A stretch of DNA of 64,000 bases from Alphaproteobacteria bacterium (GTDB lineage: Bacteria; Pseudomonadota; Alphaproteobacteria; UBA828): positions 3,872,001 through 3,936,000 of the forward strand of contig OZ243972.1 of the NCBI GenBank assembly GCA_965214705.1, given 5' to 3'. Below are positions 1 to 64,000 of the stretch, piece after piece; positions within the stretch are counted from its first letter, which is position 1, and each line of letters opens with the position of its first letter. The position numbers and the translations under genes are program-made. Below the pieces are notes generated by a model. It was not told the DNA's origin. It worked only from the letters and a program-made list of their open reading frames with translations, and made no database searches.

Positions 1-1
1 A

Positions 2-1102
2 GTCGCGACGCTCGATCTCTCCACCCAGCAGCGGATCGAGATTGCCCGCGCCATCTCGCGCGAGCCGAGGATTCTGCTGCTGGATGAGCCCACCTCGGCG
101 CTCTCCGGCAAGGATGTCGAATGGCTGCACGGGCAGGTCGATGCGTTGCGGGAGCAAGGCGTCACCACGGTGTTCATCTCCCACCGCATGCAGGAGGTCC
201 GGCGCTTCTGCGACAACCTGACCGTGCTGCGCAACGGCGCCAACGTGGGGAGCTTCGCTGTCGCCGACATCTCGGAGGAGGAGGTCATCGCGCTGGTGAT
301 CGGCCGCTCGCTGGCCGCGACCTTTCCAGAGAAGCCGCCGCGCGCAGCGGGGGAGACAGCGGAGCCGGTCCTTTCGGCCGAAGGCCTCGCGGCGGGCGGC
401 AGGCTCAAGGACCTGTCGTTCGCGCTGCGGCCCGGCGACGTGCTCGGCGTCGCGGGGCTCGAAGGCATGGGGCAGCGTGAGCTGTTTCTCGCTCTGTTCG
501 GCATGATCAGACCCACGGCCGGCACGGTCTCGGTCTACGGCAAGCCGGTCACCCTGAAGTCGCCGCGCGATGCGCTGCGGGCCGACATCGGCATCAGCCT
601 GGTGCCGGAGGAACGCAAGACGGAGGCGCTGGCGCTAGAGATGACCGGGCGGGAGAACGTCTCGCTGCCGGTCATCGAGCGGTTCAGGCGTTTCGGGGTC
701 ATCGACACGGCGGCGGAGTCCGCGGCCGTTTCTCAGGTGCTGGATCTGGTGCAGGTGGATCGCCGGGCGCTCCATACCGCCTGCAAGGTCTTCAGCGGCG
801 GCAACCAGCAAAAGCTCGCCATCGCCAAGTGGCTGCTGACCGAAAACCGCATCCTGCTCATGTACGACCCGACCCGCGGCGTCGATGTGGGCACCAAGGC
901 CGAGATCTACGTGATGATCCGTGCGTATGCGAGCGCGGGCGGCGCGGTGCTGTTCTACTCCACCGACGTTTCGGAGCTGGTCAACCTCTGCGATGAGGTG
1001 AAGGTCGTCTATCGCGGCCGCGCAGCGGCGACGCTGAGCGGCGACGCGCTCTCGGAGCCCGCCGTCATGCGCGCGGCGCTGGGCGAGGGCGGGGCGCCGT
1101 GA
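2..1102 (+). CDS. Sugar-type ABC transporter ATP-binding protein (RbsA/MglA-like), 5'-partial
   Basis: Frame open from base 2: QRIEIARA..ILLLDEPTSAL..FISHRM; second NBD FSGGNQQKLAIAKW..YDPTRGVDVG. Confidence 0.93.
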   Translation, partial: VATLDLSTQQRIEIARAISREPRILLLDEPTSALSGKDVEWLHGQVDALREQGVTTVFISHRMQEVRRFCDNLTVLRNGANVGSFAVADISEEEVIALVIGRSLAATFPEKPPRAAGETAEPVLSAEGLAAGGRLKDLSFALRPGDVLGVAGLEGMGQRELFLALFGMIRPTAGTVSVYGKPVTLKSPRDALRADIGISLVPEERKTEALALEMTGRENVSLPVIERFRRFGVIDTAAESAAVSQVLDLVQVDRRALHTACKVFSGGNQQKLAIAKWLLTENRILLMYDPTRGVDVGTKAEIYVMIRAYASAGGAVLFYSTDVSELVNLCDEVKVVYRGRAAATLSGDALSEPAVMRAALGEGGAP

Positions 1103-3228
1103 ACGGCAGACCGCTGCTGCCGCTGCCGCGATTCGATCGCGACAGTCTCCCGGTGTTGAACTGGCAGCGCCAGCGCGGCCTCCTGATCTCGGTCGGTGTG
1201 TTCCTGGTGATGCTGATCATCCTTCAGCTCGTGAAGGGCGAGGGGATCAGCTACTTCGACGTGAGCTCCATCACCACCGGTGCGACGACGCTGGCGCTCG
1301 CGGCCGTGGGCGAGACCATCGTCATCCTGGCCGGCGGCTTCGATCTCTCGGCCGGCGCGGTGATCTCGCTGGTCAACGTGATGATCATCCAGTTCCTCGG
1401 CGGCGGGTCCGAGTTCTCCTCCGATGTCGCCGCGCTTTCCGGCGCCGAGTTCATCGGGGCGGCGCTGGCGCTGGCGCTTGCGGTGGGCGCGGCGATCGGG
1501 GCGATCAACGGCTTCCTGATTGCCTTTCTCGGCCTGTCGGCGATCGTCGTGACGCTCGCCACGATGTTCATCGCGCAGGGCGCGGCCCTGCTGGTGATGA
1601 CCCACGCGGGCGGCGAGGCGCCGTGGGAGTTCAGCATGTTCTTCACCGGCGAGGCCATCGCCGGTGTGCTGCCCGCGCCGATCATCGTGCTCGCGGTCGT
1701 CATCGTGCTCTGGCTGGCGCTGCGGAATTCGCGGCTCGGGACCGGTATCTACGCCATCGGCAGCGACGAGAAGTCGGCGCTGGCGAGCGGCACCGACGTG
1801 CGGATGACGAAGTTCTGGGCCTACACCATCGCCGGCGTTTGCTACGGCGCCGCCGGCATGTTCATGACGGCCCAGATCGGCGCCGGAGACCCGCTGATCG
1901 GCGCCAAGTTCCTGCTCAAGATTTTCGCCGCCGTGGTCATCGGCGGGACACTGATCGGCGGCGGTCGCGGCGGCTGTGTCGGCACCGTCTTCGGCGCGCT
2001 GACGCTGACCATCATCCTCACGATCTTCCTGCTGCTCGGCATGCGCACCTGGTACGTGCCGTTGGCCGAGGGCGCGATCCTGATCTTCGCAGTGCTGGGG
2101 CTCTCGATGAGCCGGGACCTGCCGGTAGTGGATGTCGTGCGCGGCTGGCGGCAGGCGCTCCGCACGCGTTGGCGGGCACCGGTCGTGCCCTCGGCCGGCC
2201 TCGGAGGTGACGGACTGTTGCAAGACCTGCTGGGCCGAACGGCCGCCCGAGGCGGCCCCGACCTGACTCGCCCGACCGCAGGCTGGTTCACCCGCAACCA
2301 GGCCACGCTCCGCTATATCTCTCCCACCTACGTCATGTTCGCCGTGATCGTGATCGCGACTGTGGTGCTCTTCGGTGAGAACCTGTCGGCGCTCGAATAT
2401 CTCAACGTCCTGCTGCTGTTCACCGCCTTCCTCGCGATCCTGGGCCTGGGCCAGGGGGCGGTCATCATCTCGGGCGGGCTCGATCTTTCGGTTGCGTGGG
2501 CGATCACGTTCCCCGCGATCGTCGTCACCACCTTTTGCTTCGGTGAGAACGGGCCGGCCTATTGGGCGGTGCCGCTGGCGCTGGCGATCGGACTCGCCAT
2601 CGGCTGTCTGAACGGCCTCATGATCGTGCTCTTCAGGATGTCTCCGATCATCGTCACGCTGGCGATGGCGGGCATGCTCGAAGGCATCTCGCTCATCTTC
2701 AGCGACGGCGCGCCTATTGGCGGCTCGCCGCCGGTGCTGCGCTGGTTCGTGTCGGGCCGGCTGCTCGGCATCGCGCCCATCGGCTGGTTCCTGATCGCGT
2801 TTGCGATCGCGGCCACGATCTTCCTCAACCGGACCGCCTTCGGGCGCAGGCTCTACACAGTGGGCAACAGCGTCACCGTGGCGCGGCTCTCCGGCGTCTG
2901 GACCGGCTCGGTCATCGTCGGCGCCTACATGTTGAGCGGCTTCTGCTCCGCGCTGGTGGGCGTGTTGCTCTCGGGCTTCAGCGGGCAGGCGTTCTTCGGC
3001 ATGGGGGATCCGTTCCTGCTGCAATCGATCGCGGTGGTGGTGCTGGGCGGCACGCTGATCACCGGCGGGCGCGGCCACTTCGTCGGCATCCTGGGCGGCG
3101 CCCTGTTGTTCACGGCGCTCGGCTCGCTGCTGACAGGAACGATGCTGCCGGAGGCCGTGCGCAGTATCATCTACGGACTTGTGCTGCTCGGCGCTATCGT
3201 CGCGCTCAGGGAGCGCGCGGACGCATGA
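1099..3228 (+). CDS. ABC permease with two fused RbsC/BPD_transp_2 domains
   Basis: Two GGxDLS and two AVVxGGT motifs in 709 hydrophobic aa; GTGA overlap with upstream ATPase stop. Confidence 0.9.
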   Translation: MNGRPLLPLPRFDRDSLPVLNWQRQRGLLISVGVFLVMLIILQLVKGEGISYFDVSSITTGATTLALAAVGETIVILAGGFDLSAGAVISLVNVMIIQFLGGGSEFSSDVAALSGAEFIGAALALALAVGAAIGAINGFLIAFLGLSAIVVTLATMFIAQGAALLVMTHAGGEAPWEFSMFFTGEAIAGVLPAPIIVLAVVIVLWLALRNSRLGTGIYAIGSDEKSALASGTDVRMTKFWAYTIAGVCYGAAGMFMTAQIGAGDPLIGAKFLLKIFAAVVIGGTLIGGGRGGCVGTVFGALTLTIILTIFLLLGMRTWYVPLAEGAILIFAVLGLSMSRDLPVVDVVRGWRQALRTRWRAPVVPSAGLGGDGLLQDLLGRTAARGGPDLTRPTAGWFTRNQATLRYISPTYVMFAVIVIATVVLFGENLSALEYLNVLLLFTAFLAILGLGQGAVIISGGLDLSVAWAITFPAIVVTTFCFGENGPAYWAVPLALAIGLAIGCLNGLMIVLFRMSPIIVTLAMAGMLEGISLIFSDGAPIGGSPPVLRWFVSGRLLGIAPIGWFLIAFAIAATIFLNRTAFGRRLYTVGNSVTVARLSGVWTGSVIVGAYMLSGFCSALVGVLLSGFSGQAFFGMGDPFLLQSIAVVVLGGTLITGGRGHFVGILGGALLFTALGSLLTGTMLPEAVRSIIYGLVLLGAIVALRERADA

Positions 3229-3254
3229 CTCGCGGAGGGAGCGCGCGGACGCAT
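3208..3254 (+). repeat. 19-bp perfect direct repeat AGGGAGCGCGCGGACGCAT
   Basis: Copies at 3208-3226 and 3236-3254. Confidence 0.85.
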
Positions 3255-3316
3255 AGGGCTGGAGGCACCGAGACCGGACATTCGCCGCGACGTGGCAACG
3301 CCAGAAGGGGGAAACC

Positions 3317-4231
3317 ATGGCCACGAAGAAAGACATTCAGGTTTGTTTCAATCCCCATTTCGATTCGGTTTCGCTCTGGATCGGATCGTTCGGCGGCGCC
3401 GATTCGCCCTGCGACATCTCGCGCGGCGTCTTCGCGGCGCGGCAGGGGGTGCCGCGCATTCTCGAAATGATGGACCGCTACGGCATCAAGACCACGTGGG
3501 ACATCACCGGCCATTCGATCGAGAGCTTTCCAAAGGAATCGGAATTGATCGTGAAGTACGGCCACGAGCTGGGCGTGCACGGCTACACGCACGAGAACCC
3601 GCTCGCCATGTCGCGCCAGCAGGAGGCCGACGTGCTCGACAAGTGCATCGAGCTGGTGACCGACCTCTGCGGCGTGCGCCCGGTCGGCTACGTCGCGCCG
3701 TGGTGGGAGCTCAGCCCCAACACCATCGATCTGCTGATTGAGCGTGGTTTCCTCTATGACCGCAGCGTCATGGAGGACGACTACACCCCGCATTACCTGC
3801 GCAGCGGCGATAGCTGGACCAAGATCGACTATACCCAGGAAGCCAAGACCTGGATGAAGCCCTGGCAGCCGGGGGAGGCGGTCGACCTCGTCGAGCTGCC
3901 GGCGAGCTGGTACCTCGACGACGCGCCGCCCATGATGTTCGTGAAAACCTTCCCGAACAGCCATGGCTGGGTCAATCCGCGGGATGTCGAGGACATCTGG
4001 CGCGACCAGTTCGACTGGATCTACCGTCACTACGACTATGCGATCTACACCTGCGTGATCCATCCGGACTGCGCTGGCAAGCCGCAGGTGCTGATGATGC
4101 TGGAGCGGATCTTCGACCACATTCTGGCACATACCGGTGTGCGCATGATCACGATGCGGGAGATGGCCGAGGACTTCAAACGCCGCCATCCCTTCAACGG
4201 TACGACCGAGGGCGCGCCCGCCGTGGACTAA
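3317..4231 (+). CDS. Polysaccharide deacetylase family, PgdA(HP0310)/PuuE-like amidohydrolase
   Basis: GHELGVHGYTHE, GYVAPWWE, ELPASWYLDD motifs. Confidence 0.88.
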   Translation: MATKKDIQVCFNPHFDSVSLWIGSFGGADSPCDISRGVFAARQGVPRILEMMDRYGIKTTWDITGHSIESFPKESELIVKYGHELGVHGYTHENPLAMSRQQEADVLDKCIELVTDLCGVRPVGYVAPWWELSPNTIDLLIERGFLYDRSVMEDDYTPHYLRSGDSWTKIDYTQEAKTWMKPWQPGEAVDLVELPASWYLDDAPPMMFVKTFPNSHGWVNPRDVEDIWRDQFDWIYRHYDYAIYTCVIHPDCAGKPQVLMMLERIFDHILAHTGVRMITMREMAEDFKRRHPFNGTTEGAPAVD

Positions 4232-4318
4232 GCGAGGGCGCGAACCGCGCCGCCGGCCCCGCGTCCTGCGCCGAGGGGCCGCCGGCGGAAACACCGAAGC
4301 GCAGCGAAAGGAGCTCCC

Positions 4319-5377
4319 ATGTCGACCGGATCCCTCGCGGAAATTCCGCTCATCGACCTCAGCCCTTATTTCGCGGGCGACCCGGCCGAAAAGCGGCGTG
4401 TCGCGGACGAGATCAGCCGAGCCTGCGAGCGCATCGGTTTCTTCATGGTCTCGGGCCACGGGGTGGACCCGGCGCTGATCGAGCGCGCGCGTCGTGAATC
4501 CCTGACGTTCTTCGGCCTGCCGATGAAGGAGAAGCTTGCCATCAGGAAGCCAGAGGGCGATTTGGCGGTCCGCGGTTACGAGCCGGTGGGCACGGAGCAC
4601 CTCTCGGCGACGATCGGCGTGGAGACGCCGCCCGACCTGAAGGAATCGATCTCCTTCGGGCCTATCGAGGCGTTCGATCATCCGTCCTGCCATACAGAGG
4701 CAGCCGCGCCATGCTACGCGCCCAATATCTTTCCGCAGCACCCGGCGGAGCTCCGCCAGACCATCGAGGACTATATCCGGGCCCTCGACCTGCTCGGCTG
4801 GCACCTGCACCGGCTCGCGGCCATCGCCTTCGAACTGCCCGAGGACCACTTCGACGCCATGCTCGAACGGGGCTTCAGCATCCTCCGCGTGCTGAACTAT
4901 CCCGAGCAGAAATCGGCGCCCAAGGAGGGGCAGCTTCGCGCCGGCGAGCACTCGGACTACGACAACCTCACCATCTGCCTGATCGAGGACAAGCCGGGCG
5001 GCCTGCAGGCGCGCGGCCCGGACGGCACCTGGGTGAACGTGCCGGCCATCCCCGGCTCGTTCGTGGTCAACATTGGCGACTTCCTGATGCGCTGGACCAA
5101 CGACCGCTGGAAGTCCACGCGGCATCGCGTGCTCAACCCGCCGCACGCGTCCGGAGACCGCCTCTCCTTCTGCCACTTCATCGAGCCCAACTACGACGCG
5201 CTGATCGAGTGTCTGCCGACCTGCCACAGCCAGGAGGAGCCGGCGAAGTACCCGCCGATCACGGCCGGCGCCTACATGCTCGAGAAATTCTCCAGCCAGG
5301 AGAGCGGCCGCGAGTGGGACGACGAGGACAGCGAGAAGTTCGGTACCGGAGACACCGAGACGCGCTTCGTCAACTGA
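4319..5377 (+). CDS. Isopenicillin N synthase-family 2OG-Fe(II) dioxygenase
   Basis: IPLIDL, GFFMVSGHG, HSD, HRV and RLS motifs. Confidence 0.92.
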   Translation: MSTGSLAEIPLIDLSPYFAGDPAEKRRVADEISRACERIGFFMVSGHGVDPALIERARRESLTFFGLPMKEKLAIRKPEGDLAVRGYEPVGTEHLSATIGVETPPDLKESISFGPIEAFDHPSCHTEAAAPCYAPNIFPQHPAELRQTIEDYIRALDLLGWHLHRLAAIAFELPEDHFDAMLERGFSILRVLNYPEQKSAPKEGQLRAGEHSDYDNLTICLIEDKPGGLQARGPDGTWVNVPAIPGSFVVNIGDFLMRWTNDRWKSTRHRVLNPPHASGDRLSFCHFIEPNYDALIECLPTCHSQEEPAKYPPITAGAYMLEKFSSQESGREWDDEDSEKFGTGDTETRFVN

Positions 5378-5396
5378 CCGCGGTGAGATCGCCGCG

Positions 5397-6497
5397 CTAA
5401 TCGTCCACGGCCTCCCGCATCCATTGCTGGAGCGTCCGGATGGAGTGCTCGGAGTTGAGCCCGCCGCGGGGATCGAGCACGAGCGGGCCGGGCCGGTAGC
5501 CGCGATTCTTCAAGCCCTTCGCCACGCTTTCGACCAGCCGGATATCCTCCGCGACCGTGGTCTCCAGGTCTTGCGCCGCGAGCTGCCGGATCATGGCGCT
5601 CTCGTCACCGCCCGGCGTGTACCAGCCGCGCCAGACGGTGCACGTGTCCACGTCGTGGGCGCGCCAGTGATAGGTGTTCAGCACGTTGCCCGGATAGACC
5701 TGGAACGAGAACATCGGCCAGAGGAAGAACGTGCGGTATTCCCCGGCATGGGGCACCGATAGGTCGATCGGATAGCTCATCCGCTCCAGGTTCTGGCACT
5801 CGGTCGTGTGCCGCAGGACGTAGCCTTCCCCTGAAGGCTTGATGTCATAGGTCTCAGGCCGGATTACGCCGGTCGCAAAGGTCGGATGGCGCAGCACGCA
5901 GTGGTAGCATTCGGAGTGGTTCTCGACCGAGACCTTCCAGTTGCAGGCTTCCGGGACCTCGATCCATTCCAGCGGCGCGAGTGCGCCGATGCCCGGCACG
6001 TAGTCCGCGAGTTCCTCCCGCACGCCCGGATACCACGCGTCCATCGGCGCCGCGTCGTCGTCGAGATTGACGAAGACGAAGCCGTGCACGCTCTCGATCC
6101 GCACCGCCGTCAAGCGAATGGATGAACCATCGAAGCCGGGAACCGCCTCCACGTTCGGCCCGCTGCGGAACGCGCCGGTCAGCTCGTAGGACCAGGCGTG
6201 GTAGGGGCAGACGATCGCGCGCGTCGTGCCGGCGCCTTCCACCAGCCGATGCCCCCGGTGCTGGCACACGTTGTAGAAGGCGCGCAGCACGCCGTCGCGC
6301 CCGCGGATGCAGAACAGGCTCTCGCCCGCAATCTCGCACGTGAAGTAGTCGCCGGCCTCGCGCGCTTGGCTCTCGTGCCCGGCGAACTGCCAGGTGCGGG
6401 CGAACAGTCCCTGGCGCTCCTTCTCGAAGATGGCCGGATCGGTGTAGTAGCGTGCGGCGAGCGAACGGACGGGCGCAGGCGGGTCTTGACCTGTCAT
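5397..6497 (-). CDS. Rieske oxygenase alpha subunit (choline/carnitine monooxygenase-like)
   Basis: CQHRGH..CPYH Rieske motif; NWK..EN.SECYHC..H iron site; start placed at MTGQDP after GAGGA. Confidence 0.88.
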   Translation of the reverse strand: MTGQDPPAPVRSLAARYYTDPAIFEKERQGLFARTWQFAGHESQAREAGDYFTCEIAGESLFCIRGRDGVLRAFYNVCQHRGHRLVEGAGTTRAIVCPYHAWSYELTGAFRSGPNVEAVPGFDGSSIRLTAVRIESVHGFVFVNLDDDAAPMDAWYPGVREELADYVPGIGALAPLEWIEVPEACNWKVSVENHSECYHCVLRHPTFATGVIRPETYDIKPSGEGYVLRHTTECQNLERMSYPIDLSVPHAGEYRTFFLWPMFSFQVYPGNVLNTYHWRAHDVDTCTVWRGWYTPGGDESAMIRQLAAQDLETTVAEDIRLVESVAKGLKNRGYRPGPLVLDPRGGLNSEHSIRTLQQWMREAVDD

Positions 6498-6667
6498 TCG
6501 CGACGATCCTCCCCGGCGGGCGATGCGGCGCACGCGACGCCGGCCAGGATAGGCGAAACGGCTGTCCATCGCCCAGTAGAATGTCCACGCGAGTCGCTTG
6601 GTTGGGAGAGCTCCCCGATGGTTCCATTCTTCGACACACATCACGTCGGCAACATCGCGGTCGTGCC

Positions 6668-7147
6668 ATGACGATCGCCCGCATCCGGCACGCGGCTCTC
6701 GCGGTTGCGCTGGGGACCATGCTCACGGTTGCAGGGTTTGCCTCGGCCGGCCGGGCGGAGACCGGCGCGCTCGAGCCGCTGACCATCGAGACGGGCACGG
6801 GCGTCCACATCATTCAGGTCGAGGTTGCGCGCTCGGCCGAAGAGCGCGCCGTCGGCCTCATGCACCGCACCGAGCTCGCACCGGACCGCGGCATGCTCTT
6901 CGACTACGGGACCACACGGCCGGCCACCATGTGGATGAAGAACACGCTGATCTCGCTGGACATGTTCTTCGCCGAGAGCACCGGGCGTATCGTCACCATC
7001 GCCGAACGCACCACCCCGCTCTCCGAGAAGCGGGTACACTCCGGCCAGCCGGTCCGATTTGTGCTGGAGATGATCGCAGGCTCCGCCCGGCGCCTCGGCA
7101 TCGCGCCCGGCGACCGCCTGCGCCACCCGCTGATCGAGCAGCCATGA
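6668..7147 (+). CDS. DUF192 domain exported protein
   Basis: Signal peptide; ERAVGLMHR, GMLFDY, MWMKNTLISLDM. Confidence 0.9.
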   Translation: MTIARIRHAALAVALGTMLTVAGFASAGRAETGALEPLTIETGTGVHIIQVEVARSAEERAVGLMHRTELAPDRGMLFDYGTTRPATMWMKNTLISLDMFFAESTGRIVTIAERTTPLSEKRVHSGQPVRFVLEMIAGSARRLGIAPGDRLRHPLIEQP

Positions 7148-7482
7148 GCGCGGCGCAGCTCAAGACCGAGGTGCTGGTGCAGGCGGGCTTCCGCTATTGC
7201 CAGCAGGCGCTGTTGTTCGCTGCGCTCCGGCGCCGCGGCGATGCCGACGCGGGCGCGCTCCTGGTCAAGGTCAGCCGGCTCGACGGCACGGCGGCGGTCT
7301 TCGCCCGGACTCAATCGCTCGACGGCGATCTTGCCTGGCGCCGCGCCACCGGCGAGGGCTGGATTCCGGAGGAGGAGGCCGAGGCGCGGCTCGCGCGGGA
7401 GATCGACTTCGACCCGGACGTCTGGATCGTCGAGGTCGAGGACCCCGAGGGCCGCAACCCCTTCGCGACGCTGACCGGCTGA
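7144..7482 (+). CDS. DUF1491 family protein
   Basis: RRGDADAGALLVK..FDPDVWIVEVED; ATGA overlap. Confidence 0.88.
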   Translation: MSAAQLKTEVLVQAGFRYCQQALLFAALRRRGDADAGALLVKVSRLDGTAAVFARTQSLDGDLAWRRATGEGWIPEEEAEARLAREIDFDPDVWIVEVEDPEGRNPFATLTG

Positions 7483-7552
7483 GCGGTTTTCCCGCATCAT
7501 TCGCCGCGTTCGCGGTCCGGTTTCGCGTCCCACCGCGACGCACATTAATTTC

Positions 7553-7582
7553 ATGCGGGACACGCCGGGATTAAGCGGGATA
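7553..7582 (-). repeat. 10-bp-period TCCCG motif array
   Basis: CGGGA at 7556, 7566, 7576; same motif family at 27935-27969. Confidence 0.5.
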
Positions 7583-7701
7583 GGTGTGATCCCCTGGGAC
7601 AAGCGGCGGCAATGACGTGGGATGCGGGTGGTTCGCTCGCACATGGCATGGCGCGATCCTGCCGCAGGCGCCGCGCCCGGTGCATCGCACCATGGTGCGG
7701 G

Positions 7702-9783
7702 TTATCCCGAGCGCAGGTAGCGCACCGCCATGTCGCGCTCGAACAGGTAGAGCAGCGTGCGCAGCGCCTGGCCGCGCTCCGCTTCCAGCTCCGGGTCGCG
7801 CTCCAGCACGAGGCGCACGTCGTCGCGCGCAACCGCCAGCAGCTCTTCGTGCACGGCAAGGTCGGCGAGGTGGAAGGCCGGCATGCCGCTCTGGCGCGTG
7901 CCCAGCAGCTCGCCGGCGCCCCTGAGACGCAGGTCCTCCTCAGCGATGCGAAAGCCGTCGTCGGTCTCGCGCAGGATGTTGAGCCGCGCCCGCGCGGTCT
8001 CGCCCAGCGGCGCGGCGTAGAGCAGCAGGCAGGTCCCCGGCTTCGCCCCGCGCCCGACCCGGCCGCGCAGCTGGTGCAGCTGGGCGAGGCCGAAGCGCTC
8101 CGCGTGCTCGACGATCATGATGGTGGCCGCCGCCACGTCCACGCCCACCTCGACCACCGTCGTCGCCACCAGGATGTCGGCGCCGTCGCCCGCGAAGGCG
8201 GCCATGGCGGCGTCCTTCTCGGGCCCCTTCATGCGGCCGTGGATCAACGCGACACGGGCGCCGAAGGCCTCGGCCAGTTTCACGTGGCGATCGGTTGCGG
8301 CGGCGAGGTCCACGGCTTCGGATTCCTCCACCAGCGGGCAGACCCAGTAGACCTTGGCACCCGTGCCGAGCGCGCGGCGCACGGCGGCGACCACCTCCTC
8401 CAGCCGCTCCAGCGGCATGGCGCGGGTGGCGACGGCGGCGCGACCCGGCAGCCGCCCTTCGATGCGCGAGACATCCATGTCGCCGTAAGCGGTGAGCACC
8501 AGCGAACGCGGGATCGGGGTCGCGGTCATCACCAGCAGGTCCGCCGCCGGCCCCTTGCGCGCGAGCAGCATGCGCTGGTGCACGCCAAAACGGTGCTGCT
8601 CGTCGACCACGGCGAGCGCCAGGTCCTTGAAATCCACGCCCTTCTGGAACAGCGCATGGGTGCCGACCAGGATATCGACCTCGCCGGCGGCGAGCGCCGC
8701 CAGTGTCCGCTCGCGGGCGCGCCCCTTCTCCCGCCCCGTGAGCCGGGCGAGCGTGACGCCGCTGCCTTCCAGCAGCGTGCCCAGCGTCTCCGCGTGCTGG
8801 TTCGCCAGCAGCTCGGTCGGCACCATCAGGGCGGCCTGTGCGCCGGCCTCCACCGCGACCAGCATGGCGAAGAGCGCCACCACGGTCTTGCCGCTGCCGA
8901 CATCGCCCTGCAGCAGGCGGAGCATCCGGCGTTCCCTGGCGAGGTCCTCGACGATCTTGCCGGCGGCGTTGCGCTGGCTCTCGGTCAGGGTGAAGGGGAG
9001 GGCTGCCTCCACCGCGTGGCGGAGCCGGCCGTCGCCCTCGATGGCACGGCCGCGTCCGCCTCTGGCGGAGCGCCGAACCAGCGCCAGCGCGAGCTGGTTC
9101 GCCAGCAGCTCGTCGTAGGCGAGGCGGGAGCGCACAGGAGTGTCGGGCTCCAGGTCGGCGGCGTTCTCGGGCGCGTGCGCGGCCGCGAGCGCCTGGTTCC
9201 ACGCCGGCCAGCGGCGCGCCTCGACCAAACGCGGCTCGATCCATTCCGGCACCGCCGGCGCCCGCGCCAGCGCGGCGCGCACCGCGCGGGTCATCGGCTT
9301 CAGCGTGACGCCTGCCGTCAGCGGATAGATGGGCTCGACCGTCTGCACGCTCTCGCGCTGATCCAGCGGCGCGATGTGGTCTGGGTGCGCCATCTGGATC
9401 TCGCTGCCGTAGTGCTCGACGCGCCCGCTCACCACCCGCACCGACCCTTCGGGCAGTCGCTGCCGCAGCCAGTCCCCCTTCGCGTGGAAGAAGACCAGCG
9501 TGAGGGTTCCCGTCTCGTCCGAGCAGTAGACCTTGGTGGGGCGCCTGCGGTCCGGCGCCGGCTGGTGGCGATCGACGCGCACGGTGAGCGTCGCCGTGGC
9601 TCCGGCCTCGGCCTCGGCCACCTTCGGCGCATGGCGCCGGTCGATCAGCCCCGACGGCAGGTGCCAGAGCAGGTGCACCACCAGCGGCCCGGCCAGCCGC
9701 TCGTAGGCCGAGGCCGTGCGGGCGCCGACTCCCGGCAGCACCGTCGCCGGCGCGAACAGCGGGTTGAGGATCGCCGGGCGCAT
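7702..9783 (-). CDS. recG: ATP-dependent DNA helicase RecG
   Basis: LQGDVGSGKT, DEQHRFGV, MTATPIPR, QLRGRVGRG, GTRQSG. Confidence 0.98.
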   Translation of the reverse strand: MRPAILNPLFAPATVLPGVGARTASAYERLAGPLVVHLLWHLPSGLIDRRHAPKVAEAEAGATATLTVRVDRHQPAPDRRRPTKVYCSDETGTLTLVFFHAKGDWLRQRLPEGSVRVVSGRVEHYGSEIQMAHPDHIAPLDQRESVQTVEPIYPLTAGVTLKPMTRAVRAALARAPAVPEWIEPRLVEARRWPAWNQALAAAHAPENAADLEPDTPVRSRLAYDELLANQLALALVRRSARGGRGRAIEGDGRLRHAVEAALPFTLTESQRNAAGKIVEDLARERRMLRLLQGDVGSGKTVVALFAMLVAVEAGAQAALMVPTELLANQHAETLGTLLEGSGVTLARLTGREKGRARERTLAALAAGEVDILVGTHALFQKGVDFKDLALAVVDEQHRFGVHQRMLLARKGPAADLLVMTATPIPRSLVLTAYGDMDVSRIEGRLPGRAAVATRAMPLERLEEVVAAVRRALGTGAKVYWVCPLVEESEAVDLAAATDRHVKLAEAFGARVALIHGRMKGPEKDAAMAAFAGDGADILVATTVVEVGVDVAAATIMIVEHAERFGLAQLHQLRGRVGRGAKPGTCLLLYAAPLGETARARLNILRETDDGFRIAEEDLRLRGAGELLGTRQSGMPAFHLADLAVHEELLAVARDDVRLVLERDPELEAERGQALRTLLYLFERDMAVRYLRSG

Positions 9784-9867
9784 GATGTGAGAACCCTATC
9801 CGCGCGGTATGCGAGCGCCAACCGGGCGGCTAAGGTGGACCAATTGATTCGAGCGGCGGAGGCTCCC

Positions 9868-10302
9868 ATGACGGGCGAAGACACTCACCTGGCGACATGC
9901 GGCTGCGGCGGGCTGCGGGTGACGACGGCTGGCGATCCGGACCTCGTCGTCGCCTGCAGCTGCTTCGCCTGCCAGCGCCGCACCGGCAGCCCCTTCGGCG
10001 TCGGCGCCTACTTCCGCAAGGAGGCGGTCTCGGCCGAGGGCGCGGCGGGGACCTACACGCGGGTGGCTGATTCGGGCCTGACGGTCTCGATCAACTTCTG
10101 CCCTGCGTGCGGCACCAGCGTCTACTGGTTCGCCGAGCTTCGCCCCGATCACTATGGCGTTGCGGTGGGCTGCTTCGGCGAGCCCGGCTTCGGCGAGCCC
10201 TCCCGCGTGGTCTGGAACGAGAGCCGGCACCCCTGGGTCAAGTTCCCCGAGGGCCTGCCCGAGTTCGACAAGGGCTCCCCGCCGCCGGCGCAAACGAACT
10301 AG
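9868..10302 (+). CDS. GFA family (CENP-V) Zn-binding protein
   Basis: CGCG, CSCFACQRRTG, FCPACGT. Confidence 0.92.
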   Translation: MTGEDTHLATCGCGGLRVTTAGDPDLVVACSCFACQRRTGSPFGVGAYFRKEAVSAEGAAGTYTRVADSGLTVSINFCPACGTSVYWFAELRPDHYGVAVGCFGEPGFGEPSRVVWNESRHPWVKFPEGLPEFDKGSPPPAQTN

Positions 10303-10332
10303 GACCGAGCCACCCCGCCAGAGCCCCGAGCC

Positions 10333-11322
10333 GTGACGGCGGCGACAATCAGCGTAGCCGAGAGCGCCCGCCTCGTCGGGCGGGAGCTGCTCGCCATCAG
10401 GCCCGGCGAGAACGTCGCGATCGTCGTCGACGATCACAGTGCGATGGAGATGGTCCGCGCGCTCGCCGATGTAGCCGCCGCCGCTGGTGCGGAGTGGGCC
10501 ATCCTCCATCAGCCCTCGCGCCCGCCGGAGCGAAAGAACGAGCTCAGCCCGATGGTCGAGGCGGCGTTCGAGAAGACCGACGTGCTGATCAGCCTGACCG
10601 GTTCCGGCGGAGCGCCGGCTTATGCCGCCCGCGTCAAGGAGCTGCTGACGGAGAAGCGCATTCGCACCATGTCCATGGTCATGCGCGAGCTCTCCAACTT
10701 CACCAGCGGCGGCGCGCTCGCCGATTACCGGGCGCTCCACGCCGAAGGCCAGGCGCTGGCGGCCATCTGGGCCGCCGGGCGCACCATGCGCATCACGACG
10801 GAAGCCGGCACCGATATCGCGGCGCCCATCGGCTCCGACACCGTGGTCGTGGAGTGCGGCTACGCGACCGAGCCGGGAAAGAACGCCGCCTTCTCCGATG
10901 GCGAGGTTTCCTCCCGCCCGCTGGAGGGCAAGGCCGAGGGCGTGATCGTGATTGACGGGCCAGGGACCGGCATCGCCCGGCCGGCGACCTCGATCTGGGT
11001 CGAGGTTCAGGCTGGCAGGGCCGTGAGCGTGAGCGGCGAGGGACCCGAGGCCGCGCATCTCCGCCATATCGTGGAGACCGTCCCCGATGCCGACAACGTC
11101 GCCGAGTTCGGCATCGGCCTCAACGGTGCGTGCCTCCGCAACGGTAGCTTCCAGGAGGAGAAGAAGGCGCGCGGCAACGTCCACATCGCGTTCGGCGACA
11201 ACATCTATTATGGCGGCACGGTGCGCTGCCCGGTGCACCTCGACATGGTCATCTACCGCCCCACCGTTCGTCTCGATAACCGCGTGCTGGTGGAGGATGG
11301 TGTCGTCCGCCTCGATCCCTGA
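10333..11322 (+). CDS. M29/leucyl aminopeptidase (aminopeptidase T)-like metallohydrolase
   Basis: DGEV, AEFGIGLN, EEKK..VHIAFG, HLD. Confidence 0.8.
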   Translation: MTAATISVAESARLVGRELLAIRPGENVAIVVDDHSAMEMVRALADVAAAAGAEWAILHQPSRPPERKNELSPMVEAAFEKTDVLISLTGSGGAPAYAARVKELLTEKRIRTMSMVMRELSNFTSGGALADYRALHAEGQALAAIWAAGRTMRITTEAGTDIAAPIGSDTVVVECGYATEPGKNAAFSDGEVSSRPLEGKAEGVIVIDGPGTGIARPATSIWVEVQAGRAVSVSGEGPEAAHLRHIVETVPDADNVAEFGIGLNGACLRNGSFQEEKKARGNVHIAFGDNIYYGGTVRCPVHLDMVIYRPTVRLDNRVLVEDGVVRLDP

Positions 11323-11336
11323 GCCAGGGCCCGAAA

Positions 11337-12023
11337 CTAGAACGGTACGCCGACCGCCTTGCACAGGAAGCTGGTGAATTCGCCGCCGGCGCGTGCTATT
11401 GCGGCGAAGCGGTCCAGGAAGTCGGACCGGACCGCCTCGCTCTCCTCGACATCGGCGATCACCACGAAGTCCTTGCGCTTGAGGTCCTCGATCAAGGGAT
11501 GCTCCGGGTCGTAGCCGCGCGGCGGGCGCTTGAGCGCCTCGCCCGCCAGCCGGAAGGTCCGGCAGAAGGCGCCGCCCGTGGTGATCCGCGTCCATTCCTC
11601 CGGCTTCTCGACGATGGCATCGCGAATCCGGCCGAGCGTGGGGCTGTCCGGGTGCCAGACGCCGCAGCCGGCGAAGCACATGCCGGGCTCCAGGTGCAGG
11701 TAGAAGCCCGGCGCGTGCGCGTCCTTGCCCGCTTCGTGGCGGAAGTGCGCGCCCACGTTCGTCTTGTAGGGCGTCTTGTCCTTCGAGAACCGCGTGTCCC
11801 GATAGATGCGGAAGAGCGAGCCGCCGTTGGCCCGGGGGTCGGCGCGAAAGTGCGGGCTGATCTCCGCCAGCGGTTCCGCGAAGGCCTGGATGAAGTCGAG
11901 CATGGGGTCACGCACCTCGGCGCGGTAGCGCGCCTTGTTCTCCTCGAACCACGGCCGCTCGTTGTTGGCCCCGAGCTCGCGCAGGAAGTCGAAGAGGGCG
12001 GGCGTGATCGGTTGCGCGGTCAT
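11337..12023 (-). CDS. DUF2461 (TIGR02453) family protein
   Basis: FLRELGANNERPWF, FRIYRDTRFSKDKTPYK. Confidence 0.93.
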   Translation of the reverse strand: MTAQPITPALFDFLRELGANNERPWFEENKARYRAEVRDPMLDFIQAFAEPLAEISPHFRADPRANGGSLFRIYRDTRFSKDKTPYKTNVGAHFRHEAGKDAHAPGFYLHLEPGMCFAGCGVWHPDSPTLGRIRDAIVEKPEEWTRITTGGAFCRTFRLAGEALKRPPRGYDPEHPLIEDLKRKDFVVIADVEESEAVRSDFLDRFAAIARAGGEFTSFLCKAVGVPF

Positions 12024-12148
12024 GGCGTCCTTTCCGGGCTGAAGCACAAGGTGCGCCCACCATGGCACAGCGGGCGCAGCGTCCAAAGTGACGGGCCGCC
12101 ATGCTAAAGTAGGCGTCAAGCGACCCCCCACAACGACAGAGACTTCCG

Positions 12149-13573
12149 ATGGCCCTCGCCGAAGCGACCGCCCCGCAGCCCGAACCCCCGCCGAGCGAGC
12201 CGATCGCGCGCACGCTCGCGCGCTTCGCCAGAGCGCTCACCCTGGAGGACGTGCCGGAGGCCGTGGTCGAGCGTGCCAAGCTGCACATCCTCGATGCGGT
12301 GGGCATCGGCCTCGCGGCCTCCCGCTACGACTTCAGCCACAAGACGTTAACCGCCATCCACGGCCTTGCCGGCGACGGGCCCTATCCGGTCATCGGGATG
12401 CCGGCGAGTCTGCCGCTGCGCGATGCCGCGCAGATGAACGGCTTCCTCATCCACGGCCTCGACTACGACGACACCCACGTCGGCGGCGTGATTCACGCCA
12501 CGACCAGCGCGGTGCCGACGGTGCTGGCCGCCGGCCAGAGGCACGGCGCCTCGGGGCGCGCGATGCTGGAGGCTTATCTCGTGGCCATCGAGGGCGCAGC
12601 TCGCATCGCCGCCGCCGCGCAGGGCGGCTTTCACCGCCTGGGATTCCATCCCACCGGCATGGTCGGCGTGTTCGGCGCGGCGCTCGCCGCCGGCCGGCTC
12701 GCGGGCATGACCGAGGCGCAGCTTGCCCACGCCCAGGGCATCGCGCTCAGCATGGCCGCCGGCAGCCTGCAGTTCCTGGACGACGGCGCCTGGACCAAGC
12801 GGATGCACCCCGGCTGGGCGGCCCTCGCCGGCATCAGCGCGGCAGCCCTCGCCCAGCAGGGTTTTCAGGGGCCGGCCGAGCCCTACGAAGGGCGCTTCGG
12901 CCTCTACGCGCTCTACGGCGCTCCCGACGCGGAGATCGACTGGGCGATGTGCACCGCCGGCCTCGGCGAGGACTGGGAGATGCTGCGCATCGGCATCAAG
13001 CCCTATCCAGCCTGCCACCTGGTGCATGCGCTGGGCGATGCGGCACAGGCGCTGCGCGACGAGCACGGGCTCACGCCCGCCGATGTCGAGAGCGTGGACG
13101 CGCTCATCGGCGAGGGCTGCGTCAGCGTCGTGTGCGAGCCGGAGGCCGCCAAGCGCCGCCCAGCAAGCGCCTACGAGGCTCAGTTCAGCGCCCACTACAT
13201 GATCGCGAGCATGCTCTCGCGCGGCCGCTTCACCCTCGCCGAGCTCGAGCCCGAGGCCTACACGGACCCGGCGGCGCTCGCGCTCTGCGACAGGATCGGC
13301 TATCGGGTCGATCCCGATTCCGCGTTCCCGACCTACTACTCGGGCGAGGTGGTGATTCGCACCACCGACGGCCGCACGCTACGACACCGCGAGCAGGTCA
13401 ACCGTGGCGCCGACACCCGTCCGCTCGGCGCGGACGAAATCGTCGCCAAGTTCCGAGACAACGCGGCGATGACGCTCGCAACCGACCGGGCGGAACGGGC
13501 GCTGGATGCGGTGATGGCGCTCGACGGCGACTCCTCGCCGGCGGAGGTTGCGGCGCTGCTCAGCCTCGCCTGA
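12149..13573 (+). CDS. MmgE/PrpD family protein
   Basis: HGLDYDDTH, GFHPTG, KPYPAC, AQFS. Confidence 0.93.
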   Translation: MALAEATAPQPEPPPSEPIARTLARFARALTLEDVPEAVVERAKLHILDAVGIGLAASRYDFSHKTLTAIHGLAGDGPYPVIGMPASLPLRDAAQMNGFLIHGLDYDDTHVGGVIHATTSAVPTVLAAGQRHGASGRAMLEAYLVAIEGAARIAAAAQGGFHRLGFHPTGMVGVFGAALAAGRLAGMTEAQLAHAQGIALSMAAGSLQFLDDGAWTKRMHPGWAALAGISAAALAQQGFQGPAEPYEGRFGLYALYGAPDAEIDWAMCTAGLGEDWEMLRIGIKPYPACHLVHALGDAAQALRDEHGLTPADVESVDALIGEGCVSVVCEPEAAKRRPASAYEAQFSAHYMIASMLSRGRFTLAELEPEAYTDPAALALCDRIGYRVDPDSAFPTYYSGEVVIRTTDGRTLRHREQVNRGADTRPLGADEIVAKFRDNAAMTLATDRAERALDAVMALDGDSSPAEVAALLSLA

Positions 13574-13599
13574 CCGGGAACCATTTCGGCCTTTCCGGC

Positions 13600-13911
13600 A
13601 TGACCGCGCGCATCGCCATCCCTGCCGACGGCATCGCCGCCTTCTGCGAGCGCTGGCAGGTCACGGAGCTCGCGCTCTTCGGCTCCGTGCTGCGCGACGA
13701 TTTCGGCCCGGACAGCGACATCGACGTGCTGGTCTCGTTCGACGACGCGGCCCGGCACACGCTCTTCGACATGGTCGATATGGAGGAGGAGCTCAAGGGG
13801 CTCTTCGGTCGCGACGTGGACCTCGTCAGCAGGCGGGGAATCGAGCGAAGCCGCAATCACTTGCGCCGAAAGGCCATCTTGGAGTCGGCTGAGACGATCC
13901 ATGGATCGTGA
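13600..13911 (+). CDS. Minimal nucleotidyltransferase antitoxin (MntA-like)
   Basis: FGSVLRDDFGPDSDIDV (GSx10DxD). Confidence 0.9.
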   Translation: MTARIAIPADGIAAFCERWQVTELALFGSVLRDDFGPDSDIDVLVSFDDAARHTLFDMVDMEEELKGLFGRDVDLVSRRGIERSRNHLRRKAILESAETIHGS

Positions 13912-14242
13912 CGCCATACACCTCGCCGATATGCTCTCGTCGGCGCGGATGATAACGATCTACATCGCGGACGCTTCACGCCAGGCGTTTCTGGAGAACA
14001 GCCAGCTTCAGGACTCCGTCATCCGCCGTCTCGAAATCATCGGCGAAGCGGCGGGACGAGTCTCACAGCGGTTTCGCGACGAAAACCCCGACGTCCCCTG
14101 GCCCAAGATGAGGGGAATGCGGAATTGGGTGATCCATCGCTACGACGACATCGACATGGAGGTCGTGTGGGAGACGGTGGAGCAGGATATTCCCCGCCTC
14201 ATCGCCCAGCTCGAAGGTCTGGTCTCGGAAGAGCCTTCGTAG
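13901..14242 (+). CDS. HEPN/DUF86 RNase toxin (HepT-like)
   Basis: LEIIGEAA and RNWVIHRY (Rx4HxY); overlaps the MNT gene. Confidence 0.9.
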   Translation: MDRDAIHLADMLSSARMITIYIADASRQAFLENSQLQDSVIRRLEIIGEAAGRVSQRFRDENPDVPWPKMRGMRNWVIHRYDDIDMEVVWETVEQDIPRLIAQLEGLVSEEPS

Positions 14243-14251
14243 CAGCCGGCG

Positions 14252-15493
14252 CTATGAGCCAGCGGCGCGGTGGATCGTGCCGTCGGCCTCGAGCGCCTCG
14301 ATCTCGTCGGGCGCGTAGCCCAGGTCGGCGAGGACGGCGGCGGTGTCCGCGCCGAGCGCGGGCGCCGCGCTGCGCGGCATGACCGCACCGTCCACGGTGA
14401 TGGGCTGGCGAACCATCCGCATGGTGCCGCGTTCGGGATGCGCCACCTCCTGCACCATGCGCCGGCGCTCGGCGAAGTCGCTTGCGAGCGCGTCGGCCAC
14501 GTCGTTGACCGGCGCGCAGGGGAGGACCCCGGCGAGACGCTCCAGCCACGCTTCCGTGGTGCGCGTCAGGAACACCGCCTCCAGCCGCCGCACCACCTCG
14601 TCCCGGTTCTCGTAGCGCGCTGCGAAGTCCCGCATCAGGGGATCGTCGATCCACTCCGGCCGCTCCATGGCCCGGCAGAGCGCGGGCCAGAAGTTCGCCT
14701 TGTTGGCCATCACGAAGATCCAGCCGTCGGCGGTGCGGTAGAGCTCGCTCGGCACCAGCGAGGGATGGCCCGAACGCGCCACGCGCTTGGGCTCGAAGCC
14801 TTCGTTGAGGTGCCAGGTCGCCGGATAGCTCAAGTTGTTCATCGCCACGTCGTAGAGCGGGGTGTCGATATCCATGCCCCGGCCCGTCGCGCGCGCCCGC
14901 ATGACGCCCGAGACCAGTGCGAGCGCCGCCGTCAGCCCGCCCATGAAATCGACCACCGAGAGCCCGAAGCGGGTCGGCACGCTGTCCGGCTCCCCGGTCA
15001 TGGAGAGGTAGCCGGCCTCCGCCTGCATCACGTAGTCAAGACCGGGCCAGGCGGCGCGCTCGTTGTCGCGGCCGTAGGCCGAGAGGTGCACGCAGACGAG
15101 GCGCGGGTTGACCGCCTTCAGGCTTGCGCGGTCGAGCCCGAGCGTGCCCGGCAGGTCGCCCCGCAGGTTGTTGATCAGGGCGTCGGCGCGCCTCGCCAGC
15201 CGCTCAAGAATCTCCCGGCCGCGCGGCTTCTTCAGGTCCAGCGCAATGCAGCGCTTGTTGCAGCTGAAGGTCTGGAAGAAGAGGCTGTCGCCGTCCTCGG
15301 CGTAGGGCAGGACATGGCGGCCCATCTCGCCGCCGGCCTTGTGGTTCTCGATCTTGATGACGTCCGCGCCGAGGTCGGCGAGGTACATGGTGCCGAAGGG
15401 TGCCGCGCCGTATTGCTCGATGGAGACGACGGTGAGCCCTTCGAGCGGCCGGATCGGGGCCGCCGGCAGTCCCGCAGAAGCGTCGTCGCTCAC
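14252..15493 (-). CDS. CoA transferase, CaiB/BaiF family III
   Basis: LADLGADVIKIE, NKRCIALDLK, APALGADT. Confidence 0.95.
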   Translation of the reverse strand: MSDDASAGLPAAPIRPLEGLTVVSIEQYGAAPFGTMYLADLGADVIKIENHKAGGEMGRHVLPYAEDGDSLFFQTFSCNKRCIALDLKKPRGREILERLARRADALINNLRGDLPGTLGLDRASLKAVNPRLVCVHLSAYGRDNERAAWPGLDYVMQAEAGYLSMTGEPDSVPTRFGLSVVDFMGGLTAALALVSGVMRARATGRGMDIDTPLYDVAMNNLSYPATWHLNEGFEPKRVARSGHPSLVPSELYRTADGWIFVMANKANFWPALCRAMERPEWIDDPLMRDFAARYENRDEVVRRLEAVFLTRTTEAWLERLAGVLPCAPVNDVADALASDFAERRRMVQEVAHPERGTMRMVRQPITVDGAVMPRSAAPALGADTAAVLADLGYAPDEIEALEADGTIHRAAGS

Positions 15494-16659
15494 GCCGGAT
15501 TTCGCTCGATCAGCTGACGCGCGATGATCAGCCGCTGGATCTCGTTGGTGCCCTCGCCGATGCAGAGCAGCGGCGCATCGCGGTACATCCGCTCGATGGG
15601 GAACTCCTTGGAGTAGCCGTAGCCGCCGTGGATGCGCATGGCTTCGATGCTGTTCTCCAGCGCGGCCTCGGTGGCGAAGAGCTTGGCGATGCCGGCCTCC
15701 ATGTCGCAGCGCTGGCCGGTCTCGTAGGCGAGCGCCGCGCGTTCGGTGAGCAGCCGCGCGGCCTCCGTGCGGGTGACCATGTCGGCGAGCTTGATCTGGA
15801 TCGCCTGGTGCTGGGCGATCGGCTTGCCGAAGGTCTTGCGCTCTTGGCTGTAGCGCACCGCCTCGTCGAGGCAGGACTGGGCGACGCCCACGCCGCGCGC
15901 GGCCACGTTGATGCGGCCCAGCTCCAGGCCGCTCAGCGCATGCTGCAGGCCCTTGCCCTCGACCCCGCCGATGAGCTTGTCGGCATCGACTCGGTAGTCT
16001 TCGAAGGCGAGCTCCGCGGTGTCGATCCCGCGATATCCCAGCTTCTGAAGCTTGCGGCTGACCCGGAAGCCCTCGCCCTTCTCGGCGAGAAACAGGCTCA
16101 TGCCCTTGTGCCGGGGCTCGGCGCCCGGGTCGGTCTTGACCAGCAGCGCGAGGCAGGAGCCGTGGATGCTGTTGGTGATCCAGGTCTTGGCGCCGTTGAT
16201 CACGTAGGCGTTGTTGCCCTCGCGCTTGGCCGTGGTACGGATCGCCTGCAGGTCCGTGCCGCAGTCCGGTTCTGTGAGCGCGAGCCCGCCGCGCAGCTCG
16301 CCGCTGGCGAAGCGGGGCAGGTAGGAGTCTCGCTGCTCGTCGGTCCCGAAGCGCTCGACCGCCGCGGCCATGATGAGGTGGGAGTTGATCAGGCCGCTCA
16401 CCGACATCCAGGCGTGGGAGAGCCGCTCGATGATTTTGGCGTAAGTCGTGATCGGCAGGCCCAGCCCGCCAAATTCTTCGGAGATGGTGGCGCCGAAGAG
16501 CCCCATCTCCTTCATCTTCTCGACGATGTCTTCCGGGTAAATGTCGTCATGCTCGAGCGCGGCGACGTGGGGGCGGACGTCGCGGTCCAGGAAGCGCTCG
16601 ATTCCGTCGAGAATCAGCGCTTCCTGTTCCGTGTCCACGGTCTCGGCATGGTTCGCCAT
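15490..16659 (-). CDS. Acyl-CoA dehydrogenase
   Basis: ALTEPDCGTD, INGAKTWITN, HGGYGY, IGEGTNEIQR. Confidence 0.95.
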   Translation of the reverse strand: MANHAETVDTEQEALILDGIERFLDRDVRPHVAALEHDDIYPEDIVEKMKEMGLFGATISEEFGGLGLPITTYAKIIERLSHAWMSVSGLINSHLIMAAAVERFGTDEQRDSYLPRFASGELRGGLALTEPDCGTDLQAIRTTAKREGNNAYVINGAKTWITNSIHGSCLALLVKTDPGAEPRHKGMSLFLAEKGEGFRVSRKLQKLGYRGIDTAELAFEDYRVDADKLIGGVEGKGLQHALSGLELGRINVAARGVGVAQSCLDEAVRYSQERKTFGKPIAQHQAIQIKLADMVTRTEAARLLTERAALAYETGQRCDMEAGIAKLFATEAALENSIEAMRIHGGYGYSKEFPIERMYRDAPLLCIGEGTNEIQRLIIARQLIERNPA

Positions 16660-16834
16660 CGCGACTAACTCCCGTCTTTCGGTGCGCGCGCGGCGAGCAT
16701 ATCCCGCCGGCCTGATCGAGAAAATACTTGAGGCCGCGTCGCGTGAGCGGTATGTCAATCTGTCTTGGTAGGGAAGACGTGCGCCCACAGGGAGCGGCGA
16801 GACTCCCGCACGGGCCGAAGGGACGCGAGGAGCC

Positions 16835-17962
16835 ATGGCGGAACGTGGCGATGTAGAAATCAGGGGCGTGACCAAACGGTTCGGCCCGACGATGGCCGTC
16901 GAGGATATCGACATCACGATCCCCGACGGTTCCTACTGCTGCCTGCTCGGGCCGAGCGGCTGCGGCAAGACGACTCTGCTCCGCATCATCGCGGGCCATG
17001 AAGTGCCGACCGAGGGTGATGTGCTGATCGGCGGGGAGTCGGTAATCGGCAAGCCCACCGGCCAGCGCGGCACGTCGATGATGTTCCAGAGCTACGCGCT
17101 CTTCCCGCACCTGACCGTGCTGGACAATGTCGCCTTCAGCCTGAAGATGAAGAGAGTCGCCAAGGGCGAGCGCCGCGAGCGCGCCTACGAGGTGCTGAAG
17201 CGCGTGCAGCTCGACCCGCTGGCCGACCGCATGCCGGCGCAGCTCTCGGGTGGGCAGCAGCAGCGTGTCGCGCTCGCCCGTTCGCTGATCACCAACCCCA
17301 AAGTGTTGCTGCTCGACGAGCCGCTGTCTGCGCTGGACGAGTTCCTGCGCCTGCAGATGCGCGCCGAGCTGAAGTTCATCCAGATCGATCTCGGCATCAC
17401 CTTCATCCACGTCACCCACACCCAGCCGGAGGCGCTGGCGATTGCCGACATGGTCGTGGTGATGGACACCGGACATATCGAGCAGGCGGCGACCGGGCCG
17501 GAGATCTACGATCAGCCCCGCACCACCTATGTTGCGGAGTTCATGGGCGGTTGGAACGTGTTTTCCGGCAAGGTGGCGGGAGTAGAGAACAACGTGGTGA
17601 CGGTCGCGGGCACCGAAGGCGACAATTTCCACTTGCCAAGCAACGGCCATCAGATCGGCGAGGAAGTGAATTTCGGCGTCCGCCGCGACAAGGTGCATCT
17701 GGCGGGCGGGAGCATTGATCTGGACCGTGGTAACGCGTTGGGCGGCACGGTCCACGCGATCGAATACCAGGGCAACTGGGTCAAGCTCACCATGACCCGG
17801 GAGCAGAAGCGGGATCTCGTGGCGGTGATCGAGGACCGTGAGTATTTCGCCAACCCGACCAAGGTGGGCGACCAGGTCACGGTCACATGGGCCAGCAAGG
17901 ACGTGCGCGTGATGGAGCGCGCAACCGGCGCCCAGAACCTGATTGGAGAGAGTTTCGACTAG
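16835..17962 (+). CDS. ABC ATP-binding protein, PotA-like
   Basis: GPSGCGKT, LSGGQQQR, LLDEP, TOBE-like C-terminus. Confidence 0.93.
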   Translation: MAERGDVEIRGVTKRFGPTMAVEDIDITIPDGSYCCLLGPSGCGKTTLLRIIAGHEVPTEGDVLIGGESVIGKPTGQRGTSMMFQSYALFPHLTVLDNVAFSLKMKRVAKGERRERAYEVLKRVQLDPLADRMPAQLSGGQQQRVALARSLITNPKVLLLDEPLSALDEFLRLQMRAELKFIQIDLGITFIHVTHTQPEALAIADMVVVMDTGHIEQAATGPEIYDQPRTTYVAEFMGGWNVFSGKVAGVENNVVTVAGTEGDNFHLPSNGHQIGEEVNFGVRRDKVHLAGGSIDLDRGNALGGTVHAIEYQGNWVKLTMTREQKRDLVAVIEDREYFANPTKVGDQVTVTWASKDVRVMERATGAQNLIGESFD

Positions 17963-18072
17963 CGTTTGTTCACTGGCGGCCGCCGGCAGCCGTCGCACTG
18001 CATCGACCGAGGAACATCGCCCAGGCCGGCGAGAGGGCGAGTATTCGAGGAACGCAGGCGAGGGAGGAAAGC

Positions 18073-19380
18073 ATGCGCAAGACCAGTAGCGACACGAGCA
18101 AGACGGGCGTGAGCCGCCGTTCGCTCCTCAAGGGGACGGCGGCCGTGGCCGGTGTTGCTGCTGCGACCCAGCTTACGGGCGGTTTCCCGACCGTATGGTC
18201 GCAGGACATCAAGGACCTGACCCTCCGGTCGACCGGCGGGCCGTGGTCGCATTTCCAGCTTCTGGAGAACATGGCCAACGAGGACCTGGACTTCACGGTC
18301 CAGCTCACTCCCGTCGGCCTCGACGAGATTCAGAAGCGGGGTCTGACTCAGACCGGGTCGTCCGACCTGTTTGAGCCGGCCTATCTGCAGATGAAGTTCT
18401 TCTGGCCCACCGGCAAGTTCATGCCTTGGGACACCACCAAGCTGCCCGAGTGGGACAAGGTGGTCGACCTCTACAAGGCGCCGGGCAAGATCTGGCCCGA
18501 TGCGTGGTTCGGCCAGGGGCAGAACCCGAGCACCGTGTCGTACACGTCGGGACCCGACACCAATGATTTCGTGGAGGCGGGCTCGACGCAGTGGCTGACG
18601 GCCCATCCGGTGCTGCACAACGCCGATACGCTCGGCATCCGGCCCGACCTGATTGGCCGGCCCATCGATTCCTGGGCCGAGCTGATCAATCCGGAATTCG
18701 CCGGCAAGGCAGCGCTGGTGAGCTTCCCGACCATCGGCCTGATGGACGCGGCGACAGCCTTCGAGGCGGCCGGTGAAATCACCTATGGTGACAAGGGCAA
18801 CATGACCCAGGACGAAATCGACTACAGCGTCGAGCGTCTGATCCAGCTCAAGAACGACGGCCACTGGCGTGCGCTTTGGTCGGCGTTCAACGAGTCGGTC
18901 CAGCTCATGGTCAACGGCGAGGTGGTGATCCAGTCCATGTGGTCGCCGGCGGTCACGGCCGTGCGGGCCCAGGGCGTGCCCTGCATCTATCAGGACCTGA
19001 AGGAGGGATATCGCTCCTGGACCACGGGCCACGTCCTGCCCAACCATCTCGAGGGCAAGATGATCGGCGCGGCTTACGACTACGTGACCTGGTATCACAC
19101 GGGTCGTGTCGGCGCCATGTTCGCCAGGCAGGGCTACTACGTAGTCACGCCCGACAACACAAGGAAGGTGCTGCCCGAGGCCGAATGGGACTTCTGGTAC
19201 GAGGGCAAGCCGGCGACGGTCGAAATCTACGACCCGTTTGGCAACCTGATGGAGAAGCCCGGCACGATCCGCGACGGCGGCTCGTACAAGAACCGCATGG
19301 GCCGTGTCGCCATCTGGAACTCCACCATGGACGAGAACAAGTACCTGACCAGGCGGTGGGCCGAATTCATCGCCGCGTAG
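18073..19380 (+). CDS. Tat-exported ABC substrate-binding protein (PotD/PotF-like)
   Basis: SRRSLLK twin-arginine signal; GGAGG RBS; GEVVIQSMWSP. Confidence 0.88.
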   Translation: MRKTSSDTSKTGVSRRSLLKGTAAVAGVAAATQLTGGFPTVWSQDIKDLTLRSTGGPWSHFQLLENMANEDLDFTVQLTPVGLDEIQKRGLTQTGSSDLFEPAYLQMKFFWPTGKFMPWDTTKLPEWDKVVDLYKAPGKIWPDAWFGQGQNPSTVSYTSGPDTNDFVEAGSTQWLTAHPVLHNADTLGIRPDLIGRPIDSWAELINPEFAGKAALVSFPTIGLMDAATAFEAAGEITYGDKGNMTQDEIDYSVERLIQLKNDGHWRALWSAFNESVQLMVNGEVVIQSMWSPAVTAVRAQGVPCIYQDLKEGYRSWTTGHVLPNHLEGKMIGAAYDYVTWYHTGRVGAMFARQGYYVVTPDNTRKVLPEAEWDFWYEGKPATVEIYDPFGNLMEKPGTIRDGGSYKNRMGRVAIWNSTMDENKYLTRRWAEFIAA

Positions 19381-19394
19381 ATTACGAAACCGGA

Positions 19395-19429
19395 TGTGGG
19401 GCGTCTCCGGGCGCCCCACACTCTTTTTT
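19395..19429 (+). terminator. Intra-operon hairpin with U-tract
   Basis: TGTGGGGCG..CGCCCCACA followed by CTCTTTTTT. Confidence 0.75.
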
Positions 19430-19475
19430 CTGCATTGCCCCCTGACAGGCCTTCAATGCCGATGAGAGCTGAACT

Positions 19476-20342
19476 ATGGTGCGCGTGATCACTTCAGCGT
19501 TGCGATATCGCGCCGCGCTGCAGATCTCGCCGCTCAGCCTGGCGCTGCTGTTCTTCCTCGTAGGGCCCGTGATCATGATCATGATCATGAGCTTCTACGA
19601 ATTCACCGGGTTCATGACCGTCCCGGATGCCACGCTCGAGAATTACATCGAGCTGTTCACCTCAAGCCTGACGGGCGTCAATTACCTGCAGACCCTGAAG
19701 ATGGTCGGGATCACCTGGGTGGTGACCCTGGTCCTCGGTTTCACCTTGGCCTATTTCCTGGTTTTCGATCTTGTCGAGTTGCGAACGAAGTTGCTGCTGT
19801 TCCTGCTGTGCGTGGTGCCGTTCTGGACCTCCAGCGTCATTCGGATGGTGGCGTGGGTGCCTTTCCTCGGCAAGGAAGGCATCATCAATAAGTTCGTGAT
19901 CTGGACCGGCATTTCCTCCGAGCCGCTCCAGTTCCTCCTGTTTTCCGAATTCGCCGTGTTCCTCTCCTACATTCAAATCTTCACGCTGTTCATGATGGCG
20001 CCGCTCTTCAACGTCATGGCCCGAATCAACCGCGACCTGATCGAGGCGGCGCGGGACAACGGCGCGTCCGGGATTCAAATCCTGTGGCACGTGATTATCC
20101 CGCTCTGCAAGCCCGGCATCGCCATCGGGACGATCTTCGTCGTCAGCCTGGTGGCCAGCGATTTCGCGGCGGTCAGCCTTCTCGGCGGCCAGCGCGTCGG
20201 CACCGTTTCGATCTCCATGATCATTCAGATGAACATGGCGCAATATCCCCCCAGCAGCGCGACGGGAGTGATCCTGCTGGTTGTGGTTCTCCTGATCGTG
20301 GGCGGCATCATGCGCATGGTGGACGTGAGGAAACAGCTGTGA
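19476..20342 (+). CDS. ABC permease PotB-like
   Basis: PFWTS, LIEAARDNGA (EAA loop). Confidence 0.92.
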   Translation: MVRVITSALRYRAALQISPLSLALLFFLVGPVIMIMIMSFYEFTGFMTVPDATLENYIELFTSSLTGVNYLQTLKMVGITWVVTLVLGFTLAYFLVFDLVELRTKLLLFLLCVVPFWTSSVIRMVAWVPFLGKEGIINKFVIWTGISSEPLQFLLFSEFAVFLSYIQIFTLFMMAPLFNVMARINRDLIEAARDNGASGIQILWHVIIPLCKPGIAIGTIFVVSLVASDFAAVSLLGGQRVGTVSISMIIQMNMAQYPPSSATGVILLVVVLLIVGGIMRMVDVRKQL

Positions 20343-21214
20343 GCCAGAGAGCGGAATTCCGCCGGGCACCCGGCTACTGGCCGCGCGCGGCGCTGTTCTA
20401 CCTGTACTTGCTGTTCCTCTACGGGCCGATCCTGATCATCGCCGTGCTGTCATTTCAGGGACCGCTGGCCTCGATGACGTTCCCGATGCAGGGGCTCTCT
20501 CTTCACTGGTTCAGCGAGGTGGTCGATCCGGGCGGCTTCAGCCGCCAGGACTTCCGCATGCCCTTCGTGCGCTCGCTGATCCTCGCCATCATCGTCATGG
20601 TCCTGACGATGGGGCTTTCGTTCCTGGCCGGATTGGCGTTCCGCAAGAGCTTCAAGGGCAACATCGTTGTCTTCTACGTCGTGGTGGCGAGCCTGATCGC
20701 GCCGTCGGCGTTGATCAGCCTCGGCATCGGGCTGGGCTTCAACGAGCTCGGCCTGCAGAGCCAGTGGTATACCGGCGCCCTCGGCGCGCATCTGAGCTGG
20801 ACTCTGCCGTTCGGCGTTCTGATCATGCTGGCGATCTTCAGCCGCTTGGACCCGTCGCTGGAAGAGGCGGCGCGCGACCAGGGCGCGACCGAATGGCAGA
20901 CTCTGCGCAATGTAATTGTGCCAATCACCCTGCCGGGCCTGATCGGCGTGGCGCTGTTCGGATTCACGCTCTCTTACGACGAATACCCGCGCACCTCGAC
21001 CATCGTGGGCGAATTCAACACGCTGCCGGTCGAGGTGATGAACACGATCAACATCGCGGCGACACCGGTCATCTACGCGATCGGAACGATGACGACGCTG
21101 TTCTCGCTCTTGGTCATCTTCGCGAGCTTCCTCGCCGTCTACATCATTCAGAAGCGGCGGACCGGCGCTGGCTTGGGCATCGCCCGGAAGGCCGCAAAGG
21201 CGGACAGCAGTTAA
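20339..21214 (+). CDS. ABC permease PotC-like
   Basis: GTG start overlapping upstream stop; FLYGP, LEEAARDQGA, FTLSYDE. Confidence 0.92.
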   Translation: MSQRAEFRRAPGYWPRAALFYLYLLFLYGPILIIAVLSFQGPLASMTFPMQGLSLHWFSEVVDPGGFSRQDFRMPFVRSLILAIIVMVLTMGLSFLAGLAFRKSFKGNIVVFYVVVASLIAPSALISLGIGLGFNELGLQSQWYTGALGAHLSWTLPFGVLIMLAIFSRLDPSLEEAARDQGATEWQTLRNVIVPITLPGLIGVALFGFTLSYDEYPRTSTIVGEFNTLPVEVMNTINIAATPVIYAIGTMTTLFSLLVIFASFLAVYIIQKRRTGAGLGIARKAAKADSS

Positions 21215-21316
21215 TTCGGGCCGCGGGCGCGGGCCGGGGCCGGCAGGAGCCGGCTACCGGCCGTTGCGGTGCGCCGGCCCGGCTATGACCGAACCCGGCG
21301 ATCGGGAGGAGGAAGA

Positions 21317-23371
21317 ATGGCTTTTCGCTTAGGGGTGGACGTTGGCGGGACGTTCACCGATCTCTTGCTGATCGACGAATCGAGCGGCGGCACCTACCGC
21401 GCGAAGGTACCGTCCACCCCGCAGGATTCCTCGATCGGCGTGCTCAACGGCATCGAGCGGGTGTGCGATAACGCGGGCGTCGAGCCGGCCTCGATCACCC
21501 ACGTGATGCACGGCACCACGGTCGCGACCAACACCATCCTGGAAGGGAAGGGCGCCCGCGTCGGCATCGTGACCACCGAGGGCTACGGGCAGATGCTGCA
21601 GATCGCCCGTTCCTTCGTGCCCGGCATCCTCGCCGGTTGGATCATCTGGCCCAAGCCCGAGCCGCTTGCACCACTAGATCTCACCGTCGAGGCGAAGGAG
21701 CGCACCGGCGCGCGGGGCGACGTGGTCCGCGAGCTGAACGAGGACGATCTGCGCGAGAAGCTCACCCATCTCAAGACGAAAGGGATCGAGGCGCTGACCG
21801 TCTGCCTGATGAACGCCTATGCCGGCGGCATCCACGAAGAGCAGATCCGCGAGATCGCCCACGAGGTCATGCCCGGCGTGCCGGTCTCGATCTCGTCCGA
21901 GGTCCTGCCGGAGATGTACGAGTACGAGCGCGCGATCACCACGGTCGCCAACTCCTACGTGGCACCGGTGGTTCAAGTCTACGTCCGCAACCTGGAGCAG
22001 GAGCTGAAGCAGCGCAAAATCGACGCCCACCTTCACATCCTGCGCTCGGACGGCGGTCTCGCCTCGGTCGAGGCCAGCCGCAACTCGCCGGTGAACGTGC
22101 TGATGAGCGGTCCTGCCGGCGGTGTTGCCGGCGCGCTCTGGATTGCCAAGCAGGCCGGCTACCAGAACCTGCTCACGCTTGATATGGGCGGCACGTCCAC
22201 CGATGTGGCGCTAATTCTCGACGGCGTGCCGCGCAAGCGGCGCGAGACCACGGTGGGTGATGTCACGGTGCGTGCACCCTCGCTCGACGTGCGTACCGTG
22301 GGCGCCGGCGGCGGCTCGATCGCCCATGTGCCCGAGATCACGCGCGCGCTTCGTGTCGGGCCGCAGAGCGCGGGCGCCGATCCGGGGCCTGCGGCCTACG
22401 GGATGGGCGGCGACCAGCCGACCGTCACCGATGCCAACGTCGTTCTCGGCTATCTGCCGAGCGAGCTGATCGGCGGCGAGATGAAGCTCGATGTCGATGC
22501 CGCCGTCAACGCGGTGCAGACCGTCGCCACGGCTTTGGGTCTCGATCTCAAGCGGGCTGCGGCCGGCATCATCGACATCGTCAACGAGAACATGTTCGGT
22601 GCGCTCAGGCTGGTCTCGGTGCAGCAAGGGTTCGATCCGCGCGACTTCGCGCTAATCGCCTTCGGCGGGGCCGGGCCGCTGCACGCCAACGCGCTCGCCA
22701 AGCTGATGAACTCGTGGCCGGTCATCATCCCACCCTCGCCCGGCGTGCTCTGTGCTTACGGCGATGCCACGACGCGGGTGACCGACGAGGCCTCCATGAG
22801 CTTCGTCCGACGCTTCTCGGAGACCTCGGACGCCGAGGTGCGCGGCATCCTCGACGACCTTGAGACCCGCGCCCGGCAGGAGCTCGATGCCGAGGGCATC
22901 GCGCGCGAGGACCAGACCGTGCAGTACGAGGTGGACCTCCGCTACCACGGCCAGGGGCTGCAGTTGCCCGTAAGCTTCACGGCCGAGGAGTTCGAGCGCG
23001 AGGGCCTCGCCTGGCTCGCCAAGCAGTTCGACGACGAGCACACTCAGCTCTTCACCTTCGCGCTCGACGCGGAGCACGAGATCGTGACGCTGCGCGCCAT
23101 CATGCGCGGCGCCGAGACCTTCGTCGAGGCCGGTCACGTGGCCGAGGGCGGCGCCGATCCGTCGGCGGCCAAGGTTGCGAGCGGCACGGTTTATGTCGAC
23201 AATCGCGACCAGGAGGCCACCGTCTACGACCGCGGCAGGCTCCAGGCCGGCAACCGGATCGAGGGGCCGGCGATCGTGACCGAGATGGATTCGACGACGC
23301 TGGTATTGCCGGGCCATGTGGGCGTGGTCGACGGATACGGCAACATCATCATCAACCCGGTCGGCCACTGA
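21317..23371 (+). CDS. hyuA: Hydantoinase/oxoprolinase subunit A (N-methylhydantoinase A-like)
   Basis: [32 protein letters not shown]. Confidence 0.92.
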   Translation: MAFRLGVDVGGTFTDLLLIDESSGGTYRAKVPSTPQDSSIGVLNGIERVCDNAGVEPASITHVMHGTTVATNTILEGKGARVGIVTTEGYGQMLQIARSFVPGILAGWIIWPKPEPLAPLDLTVEAKERTGARGDVVRELNEDDLREKLTHLKTKGIEALTVCLMNAYAGGIHEEQIREIAHEVMPGVPVSISSEVLPEMYEYERAITTVANSYVAPVVQVYVRNLEQELKQRKIDAHLHILRSDGGLASVEASRNSPVNVLMSGPAGGVAGALWIAKQAGYQNLLTLDMGGTSTDVALILDGVPRKRRETTVGDVTVRAPSLDVRTVGAGGGSIAHVPEITRALRVGPQSAGADPGPAAYGMGGDQPTVTDANVVLGYLPSELIGGEMKLDVDAAVNAVQTVATALGLDLKRAAAGIIDIVNENMFGALRLVSVQQGFDPRDFALIAFGGAGPLHANALAKLMNSWPVIIPPSPGVLCAYGDATTRVTDEASMSFVRRFSETSDAEVRGILDDLETRARQELDAEGIAREDQTVQYEVDLRYHGQGLQLPVSFTAEEFEREGLAWLAKQFDDEHTQLFTFALDAEHEIVTLRAIMRGAETFVEAGHVAEGGADPSAAKVASGTVYVDNRDQEATVYDRGRLQAGNRIEGPAIVTEMDSTTLVLPGHVGVVDGYGNIIINPVGH

Positions 23372-23388
23372 GGCGGGGGAGAAGCGAC

Positions 23389-25314
23389 ATGCCAGTCACC
23401 ATCGTCCAGACCAACGACGCGCCGTTCGAGCCGGTCGACATGGACCCGATCACTCTCGACATCATCGAGAGTGCGCTGCGCAGCGCCCGCTACGAGATGG
23501 ACGCCGTGCTCTACCGCACCGCCATGTCGCCGGGAATTCGCGAGCAGCACGACGAGTTCCCGATGATCGCGAACCCCGACGGCAAGATGGTCGTCGGCCA
23601 GTTCGGCTCCTTCATCCACGGCTTCAAGCGCGAATACGATGGCACCATCGAGGAGGGGGATATTTTCCTCACCTCCGATCCCTATAGCTGCGCCGGCGCC
23701 ATCAGCCATGCGCCGGACTGGCTGATTCTCAGGCCGGTGTACCGCGACGGCCGGCTGATCGCCTATGCCTCGATGTTCGGCCACATGACCGATGTCGGCG
23801 GCAAGGTGCCGGGGAGCCTCCCGACGGATGCCAACCAGATCTACGAGGAAGGCGTCGTCATCCCCATCGTCAAGATCTACAAGAACGATGAGCTGCAGGA
23901 AGACGTGCTCAAGGTGATCCTGCACCAGTGCAGGATGCCGCAGTGGAACCGGAGCGACTTCAACGCGCTGATCGCCGCTGTTCGCCTCGCCGAGAAACGC
24001 ATTCACGAGCTCTGCGATCGCTTCGGCGTGGATACCGTGATCGCCGCGATGGACGAGCTGCTGGAGCGCAACCGCCGCGCGATGCTGCACCTGATCCGCA
24101 ACACGGTGGGCGAGGACGAGACCCTCTACTTCGAGGACTACATCTGCGACGACGGCCTCGGCATGGGCCCGTACAAGATGGCCTGCAAGATGTGGCGCGA
24201 CGGCGACGTCCTGGTGTTCGACTTCGACGGCACCGATCCGCAGTCGGAAAGCTCGATCAACTTCTTCCTCAACGAAGAAATGTTCAAGATGTTCGTCGGC
24301 GTCTACATGATCAACGTCTTCGATCCGCAGATCATGTTCAACGACGGCTTCTACGACCACGTCGACGTGAAGATCCCGCCGGGCACGCTGCTGAAGCCGC
24401 TGAAGCCGGCGGCGCTCTCCTCGCGCACCCACGCGCTCGGCCGCATCTTCGATGTGCTGGGCGGCCTGCTCGGCCAGCGCGCGCCCAACCTCATGGTGGC
24501 GGCCGGCTTCTCCGACAGCCCGCACTTCATGTATTCGGGCTATTCCAGCGAGGGCGAGTGGTACCAGCTCTACCAGATCGGCTTCGGCGGCATCCCCGGC
24601 CGGCCGGCCGGGGACGGCCCCGACGGGCACTCGCTCTGGCCCTCGTTCACCAACGTCCCCAACGAGTTCCTGGAGGCGTACTTCCCGCTCCGCATCGAGG
24701 TCTACGAGACCATCGCGGATTCCGGCGGCCCCGGCCTTCACCGCGGCGGCAACGGCGTCACCATCGGCTACCGGGCGCTCGAGCCCGGCGAGATGTCGCT
24801 GCACGACGACCGCTGGCTCACCTACCCGTGGGGCGTCAACGGCGGCCTGCCGGGCGGGCGCAGCCGCAAGGAGATCCACCGCGCCGACGGCTCCTTCGAG
24901 GTGCTGCCCTCGAAGTGCGACCACGTGAAGGTCGAGGCCGGCGACCTGCTGCTGTTTAAGACCTGGGGCGGCGGCGGCTGGGGCGATCCGCTGGAGCGCG
25001 ATCCCGCTCTGGTGGCGCTGGAGGTAGAGCGCGGGCTGGTCACGCGGGCTGGCGCAGAGCGCTACGGCGTGGTGCTGCGCGACGACCTGATGGTCGACGA
25101 AGAGGCCACGACCGCGCTTCGCGACAAGCTCCGCGCCGCTCGCGGCGAGGTGCAGCTTTTCGATCGCGGCGGCACCGTCGAGGAGCTGCGCGCGCGCTGC
25201 CTGGCGGAGACCGAGCTCGCGCCACCCAAGCCGCCGGAGTTCAACCGGCGCGTACTGCGCTTCCTGCAGGAGCGGGAGGCCAAGGCCGCCGAGGCCGGCG
25301 CCGCGGCGGAGTAG
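23389..25314 (+). CDS. hyuB: Hydantoinase B/oxoprolinase subunit
   Basis: DPITLDII, HAPD, GHMTDVGGKVPGS, GGGGWGDP. Confidence 0.92.
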   Translation: MPVTIVQTNDAPFEPVDMDPITLDIIESALRSARYEMDAVLYRTAMSPGIREQHDEFPMIANPDGKMVVGQFGSFIHGFKREYDGTIEEGDIFLTSDPYSCAGAISHAPDWLILRPVYRDGRLIAYASMFGHMTDVGGKVPGSLPTDANQIYEEGVVIPIVKIYKNDELQEDVLKVILHQCRMPQWNRSDFNALIAAVRLAEKRIHELCDRFGVDTVIAAMDELLERNRRAMLHLIRNTVGEDETLYFEDYICDDGLGMGPYKMACKMWRDGDVLVFDFDGTDPQSESSINFFLNEEMFKMFVGVYMINVFDPQIMFNDGFYDHVDVKIPPGTLLKPLKPAALSSRTHALGRIFDVLGGLLGQRAPNLMVAAGFSDSPHFMYSGYSSEGEWYQLYQIGFGGIPGRPAGDGPDGHSLWPSFTNVPNEFLEAYFPLRIEVYETIADSGGPGLHRGGNGVTIGYRALEPGEMSLHDDRWLTYPWGVNGGLPGGRSRKEIHRADGSFEVLPSKCDHVKVEAGDLLLFKTWGGGGWGDPLERDPALVALEVERGLVTRAGAERYGVVLRDDLMVDEEATTALRDKLRAARGEVQLFDRGGTVEELRARCLAETELAPPKPPEFNRRVLRFLQEREAKAAEAGAAAE

Positions 25315-25345
25315 GGCGCCCGCGCCACTCCGACTTCAAACGGAG

Positions 25346-25373
25346 AGAGGGGGCCGCACGGCCCCCTCTTTCT
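25346..25373 (+). terminator. Rho-independent terminator
   Basis: AGAGGGGGCC-GCAC-GGCCCCCTCT then TTCT. Confidence 0.8.
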
Positions 25374-25460
25374 ATAGGAATCACATAGTTAGACTAACGA
25401 CAAAAGGAGTGTATCCGGTCGGGCTTCGCCATACAGGTAGTCGGCGATGCCGGTGGACTT

Positions 25461-26291
25461 TCATCCGGTCGGCAGATCGCCCTTGAGAAGGTCTGTCCAC
25501 AACTCGCCCGTGCAGCGATCGCCAGACCAGCCGCAGCCATCCGGTGCATAGACAACTCTGTTCTGGGCGTTGGAATCGTCCTCATAGGAACGCCACAGTC
25601 GTACGGACACGGCGTCGGGCCGGTCGACTTGAAGCCGATCGTAAGCTGCCCGCATCATGGTCTTGACTGCGGTCCTAGACGTCGGATCGGCGCCGGGTAT
25701 TTCTATCTCCAGCGTGACGCGCCGGCGGACCTGGCCGAAGGAGTTGTCGTTCTCCTTCACGAGGACATAGACCATAGGTGACCCATCACCGTTGTCGGAG
25801 AGTAACTCTGAGGGCGCTTCCGCCACTACATCTGCGAAATCCACTGCGGCGACGGTCGAGACATCTTCGGGCTGCGAGTCTGGTACGACAGCCATCGCGT
25901 CGAGACCGGGCTGTTCATCTGTCGGGAGACCCTGAAACACGTAGCTGGATGGCTCAACTCCTCCACTGAGCGCGAGGGCGGTATCGAGGTTGGTCTCCAC
26001 ACGGGTGAGACGTTGATTGATGCCACCGAGCTGCTGCCCCACCGCAGAGAGGCGCTGGTCAAACCCGTCAACGCGCTCTTCCAGACGCGCCAAGGTCTGG
26101 TCGATACTGCCAAGCTTCGGCTCAAGCACAGCTACGCGATGACCAACGTCGGCAACGTCGCCGCGCAAACTGTCGACGCTTGTGCCCAAAGCGCGAATGT
26201 CAGCCTGAGTGATGGAGTGTAAGCCGACGGTGACGCCGATGACCACCACGCCGACGCCGATCAATGCTATCGTCTGCTGCTCAAGTGCCAT
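25461..26291 (-). CDS. Hypothetical membrane-anchored coiled-coil protein with C-terminal globular domain
   Basis: N-terminal TM, heptad L/V repeats, C-terminal YAPDGCGWSG; lower GC than flanks. Confidence 0.7.
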   Translation of the reverse strand: MALEQQTIALIGVGVVVIGVTVGLHSITQADIRALGTSVDSLRGDVADVGHRVAVLEPKLGSIDQTLARLEERVDGFDQRLSAVGQQLGGINQRLTRVETNLDTALALSGGVEPSSYVFQGLPTDEQPGLDAMAVVPDSQPEDVSTVAAVDFADVVAEAPSELLSDNGDGSPMVYVLVKENDNSFGQVRRRVTLEIEIPGADPTSRTAVKTMMRAAYDRLQVDRPDAVSVRLWRSYEDDSNAQNRVVYAPDGCGWSGDRCTGELWTDLLKGDLPTG

Positions 26292-26376
26292 AGGAGTTCA
26301 CGCCGAACTGGGAATGGCGCGCTGCTCTGATGACATTATGTCCAATATTTCACCATTTTCAATGGGCGCACCCAGC

Positions 26377-26421
26377 TTGCGCGACAAGATGCGCGCGGCG
26401 CGAGGCGAGGTGCAGCTCTTG
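26377..26421 (+). pseudogene. 15-codon relic of a hyuB homologue
   Basis: LRDKMRAARGEVQLL versus LRDKLRAARGEVQLF at 25117-25161. Confidence 0.75.
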
Positions 26422-26594
26422 GCGGTCTCGCGGGAGTTGCCCGGGATATAGGGGTTGCAGGAGGCGCAGGCGCAGGGCACTTGCGCTGCCGCCAACCTTG
26501 TACTGGTCTCGTGTCGACGGCGGGCCTGGCCCGTATTCCTCACCACGGTCGCGGCCTGCGTCGCTTCAGGCGAAGCGGAGAAGGGAGAGACGAC

Positions 26595-27896
26595 ATGGCG
26601 ATGGATTTGATCGTGCGCGGCGCCAATCTGCCCGATGGGCGGGTCGGCGTGGACATCGGCGTGCAGGACGGGCGCATTGTCGCCGTGGAGCCGGCGCTGG
26701 AGGCCGAGGCAGGTCAGGAGATCGACGCCACGGATCGGCTGGTCTCGCCGCCCTTCATCGACGCTCACTTCCACATGGATGCGACGCTGGCGCGCGCCCT
26801 GACCGATGCCCTGCCGCGGCCCGATCAATCCGGCCTCCTCTTCGAGGGCATCTACCTGTGGGATGAGCTGAAGAAGCAGTTGACCCCGGAGGCGGTTGCC
26901 GAGCGGGCGATGACCTATTGCGACATGGCCATCGCCCAGGGAATCCAGGCGATCCGCAGCCATGTGGACGTCTGCGACCCAAGGTTGACGGGGGTCGAGG
27001 CGCTGCTGGAGGTCAGGCGCCGGGTCGCGCCGTACATCGACCTGCAGCTCATCGCCTTCCCGCAGATGGGCTACTACCGCTACGCAGGCGCGCAGGATCT
27101 CCTGCGACGGGCGCTCGACATGGGCGTCGAGGTGGTCGGCGGCATCCCGCATTTCGAGCGCTCGATGGCCGAGGGCACTGAGTCGGTGACCGAGCTCATG
27201 GAGATTGCGGCAGAGCGCGGGCTGCTGGTGGACATGCACTGCGACGAGACCGACGATCCCATGTCGCGCCACATCGAGACGCTGGCGAGGGAGACCCGCC
27301 GCCTCGGCCTGCAGGGGCGGGTGACGGCCTCGCATCTGGCCTCCATGCACGTCATGGACAACTACTACGTCAGCAAGCTGATCCCGCTGATCGCGGAATC
27401 GGAGATTAGCGTGACCCCCAATCCTCTCACCAACATCGCGGCGTGGGGACACAACAACGGCAGCTACCCGAAGTGGCGCGGCATGACGCGCGTGCCGGAG
27501 CTGAGAGAGGCCGGCATCACGCTTGCCTTCGGTCAGGATTGCGTGATGGACCCCTGGTACGTCTACGGCTGCGCCGACATGCTGGAGGTCGCGCACATGG
27601 GCTCGCACGTGGCGGCCATGTTCGGGGCCGAAGAGGTGCGGGCCTGCTTCGACGCGATCACCGTGAACCCCGCCAGGATGATGCAGCTTGAGGGCTACGG
27701 GCTGGAGCCCGGCTGCCATGCCGACATGGTCGTGCTCCAGGCCGCGGACCCGCTTGAGGCGATCCGGCTCAGGGCAACACGGCTCGCGGTGATCCGGCGC
27801 GGCGAGGTGGTGGCGCGCACGCCTGCGGCCGTGACGGAACTTTCCGTGCCGGGGCGGCCGAACACCGTGGAACTGACCTACAAGCCGGGCGACTAG
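26595..27896 (+). CDS. codA: Cytosine deaminase-like amidohydrolase (possible creatinine deiminase)
   Basis: DAHFHMD, GGIPHFE, DMHCDETDD, FGQDCVMDPWY. Confidence 0.85.
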   Translation: MAMDLIVRGANLPDGRVGVDIGVQDGRIVAVEPALEAEAGQEIDATDRLVSPPFIDAHFHMDATLARALTDALPRPDQSGLLFEGIYLWDELKKQLTPEAVAERAMTYCDMAIAQGIQAIRSHVDVCDPRLTGVEALLEVRRRVAPYIDLQLIAFPQMGYYRYAGAQDLLRRALDMGVEVVGGIPHFERSMAEGTESVTELMEIAAERGLLVDMHCDETDDPMSRHIETLARETRRLGLQGRVTASHLASMHVMDNYYVSKLIPLIAESEISVTPNPLTNIAAWGHNNGSYPKWRGMTRVPELREAGITLAFGQDCVMDPWYVYGCADMLEVAHMGSHVAAMFGAEEVRACFDAITVNPARMMQLEGYGLEPGCHADMVVLQAADPLEAIRLRATRLAVIRRGEVVARTPAAVTELSVPGRPNTVELTYKPGD

Positions 27897-27932
27897 GGCA
27901 GCGGCCGACGCGCGGCCCCTAGGGGTGGCCGG

Positions 27933-27972
27933 CATCCCGGCATGTCCCGCTTTGTCCCGCCTTGTCTCGCTT
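27933..27972 (+). repeat. 10-bp-period tandem repeat (TGTCCCGCTT-like, about 4 units)
   Basis: TCCCG at 27935, 27945, 27955; TCTCG at 27965. Confidence 0.6.
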
Positions 27973-28061
27973 CGCCCCGGTGCGGCGCCCGATAATGGTG
28001 TACACAAGGGGGAGATGGGCGGCCGGCAGCGGCGGCCACGAGAACGGGAAAGGACGGAGCG

Positions 28062-28841
28062 ATGTTGGGCAAGGTGGAGAGCGTCTGGCGCTATCCCGTG
28101 AAGAGCATGCGGGGCGAGGAGGTCGACGAGATCTTCGTGGCCTTCACCGGGCTGATGGGCGACCGGGTCTATGCGATCGCGTCCGACGCCGCCGACCCGG
28201 CGTTCCCCTGGCACACCGCGCGGGAGCAGGAGGACCTGGTGCTCTACCAGGCGCGCTTCAAGCAGCGCGATGGCACGCTCAAGCCCGACAACATGGAACA
28301 GGCGATGGGCCATCCCGCCAACATCCACGCGCCGTTCCCGGAGGCAGATGCCTTCGCCGTGGAGGTCGAGCGGCCCGACGGCTCGGTCGTGGACATCGAG
28401 GACCCGGCCTTCCTGGACGGGATCAAGGACCGGTCCAAGGGCGCGCTCTCGCTGCGCTTCACCCAGCGGAGCCTGGTAGATTGCCGCCCGATCACGCTGT
28501 TCTCGCTCCAGACCGTGGGCCAGCTTGCTGAGGAGACCGGCATCGACGTTCACAAGCTGCAGTTCCGCTCCAACCTCTACGTCGACTGGGCGGAGCAGGG
28601 CGGCTTCTACGAGGACGAGCTGGTGGGCAAGCGGGTCGCGGTGGGCGACGCGGTGGAACTGATGGTCGTGGAGCGCGACCCGCGCTGCAAGTTCATCACC
28701 ATCCACCCGGAGACCGCCGAAACCACGCCCGCGTTGCTCAAGCACGTCAACCGGACGCGGGACGGCTTCGCCGGGGTCTACGCGGCGGTGATCAAGGAAG
28801 GGCCGGTCAAGGCCGGCGACGAAATCGCGCTGGTGGACTGA
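28062..28841 (+). CDS. MOSC domain protein
   Basis: [25 protein letters not shown]. Confidence 0.92.
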
Positions 28842-28888
28842 GGGTGGAGGCCCGGCCGCCGTTATTTCTGTAGCGGGAGCATCGCGAC

Positions 28889-32533
<3,645 letters not shown>

Positions 32534-32568
32534 CTGTGAGCCAAACGAGAATCTAGGGGAGAACTGCC

Positions 32569-32964
32569 ATGACGCTAACGCTCGACGAAGCCAACCGAGT
32601 CGCCGAGGGCGCGATGGAACACGCGCGCAGTATCGATATTCTGGTCTGCGTCGCGGTCTGCGATGCAGGCGGTAAGCTGGTTTCGTTCCAGCGCATGGAC
32701 GGCGCCATCTGGGCCGCCGTCTACGGCTGCCAGGGCAAGGCCGCTGCGTCGGCTGCGTTCGGCCGCCCGAGCGGTGACCTCACCGAGAGGGCGGACCATC
32801 CCACCTTCCGCGGCATCGTCGCGAAAGACGGCGGCCACATGATCCTGGGCCGCGGTGCCGTGCCCATCGTGCGCGACGGCCAGGTCATCGGCGCCTGCGG
32901 TGTCGGTGGCGGCACCGGCGAGGAGGACGAGGATTGCGCCAGGGCCGGCGTCGCTGGGCTCTGA
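32569..32964 (+). CDS. GlcG/HbpS family heme-binding protein
   Basis: AVCDAGG, RMDGA, GKA, IGACGVGG..EDE. Confidence 0.9.
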   Translation: MTLTLDEANRVAEGAMEHARSIDILVCVAVCDAGGKLVSFQRMDGAIWAAVYGCQGKAAASAAFGRPSGDLTERADHPTFRGIVAKDGGHMILGRGAVPIVRDGQVIGACGVGGGTGEEDEDCARAGVAGL

Positions 32965-32997
32965 GCGTCGGTCGAGCGGCGCACGGGACGCGGCCGC

Positions 32998-34686
32998 TCA
33001 GTCGTAGCGGTAGTCGCGCCGCGCGCCTTCCGGCGTAATCCAGCCTTCGCTCAGGTCTTCGGCAATCATGGCGGGGTCGCGCTCGGCGGGATCGCCGTAG
33101 CCGCCCGCGCCCGGCGCGATCAGGCGGATGCGGTCACCGGGGCCGATGGTCGCGTTGGCGAACTTGCTGGGCGAGGTCTTGCCGAAGGCCTCGGTGAAGG
33201 GGCGCCAGCCGTTGCCGCCGGCCTGCTGGTAGAAGAGCCCGCCCGTCGCCCCCGCGCCGCCGCCGAGCAGGCCCCAGGGGCGCATCTTGTGGCGGTCGGA
33301 GACCGAGCTCACGGTGATCTCCGTGTCCATGCAGCGCAGGATCTTGGCGAGTGCATGGGCGCCCCGGAACTGGCCGGGCCCGGCGGTGTCCGGCTGCAGC
33401 GCATACTCCTCGACCATCCACGGATAGCGCACCTCGAATACCTCGATCGGCACCATGCGCGAGTTGCCGTTGATGCAGTTGATGACCTCGTTGCCGTCGG
33501 CGAAGGGCCGCCCGCCCCAGGCGGCGCAGGTGAAGTCGTAGCAGACCACGTAGTCGCCCGAGCGCGGGTCGGTGGTGCCGAACAGGAAGTTGCTGTGGGT
33601 GCCCGCGTCGGTGGCGAAGGCGCGATCCGGCACGCACTGCGAAAGCGCGGCGATGATGGTGTAGGCGATGCGGATGTGGGTCTCGGTGTTGCCGCCGACA
33701 CAGGTCGCCGGATAGTCCGCGTTCACCATCGAGCCGCCGGGCGCCACGATCTTGATCGGGCGGAAGCAGCCGGAGTTCTTGAGGATCGACGGGTCGGTGA
33801 GGTGCAGGATCGCGTTGTAGGCAGAGGACCAGGCGACCGAGAGGACGGCGTTGATCGGCCCTTGCGCTTGCGCATCCGAGCCGCCGTAGTCGACCACCAC
33901 CTCGTCGCCCTGGACGTGGACATCGACGTGGATCTTGTATGGGCGGTCCTCGATGCCGTCGTCCTCCATGTAGTCGGCGAAGCTGTAGACCCCGTCGCGG
34001 AAGGCGGAGAGCTCGGCCCGCATGCGCGCCTCCGCATAGTCCATCAGGTCGTCCGAGGTCTTGCGGAAGGTGTCCGGCCCGTACTTCTCGATCAGGGCGG
34101 TGAGGCGCGCGGCGCCCACGTCGACGGCGCTGATGAGGGCACGGAAGTCGCCGTAGTTGGTGCGCGGCGTGCGGTAGTTGGCGAGCAGCAGCTTCCACAC
34201 CTCGATCACGTCCTCGCCGCGCTCCTTGATCTTGACCGGGGGGACGCGCATGCCCTCGTGGAAGATCTCGGTGGCCTCGCCGGCGAAGCCGCCGGGCACC
34301 ATGCCGCCCACCTCCGCCACGTGGCCGATGGCGACGGCGTAGCCCATGAGCTCGCCCCGGTAGAACACGGGCTTGATGAAGGTGTGCTCGGGCGTGTGCA
34401 TGCCGCCCCGGTAGGGGTCGTTGTGGACGATGACGTCGCCTTCCTCGACCTCGTCGTGCGGGATTTCCTGGGCGGAGGTCTGGAGGACGAGCGGCAGTCC
34501 GCCGATCTGCGAGGGGTTGAACTCGGCGACCCCGATCAGGTCGCCCCGCGTGTTGCCGAGGCCGCAGGTGAAGTCCAGGCCCTCGTTGAAGATGGTCGAG
34601 TAGGAGGTCTTCATCATCGTGATTCCCATCTCGCGGCAGATGGACACCATCGTGGAATCGATGATGTTCATGGTGACCATGTCCAT
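32998..34686 (-). CDS. Hydantoinase B/oxoprolinase family protein (no adjacent A subunit)
   Basis: NDPYRGGMHTPE, HVAEVGGMVPG, GAGGYGDP. Confidence 0.92.
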   Translation of the reverse strand: MDMVTMNIIDSTMVSICREMGITMMKTSYSTIFNEGLDFTCGLGNTRGDLIGVAEFNPSQIGGLPLVLQTSAQEIPHDEVEEGDVIVHNDPYRGGMHTPEHTFIKPVFYRGELMGYAVAIGHVAEVGGMVPGGFAGEATEIFHEGMRVPPVKIKERGEDVIEVWKLLLANYRTPRTNYGDFRALISAVDVGAARLTALIEKYGPDTFRKTSDDLMDYAEARMRAELSAFRDGVYSFADYMEDDGIEDRPYKIHVDVHVQGDEVVVDYGGSDAQAQGPINAVLSVAWSSAYNAILHLTDPSILKNSGCFRPIKIVAPGGSMVNADYPATCVGGNTETHIRIAYTIIAALSQCVPDRAFATDAGTHSNFLFGTTDPRSGDYVVCYDFTCAAWGGRPFADGNEVINCINGNSRMVPIEVFEVRYPWMVEEYALQPDTAGPGQFRGAHALAKILRCMDTEITVSSVSDRHKMRPWGLLGGGAGATGGLFYQQAGGNGWRPFTEAFGKTSPSKFANATIGPGDRIRLIAPGAGGYGDPAERDPAMIAEDLSEGWITPEGARRDYRYD

Positions 34687-34810
34687 GGCCGGGGTCTCCT
34701 GAGGGGTGTCGCTCTCGGGGCGGCGGTCGCAACACTGGCGCAGGCCTCGCTAGGCCGCAAGCGGGTGGGTGCAGCGTGTGACCTCCAGTGACACATCCGG
34801 AGATCGAATT

Positions 34811-34870
34811 AAGTTGACTTAGAATCAACTTTATCGCATTCTCGGGGTCAGCAGTTGATTCACAATCAAC
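34811..34870. promoter_or_regulatory. Two palindromic operators GTTGA(C/T)T-N3-AATCAAC
   Basis: 34813-34829 and 34854-34870, 41 bp apart, upstream of the TA pair. Confidence 0.65.
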
Positions 34871-34877
34871 CTGTTTG

Positions 34878-34905
34878 GTGCCATGCGGCATGTGCCATGC
34901 GGCAT
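34878..34905 (+). repeat. 14-bp tandem repeat GTGCCATGCGGCAT x2
   Basis: Perfect copies; each contains a TGCC-N4-GGCA dyad. Confidence 0.8.
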
Positions 34906-35015
34906 GTCCAAGTCGGGAAGCGCGGCGAATGAGCGTTCGCGTTAGAGACATCAAGGGAGGCAAGACATGCTCGATCTAGCAAGAAGGCGGCGAAGAGCCG
35001 CGCGGAGACGTACAA

Positions 35016-35330
35016 ATGCAAAAAGGCACACCGCCCGATAGGTTTCGTGCAGACTACAGAAACTTCTTTCGGGATTTTCCCAATTTCAGTATCGAGTTAA
35101 CAAAACATGCGCGCACTCGAATGGAGCAACGGGATATTCGACTGCCGCAAATACGAACGGTCTTGATGACGGGATCAATATTGCCCGTCGAACCTGATAT
35201 TCGCACAGGGCTTGACAAGTATCGGGTGTTTGGCCGTGACGCAGATGGTCGGAGCTTGGAGGTTGTGGCCATTCTAAGAGAAGTCGGACTCGGCTGTGTC
35301 GTCATCATGACGGTAATTCACCGAGGCTGA
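35016..35330 (+). CDS. DUF4258 domain putative RelE-like toxin
   Basis: LTKHARTRMEQRDI, YRVFG, VVIMTV. Confidence 0.82.
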   Translation: MQKGTPPDRFRADYRNFFRDFPNFSIELTKHARTRMEQRDIRLPQIRTVLMTGSILPVEPDIRTGLDKYRVFGRDADGRSLEVVAILREVGLGCVVIMTVIHRG

Positions 35331-35462
35331 GCACTGATGGTTGTAGCTGACGCGGGGAGTCCTGACATAGTGGTTAGAGGCCACTAGGGGAGGGAGAGGA
35401 AAGGCAGGGGAACCAAGTTAGAAGGCAGTTCAGACTTGGGTCTCCCCTGATCCGAAGGAGAC

Positions 35463-35957
35463 ATGCACAAGACGAGGGAATACGACGCCACGGTCGAGAT
35501 GGGACTACCTGTGACCCTGATCGACACCGTCCGAGAGGACGACGACGGCAACCTGGAAATACCGAACCTGGACATGCTGCTGGCGACCGTCGCCGTGGCC
35601 CGCGTGCTCGCGCCGGTTCAGCTGGTGGGGGCGGAACTCCGTTTCCTACGCCATGTTCTACACCTGACGGGCGCCGAGTTCGCTCGCGCGATTGACCTTA
35701 GCGACAAGACCGTCGTTTCGCGCTGGGAGAACGGCAAGACCCGACCCGGTGGCTACACGGAAAAGATCATCCGGCAACTGATCCTGAATTTGCTGGGTTC
35801 CCGCGCGCCCGGCATCGACATTCCGGACAACGCGATCCCCGGAATGGTGATCCGGCAACGCGAGGCCTCAGAAGGTCCGCTGCCGATGGCATTTGCCTTC
35901 AAAAGCCGCTCGGGGTCGGAGGGTCAGTCTATAGATTGTTACGCCGAGGCTGCCTGA
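35463..35957 (+). CDS. XRE-HTH putative antitoxin (MqsA/HigA-like)
   Basis: GAELRFLR..LTGAEFA..VSRWENGK; GAAGGAG RBS. Confidence 0.82.
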   Translation: MHKTREYDATVEMGLPVTLIDTVREDDDGNLEIPNLDMLLATVAVARVLAPVQLVGAELRFLRHVLHLTGAEFARAIDLSDKTVVSRWENGKTRPGGYTEKIIRQLILNLLGSRAPGIDIPDNAIPGMVIRQREASEGPLPMAFAFKSRSGSEGQSIDCYAEAA

Positions 35958-35991
35958 CAGTTGATCGCGGCGTTCGCTGTGTCTTCGGCCG

Positions 35992-36336
35992 TCAGTCGAA
36001 GGGAGCGAGGCTCGCCTGCGCCTTGCGTGTGAGGCCCTTGCGCACGATGCGGTAGGAATCCGCGAGCCGCTGGCGTAGCTCGTCCTCCGGCAGATCCAAG
36101 GGAACGTTGATCCAGGAGCGGTGGAAGTAGGGCGCCTTGCGGCCCACGCCCATCTCGATCAGCATCTCGGCGGTCTCGATGCTGTCGGTCTTGATGTTGA
36201 CGCCCGGCAGCTTCGAGCCGATGCAGGCGAACATCTTACCGCCCACCTTCCAGGCGTCGTGCCCGCCGCCCCAGGGATCCGACAGCTCGGCGCCGGGAAA
36301 CGTCTCGCAGATCGCGTTGATCGTATCGCGGCTCAT
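35992..36336 (-). CDS. MmcQ/YjbR family protein
   Basis: WKVGGKMFA, APYFHRSW, SYRIVRKGLT. Confidence 0.9.
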   Translation of the reverse strand: MSRDTINAICETFPGAELSDPWGGGHDAWKVGGKMFACIGSKLPGVNIKTDSIETAEMLIEMGVGRKAPYFHRSWINVPLDLPEDELRQRLADSYRIVRKGLTRKAQASLAPFD

Positions 36337-36363
36337 CCGTCGCCTCCCGCTTCCCGCAAGGGA

Positions 36364-37479
36364 TCAGACGAAGATGTCGTCCGGCAGGATCGCGGAGACC
36401 ACGGTGTTGGGCACCGCCGCGATGCCGTCCACGGTCACGTCGACGCCCACGCTCGCGATCACATAGGCCTGCATCCGCGTGAAGCCGCGCTCGTGCACCA
36501 GGTGGTCGATCACGTTGAGCAGCGCGTTCTTGGTCGCGAGATTAATGTCCTCGGCGCGGTTGGCGCCGTCGCTCTCGATGCAGAGCCCGGTGGTGGCGTA
36601 GTAGCCGCCGCGCTCCAGCGCGTGGCCTACCGGCGCCGTGTCCTTGCGCGAATAGTGGATGTCTCGGATGCCGCGCTCGGCGGCGAGGCCCTTGCGCAGA
36701 TCGAAGCGCACGCGCAGCGTCGGGTCGGTCTCGATGGCCGTGCCGCAGCACTCGCTGCTGCCCTGGGCGAAGTGGCCGTCGCCCGCCGAGAACAGCGCGC
36801 CTTCGGTGTAGACCGGGAAGTAAACCGTGGTGCCGGCGGTCATCTGCTTGGTGTCGAAATTGCCGCCATGCTCGCGGGGCGGCATGGTGCGGAGCGCCTC
36901 GCCGTCGATGACCGGGTTGCGTGTGATCGCGCACTCGGCCGAAGGCGGCAGCGCCATACCGCCGGCGGCGAGGAGGTCGTTCTCCCGCGCCGCGATGCGC
37001 GCCAGCAGCTCGTGTGAGGGGGCGACCCCCATCACGCCCATGAACGGTGCGCCGGGGATTCGCACGCCCGGTATCTCCTCGCAGACGGCGCCGCCCGCGT
37101 CCTGCTCCCATTTGGCGAGGAAGGGCTCGGTGAAGACGTCGCGCAGGTAGCCGAAGCCCGGAATCGCAAGAGTGAAGCCGAAGTCGCCGGGGTTCACGTC
37201 CAGGATGTCGACGACCAGCAGATCGCCCGGTTCCGCGTCCTTGACGCAGATCGGGCCGGTGAGCGGATGCACCAGGTTGAGGTCCAGCCGCAGGAGATCG
37301 TCCAGGGTCGAGTCACGCGAAATCTGCTGGTCGCCGCCGTCCCGCGTCTCCATGAGCACCTCGTCGCCCGGCTCGATGGTGAGGATGGGCGGAATGTCCG
37401 GGTGCCAGCGGTTGTGGCCGGTCCCCGGCTCGTCGGAAAGCGTCTTGGACTGGTCGATGCGAATCTCGTGTGTCGCCAT
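36364..37479 (-). CDS. Acetamidase/formamidase family protein
   Basis: HNRWHPDIPP, HPLTGP, PPREHGGNFD, GDGHFAQG. Confidence 0.93.
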   Translation of the reverse strand: MATHEIRIDQSKTLSDEPGTGHNRWHPDIPPILTIEPGDEVLMETRDGGDQQISRDSTLDDLLRLDLNLVHPLTGPICVKDAEPGDLLVVDILDVNPGDFGFTLAIPGFGYLRDVFTEPFLAKWEQDAGGAVCEEIPGVRIPGAPFMGVMGVAPSHELLARIAARENDLLAAGGMALPPSAECAITRNPVIDGEALRTMPPREHGGNFDTKQMTAGTTVYFPVYTEGALFSAGDGHFAQGSSECCGTAIETDPTLRVRFDLRKGLAAERGIRDIHYSRKDTAPVGHALERGGYYATTGLCIESDGANRAEDINLATKNALLNVIDHLVHERGFTRMQAYVIASVGVDVTVDGIAAVPNTVVSAILPDDIFV

Positions 37480-37788
37480 CTCGGGTCTCCTCGCGGGAAT
37501 TCTGGGACGCTCGACGATCAGGAGCGCTCCGATCTTACACGGCCGTCGAGGAGCGTGGGAGCCGGTGCCCCCGGTTTGAGGCTGCGAAGTGCTTGGGCGC
37601 ACGATGCAGGCTGTGACCGTGGTGAGGAAAGCGATATGACGCCACGTCGGAAGCGGTTGTCCCCGTTGCCCGTTTTGGCGAGACTTCATTGGAGGGTGCT
37701 GCCCTTGCAGGCGCACGCGATCGATGACACCGGGCGGATGAATGGGAATGAACATGGCGCCGGAATCCAGCCACCCCATGCTCGTGTC

Positions 37789-38430
37789 ATGAGACGCTGC
37801 GTTCTCCCTCTCCTGGCAATGATTCTGGTCGCACTGCCGGCGCACGCCGAGCCGCTGGTTCTCGAATGGCCCTCGCGCGGCGACAGCGGGGACTGGGAGA
37901 TCGAAGAGTTCGAGGGCGAGACCCGCTATCAAGTGGTCAAGATCGACGGGCGGCGCGTGCTGGAGGCCGACAGCTCTGCCACGGCGTCGAGCCTCTATCT
38001 CGAGCGGGAGATCGATATCGCGGCGACGCCGATCCTCGAATGGAGCTGGCGGATCGAGAGGCCGCTCGAGGTTGACGACGAGCGGATCAAGGACGGCGAC
38101 GACTACGCCGCCCGGGTCTATGTGGTGGCGCCCGGAGAGGGACTGTTTGGTTTGCCCCGAGCTATCAACTACGTGTGGGCCAACCGCGCGGAGATCGGCG
38201 ACAGCTGGCCCAATCCCTTCACCTCCAAGGTGATGATGGTCGCGATGGATACCGGGGATGCCGATGCGGGCACCTGGCGCACCCACCGGCGGGACGTGCG
38301 CGCCGACTTCCTCCGCCTGTTCGACATGGAGGTCGACGAGCTCGAAGGCATCGCGGTCATGACCGACTCCGATAACTGCGGGCAGAGCGCCCGTGCCTGG
38401 TACGGAGAGTTGGCGTTCCACCCCGAGTAG
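37789..38430 (+). CDS. DUF3047 domain exported protein
   Basis: Signal peptide; DDYAARVYV, NYVW, WPNPF, AVMTDSDN. Confidence 0.88.
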   Translation: MRRCVLPLLAMILVALPAHAEPLVLEWPSRGDSGDWEIEEFEGETRYQVVKIDGRRVLEADSSATASSLYLEREIDIAATPILEWSWRIERPLEVDDERIKDGDDYAARVYVVAPGEGLFGLPRAINYVWANRAEIGDSWPNPFTSKVMMVAMDTGDADAGTWRTHRRDVRADFLRLFDMEVDELEGIAVMTDSDNCGQSARAWYGELAFHPE

Positions 38431-38494
38431 CGGAGGCCGCCTTGATCGGGGCGGGGGGCTGTGGTTGTTTGGTCCGAGCCACCCGCGAGTTCCC

Positions 38495-39379
38495 ATGAAT
38501 CTGCACCGCACCTATCTGTTCGCCCCCGGCAATCATCCGCGCAAGGTCGCCAAGGTCTTTGGCGCGGGCGCCGATGCGGTGGTGCTCGACCTCGAAGACG
38601 CGGTGGCCGCGGCGGAGAAGGAGGCCACGCGTGCGGTTGTCGTCGAGGCGCTACAGGCGCCGCGCCCCTGCCTCGGCTATGTGCGGGTGAACGGGCTCGA
38701 TACCGACTATTGCTACGGCGATCTCCAGGCCGTCGTCGCGGCGGGCGTGGACGGCATCCTGCTGCCCAAGGTCGAAGCGCCCGACCAGCTGGAGACGGTG
38801 GACTGGCTGCTCGGCCAGCTGGAGCGCGAGCGGGGGCTGGAACAGGGCGCGATCGACCTGTTGCCGATCATCGAGACTGGCCACGGCGTCGCCGCCGCCC
38901 AGGCAATTGCCGGCGCGGAGACGCGGGTACGCCGGCTCTCCTTCGGTGCCGGCGACTACACCCGCGACATGGGCATGGTCTGGACCGGGGCGGAGGCCGA
39001 GCTTGCGCACGCACGCGCGTGCATCGTGCTCGCCTCCCGCGTCGGCGGGCTGGAGGCGCCCATCGACACGGTCTTCATCGACCTCGCGGATGACGAGAAC
39101 CTGGAGCGCTCGGCCGAGACCGCGCTCAGCTTCGGCTTCCAGGGCAAGCTCTGCATCCACCCCAAGCAGGTGGAGCCGGTAAACCGGGTGTTCACACCGA
39201 GTGCTGATGCCGTGGCCCAGGCGGAGAAGCATGTTGCCGCCTTCAAGGAGGCGGAGGCGGCGGGCTCCGCCTCGATTCAGGTGGATGGATACTTCATCGA
39301 TTACCCGATCTACGAGAAGGCCGAGCGGGTGCTGCGGATCGCGGAGGCGATCCGGCAGCGGGACGCGCAGGCCGGCTGA
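38495..39379 (+). CDS. CitE-like CoA-ester lyase (HpcH/HpaI aldolase/citrate lyase family)
   Basis: LFAPG, LDLEDAV, VRVN, IIET, GKLCIHP. Confidence 0.92.
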   Translation: MNLHRTYLFAPGNHPRKVAKVFGAGADAVVLDLEDAVAAAEKEATRAVVVEALQAPRPCLGYVRVNGLDTDYCYGDLQAVVAAGVDGILLPKVEAPDQLETVDWLLGQLERERGLEQGAIDLLPIIETGHGVAAAQAIAGAETRVRRLSFGAGDYTRDMGMVWTGAEAELAHARACIVLASRVGGLEAPIDTVFIDLADDENLERSAETALSFGFQGKLCIHPKQVEPVNRVFTPSADAVAQAEKHVAAFKEAEAAGSASIQVDGYFIDYPIYEKAERVLRIAEAIRQRDAQAG

Positions 39380-39393
39380 ACGGGAGACGCGGG

Positions 39394-40941
39394 ATGTTGA
39401 TGTCCGGCGAGGAATACCGGGAGTCGCTCAGGCGGCTCACGCCCAGGGTCTATGTCGATGGCGACGAGGTCGCCTCCGTCGCCGACGAGCCCCGCTTCGG
39501 GCCGGGAGTCGCAGCGCTGGGACTGGTGTACGATTTCGCGCGCGACGAGCAGCACAAGCACACCATGGCGGCGGTGGAGGAGAGCACCGGCGCCGAGGTC
39601 CACCGCTTCCTCCACATCAACCGCTCGACCACCGACCAGCTCCACAAGCTGGAGGCGGTGCGCCTCGTCTGCCAATACACCGGCTGCGCCCAGCGCTACC
39701 TGACCCAGGACGGCCTCAACGCCATTCACCAGACGACCTGGCGCATCGATCAGGAGACCGGCAGCGCGCTCCACGAGCGCTTCCTCGCCTACCTCCATCG
39801 GGTGCAGGCGGAGGACCTCACCCTCGGCGTCGCCATGACCGACGGCAAGGGCGACCGCTCGCGCCGCCCCCACGCCCAAGCCGTGCGCGACTCCTACGTG
39901 CACATCGCCCGTCGCCGGCCCGACGGCATCGTGATCCGGGGGGCCAAGGCGATCGTCACCGCCGCGCCCTACGTCCACGAGTACCTGGTCATGCCCTGTC
40001 GCAACATGACAGAGGACGACAAGGACTTCGCGGTCTGCTGCGCGGTGCCGGTGGACGCGGACGGTGTCACCATTGTCGCGCGGCCGGCGGGCCGGCCCGG
40101 AGAGAAGGCGGCCACGTTCAGCGCGCGCTACGGCCAGTCCACCGGCGTGGTGATCTTCGACGACGTATTCGTGCCGTGGGAGCGCGTGTTTCTCGCTGGC
40201 GAGTGGGAGCACTCGCAGTATCTGACCCAGGCCTACGCCACCCATCACCGGCATTCGTGCATCGGCGCGCGCGCAGGCTTCGGCGACCTCCTGATCGGCG
40301 CCGGCGTGCTGATGGCCGAGGCCAACGGGCTCGAAGTCGAGCGCACCTCGCACCTGCGCGACCGCATGGTGGAGTTGATAAAGATCGTCGAAGGCTTCTA
40401 TGCCTGCGGCGTCGCGAGCTCGGTGTACGCGACGGCGGACGGCTCCGGCTGCGTGGAGCCCGACCGCGTGTTCGCAAACATCGGCAAGCTGCTGCTGTCG
40501 ACGCAGATCTACGACATGCACCGCATCGCCCACGAGGTCTCGGGCGGGCTGGTCGTGGCCCTGCCGGGGCCGGACGAGGACCACAACCCGGCGACCGCAG
40601 GAACGCTTGCCGAGATGCTGAAGGGGAGGGAGGACCTGCCCTACAGCGAGCGCATGGAGGTTGCGCGCCTGATCGAGGACCTGACCGCCTCCGGCACCGC
40701 CGGCTGGTACTCGGTCATCAGCCTGCACGGCGGCGGCTCGCCGCAGGCCACGGGGCTCGAAATCTTCCGCAGCTATCCGGTCGAGGACAAGGTGGCGCTG
40801 GTGGAGAAGCTGCTCGACCGGGGCGTGCTCGCCGACGAGAGCGAGGCGGAGAGCCGCGACCGCCAGCCGGGGCGGTGCTGCCCCATCGGCTGCAAGGAGC
40901 CGGCGGAGGCGCCGGCCCTGCCGAAACGCGCACACAACTGA
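39394..40941 (+). CDS. 4-hydroxybutyryl-CoA dehydratase / HpaB-family flavoprotein
   Basis: AMTDGKGDRS, GAKA, FDDVFVPWERVF, SLHGGGSP. Confidence 0.85.
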   Translation: MLMSGEEYRESLRRLTPRVYVDGDEVASVADEPRFGPGVAALGLVYDFARDEQHKHTMAAVEESTGAEVHRFLHINRSTTDQLHKLEAVRLVCQYTGCAQRYLTQDGLNAIHQTTWRIDQETGSALHERFLAYLHRVQAEDLTLGVAMTDGKGDRSRRPHAQAVRDSYVHIARRRPDGIVIRGAKAIVTAAPYVHEYLVMPCRNMTEDDKDFAVCCAVPVDADGVTIVARPAGRPGEKAATFSARYGQSTGVVIFDDVFVPWERVFLAGEWEHSQYLTQAYATHHRHSCIGARAGFGDLLIGAGVLMAEANGLEVERTSHLRDRMVELIKIVEGFYACGVASSVYATADGSGCVEPDRVFANIGKLLLSTQIYDMHRIAHEVSGGLVVALPGPDEDHNPATAGTLAEMLKGREDLPYSERMEVARLIEDLTASGTAGWYSVISLHGGGSPQATGLEIFRSYPVEDKVALVEKLLDRGVLADESEAESRDRQPGRCCPIGCKEPAEAPALPKRAHN

Positions 40942-40976
40942 ACACATAACCTGAACAGCCAAAGGAAAAACAGACC

Positions 40977-41465
40977 ATGTCCGTCGAACAACGCCTTCAG
41001 CGCCTGGAAGACATCGAGGCAATCAAGCAGCTCATCGCCCGCTACATGACGGCGGCGGATAAGAATGGCGATCCGGCGTTGATGGCGCCCTGCTTCACCG
41101 AGGACGCCATCTGGAACGCCGAAGGGATCGGGCGTTGGGAGGGCCGGGACAACATCGTCCAGGGTCTGCACGAGACCTCCACCAAGGTGCTCTCATGGGC
41201 GCTGCATTACGCGACCCAGCCGATCATCGAGGTTGCGGACGACGGTCAGAGCGCCACCGGCGAGTACTACCTGTGGGAGCTCGCGAAGGCGGTGCAGGAG
41301 GACGGCAGCCCGGACCAGGACACTTGGATCGGCGGCTGGTACGAGTCCAAGTTCCGCAAGGAGGGCGGTGACTGGAAGTTCAGCCACATCGAGCTGATCC
41401 TCAAACTGCTGAGCCCCGCCAACGCGCCATCGTGGGAGACGCCGATCCCGCCCTGGAAGGGCTAA
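40977..41465 (+). CDS. NTF2/SnoaL-like (BaiE/LinA-type) protein, paralog 1
   Basis: RLEDIEAIKQLIARY..D, FTEDA, H, GDWKF. Confidence 0.88.
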   Translation: MSVEQRLQRLEDIEAIKQLIARYMTAADKNGDPALMAPCFTEDAIWNAEGIGRWEGRDNIVQGLHETSTKVLSWALHYATQPIIEVADDGQSATGEYYLWELAKAVQEDGSPDQDTWIGGWYESKFRKEGGDWKFSHIELILKLLSPANAPSWETPIPPWKG

Positions 41466-41484
41466 CCGCGCAAGGGAGGCGCCC

Positions 41485-41976
41485 GTGGGTATCGAAGAGC
41501 GGCTGCAGCGCCTCGAGGATATCGAGGCGATCAACCAGCTGATCGCGCGCTACGCGCAGGCGGTGGATCACAACGGCGACCCCGCGCTGGTCGCGCCGCT
41601 CTTCACCGAGGATGCGGTGTGGCATTGCGAGGGCATCGGCCATTGGGAAACGCGGGAGGGCATCCTGCGCGACATCCGACCCAACTGCACCACCTTCATG
41701 CCGTGGGCCATGCATTACATGACCCAGCCGATCGTGGAGGTGGCGCCCGACGGCCTGAGCGCTACCTCCAACCACTATCTGTGGGAGCTTGCCAAGGTGA
41801 CGCCGGAGGGCGGCGGGCCGACCCAAGACACCTGGGTCGGCGGCTGGTACGACTCGCAGCTGCGCAAGGAGGGCGGCGCCTGGAAGTTCGCCCGTATCGA
41901 CCTCACGCTCAAGCTCTTCAGCCCGGCCGACGGCCGTGCCTGGGAGACCCGGATCGCGCCCTGGTCACCCGATTAG
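41485..41976 (+). CDS. NTF2/SnoaL-like (BaiE/LinA-type) protein, paralog 2
   Basis: GTG start after GGAGG; colinear similarity to paralog 1. Confidence 0.88.
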   Translation: MGIEERLQRLEDIEAINQLIARYAQAVDHNGDPALVAPLFTEDAVWHCEGIGHWETREGILRDIRPNCTTFMPWAMHYMTQPIVEVAPDGLSATSNHYLWELAKVTPEGGGPTQDTWVGGWYDSQLRKEGGAWKFARIDLTLKLFSPADGRAWETRIAPWSPD

Positions 41977-42015
41977 CCGGAAGCTTCGGGGCAGCCGGGT
42001 GCCCGGCGCAGCGTG

Positions 42016-42786
42016 CTACTTGGGCGCCATTCGGAGCGCGCCGTCGAAGCGGATCACCGAGCCGTTCATGAAGGTGTTCTCCGCGATATGCACGGCGAGC
42101 GCGCCGTACTCGTCGGCGGTGCCGAGGCGCTTCGGATAGACCGTCGTCTCCAGCAGGGACTGCTTCACCGGCTCGGAGAGGCCCGCCATCATCGGCGTGT
42201 CCATCAGCCCCGGCGCGATGCAATTGACGCGGATGCCGTCGCGGGCGAGTTCGCGCGCCATCGGAATGGTCATCGCGGCGACGCCACCCTTCGACGCCGC
42301 GTAGTCGAGCTGGCCGATCTGCCCCTCGAAGGCCGCGACCGAGGCGGTGGTGACGATGCAGCCGCGCTCGTTGTCCTCCATCGGGTCCAGCGCGGCCATG
42401 TCGGCGGCGGCGAGGCGGCACGAGTTGATCGTGCCGATCAGGTTGACGTGGATCGCGCGGGTGAGCTTGGCCAGCGGACTCGCGTTGCCGTCCCGGCCCA
42501 CCAGCTTGGCGCCCGGCGCAATGCCGGCGCAGGCGACCATGATGCGCGCGGGCCCGAGCGCGTCCCGCACCTGAGCGACGGCGGCCTCGTGGCTGGCCGC
42601 GTCGACCACGTCGCAGGCGGCCGCTGCGCCGCCGATCTCGGCCGCGACCTTCTGAGCCAGCTCCTCGTTCATGTCGAGAATGCCGACCTTGGCGCCGGCG
42701 GCGGCGAGCTGCCGCGCCGTCGCTTCGCCCAGCCCCGACGCGCCGCCGGTAACGATCGCCGTTTGCCCGCTAATGTTCATGTCCAA
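42016..42786 (-). CDS. SDR, 3-hydroxyacyl-CoA dehydrogenase type II-like
   Basis: TGGASGLG, TASVAAFEGQIGQ, YAASK, DGALRM. Confidence 0.93.
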   Translation of the reverse strand: MDMNISGQTAIVTGGASGLGEATARQLAAAGAKVGILDMNEELAQKVAAEIGGAAAACDVVDAASHEAAVAQVRDALGPARIMVACAGIAPGAKLVGRDGNASPLAKLTRAIHVNLIGTINSCRLAAADMAALDPMEDNERGCIVTTASVAAFEGQIGQLDYAASKGGVAAMTIPMARELARDGIRVNCIAPGLMDTPMMAGLSEPVKQSLLETTVYPKRLGTADEYGALAVHIAENTFMNGSVIRFDGALRMAPK

Positions 42787-42855
42787 CTCCCTTCGAATTC
42801 CGGGCGTCTACATAGCAAACCGCCGGTGCGCGCAAAAGACGCGGGCGAGTGATGG

Positions 42856-43773
42856 CTACGGGCCGATAGCGGTGGGGCGGCGGCCGGCGAGGAGCGCTTC
42901 GCGGCGGGCGATGTAGACCGCGCTCGCCACGATGAAGACCGCGCCGACCCAGGTCCAGATTCCCGGAAACTCGCCGAACGCGAACCAGCCGATCGCGACC
43001 GCGAAGGGGAGGCGGGTGAAGTCCAGTGGCACGATGGCCGTCGCCTCCATGATCGAGAGTGCGCGCGCCATCGAGAAGTGCGCGATCGTGAGCACGCAGC
43101 CGATGCCGAGCAGCCAGCCGAGCTGCTCCATGGTCGGCATCTGCCACCACCAGAGTGCGGGGCCGAGCGAGATCGGGGTCATGATCAGGTTCATGTAGAA
43201 GACGATGGCCAAAGGCGATTCCGAGCGCGCAAGCAGGCGCACCAGCGCCATCGAGGTGGCGAACATCAGCGCCGCGAAGATCGCGAGCAGGCCACCGATC
43301 GAGATGGTGTCCGCCCCCGGTTGCAGGACGATCAGGACGCCGGCGAAGCCCACCACGGTCGCGACCCAACGGCGCGGGCCGACGCGCTCGCCCAGCATCA
43401 GGATGGCGACCGGGATCATCCAGAGCGAGACCGTGAAGTTCAGCGTGATGGCTTCCGCGAGCGGCGTGATCTGCAGCGCCGAATACCAGGCCCACATGGC
43501 GAAGACGCCGATCCCGGCGCGGACGGCGAAAAGCTTGAAGCGGCCCAGCTCGAACGAGCCGAAGCCGATGCGGAACATGAAGGGCACCAGGATCAGGGTG
43601 CCGATGCCGTTGCGGATGAAGGCAATCTGAAACACCGAGACTTCCGCCGAGATGTGGCGGATCGCCGCCGACATGCCCGCGAAGCAGGCGCAGGTGAAGA
43701 CCATCAGGAGCACGCCTTCCCAGGTGCGCCCGATGGTGCGGCCGCCCGGCCGATCCGTCGACTGCGTGCTCAT
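42856..43773 (-). CDS. DMT/EamA family transporter
   Basis: About 10 TM segments; LGERVGPRRW, FGEFP. Confidence 0.92.
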   Translation of the reverse strand: MSTQSTDRPGGRTIGRTWEGVLLMVFTCACFAGMSAAIRHISAEVSVFQIAFIRNGIGTLILVPFMFRIGFGSFELGRFKLFAVRAGIGVFAMWAWYSALQITPLAEAITLNFTVSLWMIPVAILMLGERVGPRRWVATVVGFAGVLIVLQPGADTISIGGLLAIFAALMFATSMALVRLLARSESPLAIVFYMNLIMTPISLGPALWWWQMPTMEQLGWLLGIGCVLTIAHFSMARALSIMEATAIVPLDFTRLPFAVAIGWFAFGEFPGIWTWVGAVFIVASAVYIARREALLAGRRPTAIGP

Positions 43774-43932
43774 GGCGGGCGGCCTGCTCCCTTGCGCCGC
43801 CCGCCCGGTGTTTTCCCGCTAAACGAGTATCAGTGGGCGCGAGTGGCGGATGCGTTCGCGCCCCCACCATGCCACATCGGCCCGGCAGCCGCAGCGCGGG
43901 CGGCAGGCGGGAGCGCCCGCCTGTAAGCCGGC

Positions 43933-44646
43933 TCAGTACTTGTGGCAGCCGAGGCAGGTGAGCTGAGCGCGCTCTTCCGGTTTGTCGAGCTGCTGCTGCG
44001 CCATGAGCGCGTAGGGGGTCTCCGGCAGCTCGGTGATGATGCGGTTCAGATAAACCTCCGCCTCGTCGCGTCTCTCCAGCAGCCACAGGGCCTCGGCGAG
44101 CGCGCCCAGCAACTCGCCTTGGCTGTGTACGGTGAGAGAGTCGAATACGGGCGCGCGAATCTTGAGAACCTTGGTGTAGTCGCCGACCACCGTCTCCAGG
44201 AGCCCGATACGGGTCGGGGCGTGCGTGATATACGGAGCGGCAGAGAGGTAAACTGCCGCTCGCGGGATCAGCGTCTGCAGGCTGTTGGGCGCGAGCGCCA
44301 CGGCGCGGTCGAATTGGGCGACGCTCTTGTTGTAGAGCGCCATGCCCGCTTCCCGATCGCCCTGGGCAAAGGCGAAGCTTGACTCATAGAACCAGCCCGA
44401 CGCCTGCCAGACCAGGGCGCCCGGATGGTCCGGGTCGTCTGCGAGCGTCTCCTCGCACATCGCCATGCCGCGTTGCAGCGCGTCTTGGTTTCCGGCGAAG
44501 CCGGCGAAGAAGAGCTCCCGGACCTTTTCGTCGAAACGCTCCGGCTCTTGCGCTGCGACCGGGAGGGTGAGCACGAGCGCCGCAACTAGCGCGATGAGGC
44601 CGAGGACGAGGCTGTCCCGGCGCGCACGGTTCGCCATGATGTGCAT
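43933..44646 (-). CDS. Exported TPR-like helical protein with C-terminal CxxCH
   Basis: Signal peptide ending VAA-Q; TPR-like helices; ends CLGCHKY. Confidence 0.75.
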   Translation of the reverse strand: MHIMANRARRDSLVLGLIALVAALVLTLPVAAQEPERFDEKVRELFFAGFAGNQDALQRGMAMCEETLADDPDHPGALVWQASGWFYESSFAFAQGDREAGMALYNKSVAQFDRAVALAPNSLQTLIPRAAVYLSAAPYITHAPTRIGLLETVVGDYTKVLKIRAPVFDSLTVHSQGELLGALAEALWLLERRDEAEVYLNRIITELPETPYALMAQQQLDKPEERAQLTCLGCHKY

Positions 44647-44664
44647 GTCGTCTCTCCCCTTCGT

Positions 44665-44970
44665 TTATGCGCCGGCGCCCTCGCTCTCCAGAATGTCGCG
44701 CAGATAGGCCACGTGGCTCTGGAAGGCGCGCCGTCCCGGCGCGGTGATGCGGACGCGGGTTCGCGGCCGCTTGCCCGCAAAATCCTTCACGACGGTCACG
44801 TATCCGGTCTTCTCCAGCGTGGTGAGGTGCGACCCGAGATTGCCGTCGGTGGCGCCGGTGATTGCCTTGAGTCGGACGAACTCCAGCATCTCGCGGCGCG
44901 GCAAGGCGTTCAGCGCCGACATGATCTTGAGCCGCGTCGACTGGTGGACGATCTCATCGGGGGCGCTCAT
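44665..44970 (-). CDS. Winged-HTH transcriptional regulator (HTH_34/MarR-like)
   Basis: HQSTRLKIM, TDGNLGSHL..LE..GYV, KRPRT, GRRAF. Confidence 0.9.
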   Translation of the reverse strand: MSAPDEIVHQSTRLKIMSALNALPRREMLEFVRLKAITGATDGNLGSHLTTLEKTGYVTVVKDFAGKRPRTRVRITAPGRRAFQSHVAYLRDILESEGAGA

Positions 44971-45533
44971 CAGGCCCGCCGCATCCAGACGCCGCCGAGG
45001 ATGAGGGCGCCGCCGCCCGCAAGCGGAACGATCAAGTGCAGGTGCGCCGGCGCCAGGATGAACACTCCAACCGCGAGACCGCCCAGAGCGACGCCTACGA
45101 CTGCATAGCGGAGACCTATCCAGCACCCCGCGATGGCGTAGCCCGCCGCGACCAGCAGGGTGAAAAACATCAACACTTTGCCACCCGAGATCGGCGCGAA
45201 GATCATCAAAGTGAGCCCGATGAATGCCGCGAGCACGGCGGCCGACCCCAGGTAACGGAGGAGGCGCACGCGATCGCCCGGCTCGTTGCAGCGCCGCCCA
45301 TGTCTGACAATCAGGAAGGCGGTGCCTAGAAAGCCGGCGATATCGACCGCTCCCCAGACGATGCCCGGATTCGCGGTTGAGAGGGCACTGACGGCGCCGG
45401 CGACGATCCATAGCGCACCCCACAGAAACAGGTAGGGGCTCGCCACTCCGTACCCGAAGAGCGTCCGGCTGCGACGTTCCGTCGCCTCGACGTCGTGCAG
45501 CGCCGACGAGGCGTCATCCTTGCTTACGCTCAT
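44970..45533 (-). CDS. Hypothetical ~6-TM membrane protein
   Basis: Six hydrophobic segments; stop overlaps regulator start. Confidence 0.8.
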   Translation of the reverse strand: MSVSKDDASSALHDVEATERRSRTLFGYGVASPYLFLWGALWIVAGAVSALSTANPGIVWGAVDIAGFLGTAFLIVRHGRRCNEPGDRVRLLRYLGSAAVLAAFIGLTLMIFAPISGGKVLMFFTLLVAAGYAIAGCWIGLRYAVVGVALGGLAVGVFILAPAHLHLIVPLAGGGALILGGVWMRRA

Positions 45534-45620
45534 GGCGCGCTCCGCGTCTCCGCCTCTCTGCTGACGGGGAGTATAGCTGATTTCTCTCTACAACACAGAG
45601 TAATCTGTATGCCAAAACGG

Positions 45621-45649
45621 CTTGATTCAGGTCAACGCGCTTCCCACAT
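45621..45649 (+). promoter_or_regulatory. RpoH (sigma32)-type promoter
   Basis: CTTGA-N17-CCCACAT upstream of a small heat-shock gene. Confidence 0.7.
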
Positions 45650-45661
45650 TCAGGATTGAGA

Positions 45662-45765
45662 GGTAGCCAGCCGCGTAAGGGCTACCGCGATCGGCCGCTT
45701 CAGGGTGCGCGCCGCCACAGGGCGCACCCACCGACACTCGCTCGACGGAGGAGGGCAAGGCGATG
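45662..45765 (+). ncRNA. ROSE-type RNA thermometer in ibpA 5' UTR
   Basis: Hairpins 45662-45686 and 45703-45729; CUCGCUC pairs with the SD GAGGAG with a bulged G (45737-45753). Confidence 0.75.
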
Positions 45766-46191
45766 GCACGAGTTTCACCGTTCAGCAGCCCTCTTCTGCT
45801 CGGCTTCGACCGCCTGGAGGAAATGGTCGACCGGCTCTCTCGCTCCACGACCGACGGGTATCCCCCTTACAACGTGGTGCATCTGGGGGATGAGCGGCTG
45901 CGCATCAGCCTCGCCGTTGCCGGCTTCGACGAGGACGATCTCGACGTCACCGTCGAGCGCAACGAGCTGCACATCAGAGGACGGCAAGCGGAGGAGAACG
46001 GTGCCGTCTACCTGTATCAGGGCATCGCTGCGCGCCAGTTCCACCGCACGTTCCTGCTTGCGGACGGGATCGAGGTAACTGGCGCTTTACTCGACAGCGG
46101 ATTGCTTCACATCGAGCTGACTCGCCCCACCGCACCTGAGATCGTGAGGACCATCGCGATCAAAAGCGGCGATGGAGCAGGCAATGACTAA
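45763..46191 (+). CDS. ibpA: Small heat-shock protein (Hsp20)
   Basis: LGFDRL, YPPYN, LAVAGF, YQGIAARQF, GLLHIEL. Confidence 0.93.
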   Translation: MARVSPFSSPLLLGFDRLEEMVDRLSRSTTDGYPPYNVVHLGDERLRISLAVAGFDEDDLDVTVERNELHIRGRQAEENGAVYLYQGIAARQFHRTFLLADGIEVTGALLDSGLLHIELTRPTAPEIVRTIAIKSGDGAGND

Positions 46192-46265
46192 GGGAGGTGT
46201 GTCGTGTGTGAACGGCGCGGCAGGCGCTGCTGCGGCTTCCGTGTCCAGTCCAGAGGAGGACGGTC

Positions 46266-46481
46266 ATGAATGATGGTGATCGGGCGATTGCCGGCGAGCG
46301 GAGGGAGTACGTCCACTTCCTCACCGGCAACGAAGCGTACATCCAGGAAGTTGTGGTGGACGGCGCCGCCGTCTACGGCATCCATGCGCCGGACGGCCGT
46401 CTCCTTGGCGTCGCGCCGGACCGCGACCTCGCGTTCGCCGCGGCCCGTCAGCACCAGCTAGAGCCGCTCAGCGTCCACTAG
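46266..46481 (+). CDS. DUF1150 family protein
   Basis: IHAPDG..DRDLAFAAARQH.LEPLSVH; usual ibpA neighbour. Confidence 0.85.
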   Translation: MNDGDRAIAGERREYVHFLTGNEAYIQEVVVDGAAVYGIHAPDGRLLGVAPDRDLAFAAARQHQLEPLSVH

Positions 46482-47322
46482 GGCCTGTTCACACTAATTG
46501 TGCGAATCGTGTTACCATTCTGGGATGGAGATCACGGAAGCTCAATACGCGCGCCTTGCCCCGTACCTTCCGGTGCAACGCGGCAACGTCAGGCTGTCGA
46601 ACCTGCAGGTGCTGAACGCCATCCTCTACGTGGCCGAGCACGGCTGCAAGTGGCGCGGACTGCCGGCCCGCTTCGGCAACTGGCACACCATTTACATGCG
46701 TATGAACCGGTGGTCGAAGAACGGGGTGCTCGACCGGGTATTCGAGCAACTGCAGCGGGAGCAGATCGTGCGCATCAGGCTCGAGGCCGTGTCGCTGGAC
46801 AGCACCATCATCAAGGTCCATCCCGACGGGACGGGGGCGCTAAAAAAAACGGACCCCAGTCGATCGGCAGGTCACGAGGCGGCTGGACCACCAAGCTTCA
46901 TATGGTTGCCTCGGATGCCCGGACGGCCGTGACCTTCTCGCTCTCCCCCGGTCAGGCGCACGTCGCGCCGAAGGCGCGCGTATCCGCGCGACGCGCCGGA
47001 GGGGCGCAAACTGTTGCGCCGCCTCGGCCGCCAGCGCGCCAAGCCAGCGCTGGTGATGGATCGCGCCTACGAGGGCGACGAGACGCGCCAACTGGCGCTC
47101 GACCTCGGCTTCACACCCGTGGTTCCGCCGCTCAAGACCCGGCGTGACCCCTGGCTATACGACCGGGAGATGTACAAGCGGCGCAACGAGATCGAGCGCC
47201 TGTTCAGAAGACTGAAGGGCGTCCGGCGCATCTTCTCCCGCTTCGAGAAACTCGATGCCCTGTTCCTCGGCTTCGTCCACTTCACACTCATCTACGATGC
47301 CCTGCGTTAACGTGACAGGCTC
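46481..47322 (+). mobile_element. IS5 family, IS427 group element
   Basis: Imperfect IRs GGGCCTGTTCACACTAA / TTAACGTGACAGGCTC, TA on both flanks; orfA/orfB with A8 slip site 46842-46849. Confidence 0.88.
46525..47310 (+). pseudogene. IS427-type transposase with an additional 28-nt frameshifting insertion
   Basis: GCKWRGLP, LDST, GWTTKLH, MDRAY, ERLFRRLK spread over three frames. Confidence 0.82.
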
Positions 47323-47324
47323 TA

Positions 47325-47447
47325 GCAGGCTGCTGAAAAACCCTTTGGACCCGACCAATGATTCCCTTCTGTTCTGAATTCGATTCTCATTCGTTCCTGC
47401 GTTTCGTCAGAACATGTTGGAAATATCGGAGTTTTTCAGCAGCCTGC
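47325..47447. mobile_element. 123-bp MITE with IS5/IS1182-type ends
   Basis: Perfect 17-bp TIR GCAGGCTGCTGAAAAAC, TA (CTAG) on both sides, no transposase. Confidence 0.88.
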
Positions 47448-47501
47448 TAGAGCATTTTTCGATCTTATAGAATCTTTAGAATTTTCAATCGCTTGGAAAT
47501 G

Positions 47502-49167
47502 GTAACTGCCCAGGTCGCTTACTGAGGTGATTCCGGTGTTGGGGAGTTCTTGCCCGGTAGGCTCACGCGCACTTGACGGTGGCGATGAGTTGGTCCGATG
47601 GGCTGATCAGGGCTTCGATGATGTTCCAGCCCTGCTTTCTGGCGGTGGTGATCACGCTGCGCAGGATGGCGAAGTTCTCGGCCCCCTTTGCGGATCGGAA
47701 GCCGCCGGAGATCTTCTGGCGCAGCTTCATCATCCGCAGGTCGCGCTCGGCCTCGTTGTTGGTAAACGCCACTTCGGGGTCGGTCAGGAAGCGGAGAACC
47801 GCGCATTTTCGATCGCGCAGGCGCAGGGCGAGGTTGTGGCCGATCCGCCGCTTCTTGCGTCCCCGCTTTCCGGGCTTGGGAGGCGAGAGCGGCGGCTGGC
47901 TCTCGTGGAAGGCCAGCGCCTCGGCAATGATCTCGTCGTATCGGCGCTCGATCAGCGCCACAAGCGTCGCCGGAACGGCGATATCCTTGTCCTGCGCGAT
48001 CCGGGCGGCGCGATTGGCCCGGCGCAGGAGCTGCTGCATGCGTCCGGCCCAGCCTTCCCCTTCGATGTCCACCAGCGCCTGCAACTCCCGCAGGTGGTGG
48101 GCGTTGCACAAGCCGTGCTCCACCCCCTCCAACGTGAAGTACGGCTTCCAGTGATCGTGAACGACGATACCGGAAACACCCAAGAGCAGGTCGCCGCGCT
48201 TGGCGCTGACCCGGAATGCCGCCAGATGCGGCGTGCAGATCACATGGAGCCACTGCGTTTGCCCGCCAATCCGGAACCCGGTCTCGTCGAGGTGCTTCAC
48301 CCGCGCCGTGCCCGCCGCAAGCTCCTGTATGTGGGTGGCAACTCCCCGCAGCCGATCGGCCGCCCTCTCGCTCATCGCCGCCAGTGTCGCAGCCGTCACC
48401 GGCGCGCCGAACAGCTCCGCCATCACCTGCGACAGCCGGTCCTCCGGCAGGAAGTGGGCGTGCTGAAGGTAGACCGCCACGCCTGCAATGCGCGACCCGT
48501 ACTGCACCGGTGCCGACACCCCCTCGGGGAACGCTGCACGGGTCAGCGTGCCGCAATGCCCGCAGCACTTGGCATGCGCCCGGTGCTCGGTCACCTCCAG
48601 CGCACGCGCCTCGGGCAGGTCGAAGACCTGGCGGGCGTGCGACACCCCTGCCGTGGCCGCCGCCGACAGGGACGAACCGCATCCCTCGCAGGCAGCCGGA
48701 ACGTGGTTCTCCACCCGGTCCGGGTGATCCGTGCGGCGCAACGTCTCGCCCTTGTGGCCGGGCTGACCGCCCGGCTTGCGCCCCGATTTGCCCCGCTGGC
48801 TTTGGGTCCGCCGCTTGGCCCTCGGCTTCTTCAACCCATCGCTCGACGGCGGCTTGGCGCTGTTGCGACTGCTCAGTCCGAGACGGCGTTCCAACTCCTC
48901 GATACGCTCGACAAGACGCGTGTTTTGTTCCTCCAGCCGCGCATTCTGCTGCCGAAGCCAGGCGTTCTCCTCCTCCAGGCGAGCGATCTTCTGCTCGGAA
49001 CTTTCGGGCCGTGCCCCCGTTGAAGGGCCGCGCGGCGACTCGGGATTGCTCATGTCGTTGTTGAGTCATTTTCCGAAACTTCCGTCAACCCCCTCGTGTC
49101 AACTCCAAACTGGCCGTGCCTCAACCCCAAGGTTCAAAATGACAAATCAGACAACCTGGGCAGTTAC
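47502..49167 (-). mobile_element. IS66 family, single-ORF (ISBst12-like) element
   Basis: IR GTAACTGCCCAGGT; 8-bp TSD TGGAAATG at 47494-47501 and 49168-49175. Confidence 0.95.
47563..49053 (-). CDS. IS66 transposase TnpC
   Basis: Leucine zipper, NSAKPPSSD, CxxC Zn finger, LDETG, CNAHHLREL, TNNEAERDLR. Confidence 0.95.
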   Translation of the reverse strand: MSNPESPRGPSTGARPESSEQKIARLEEENAWLRQQNARLEEQNTRLVERIEELERRLGLSSRNSAKPPSSDGLKKPRAKRRTQSQRGKSGRKPGGQPGHKGETLRRTDHPDRVENHVPAACEGCGSSLSAAATAGVSHARQVFDLPEARALEVTEHRAHAKCCGHCGTLTRAAFPEGVSAPVQYGSRIAGVAVYLQHAHFLPEDRLSQVMAELFGAPVTAATLAAMSERAADRLRGVATHIQELAAGTARVKHLDETGFRIGGQTQWLHVICTPHLAAFRVSAKRGDLLLGVSGIVVHDHWKPYFTLEGVEHGLCNAHHLRELQALVDIEGEGWAGRMQQLLRRANRAARIAQDKDIAVPATLVALIERRYDEIIAEALAFHESQPPLSPPKPGKRGRKKRRIGHNLALRLRDRKCAVLRFLTDPEVAFTNNEAERDLRMMKLRQKISGGFRSAKGAENFAILRSVITTARKQGWNIIEALISPSDQLIATVKCA

Positions 49168-49386
49168 TGGAAATGTGATTCAAGATGCGGGCTGGTGAAG
49201 GAGGCCGGCCTGCATGACACGACCTCTTTCGAATGATCTGCGCCGCCGGGTGGTGACGGCGGTGGTCGATGGCGGCATGACCCGCCGGGGCGCGGCGAGA
49301 CGCTTCGGCATCGCGCCGTCGACGGCGATCAAGTGGGTCGATGCCTGGCGCCGCACGGGCAGCTATCGCCCCAGGGCGCAAGGAGG

Positions 49387-50739
49387 CATATGCGCTAACT
49401 TGTTTGCGGTTCTTCGATGAAGCGTTCCGCGGTTTGGGTCAGGCGCCGCCGGGACGGTTCGGAGAGGGATTTGGAGATCTGGTTCCATTGGTCGATCACC
49501 TCGGCGAGGGACAAATGGGGTTCGATGGCTCGCACGCCCTGGTTGAGCATGAACCTGAAGTCACGCCAGGCGCTGTGCGGCCCGCCTCCAGGCTGTATCC
49601 CCAGGGGGAAACCGTGCCGGCATGACGGATCAGCTTTTCCACCAGCAGCGCCACCAGGAGTTTGCCGTAGAGCCACGCCTTGGCGCTCTCGTCGTCGTAT
49701 TTGGGCAGATGCCCCAACTGCGCCAGAGACTTGAAGCGCTTGAAGACCAGTTCGACCTGCCAGCGGGTGCGATACCACTCCAGGACCTGCGCCGCGCTGA
49801 AGGCCGCTTCGGGAAAGGTCGTGAACACGATGACGTAGCGCGCGAACTCCAGGGTTCGCGGCCGAACCTGCTTGCCCTTGCGCCCGGCCTCCTTGCGCAG
49901 CTTGCGCTGCGCCAGCCTGATGGCTTCCTGCGTCTTTCTGATCGCGCACACGCGCCCCGGCACCGCGATGCCGTCGCCGACCGCCAGCACGGGCCAGGAT
50001 CGCACGCTGCCGACCCGCTTCAGCGTCGTGACGTGTGCAAGCAGGTCGAACGGCGCGCCGTCGCGCGTTCGAAGCGACAGCGACCCGGTGTTCACGCGCA
50101 CGGTGACGTGACCCCCCGCAGACACCACGTGGTGGAGGCCCGCAGCAGTCGAGTACGCCCGGTCGGCGAGCACAAAGTCGCCCTCGCCGACCGGGAACTG
50201 CGAGAACGCCTCGCCCGTGCCCCGTCCCTCGCTCGCCGTGAGCTTGAAGAAGTCGCACGCCAGCGACGGAAGGCGCACGCTGTAGTGCAGGCGCCACAGC
50301 GCCCCGGTCCGGCCCGGCTCCTTCACCGTCGTCGCGTCGAAGGCCCTGACCTGGAACCCGCCAGCGGCCGACATCGCCATCCCCTGTTCGCGAAACAGCG
50401 CGACGCACAACGCGTGAAGCCAATCCCCCGACTTCCTCAGCCGCTTCAACAAGGCCACGTCGGACAGATCGGCCAGGTTCGCCTTCCTCGCACGCACCAC
50501 GGTCTCGCGCAGCGAGTGTCCGCAGGCCAGATGCAGCAACAGCGTGCGCAGCAGGGCATCGACCGACTTGTCCTTGCGCAGACCCTTCAAGGCCCCGGTC
50601 TCCCGTGCCAACTCCCGCCAGCCCTCGGGCAGAAACGACGACACCACTTCCCACTCCTCGTCCATCCGCCAAGCCTCCCCGCAGCGCGCACCAACCCACA
50701 ATACGGAGTGCCGACATGACAAACAAGTTAGCTCTTATG
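49387..50739 (-). mobile_element. IS4 family element with IS186-like ends
   Basis: IRs CATATGCGCTAACTTGTTTG / rc CATAAGAGCTAACTTGTTTG; no TSD seen. Confidence 0.85.
49395..50665 (-). CDS. IS4 family DDE transposase (C-terminus in a shifted frame)
   Basis: FDAT, ADRAY, YRTRWQVELVFKRFKS (YREK); frame change near SPWGY at about 49600. Confidence 0.85.
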
Positions 50740-50808
50740 CCCCTGTCCCCCCGAAGGCGGAGGGGGAACGCAAGCGGCGCCGGCCAACTCTCCCTCTCCT
50801 CCCCTCGG

Positions 50809-51977
50809 GGATTCCTCTGCGAAAGGGGGTTTGCGGATTTCGTTGCATGTGATTCGTTGCAGCAACGATGTGGAGGTCGAGTCGATGAGCGGCACGGGTC
50901 AGCTGGGATTTGCGGAAGCGTTCATGTCTGCGGGGCTGGGTACGAACCGGAAGCTGGAACGGCTGGATGGGCTGATCGACTGGTCCCGGCTCGAGCGCCT
51001 GGCTGCGCGGGTGCGCGAAGGACGGCGGGGGCGCCCGCCCTATGCGCCGCTGTCGATGCTGAAGGCGCTCTATCTTCAGGCGCTTTACGACCTCTCGGAC
51101 CCCGGTCTGGAGGAGGCGCTGCTGGACCGGCTCTCGTTTCGTCGCTTCTGCGGCTTTGCGCTGGACGGGGGCACGCCGGACGAGACCACGATCTGCCGCT
51201 TCCGCGCAGATGCGGGCGCTGTCCTGGAGGCGGCGTTCGAGGAGATCAACCGCCAGCTGGATGCCGCCGGTCTGATCCTGCGCAAGGGCACGCTGATGGA
51301 CGCGACCTTGGTGGCCTCGGCCTCGCGGCCGCCGCCTTATGCGGCCGGTGCTGGCGCCAGGAGTGCGCGCGAGCCGGGCGCGGATTGGACGCGCAAGAAG
51401 GGCCGCGCGGTCTTCGGCTACAAGGCGCATCTCGGTGTGGACCAGGGCTCGGGGCTGATCCGTCGCCTGGTTCTGAGTTCAGCCAAGACTTACGAGAGCG
51501 AGGTTGCGGATCGTCTGGTCTGCGGCGACGAGGGGGCGGTCTACGGCGACCGCGCCTACGAGGGCAAGCCGAGACGGGCCAGGCTCAAGGCCGCCGGTAT
51601 CAAGGACCGCATCATGCACCGGCGCAACAAGCACATGGCCTCGCTGCCGCCCTGGCAGCAGCGCCGCAACGATCTCATTGCGAGGCGCCGGGCGCCGGTG
51701 GAAGCGGTCTTTTCGGCGCTGAAGCGCCTCTACGGGCTGAGGCGGGCGAAGAGCCTCACGCTTGAGAGGAACACCGCCCGCCTCTACGCCGCTGCCACCG
51801 CCTGCAACCTGCGCCGCGCCAGCCTGATTGCGGGCTGCTGACCGACCAGTGCGCCCGCAAACCGCCGTTTCAGACACAAGATCGTCCAACGATGGCGACA
51901 CACCCGCCTCCATCAACACCGCCCAGCGCCAAAAGCCTTCCCCAACACCCTGTCGAGCCCCTTTCGCAGAGGAATCC
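50809..51977 (+). mobile_element. IS5 family element
   Basis: Perfect 20-bp IR GGATTCCTCTGCGAAAGGGG; no TSD seen. Confidence 0.9.
50885..51841 (+). CDS. IS5 family transposase
   Basis: GRPPY, PDETTICRFR, MDAT, GYKAH, GDRAY, RAPVE. Confidence 0.93.
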   Translation: MSGTGQLGFAEAFMSAGLGTNRKLERLDGLIDWSRLERLAARVREGRRGRPPYAPLSMLKALYLQALYDLSDPGLEEALLDRLSFRRFCGFALDGGTPDETTICRFRADAGAVLEAAFEEINRQLDAAGLILRKGTLMDATLVASASRPPPYAAGAGARSAREPGADWTRKKGRAVFGYKAHLGVDQGSGLIRRLVLSSAKTYESEVADRLVCGDEGAVYGDRAYEGKPRRARLKAAGIKDRIMHRRNKHMASLPPWQQRRNDLIARRRAPVEAVFSALKRLYGLRRAKSLTLERNTARLYAAATACNLRRASLIAGC

Positions 51978-52105
51978 GAAGGGCGGAGAATGGACACCTC
52001 CCACCCCTGATGGTGTCGCTCGGGAGGGTGGACCCTCGCGGGCCGACGGCATCTAAGTGCCAGGGGAAGATACGGTGTCTTCCCGGGCAAACCGGAGGGT
52101 CCGAG

Positions 52106-53131
52106 ATGAAGCCTAGCAGAACGGTGGTCGGCGTGGATACGGCCAAGCGCGTCTTTCAGCTGTATTGGATGGAGATGGATACGGGCGAGGTCAAGGAACT
52201 GAGGCTGACGCGGGCGCGCTTCCTGGAGCGCTTCGCCAACCGCGCGCCCTGCGTGGTGGCGATGGAGGCGTGTGGCGGCGCGCAGCACTGGGCGCGGCGC
52301 CTGCACGCGCTCGGTCACGAGGTCCGTCTGCTGCCGGCGCAGGTGGTCCGGCCATTCGTGGCTGGCAACAAGAGCGACGCGCACGATGCGCGGGCGATCT
52401 GGACGGCGGCGCAGCAGCCGGGCATCAAGACGGTGGCGATCAAGAGCGAGGAGCAGCAGGCGATCCTGGCGCTGCACCGCATGCGCCAGCAGCTGGTGAA
52501 GTTCCGCACGGCGCAGAGCAACGGCCTGCGCGGGCTTCTGGCCGAGTACGGCGAGGTGATGGCGCGGGGCCGTGCGGGGCTGCGGCGTGGCATGCCCGGT
52601 GCGCTGGAGCGGCTCTCGGAGCGTCTGCCGGCGACGGTTATCGAGAGCTTGCGCGAGCAGTGGGCGCGACTGGATCGGCTGGATGAGGAGATCGATGAGG
52701 TCGAGCGTCGCCTTGCGCAGTGGCACAGGCACAACCCAGCCAGCCGGCGCATTGCCGAGATCCCCGGTGTCGGGTTAATCACGGCGACGGCAGCCGTCGC
52801 TGCGATAGGCGATCCGGTGTCGTTCCGGTCTGGCCGGGAGTTCGCGGCCTGGCTCGGCCTGGTGCCGCGCCACAGGGGCACCGGCGGGCGGGTGCGCACG
52901 CTCGGCATCTCCAAGCGGGGCGACCGCTACCTGCGTACCCTGCTTATCCATGGCGCCCGGACCGCGCTCAACAACAGCAAGGCGCCGCCTGAATGGGCGG
53001 TACGTCTGGCCGAGCGGCGGCCAGCGAACGTGGCCACGGTGGCGCTCGCCAACAAAATGGCGCGCACCATCTGGGCCCTGCAGGCCCATGAGCGGGACTA
53101 TCAGCCCAACTACGGCGCAAGACCGGCGTAG
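52106..53131 (+). CDS. IS110/IS1111 DEDD recombinase
   Basis: GVDTAK, AMEACG, KSDAHDA, IPGVG, AWLGLVP, ISKRGDRYLR, ALANK. Confidence 0.95.
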   Translation: MKPSRTVVGVDTAKRVFQLYWMEMDTGEVKELRLTRARFLERFANRAPCVVAMEACGGAQHWARRLHALGHEVRLLPAQVVRPFVAGNKSDAHDARAIWTAAQQPGIKTVAIKSEEQQAILALHRMRQQLVKFRTAQSNGLRGLLAEYGEVMARGRAGLRRGMPGALERLSERLPATVIESLREQWARLDRLDEEIDEVERRLAQWHRHNPASRRIAEIPGVGLITATAAVAAIGDPVSFRSGREFAAWLGLVPRHRGTGGRVRTLGISKRGDRYLRTLLIHGARTALNNSKAPPEWAVRLAERRPANVATVALANKMARTIWALQAHERDYQPNYGARPA

Positions 53132-53391
53132 GCGCGGCCGACGCGGGCAGAGACAAGGCCACACAGGAGGTAGCCGCAGACAGAGTGCGCAAGGCGCGAC
53201 AAGGTGTGATGGCACACAGGTCAGACCGCAATCCGCCAAACCTGACCCGGCCCTTGGGCGAAAAGCCCGTGCGGAGAGTGAGGCGCGGATCAGCAGATAC
53301 CATCGGGGCCAGCAGGACAAAACCCGCACCAACAGGCCGAATATAGAGCTGCACCCTGGCCGCCACTCACACCAAATCAACCCTTGCGTCC
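53132..53391 (+). ncRNA. Putative bridge RNA / seekRNA of the IS1111 element
   Basis: About 260-nt non-coding end with two stem-enclosed internal loops matching target and donor; RNA ends unknown. Confidence 0.75.
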
Positions 53392-53524
53392 GGGAGGCGT
53401 CCATATAGAGGCCGGGAAGAGGAGGGGGATTTTCCGGTCGTACTGCTTGTGCGAGAAGGGCCGCGCGTCAACCGGGGCCGATCCCGTTCGGTCGGACCGT
53501 GCTCAGGGGCACGATCTGCGTGGA

Positions 53525-54211
53525 TCAATGCGCCGGCAGGACCAGGCGTTCGAGTGCCTCGTCGGCCGTCATCACGTCGCCGTAAGACGCGAGGCAGACG
53601 GCGTAGGTCCAGGAGTCCTCTTCCGCCGAGCGGCCGCCGTTGGCGTCCGAGATCATGACCGTCTTGAAGTCGTAGGCGGCGGCCTCGCGCGCCGTGGTCT
53701 CGCAGCAGACGTTGGTGACGGTGCCGACGACCAGGACCGTGTCGACCCCGAGGTCGCGCAACGCGCGCGCGAGGCGTCCCTGGCTGCCGATAAAGCCGCC
53801 GAAGCGGTTCTTGTGAACCATCGGATCGGTGTCGCGCGCGTCGAGCGCCGGCCAAATCGCGTGGCCCTCGACGCCTTCGCTGAGGCCGGCGCGAAAGACC
53901 GCCGCCGCTTCCTCACCCAGGATGGTGTCGAGGTTGGCCCAGTTCCTGTCTTCCTCCGGACCGTAGGTGGAGACCAGCCAGACGACGTGGCCGCCGGCGG
54001 CCCGGAGCGCGCCGGCCAGTCGATTGACCGTCGGCACGATCGCCCTGGCGTGGGGGATCTCGGACGGGCTGCCCTCGCGCATAAAGTGGACCTGCAGGTC
54101 CACCACCAGCAGCGCCGTGCGCGCCGCGTCCAGGTTCTCGAAAGCGTGCAGCCGGCCGCGCCGGCGCAGCACGCGGTCGATGACGCGCTGGGGGATCTGT
54201 ACCGGCTCCAT
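53525..54211 (-). CDS. Cysteine hydrolase (isochorismatase family)
   Basis: LLVVDLQ, KNRF, GTVTNVCCETTAR. Confidence 0.92.
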   Translation of the reverse strand: MEPVQIPQRVIDRVLRRRGRLHAFENLDAARTALLVVDLQVHFMREGSPSEIPHARAIVPTVNRLAGALRAAGGHVVWLVSTYGPEEDRNWANLDTILGEEAAAVFRAGLSEGVEGHAIWPALDARDTDPMVHKNRFGGFIGSQGRLARALRDLGVDTVLVVGTVTNVCCETTAREAAAYDFKTVMISDANGGRSAEEDSWTYAVCLASYGDVMTADEALERLVLPAH

Positions 54212-54310
54212 GGCGCCCTCCCGTCTCTGGCGAGTCGCCGGCATTCTGACCCGACCGGCTCGTGTGCGAAACGCGCCGAACTTTGGTCGAGGTGGATGAG
54301 GTTCCGGCCT

Positions 54311-55090
54311 CTATTCGCAGACCACCCCGTCGCCGTCCCCGTCGCGCATGTAGCGATAGGCCGGATGGTCACGCGGTACGGGTGCGATGCCGTGGCGTCG
54401 TGCCTCCGCGCACGTGATGCGGCCGTTGCGATTGTCGTCATAAACAGCGAGCACGTCGGACGCCGAGACGGTGCGAGGCTGTGCGCCCGTGGAGCCGGCA
54501 ACCGCTGCGGTCACGATCATCTCGGTGGAGTCACAGCCCGAAAGAACCCGTTCGAGTGCGGCAGCCTCACGCCGGTCGACGGTCAGTGCGTACGCGCGCT
54601 TGACCGCGACGATGCGCGCTGCGTACCAGCAGCGGTTCAACGGCGGCAGCCATTCTGCGAAATCGAAGGCGCATTTTCCGCCGCTTCCGCAGCGGTTCAC
54701 CTCGGGCGCAGCCAGGGTCAGGTTGAGCAGGTCGGAAGCGAAGCGTCGCCGAAGATCGGGGCCGGCGGCGCAGAGCCCACTGTCATGAGCCTCGGAGACG
54801 GCGACGATGTGCTCGATATCGGTTTGTCGCGTGGTCGAATAGTGCCGCCCCGTATAGGGCCCGTAGACCCTGCCTCCCATGGTGGCCACGATCTTGGCCT
54901 CGACCGACTGCGAATAGCGGTAATCGCCCCGGTCGTATGGCGCGCAGCGGTGCTCCGGCGCGATGGCGAGGCCGCGCCATGTCTCGGCGCCCAAGGCCTG
55001 ACCGAAATCGGCGATGCTTGCGACTATGATCGCAAGTGCGGCAAGCAGCATCGCTGCGGTGCGGCCTGAGAGCCTGTGTGCTCGTGTCAT
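54311..55090 (-). CDS. Secreted HNH-type (DUF1524/GmrSD-C-like) nuclease with EF-hand/Excalibur Ca-binding tail
   Basis: Signal peptide; DIEHIVA..NL..VN..K; DDNRNGRIT and DGDGDGVVCE. Confidence 0.8.
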   Translation of the reverse strand: MTRAHRLSGRTAAMLLAALAIIVASIADFGQALGAETWRGLAIAPEHRCAPYDRGDYRYSQSVEAKIVATMGGRVYGPYTGRHYSTTRQTDIEHIVAVSEAHDSGLCAAGPDLRRRFASDLLNLTLAAPEVNRCGSGGKCAFDFAEWLPPLNRCWYAARIVAVKRAYALTVDRREAAALERVLSGCDSTEMIVTAAVAGSTGAQPRTVSASDVLAVYDDNRNGRITCAEARRHGIAPVPRDHPAYRYMRDGDGDGVVCE

Positions 55091-55341
55091 TGCGACACCC
55101 CTTCTGAATCTTGTGAATCGAACTATCCATTTGATTGTCCAAATTGAGCCAAACGATTCAAATTTGTCGCCACGCATTTTGCTGATGCCGGTGGCGCGGC
55201 TTCTCGGATTTCAGCGGGGTGACGCGCTCGCTGGGTCGTGCGCGCGGGAGAGCGGCAGGGAGGAAAGGCGCGGCTTGCGGGCAGCCCCGCCGCGGCTTAG
55301 CTTCGGCGCGCGACCGCCGTGGCCCGCGACCGGGGAGGAAA

Positions 55342-56502
55342 ATGGGGATGGCCAAAATCGTCGAGGTTCGCGCGAGCGCACATTCGTGCCCGTTCGAGAG
55401 CAACTTCGTGCGCCTGGGCCTCGGCACCAACACAAAGCGCGACATCGTGCTGGTGCGGATCACGGACGAGAGCGGCGCGGTCGGCCTGGGCGAGGCCCAT
55501 CACGGCCAGAACCCCACGGCCATGGCGACGGTGATCCAGGACGGCCTAGGCTCGCTCATCATCGGCGCCGACCCGTTGGACAGCGAAGGCATCTGGCACC
55601 GGCTGGAGCGTCAGCAGATCGTGACGCACGGTTTGGGGGCGGGCAGCATCACGGCGCTCGCCGGCATCGACAACGCGCTCTGGGACCTCAAGGGCAAGCT
55701 GCTGGGCTTGCCGGTCTACACGCTCCTGGGCGGGGCCAAGAAGCGAATCCGCGCCTACGCCGGCGGTTTAAGTCTTGGCTTCAAACCGCCGGAAAAGCTG
55801 GAGAAAGAGGTCGCCACTTTGGTGGCCGAGGGCTACACGGCGATCAAGATGCGCGTCGGCGATCACCCGGCTCGGGACGCCATGCGGGTCAGCCACATCC
55901 GCAAGACCTTCGGCGACGATCTCGACATCGCGGTGGATGCCGCCACCCGCTACGACCTGCTCGATATCCCGGAGGTGCTGCGCTATTGCGAGGAGAACAG
56001 GGTGTACTGGCTGGAGGAGCCGTTCACGCCGGACAACATCCCGGCCTATGCCGAGCTGCGCACGCGTACCGCGATCCCCATCGCGGCCGGCGAGAACCAC
56101 TACGGAAGGCCGGCCTTCCGCGCGCTCTTCGAGGGGCGGGCGGTCTCCATCTGCCAGGCGGACTTCTGCAAGTCGGGCGGGCTCAGCGAGCTCAAGAAGA
56201 TTTCCGATATGGCCGCCGCCTGGCACATCCCGATGGCGCCGCACACCAGCCACAGCATCCTGAGCGCCGCCGGCAACGCGCACCTGCTCTCGGCGATCCC
56301 CAACGGGTTGATCTACGAGGCGGACGTGGCCACGGTGAACCCGTTCCGCACCGACCTCGCCAAGGGCTATGCGGGCGTGGTCGACGGGCATATCGAGCCG
56401 CCGGACGGGCCGGGCCTCGGGATCGAGATCGACGAGGCGGTGCTGGAACGCTATCCGGCGATTCCAGGGCCCTGCTACATTCCGGGGTGGGCCAGGGAGT
56501 AG
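55342..56502 (+). CDS. Mandelate racemase/muconate lactonizing enzyme family protein
   Basis: IDNALWDLKGK, KMR, VDA, WLEEP, AGEN, PGLG. Confidence 0.92.
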   Translation: MGMAKIVEVRASAHSCPFESNFVRLGLGTNTKRDIVLVRITDESGAVGLGEAHHGQNPTAMATVIQDGLGSLIIGADPLDSEGIWHRLERQQIVTHGLGAGSITALAGIDNALWDLKGKLLGLPVYTLLGGAKKRIRAYAGGLSLGFKPPEKLEKEVATLVAEGYTAIKMRVGDHPARDAMRVSHIRKTFGDDLDIAVDAATRYDLLDIPEVLRYCEENRVYWLEEPFTPDNIPAYAELRTRTAIPIAAGENHYGRPAFRALFEGRAVSICQADFCKSGGLSELKKISDMAAAWHIPMAPHTSHSILSAAGNAHLLSAIPNGLIYEADVATVNPFRTDLAKGYAGVVDGHIEPPDGPGLGIEIDEAVLERYPAIPGPCYIPGWARE

Positions 56503-56524
56503 GCCGACGCAACGGGAGGGCGCC

Positions 56525-57394
56525 ATGACTCCTGAGATCACGCCGACCGACGCCACTCTCGGCGCGGTGGTCAGTAATGTCCGGCTCGCCGCGCTCGACG
56601 ACGAGGCATTCGCGGCCATCGAGGAGGCGTGGCATGCTCACGCGGTCCTGATCTTCCCCGGTCAGCACCTTTCGGAAGGGGAGCAGGTGGACTTCAGCCG
56701 CCGCTTCGGCCCGCTGGAGCGGAGCCTCACCAAGACCCACACGCAGGGCGACCCGGCGATCATCCACCTCTCCAACGTCAAGAAGGACGGCACGCTCTGG
56801 GGCACCGACAGCGACACGGGCAGGCTGCTGAAGGGCAACAACTATTGGCACACCGACAGCTCGTACAAGCGCATCCCGGCCAAGGCCTCGCTGCTGACGG
56901 CGAAGATCGTGCCCAAGACCGGTGGCGAGACCGCCTTCGCCGACATGCGCGCGGCCTATGATGCCCTCGATGCCGCTATGCGGGACTGGCTCGCGGACAA
57001 ATCCGCCCTGCACAGCTACGCCTACAGCCAGGGCAAGGTCGGCGGCATGGGCGGCATCACCCAGGACGAGTGGGACGATCTGCCGCCGGTGGAGCAGCCC
57101 GTGATCCGCACGCACCCGGCGACCGGGCGGCGCAACCTCTATATCGGCCGCCATGCCAGCCACATCGTGGGCGAGGACCACGACGAGAGCCGCAAGCTTC
57201 TGGAGGAGCTCTGCGCAGACGCCTGCCGGCCGCCCCGCATCCACATCCACAAGTGGCAGGTGGGCGATCTGGTCATATGGGACAACCGCTGCGTGCTGCA
57301 CCGGGGCCTCGGCCATCCGCCCGACCAGCCGCGCCGCATGGTCCGCACCACCGTCGCCGGCGACAGCGACGAGGCCAACGAGTGGGTCGCGTGA
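56525..57394 (+). CDS. TauD/TfdA family 2OG dioxygenase (SdpA/TfdA-like)
   Basis: GNNYWHTDSSY, GGETAFADM, WDNRCVLHR. Confidence 0.92.
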   Translation: MTPEITPTDATLGAVVSNVRLAALDDEAFAAIEEAWHAHAVLIFPGQHLSEGEQVDFSRRFGPLERSLTKTHTQGDPAIIHLSNVKKDGTLWGTDSDTGRLLKGNNYWHTDSSYKRIPAKASLLTAKIVPKTGGETAFADMRAAYDALDAAMRDWLADKSALHSYAYSQGKVGGMGGITQDEWDDLPPVEQPVIRTHPATGRRNLYIGRHASHIVGEDHDESRKLLEELCADACRPPRIHIHKWQVGDLVIWDNRCVLHRGLGHPPDQPRRMVRTTVAGDSDEANEWVA

Positions 57395-57488
57395 GAGGGG
57401 GCGCACGTAGCGCTCCGTAGACGCGCGGCGGCGGCGCGCCACCAGGCGCATGATCGCGCTGGACTCCGCCCTGACGTTCCCTATATTT

Positions 57489-57529
57489 ATTGTTGTAAAT
57501 CGTACGTCAGACGAACGATATGCAACAAT
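57489..57529. promoter_or_regulatory. 41-bp imperfect palindrome overlapping the ATPase start codon
   Basis: ATTGTTGTAAATCGTACGTC-A-GACGAACGATATGCAACAAT (17/20 pairs). Confidence 0.7.
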
Positions 57530-58704
57530 TTATCCAGCGTCCCGCGCTTCTGGCTGCCGCCGTCCAGGGGCTGTCCGAAGTGCCGGCGGTCGCCTTGCTG
57601 GGTGCCCGGCAAGTGGGCAAGACGACGCTGGCGCACCGAGTTGCGGACGAGTGGCCGGGGCCGTCCACCCTTCTCGACCTGGAGGTGGCCGCGACGCGAG
57701 AGGCATTGTCGGGAACGCCCGAGAGGCTGCTGGGCGGCAGCGAAGGGCTAGTCGTTATCGACGAGATACAGCGCTTGCCGTCACTCTTCGAGGTGCTGCG
57801 CCCCATCTGCGACGACCCGGACCGGAAGGCGGTCTTTCTGCTGCTGGGCAGCGCGTCTTGGGATCTGATTCAGGGGGTCTCCGAAACCTTGGCGGGGCGA
57901 ATTCTCTTCGTTGATGTGGGCGGCTTCTCACTGGCCGAGGTGGGGGCGACCAACCAGGACAAGCTCTGGATGCGCGGCGGCTTTCCGCGCGCGTGGCTGG
58001 CACCTTCAGCGGCGGCTTGGACGCGCTGGATGCGGTCCTTCACCCGGACCTTTCTGGAACGGGACATCCCAGGGCTGGGCTCGCGGGTGCCGCCCGAATC
58101 GCTGGGCCGCTTCTGGCGGATGCTGGCGCATTACCACGGGCAGACCTGGAACGCGGCAGAGCTCGCGCGCTCGATGGACGTGGGTGTCACCACAGTAAAC
58201 CGCTATCGCGACCTGCTGGCGGGCGCCTTCATGGTCCGGATTCTGCCGCCGTGGTTCGAGAATCTCGGCAAGCGCATCGTCAAGTCACCCAAGGTTTATC
58301 TGCGCGACAGCGGCGTGCTGCACTTCCTGCTGGGACTCGAGAAGGCGTCCGACCTGCCGGTGCATCCACGCTACGGCGCCAGTTGGGAGGGGTTTGCCCT
58401 GGAGCAGACGCTGCTCGCGCACAGCGAGCACGAGGCATATGTCTACGCCACCCAGCGGGGAGCCGAGCTCGACCTGCTGTTGCTGCGGCGGGGACGGCGC
58501 TGGGGCTTCGAGTTTAAGTGCACCGACGCGCCGCGCACGACGAAGTCCATGCATGTCGTCATGAAGGACCTGGGCCTGCAGCATCTGTGGGTTCTCTATC
58601 CGGGGGATCAGGCCTATCCGCTCGCCGACGCCATCACGGCGCTGCCTCTCAAGAATGTCGGCGGAATTCAGCTGGAGCCCGGCGTCGTTGAGCGCCGCGA
58701 CTAA
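57520..58704 (+). CDS. AAA_14 ATPase with DUF4143 and PD-(D/E)xK-like C-terminus
   Basis: GARQVGKT, VIDEIQ, LLGS, GGFP, KSPKVYLRDSG, ELD..FEFK. Confidence 0.92.
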   Translation: MQQFIQRPALLAAAVQGLSEVPAVALLGARQVGKTTLAHRVADEWPGPSTLLDLEVAATREALSGTPERLLGGSEGLVVIDEIQRLPSLFEVLRPICDDPDRKAVFLLLGSASWDLIQGVSETLAGRILFVDVGGFSLAEVGATNQDKLWMRGGFPRAWLAPSAAAWTRWMRSFTRTFLERDIPGLGSRVPPESLGRFWRMLAHYHGQTWNAAELARSMDVGVTTVNRYRDLLAGAFMVRILPPWFENLGKRIVKSPKVYLRDSGVLHFLLGLEKASDLPVHPRYGASWEGFALEQTLLAHSEHEAYVYATQRGAELDLLLLRRGRRWGFEFKCTDAPRTTKSMHVVMKDLGLQHLWVLYPGDQAYPLADAITALPLKNVGGIQLEPGVVERRD

Positions 58705-58784
58705 GACGGCCGCCGGGGCGTGCTATGGTTGCGTGCCGCTTGTATGGTGGCGCCGCGACGGCGGGACGGAGAGGGAGACAAGCG

Positions 58785-59180
58785 ATGGTTGAGTTGCCGG
58801 ATCTGGCAAGACGGCTGCTGGACGGGAAGAACTTCGCGACCGTGGCGACCGTGATGGGGGACGGGCGGCCGCAGGCGTCCGTCATCTGGATTCACACGGA
58901 CGGCCCGCACATCGTCTTCAACACGGCGGAAGGGCGGGTGAAACCCAAGAACATGCGCCGCGACGCGCGGGTCGCGATCGCCGTGTTCGACATGGAGAAC
59001 CCTTACCAGCAGGCCATGATCCAGGGCCGCGTGGTGGCGATGGAGCACGAGGACGCCGACGCACACATCGACGCGATGGCCAAGAAGTATCTGGACCTGG
59101 ACAGCTATCCCTACCGCCAGGAGGGAGAGCAGCGCGTGATCGTCAAGATTGAGCCCGAAAAAGTCGCACTCATGGAATAG
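58785..59180 (+). CDS. PPOX-class putative F420-dependent oxidoreductase
   Basis: VAT..DGRPQ.S.IW, GRVK.KN.RRD.RV, HID.MAKKY..YP..GEQRV. Confidence 0.82.
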   Translation: MVELPDLARRLLDGKNFATVATVMGDGRPQASVIWIHTDGPHIVFNTAEGRVKPKNMRRDARVAIAVFDMENPYQQAMIQGRVVAMEHEDADAHIDAMAKKYLDLDSYPYRQEGEQRVIVKIEPEKVALME

Positions 59181-59214
59181 GCGGTGTCAACGGCATAACG
59201 AGGGGAGGCGAGCG

Positions 59215-59973
59215 ATGAGGCTAGAGGGAAAGCGGGCATTGATCACGGGAGCGATGGGCGGCATCGGCAGCAAGGTCGCCGAGCGATTCGCCGCCGAAGG
59301 CGCCGAGCTCGCGCTGGCGGACGCGGTGGCAGGCGAGAGCCCGGTCGCAGGCGCACGCTGTTATCGGGTCGACCTTAGCAGCGTTGCTGAGTGCCGGCGC
59401 CTCGCAGCCGAGGTAGAGGCTGATCTCGGCCCGATCGACCTGCTCGCCAACTGCGTCGGCGTCTTCGAGCAGGCATCGTTCGACGAGACCACCGAGGAGA
59501 TCTGGGACCGCAACGTCGATATCAACCTGAAGGGCGTGTTCTTCCTCATTCAAGCGGTGGCGCCGCAGATGCGCGCGCGCGGCGGCGGGCGTGTCGTCAA
59601 CATCACGTCTATCGCCGCCATTCAGGGGTTCGGTACCGCCCAGGCCTATTGCGCGGCGAAGGGCGGGCTCCTCAACCTCACACAGGCATTGGCCATGGCG
59701 CTCGCGCCCGACGGCATCAACGTCAATGCGGTGGGACCCGGCTTCATCCGCACGCAGATGACCGAGCACCAATGGACCGACGACGCCTTCAACGCCGGCC
59801 TCGCCCGCATGTTGGCCACCCGCAAGGGCTACATGGAGCCCGACAACATCGCCGCAGCCGTGCTCTTCCTATGCTCGGACGATGCCGCCCATATCCACGG
59901 CACCAATCTGCGCGTGGACGACGGCTGGCTCTCCGGAATTTCGGGCGCCGCGTTCTCGGACACCCACGCCTGA
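59215..59973 (+). CDS. SDR family oxidoreductase
   Basis: TGAMGGIG, YCAAK, VNAVGPG, VDDG. Confidence 0.92.
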   Translation: MRLEGKRALITGAMGGIGSKVAERFAAEGAELALADAVAGESPVAGARCYRVDLSSVAECRRLAAEVEADLGPIDLLANCVGVFEQASFDETTEEIWDRNVDINLKGVFFLIQAVAPQMRARGGGRVVNITSIAAIQGFGTAQAYCAAKGGLLNLTQALAMALAPDGINVNAVGPGFIRTQMTEHQWTDDAFNAGLARMLATRKGYMEPDNIAAAVLFLCSDDAAHIHGTNLRVDDGWLSGISGAAFSDTHA

Positions 59974-60007
59974 CGCCCGAGGCCGCAGACACGACGAGGA
60001 CGGCGCG

Positions 60008-61039
60008 ATGAAGTTCGGTCTGCTGTTCGCTCATCAGGTGCCGCCGGAGAGCGGCATCGCGAGCCAGGAAACCTACCGGGACATGCTGCGCTGCCTGCCG
60101 CGGGCGGAGGAGCTGGGCTACGTCTCGGCCTTCCAGTGCTCCCACCATGTCCAGAAGGACAGCTTTTGCCCCGGCCCGCTGGTGGCGATGGCCGGCGCCG
60201 CCGCGGTCACCGAGCGGATGCGAATCGGCACGGCGGTTCTGCTGGTGCCGCTCTATGCGCCGCTCAAGCTTGCCGAGGATGTCGCGGTGATCGACAACCT
60301 CTCCGGCGGGCGTTTCGTCTTCGGCGTGGCGCCGGGCTACGTCTCGCAGGAGTTCACTGCCCACAACGTGCCTCGGGAGGAGCGGGTCGGCCGTTTCGAG
60401 GAGGCGCTGGACCTAATGATCCAGGCCTGGACCGGAGAGCAGTTTTCTTTCGAGGGCCGCTACTACCGGGTGCCGGAGGGGCGGGTGACACCGAAGCCGG
60501 TTCAGGACCCGCACCCGCCCATCTGGTACGGGGTCTCGGCGCCGGGCTCGCTGCGCCGGGCAGCGGCGCGTCGCTGCGTGCAGATCATGTCGCCGCGCCA
60601 CGGGCTCGCCGAGCTGGAGGAGCATTTCCGGCCCTACGAGGCCGCTGCCAACGACGCCGGCTGGGAGATCCCGGAGCGGCCAGTGATCCGCCAGGTGTTC
60701 GTGGCACCGACCATGGCGGAGGCGGAGGTGAAGGCCGCGCCCGCCGTGGACTATCTCTACCGCGTGCTTTACGGCGCCGCGTCTGCTGCCGGCGACCGGG
60801 TGCTGCGGCGGGACGACGGCAGCGTGATCGAAGACCCCACCGAGGTCGCGTTCGCGACCTTCAAGGACCGCTACATCATCGGCGATCCCGATTTCGCGAT
60901 TCGCCGCATCCAGGACTACCAGGCGGCGGTGAACCCGAGCGAGATGATCTGCTGGATGCACATGCCGGGCGTAAGTGGCGCGGACGCGATGGCCTCGGCC
61001 GAGCTCTTCGCCAGCGAGGTCATGCCGCACTTCCAGTAG
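60008..61039 (+). CDS. Luciferase-like (LLM) flavin-dependent oxidoreductase
   Basis: MKFG, AEELGY..SHH, LAED..ID.LSGGR, PKPVQDPHPPIW, ELFASEVMP. Confidence 0.92.
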   Translation: MKFGLLFAHQVPPESGIASQETYRDMLRCLPRAEELGYVSAFQCSHHVQKDSFCPGPLVAMAGAAAVTERMRIGTAVLLVPLYAPLKLAEDVAVIDNLSGGRFVFGVAPGYVSQEFTAHNVPREERVGRFEEALDLMIQAWTGEQFSFEGRYYRVPEGRVTPKPVQDPHPPIWYGVSAPGSLRRAAARRCVQIMSPRHGLAELEEHFRPYEAAANDAGWEIPERPVIRQVFVAPTMAEAEVKAAPAVDYLYRVLYGAASAAGDRVLRRDDGSVIEDPTEVAFATFKDRYIIGDPDFAIRRIQDYQAAVNPSEMICWMHMPGVSGADAMASAELFASEVMPHFQ

Positions 61040-61144
61040 CGCCACAGTTCCCGATCAAACAGACAATGTGGTCGGATGGTTTTGCGCACGGGCATCCCGC
61101 AGCGTAGGGTCCGACGACCGCCAAGGCCTTTGAAAGCACCGGCA

Positions 61145-61420
61145 ATGGAATACGCATTGCGCGACGCGAAAGCACATCTCTCCAAGCTCGTCAGGGACGC
61201 CCAGAACGGCGAGCGCGTGGTCATCACCAAGCACGGCAAACCGGTCGTCGAGCTTGTGCGTTGCCACGAGCGCGGCGGAATCGACTTCGACAAGCTGGAT
61301 GCGGACCGTCGGCGGTTAGGAATCGAGGACGCCTCTCCGGAAGAGGCCGAGGCGATGATAGCCGCCTTTCACGACCCCGCGCTCAGCCGCCGGGTGCTCC
61401 GAATCGCGGGCAACGAATAG
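61145..61420 (+). CDS. Phd/YefM family antitoxin (no adjacent toxin)
   Basis: [26 protein letters not shown]. Confidence 0.88.
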
Positions 61421-61439
61421 TGGGCAATCAGAGCACACA

Positions 61440-63119
61440 ATGAGCGCAGGCGACGACTTCATTCGGGCGGTGGTCCGCGCCGACCTCGCGGCCGAGCGGC
61501 ATGACGAGGTGGTGACACGCTTCCCGCCCGAGCCCAACGGCTATCTCCACATCGGGCACGCCAAGTCGATCTGCCTCAACTTCGGCGTGCCGCAGGAGTT
61601 CGGCGGGCGCTGCCACATGCGCTTCGACGACACCAACCCGACCAAGGAAGAGCACGAATTCATCGAAGCGATCCTGGAGGACGTGCGCTGGCTCGGCTTC
61701 GACTGGGGCAGCCATCTCTATTTCGCCTCCGACCATTTCGAGCGCCTCTACGAGTGGGCCGAGCACCTGATCCAGAGCGGCGACGCCTACGTTGACGACC
61801 TCTCGGCCGAGGAGATCCGCGCCCATCGCGGCACGCTCACCGAGCCGGGGCGCAACAGCCCTTACCGGACCCGACCGGCGACGAAGAGCCTCGACCTCTT
61901 CCGCCGCATGCGGGCGGGCGAGTTTCCCGAAGGCGCGCGGGTGCTGCGGGCGAAGATCGACATGGCGTCGGGCAACATCAACATGCGGGACCCGGTGCTC
62001 TACCGCATCCTGCACGCCGCCCATCCGCGCACCGGCGAGGATTGGTGCATCTATCCCACCTACGACTTCGCGCACGGGCAGTCGGACGCGATCGAGGGCG
62101 TGACCCATTCGCTCTGCACGCTCGAGTTCGAGGATCACCGCCCGCTCTACGACTGGCTGATCGAGCACCTGCCGGTGCCGACGGTGCCGCGGCAGTACGA
62201 GTTCTCGCGCCTCAACCTCAGCCACACCGTGCTCTCCAAGCGGCGGCTGACGCAGATGGTGGAGGAGGGCAGGGTGGACGGCTGGGACGATCCCCGGATG
62301 CCGACCCTGCGCGGCCTGCGCCGGCGGGGCGTGCCGCCCGAGGCGATCCGCGACTTCGTGGGGTTGCTCGCCATCTCCAAGACCAGCGACAACCTGGTGG
62401 AGCAGGCCATGCTCGACCATGCGGTGCGCGAGCGGCTGAACAAGACCGCGCCGCGCCGCTTCGGGGTGCTGCGCCCGCTCAAGCTCACGATCGAGAATTA
62501 CCCGGAAGGAGAGGGCGAGTGGGTCGACGCCCTCAACAACCCCGAGGACCCCGACGCCGGCACCCGGCAGGTCCGCTTCGGGCGGGAGCTATACGTCGAG
62601 GCGGACGACTTCATGGAGGACCCGCCCAAGAAGTTCTTTCGGCTGGCGCCCGGCCGCGAGGTGCGGCTGCGCTACGGTTACCTCGTGACCTGTCGGGAAA
62701 TGGTCAAGGATGAGTCCGGCGCGGTCACCGAGCTGCGCTGCACCTACGACCCGGAGACCCGCGGCGGCCAGGCGCCGGACGGGCGCAAGGTGAGAGGCGC
62801 GCTGCACTGGGTCTCGGCGCATGACTCGGTGGAGGCGGAGGTGCGGCTCTACGACTCGCTGTTTAGCGAGCCGCTGCCGGGTGCGGACGGCGGCGCGTTG
62901 TGGGACGACCTCAATCCGGCATCGCGCACGGTTTTGACCGGCTGCCGGCTGGAGTCCGGCCTTGCCGACGCGGCGCCGGGCGAGACGGTGCAGTTCGAGC
63001 GGCAGGGCTATTTTTGCCCCGATCCGGTCTCCACGCCCGAGCGGCCCGTCTTCAACCGCACCGTGGGCCTGCGCGATTCCTGGGCGCGGGCGCAGAAGCG
63101 GGCTGCGAGCCAGAGCTAA
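61440..63119 (+). CDS. glnS: Glutamine--tRNA ligase
   Basis: [56 protein letters not shown]. Confidence 0.96.
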
Positions 63120-63396
63120 GGCGCAGGTTTCGCCAGGGTCCGAGGCTGACGCGCGCGGGAGCGCGATGCGCTCCCGCGTGATGACGGAGAAGAGAAGGCA
63201 GCCCTCTCATCTCGCCCTGTGCCCCCGGACCAAGGTGCGGTGCACGGGGCGCGTCCCCTGCGCCAGGATCGCGCCATGTCGATCGAGTACAAGCCGGGCG
63301 CTGCGCGGGCGGTGATGCAGTCGCGGGTCAAAGCCATTCGTGCCATCATCGCCGAGGGCCTTCGCCCAGGACGGCGTGACGCGAGAGAGGGAAAAC

Positions 63397-64000
63397 ATGG
63401 CGCGCAAAGTCATCATCACCTGCGCGGTGACGGGCTCGGCGGACACGGTGGCCAAGAATCCGGCAGTGCCCGTGAGCCCGACGGAGATCGCGCAATCCGC
63501 GCTCGATGCGGCCAGGGCTGGTGCCGCCATCGTGCACGTCCACGTGCGCGACCCCGAGACCGGAAAGGCCAGCATGGCGCTCGATCATTACCGCGAGACC
63601 GCCGGCCGAATCCGCCAGAGCGAGACCGACGTGGTACTCAACCTGACGACGGGCTACGGCGCGCGCCTCAGCCCCGGTGTGGAGGACCCCTTCGATTACG
63701 GGCCCGGCACGACCTTCACGGCGCCGGCCAGGCGGATCGCCCACGTGGGCGAGCTCAGGCCCGAGATTTGCAGCCTCGACGTGGCGACCATGAACTCGGG
63801 CGGCGTGCGCGACGACAGCGTGATGATCAACTCGCCGCCGCAACTCCGCTACATGGCCGATAACATGCGGGAGTGGGGGGGCGTGCCGGAGTTGGAGGTC
63901 TTCGACGTGGGCGGCGTGCGGCTCGCGGCGAACCTGATCGAGAAGGGCCATGTCCCGGAGCCGGGGTTCTTCCAGCTCTGCCTGGGGATCGAGTGGGGCG
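63397..64000 (+). CDS. Beta-keto acid cleavage enzyme (BKACE/DUF849), 3'-partial
   Basis: IITCAVTG, NPAVP, AGAAIVHVHVRD, PEICSLD, PELEVFD. Confidence 0.93.
   Translation, partial: MARKVIITCAVTGSADTVAKNPAVPVSPTEIAQSALDAARAGAAIVHVHVRDPETGKASMALDHYRETAGRIRQSETDVVLNLTTGYGARLSPGVEDPFDYGPGTTFTAPARRIAHVGELRPEICSLDVATMNSGGVRDDSVMINSPPQLRYMADNMREWGGVPELEVFDVGGVRLAANLIEKGHVPEPGFFQLCLGIEWG

Follow-up and report, generated by a model that had tools for sequence, protein, structure and literature searches.

The seekRNA system of IS1111 elements was described by Siddiquee et al. 2024 (PMC11187229), and the bridge RNA of IS621 and the IS110 group by Durrant et al. 2024 (PMC11208160). In the IS1111 seekRNA the guide for the top strand of the target precedes, on the 5' side, the guide for the bottom strand, and the target stretches that they match overlap (PMC11187229). 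A short seekRNA of 82 nt was sufficient for transposition of ISEc11 and was more efficient than the long form (PMC11187229). Bridge RNAs were predicted in 93% of the catalogued IS1111 elements (PMC11208160). REP units are among the recognised targets of such elements, as in the case of ISPa11 (PMC11187229).

Analysis of the 64-kb stretch of DNA (hereafter the window) revealed that positions 51990-53409 are an IS110-family insertion sequence belonging to the IS1111 group, present in one copy and of the RNA-guided kind. It is an ordinary element of its kind, and it leaves what is known of the mechanism unaltered. Comparison with ISEc11, ISPa11 and ISKpn4 revealed the same transposase size of about 340 aa with DEDD residues and the motif GL-P----(S/T)G, a long 3' non-coding end, the same guide order and target overlap, and a circle-junction promoter, which for the window element is a prediction. 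Of the inverted repeats, subterminal in those elements, the right one is so in the window too, and the left one is terminal. A REP target is shared with ISPa11 in particular. The differences from these three elements lie in the guide bases and in the target, an alphaproteobacterial-type REP-like repeat, and the window element is known from sequence alone. The closest relatives found reach at most 81% protein and 82% nucleotide identity; the locus in a Pseudomonas genome (L053), at 67% protein identity, is at a guess ISPa11 itself.

With IS621 the element shares a two-loop RNA (predicted here) carrying target and donor guides, each loop reading opposite strands on its two sides, and a dinucleotide core common to donor and target. 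It differs from IS621 in having the RNA at the 3' end rather than the 5' end, in a reversed guide order and in long inverted repeats. A phmmer comparison with solved structures found similarity in the C-terminal half of the protein only, to the IS621 transposase (8wt6_A, E 7e-7) and to ISCro4 (9t56_A, E 3e-6), and aligned the T of the motif GLVPRHRGTG with a serine of IS621, which we take to be the catalytic one. Two further insertion sequences, ISPpu9 and ISPpu10 of Pseudomonas putida, are reportedly REP-targeting and are said to have been treated by Tobes and Pareja in 2006. The likeness to them is that of an IS110-family element which occupies one set position, in one set orientation, of a repetitive extragenic palindrome; the repeat family and the host lineage differ, and the repeat unit in the window also has an unrelated IS5-family insertion sequence in its loop.

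All features described below are on the forward (+) strand of the window. As the preliminary description had claimed, an AGA core bounds the element on both sides, at 51987-89 and 53407-09. The left inverted repeat ATGGACACCTCCC (51990-52002) and the reverse complement of the right inverted repeat GGGAGGCGTCCAT (53392-53404) agree at 12 of 13 bp. The right repeat is subterminal, as an extension of 2 nt (AT) and then the core AG(A) follow it, so that this part as a whole spans 53392-53409, and the left repeat is terminal in the window copy because the 5-nt extension ATGGN seen in relatives is missing. A ribosome-binding site GGAGG (52094-98) precedes the transposase gene (52106-53131), which encodes 341 aa with the DEDD residues D11, E54, D91 and D94 and the motif GLVPRHRGTG. 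On the 5' side the non-coding end has 116 nt (51990-52105) and on the 3' side about 275 nt (53132-53406), and this long non-coding end downstream of the transposase gene is the IS1111 layout. Membership of the IS1111 group was judged by subterminal inverted repeats of 7-17 bp, a transposase of 330-350 aa and a long 3' non-coding region.

The protein matches the Pfam domains PF01548 (DEDD_Tnp_IS110, E 4e-13) and PF02371 (Transposase_20, E 1.2e-22) and the NCBIfam model NF033542, 'IS110 family RNA-guided transposase', with 327.9 bits against a cut-off of 140; these matches, with the 3' non-coding end and the inverted repeats, bear out the earlier assignment of the locus to IS1111. The sequence GLVPRHRGTG fits the IS1111 transposase motif GL-P----S(t)G (PMC11187229). 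An alignment of 63 distinct proteins (that of the window and 62 from related loci) has 112 columns conserved to 97% or more, among them those of D11, E54, D91 and D94; the window protein agrees with 110 of these columns, and its two departures are conservative (V for I, I for L). Full-length matches (residues 1-341) at 61-81% identity were found at 80 loci with the same end structure, the best 80 of 488 relatives. The outward-facing -35-like hexamer TTGCGT (53384-53389) is followed by 16 nt and then by TAGA, to which the left-end AT would be joined in a circle; the junction promoter TTGCGT-16-TAGAAT can thus be read as previously proposed, and it remains a predicted one. Of 52 distinct right ends, 45 have a TTG located 15-17 nt ahead of the repeat.

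The flanks of the element form a single repeat unit. The left target arm (51978-51989) consists of the 3' arm of a REP-like unit (GAAGGGCGG) and the core AG(A) at 51987-89, and the right target arm GGCCGGGAAGAGGAGGGGG (53410-53428) is the remainder of that unit and resembles GGGCCGGGGTGAGG(A/T)GGGG with one G fewer. Joined, the left flank GAAGGGCGGAGA and the right flank make up the 3' half of the unit. About 20 REP-like units occur in the source genome (7.9 Mb, 66.8% G+C), with the form ...CTCCCTCTCC(G/T)CCCC-loop-GGGG(C/A)GGAGAGGG(C/T)(C/T)GGGGTGAGG(A/T)GGGG. The 15-mer that best fits both guides, GCGGAGAGGGCCGGG, has four exact copies in the genome, none of them occupied, against 0.28 expected under a composition-only (iid) model. 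The actual site is off-consensus: since it has one G fewer than the repeat consensus, the 5' guide meets a mismatch beside the core and then forms 7 pairs, and on the consensus repeat it would form 9 pairs and a G-U. Within the 64-kb window, a 14-mer of the rebuilt target gave one match with two mismatches, below the chance expectation. Placing the core at the second AG of GAGAG was considered and rejected, as the junctions in the window and in public run X5 put it at the first AG.

The loop of the REP-like unit at this site contains an IS5-family element (50809-51977; NF033581, 246.2 bits), which lies immediately upstream, points the same way and has the ends GGATTCC...GGAATCC, other copies of which carry 4-bp duplications. 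The possibility that the left target arm is part of this IS5-like element was rejected: copies 89% identical to it end at GGAATCC with 4-bp duplications, and with the ends fixed in this way the arm belongs to the repeat. The same 11 nt as in the left arm follow the IS5-like end in a further locus (L118). As a matter of speculation, the upstream IS5-family gene could supply read-through transcription to the integrated element.

The 3' non-coding end contains a putative bridge/seekRNA, and every motif named for it in the preliminary description was found where it had been placed. The element and flank motifs are GGGCGG (51981-86), ATGGAC (51990-95), GTCCATAT (53399-53406) and GGCCGGG (53410-16). 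The candidate target-binding loop (53231-53290) has an outer stem ATCCGC/GCGGAT (53231-36 with 53285-90), an inner stem CCU/AGG and, between its two guides, the hairpin GGGC-GAAAA-GCCC (GGGCGAAAAGCCC, 53256-68). The 5' guide (53245-55) contains the core match CCCGGCC (53246-52), which matches the right target arm in antisense, as the complement of its top strand. The 3' guide (53269-80) contains GCGGAGAG (53271-78), which is sense to the left arm plus core and equals 51984-89 with the first base of the right flank; its 3' tail reads AGTG in the window and AATG in relatives. Together the two guides spell the 3' arm of the REP-like repeat.

The minimum-free-energy fold of 53132-53410 includes both the ATCCGC/GCGGAT stem and the hairpin. 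In alignment A1 the guides occupy columns free of pairing (35-50 and 65-77) rather than paired stems. The region folds no more stably than shuffled sequence (z = -0.26), its energy being equalled or bettered by 81 of 200 shuffles. An Rfam scan of 51500-53900 found no family match, its sole chance match (isrG, 11.5 bits against a gathering score of 100) lying outside the element. The guide-target match was assessed with dinucleotide-preserving shuffles of the non-coding end against the rebuilt target. A joint match, defined as an antisense match of at least 7 and a sense match of at least 8 in the same order within 45 nt, occurred in 9 of 5000 shuffles; single matches were common (595 and 439 of 5000). 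On its own, the match in this one copy would be modest evidence.

It is the relatives, rather than the single match, that settle the guide reading as far as sequence comparison can. Relatives were taken from a search with one genome per species, which returned 488, of which the best 80, at 61-81% protein identity, were kept. In the resulting first set of 81 elements (80 loci and the window) the loop and both junctions could be parsed in 48, giving 38 distinct loops; elements were dropped where a junction was missing from the contig or the regular expressions failed to match. Guides were scored by the longest exact match to a flank, the 5' guide being taken as its reverse complement. The 5' guide matched its own right flank over 6.95 nt, compared with 3.58 (sd 0.93) for mismatched pairs, and the 3' guide its own left flank over 7.89 nt, compared with 4.75 (sd 1.48); the latter mismatched figure is high because the guide part GGAGAAAT is common to many members. 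A second, independent set came from metagenome contigs and comprised 80 loci with 54 parsed loops, 27 of them complete and 25 new; it gave 6.56 nt for the 5' guide and 8.24 nt for the 3' guide against 3.77 and 4.88 for mismatched pairs.

Alignment of the RNA region of the window with that of 54 distinct relatives revealed a conserved scaffold with two hypervariable stretches. RNAalifold proposed 30 pairs, 17 of which show changes on both sides, and 97.6% of the cells are paired. None of 500 shuffles came up to the observed value on any of five measures, and pairing fell to 28-43% when the partners were slid by 1-3 columns. As these controls favour a structure derived from the same sequences, the main weight falls on the pairs changed on both sides. 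Guides thus track their own flanks in two collections and the stems carry compensatory changes, which upholds the earlier claim that the guides can be read against the element's own target. Comparison across 54 and a further 25 distinct relatives supports the view that one loop acts as the target guide and the other as the donor guide.

The putative donor-binding loop (53293-53352) has a stem GCA/UGC, a stem GGCC/GGCC and a hairpin at 53310-30. Its 3' side AATATAGAG contains ATATAGA (53341-47), identical over 7 nt to the right end plus core, and its 5' side GATACCATCGG contains CCAT (53300-03), complementary to the start of the left end over 4 nt only (CCAT:ATGG), because the window copy is without the 5-nt left extension. 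Of the earlier proposal that the second loop matches the donor junction, the ATATAGA part stands, and it tracks the right end in relatives; the CCAT part amounts to a match of 4 nt. On the 3' side the relatives read ATAYARA against a right end CATAYAR, and of 24 distinct combinations of loop and right end all 24 agree at the Y base (C, T or G) and 21 at the R (core) base, the exceptions being L007, L020 and L084.

On the 5' side the donor loop of relatives pairs with the 5-nt extension ahead of the left repeat (ATGGN-ATGGAC). The loop sequence ATCCCAT goes with ATGGGAT in four of four cases, ATTTCAT mostly with ATGA-type extensions, and CC-to-TC changes in the loop accompany GG-to-GA in the extension. 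The fit past ATGG is imperfect in other members, AATCCAT occurring with ATGGT. In the first set 63 of 64 parsed relatives carry the extension, and the one exception (L085) was mis-parsed and by eye reads ATGGA; in the second set 27 of 27 carry it. It is missing in the window copy. The full partner of the window donor guide ATACCAT would be ATGGTAT, a type of extension carried by 17 relatives, rather than the ATGGACA that is actually there. A loss of 5 bp between tandem ATGG words is the simplest reading of the missing extension.

No second copy was found in the 7.9-Mb genome itself, only pieces of 43-50 nt. Copies above 82% nucleotide identity were absent from 60 related genomes (best 82%), a plasmid search for near-identical copies gave one match of 65 nt only, and among metagenome contigs the exact pattern had no matches and the protein search reached at best 78%. 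The 90% protein cluster holds six other members, all of them shorter (108-262 aa). The element thus appears to be new as far as the searched collections show.

Four public runs (X1, X5, X7 and X8) contain a variant of the 3' end that is about 91-93% identical. Its changes T53255C and C53272A make the guides read the complement of GAGGGCCGGG and GAGGAGAG, the latter being the commoner REP-like repeat subfamily in the genome, so that the one-base guide change fits the other subfamily. A variant contig from run X5 continues past the right end as GCCGGGGTGAGGTGGGGG; its junction, CATAT-AG-AGGGCCGGGG (also written CATAT-AG-AGGGCCGGGGTGAGGTGGGGG), falls within a consensus repeat. Another genome of the genus has a right-end remnant (L097) beside GGAGGCCGGGGTGAGGTGGGGG. 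Hence related copies occupy the same kind of site and not unrelated ones. The GGAGAG(G)GCCGGG repeat that had been proposed as the target accordingly exists, as a REP-like family with related copies within it. Contigs of run X1 carry both window junctions with zero differences, and they may share source data with the assembly. Neither an empty site nor a circle junction was found in the contigs of the four runs, which as contigs cannot prove absence. All public runs found with the element are stored as contigs, and no raw-read RNA run containing it turned up among them. The shares of sponge and marine metagenome runs were set aside, and no habitat claim is drawn from them.

The best explanation of the locus, to which we give a probability of roughly 0.88, is an IS1111-group insertion sequence with an RNA from its 3' end whose loops spell target and donor. 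By analogy with the described systems, the DEDD transposase would be guided by RNA from the 3' non-coding end, which would be transcribed together with the transposase gene from the circle-junction promoter and would bind the transposase. Excision would yield a circle with the junction ...CATATAGA|ATGGAC, predicted in full as CATATAGAATGGAC, thereby forming the promoter TTGCGT-16-TAGAAT, and would leave the rebuilt site GGGCGGAGAGGCCGGG. The RNA may then pair the circle junction with the repeat, reading one strand on each side of target and donor, and the strands would be exchanged at the AG core. Programmability, too, would be expected of this element from its family.

Chance matches in G+C-rich sequence, with the protein alone picking the site, could be invoked in place of any guide, given that single 7-8-nt matches are common in shuffles and that the fold is not unusually stable; this we consider extremely improbable, since the joint ordered match is rare, the covariation recurs in two independent sets with compensatory changes in the stems, and the family mechanism has been demonstrated experimentally (PMC11187229; PMC11208160). 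A narrower alternative keeps only the first loop as a guide, as in a strict seekRNA, and makes the second a scaffold or processing signal whose likeness to the ends is a by-product, with the protein reading the ends through the long inverted repeats. Such repeats are present in IS1111 elements and absent from IS110-type ones (PMC11187229; PMC11208160), the 5' donor-side pairing is imperfect in many relatives, and, as the 82-nt seekRNA with its described matches to the target was enough for ISEc11 and outperformed the long form (PMC11187229), the second loop may matter less in IS1111. Against this stand the agreement of the variable right-end base (24 of 24) and of the core base (21 of 24) with the loop, the joint changes of loop and left extension, and the donor-complementary loops reported for the IS1111 elements inspected in PMC11208160. 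The donor-loop agreements could partly reflect shared descent; we nevertheless hold the restriction to one loop to be unlikely.

The alternative that weighs most accepts the anatomy as described and concerns only what the window copy can still do. It may be a stranded, immobile relic: with the extension lost, and with it most of the pairing of the 5' donor guide, and with a site that is off-consensus, excision and reinsertion would fail. The near-universal presence of the extension in parsed relatives fits this, as do a donor guide suited to ATGGTAT rather than ATGGACA, a single copy although four perfect 15-nt sites are free, the lack of circle or empty-site contigs in the four runs, and the six shorter members of the 90% protein cluster. 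The transposase gene and the RNA region of the window copy are intact, however, with 110 of 112 conserved columns and the RNA stems preserved, so that any decay is recent. The CCAT:ATGG pairing also persists because the inverted repeat itself begins with ATGG, the bases past ATGG are not always paired in relatives either, and a short seekRNA sufficed for ISEc11 (PMC11187229). We regard a relic as a real possibility, though one we would not bet on.

A wider reading, which we offer tentatively and do not expect to hold in full, would place the element at one tip of a large IS1111 clade that shares a conserved RNA scaffold and usually targets translation starts, the lineage of the window copy having been re-aimed naturally at a REP-like repeat. 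The target of the clade would then be a Shine-Dalgarno-like GGAGAA, the core, 5-6 free bases and ATG, with the gene chosen by the free bases. A single C-to-A guide change following the two repeat subfamilies would have re-aimed the sister variant once more, and the missing 5 nt on the left would be a slip of the donor loop between two tandem ATGG words. In a weak test of the start-codon pattern of the relatives, open reading frames of at least 100 codons followed in 20 of 45 cases, compared with 353 of 1079 control starts.

The element adds one natural, fully readable set of guide, target and donor to the RNA-guided recombinases, and its relatives contribute about 60 different guide loops from nature, all built on a single conserved scaffold. 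This set of loops shows which positions vary freely and which are fixed, and is useful for design rules. Further interest lies in the missing left extension and in the start-site-like targets of the relatives, and the single guide base whose difference follows the two repeat subfamilies gives a clean example of natural retargeting.

Analysis of both flanks of the relatives of the main element, a single-copy IS1111-group insertion sequence (window 51990-53409), revealed that the majority of insertion sites (loci L007-L086 and L125-L204) look like a ribosome-binding site with a start codon. The site pattern in most relatives is ..GGAGAA, followed by the core (the AG(A) present at both ends of the element), 5-6 nt and ATG. 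ATG or GTG was found at positions +3 to +16 in 45 of the 54 distinct right flanks, mostly as ATG at +6 or +7, and several of the right flanks with ATG/GTG read like signal peptides. Comparison of ORF lengths, a weak test, showed that 20 of the 45 flank starts reached 100 codons, against 353 of 1079 controls. A single literature search found no paper on start-site-like targeting by the relatives.

At L014 (about 1330-1400), and likewise at L096 (about 1560-1620), two elements stand in tandem, as a relative lies directly in front of a further transposase gene belonging to the same family, adjoining its start codon. The guide of the relative in this arrangement matches the ribosome-binding region of the downstream transposase gene.

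A piece of about 45 nt, similar to the main element's left end together with its inverted repeat (TCTAT-ATGGACGC.TCCCACCGCTGATGCTGTCGCTCGGGA.GG), occurs within a REP-like palindrome at L006 1490-1550 in the element's own genome and at L100 (about 1495-1560) in genome G017, and the neighbouring sequence is similar in both. This piece is possibly a remnant, or else a miniature derivative. A right-end remnant (88% identity over the last 56 nt) is present on the minus strand of L097 (about 1390-1440) in genome G007. It adjoins GGAGGCCGGGGTGAGGTGGGGG, and the repeat there belongs to the same REP-like family as the target, in another species of the genus.

In the public sequencing run X7 (window 53244-53409), one contig goes from the right end (53409) directly back into target-loop sequence and a second contig links 53245 to 53390. 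Either a cycle in the assembly graph or a small derivative formed by rearrangement may account for these joins.

The loop of the targeted REP-like unit holds an IS5-family element (window 50809-51977), which lacks a target duplication. A second copy, located on a different contig (L118, G000 contig 3), has the two inner flanks in common with it. Clean 4-bp duplications (TTCT, GTTG, CCCA) were observed at copies 89% identical to this IS5-family element. Directly upstream of the latter, on the minus strand, lies a 408-aa ORF (window 49496-50722) that reads like another, putative transposase; if it is one, three mobile elements would lie side by side.
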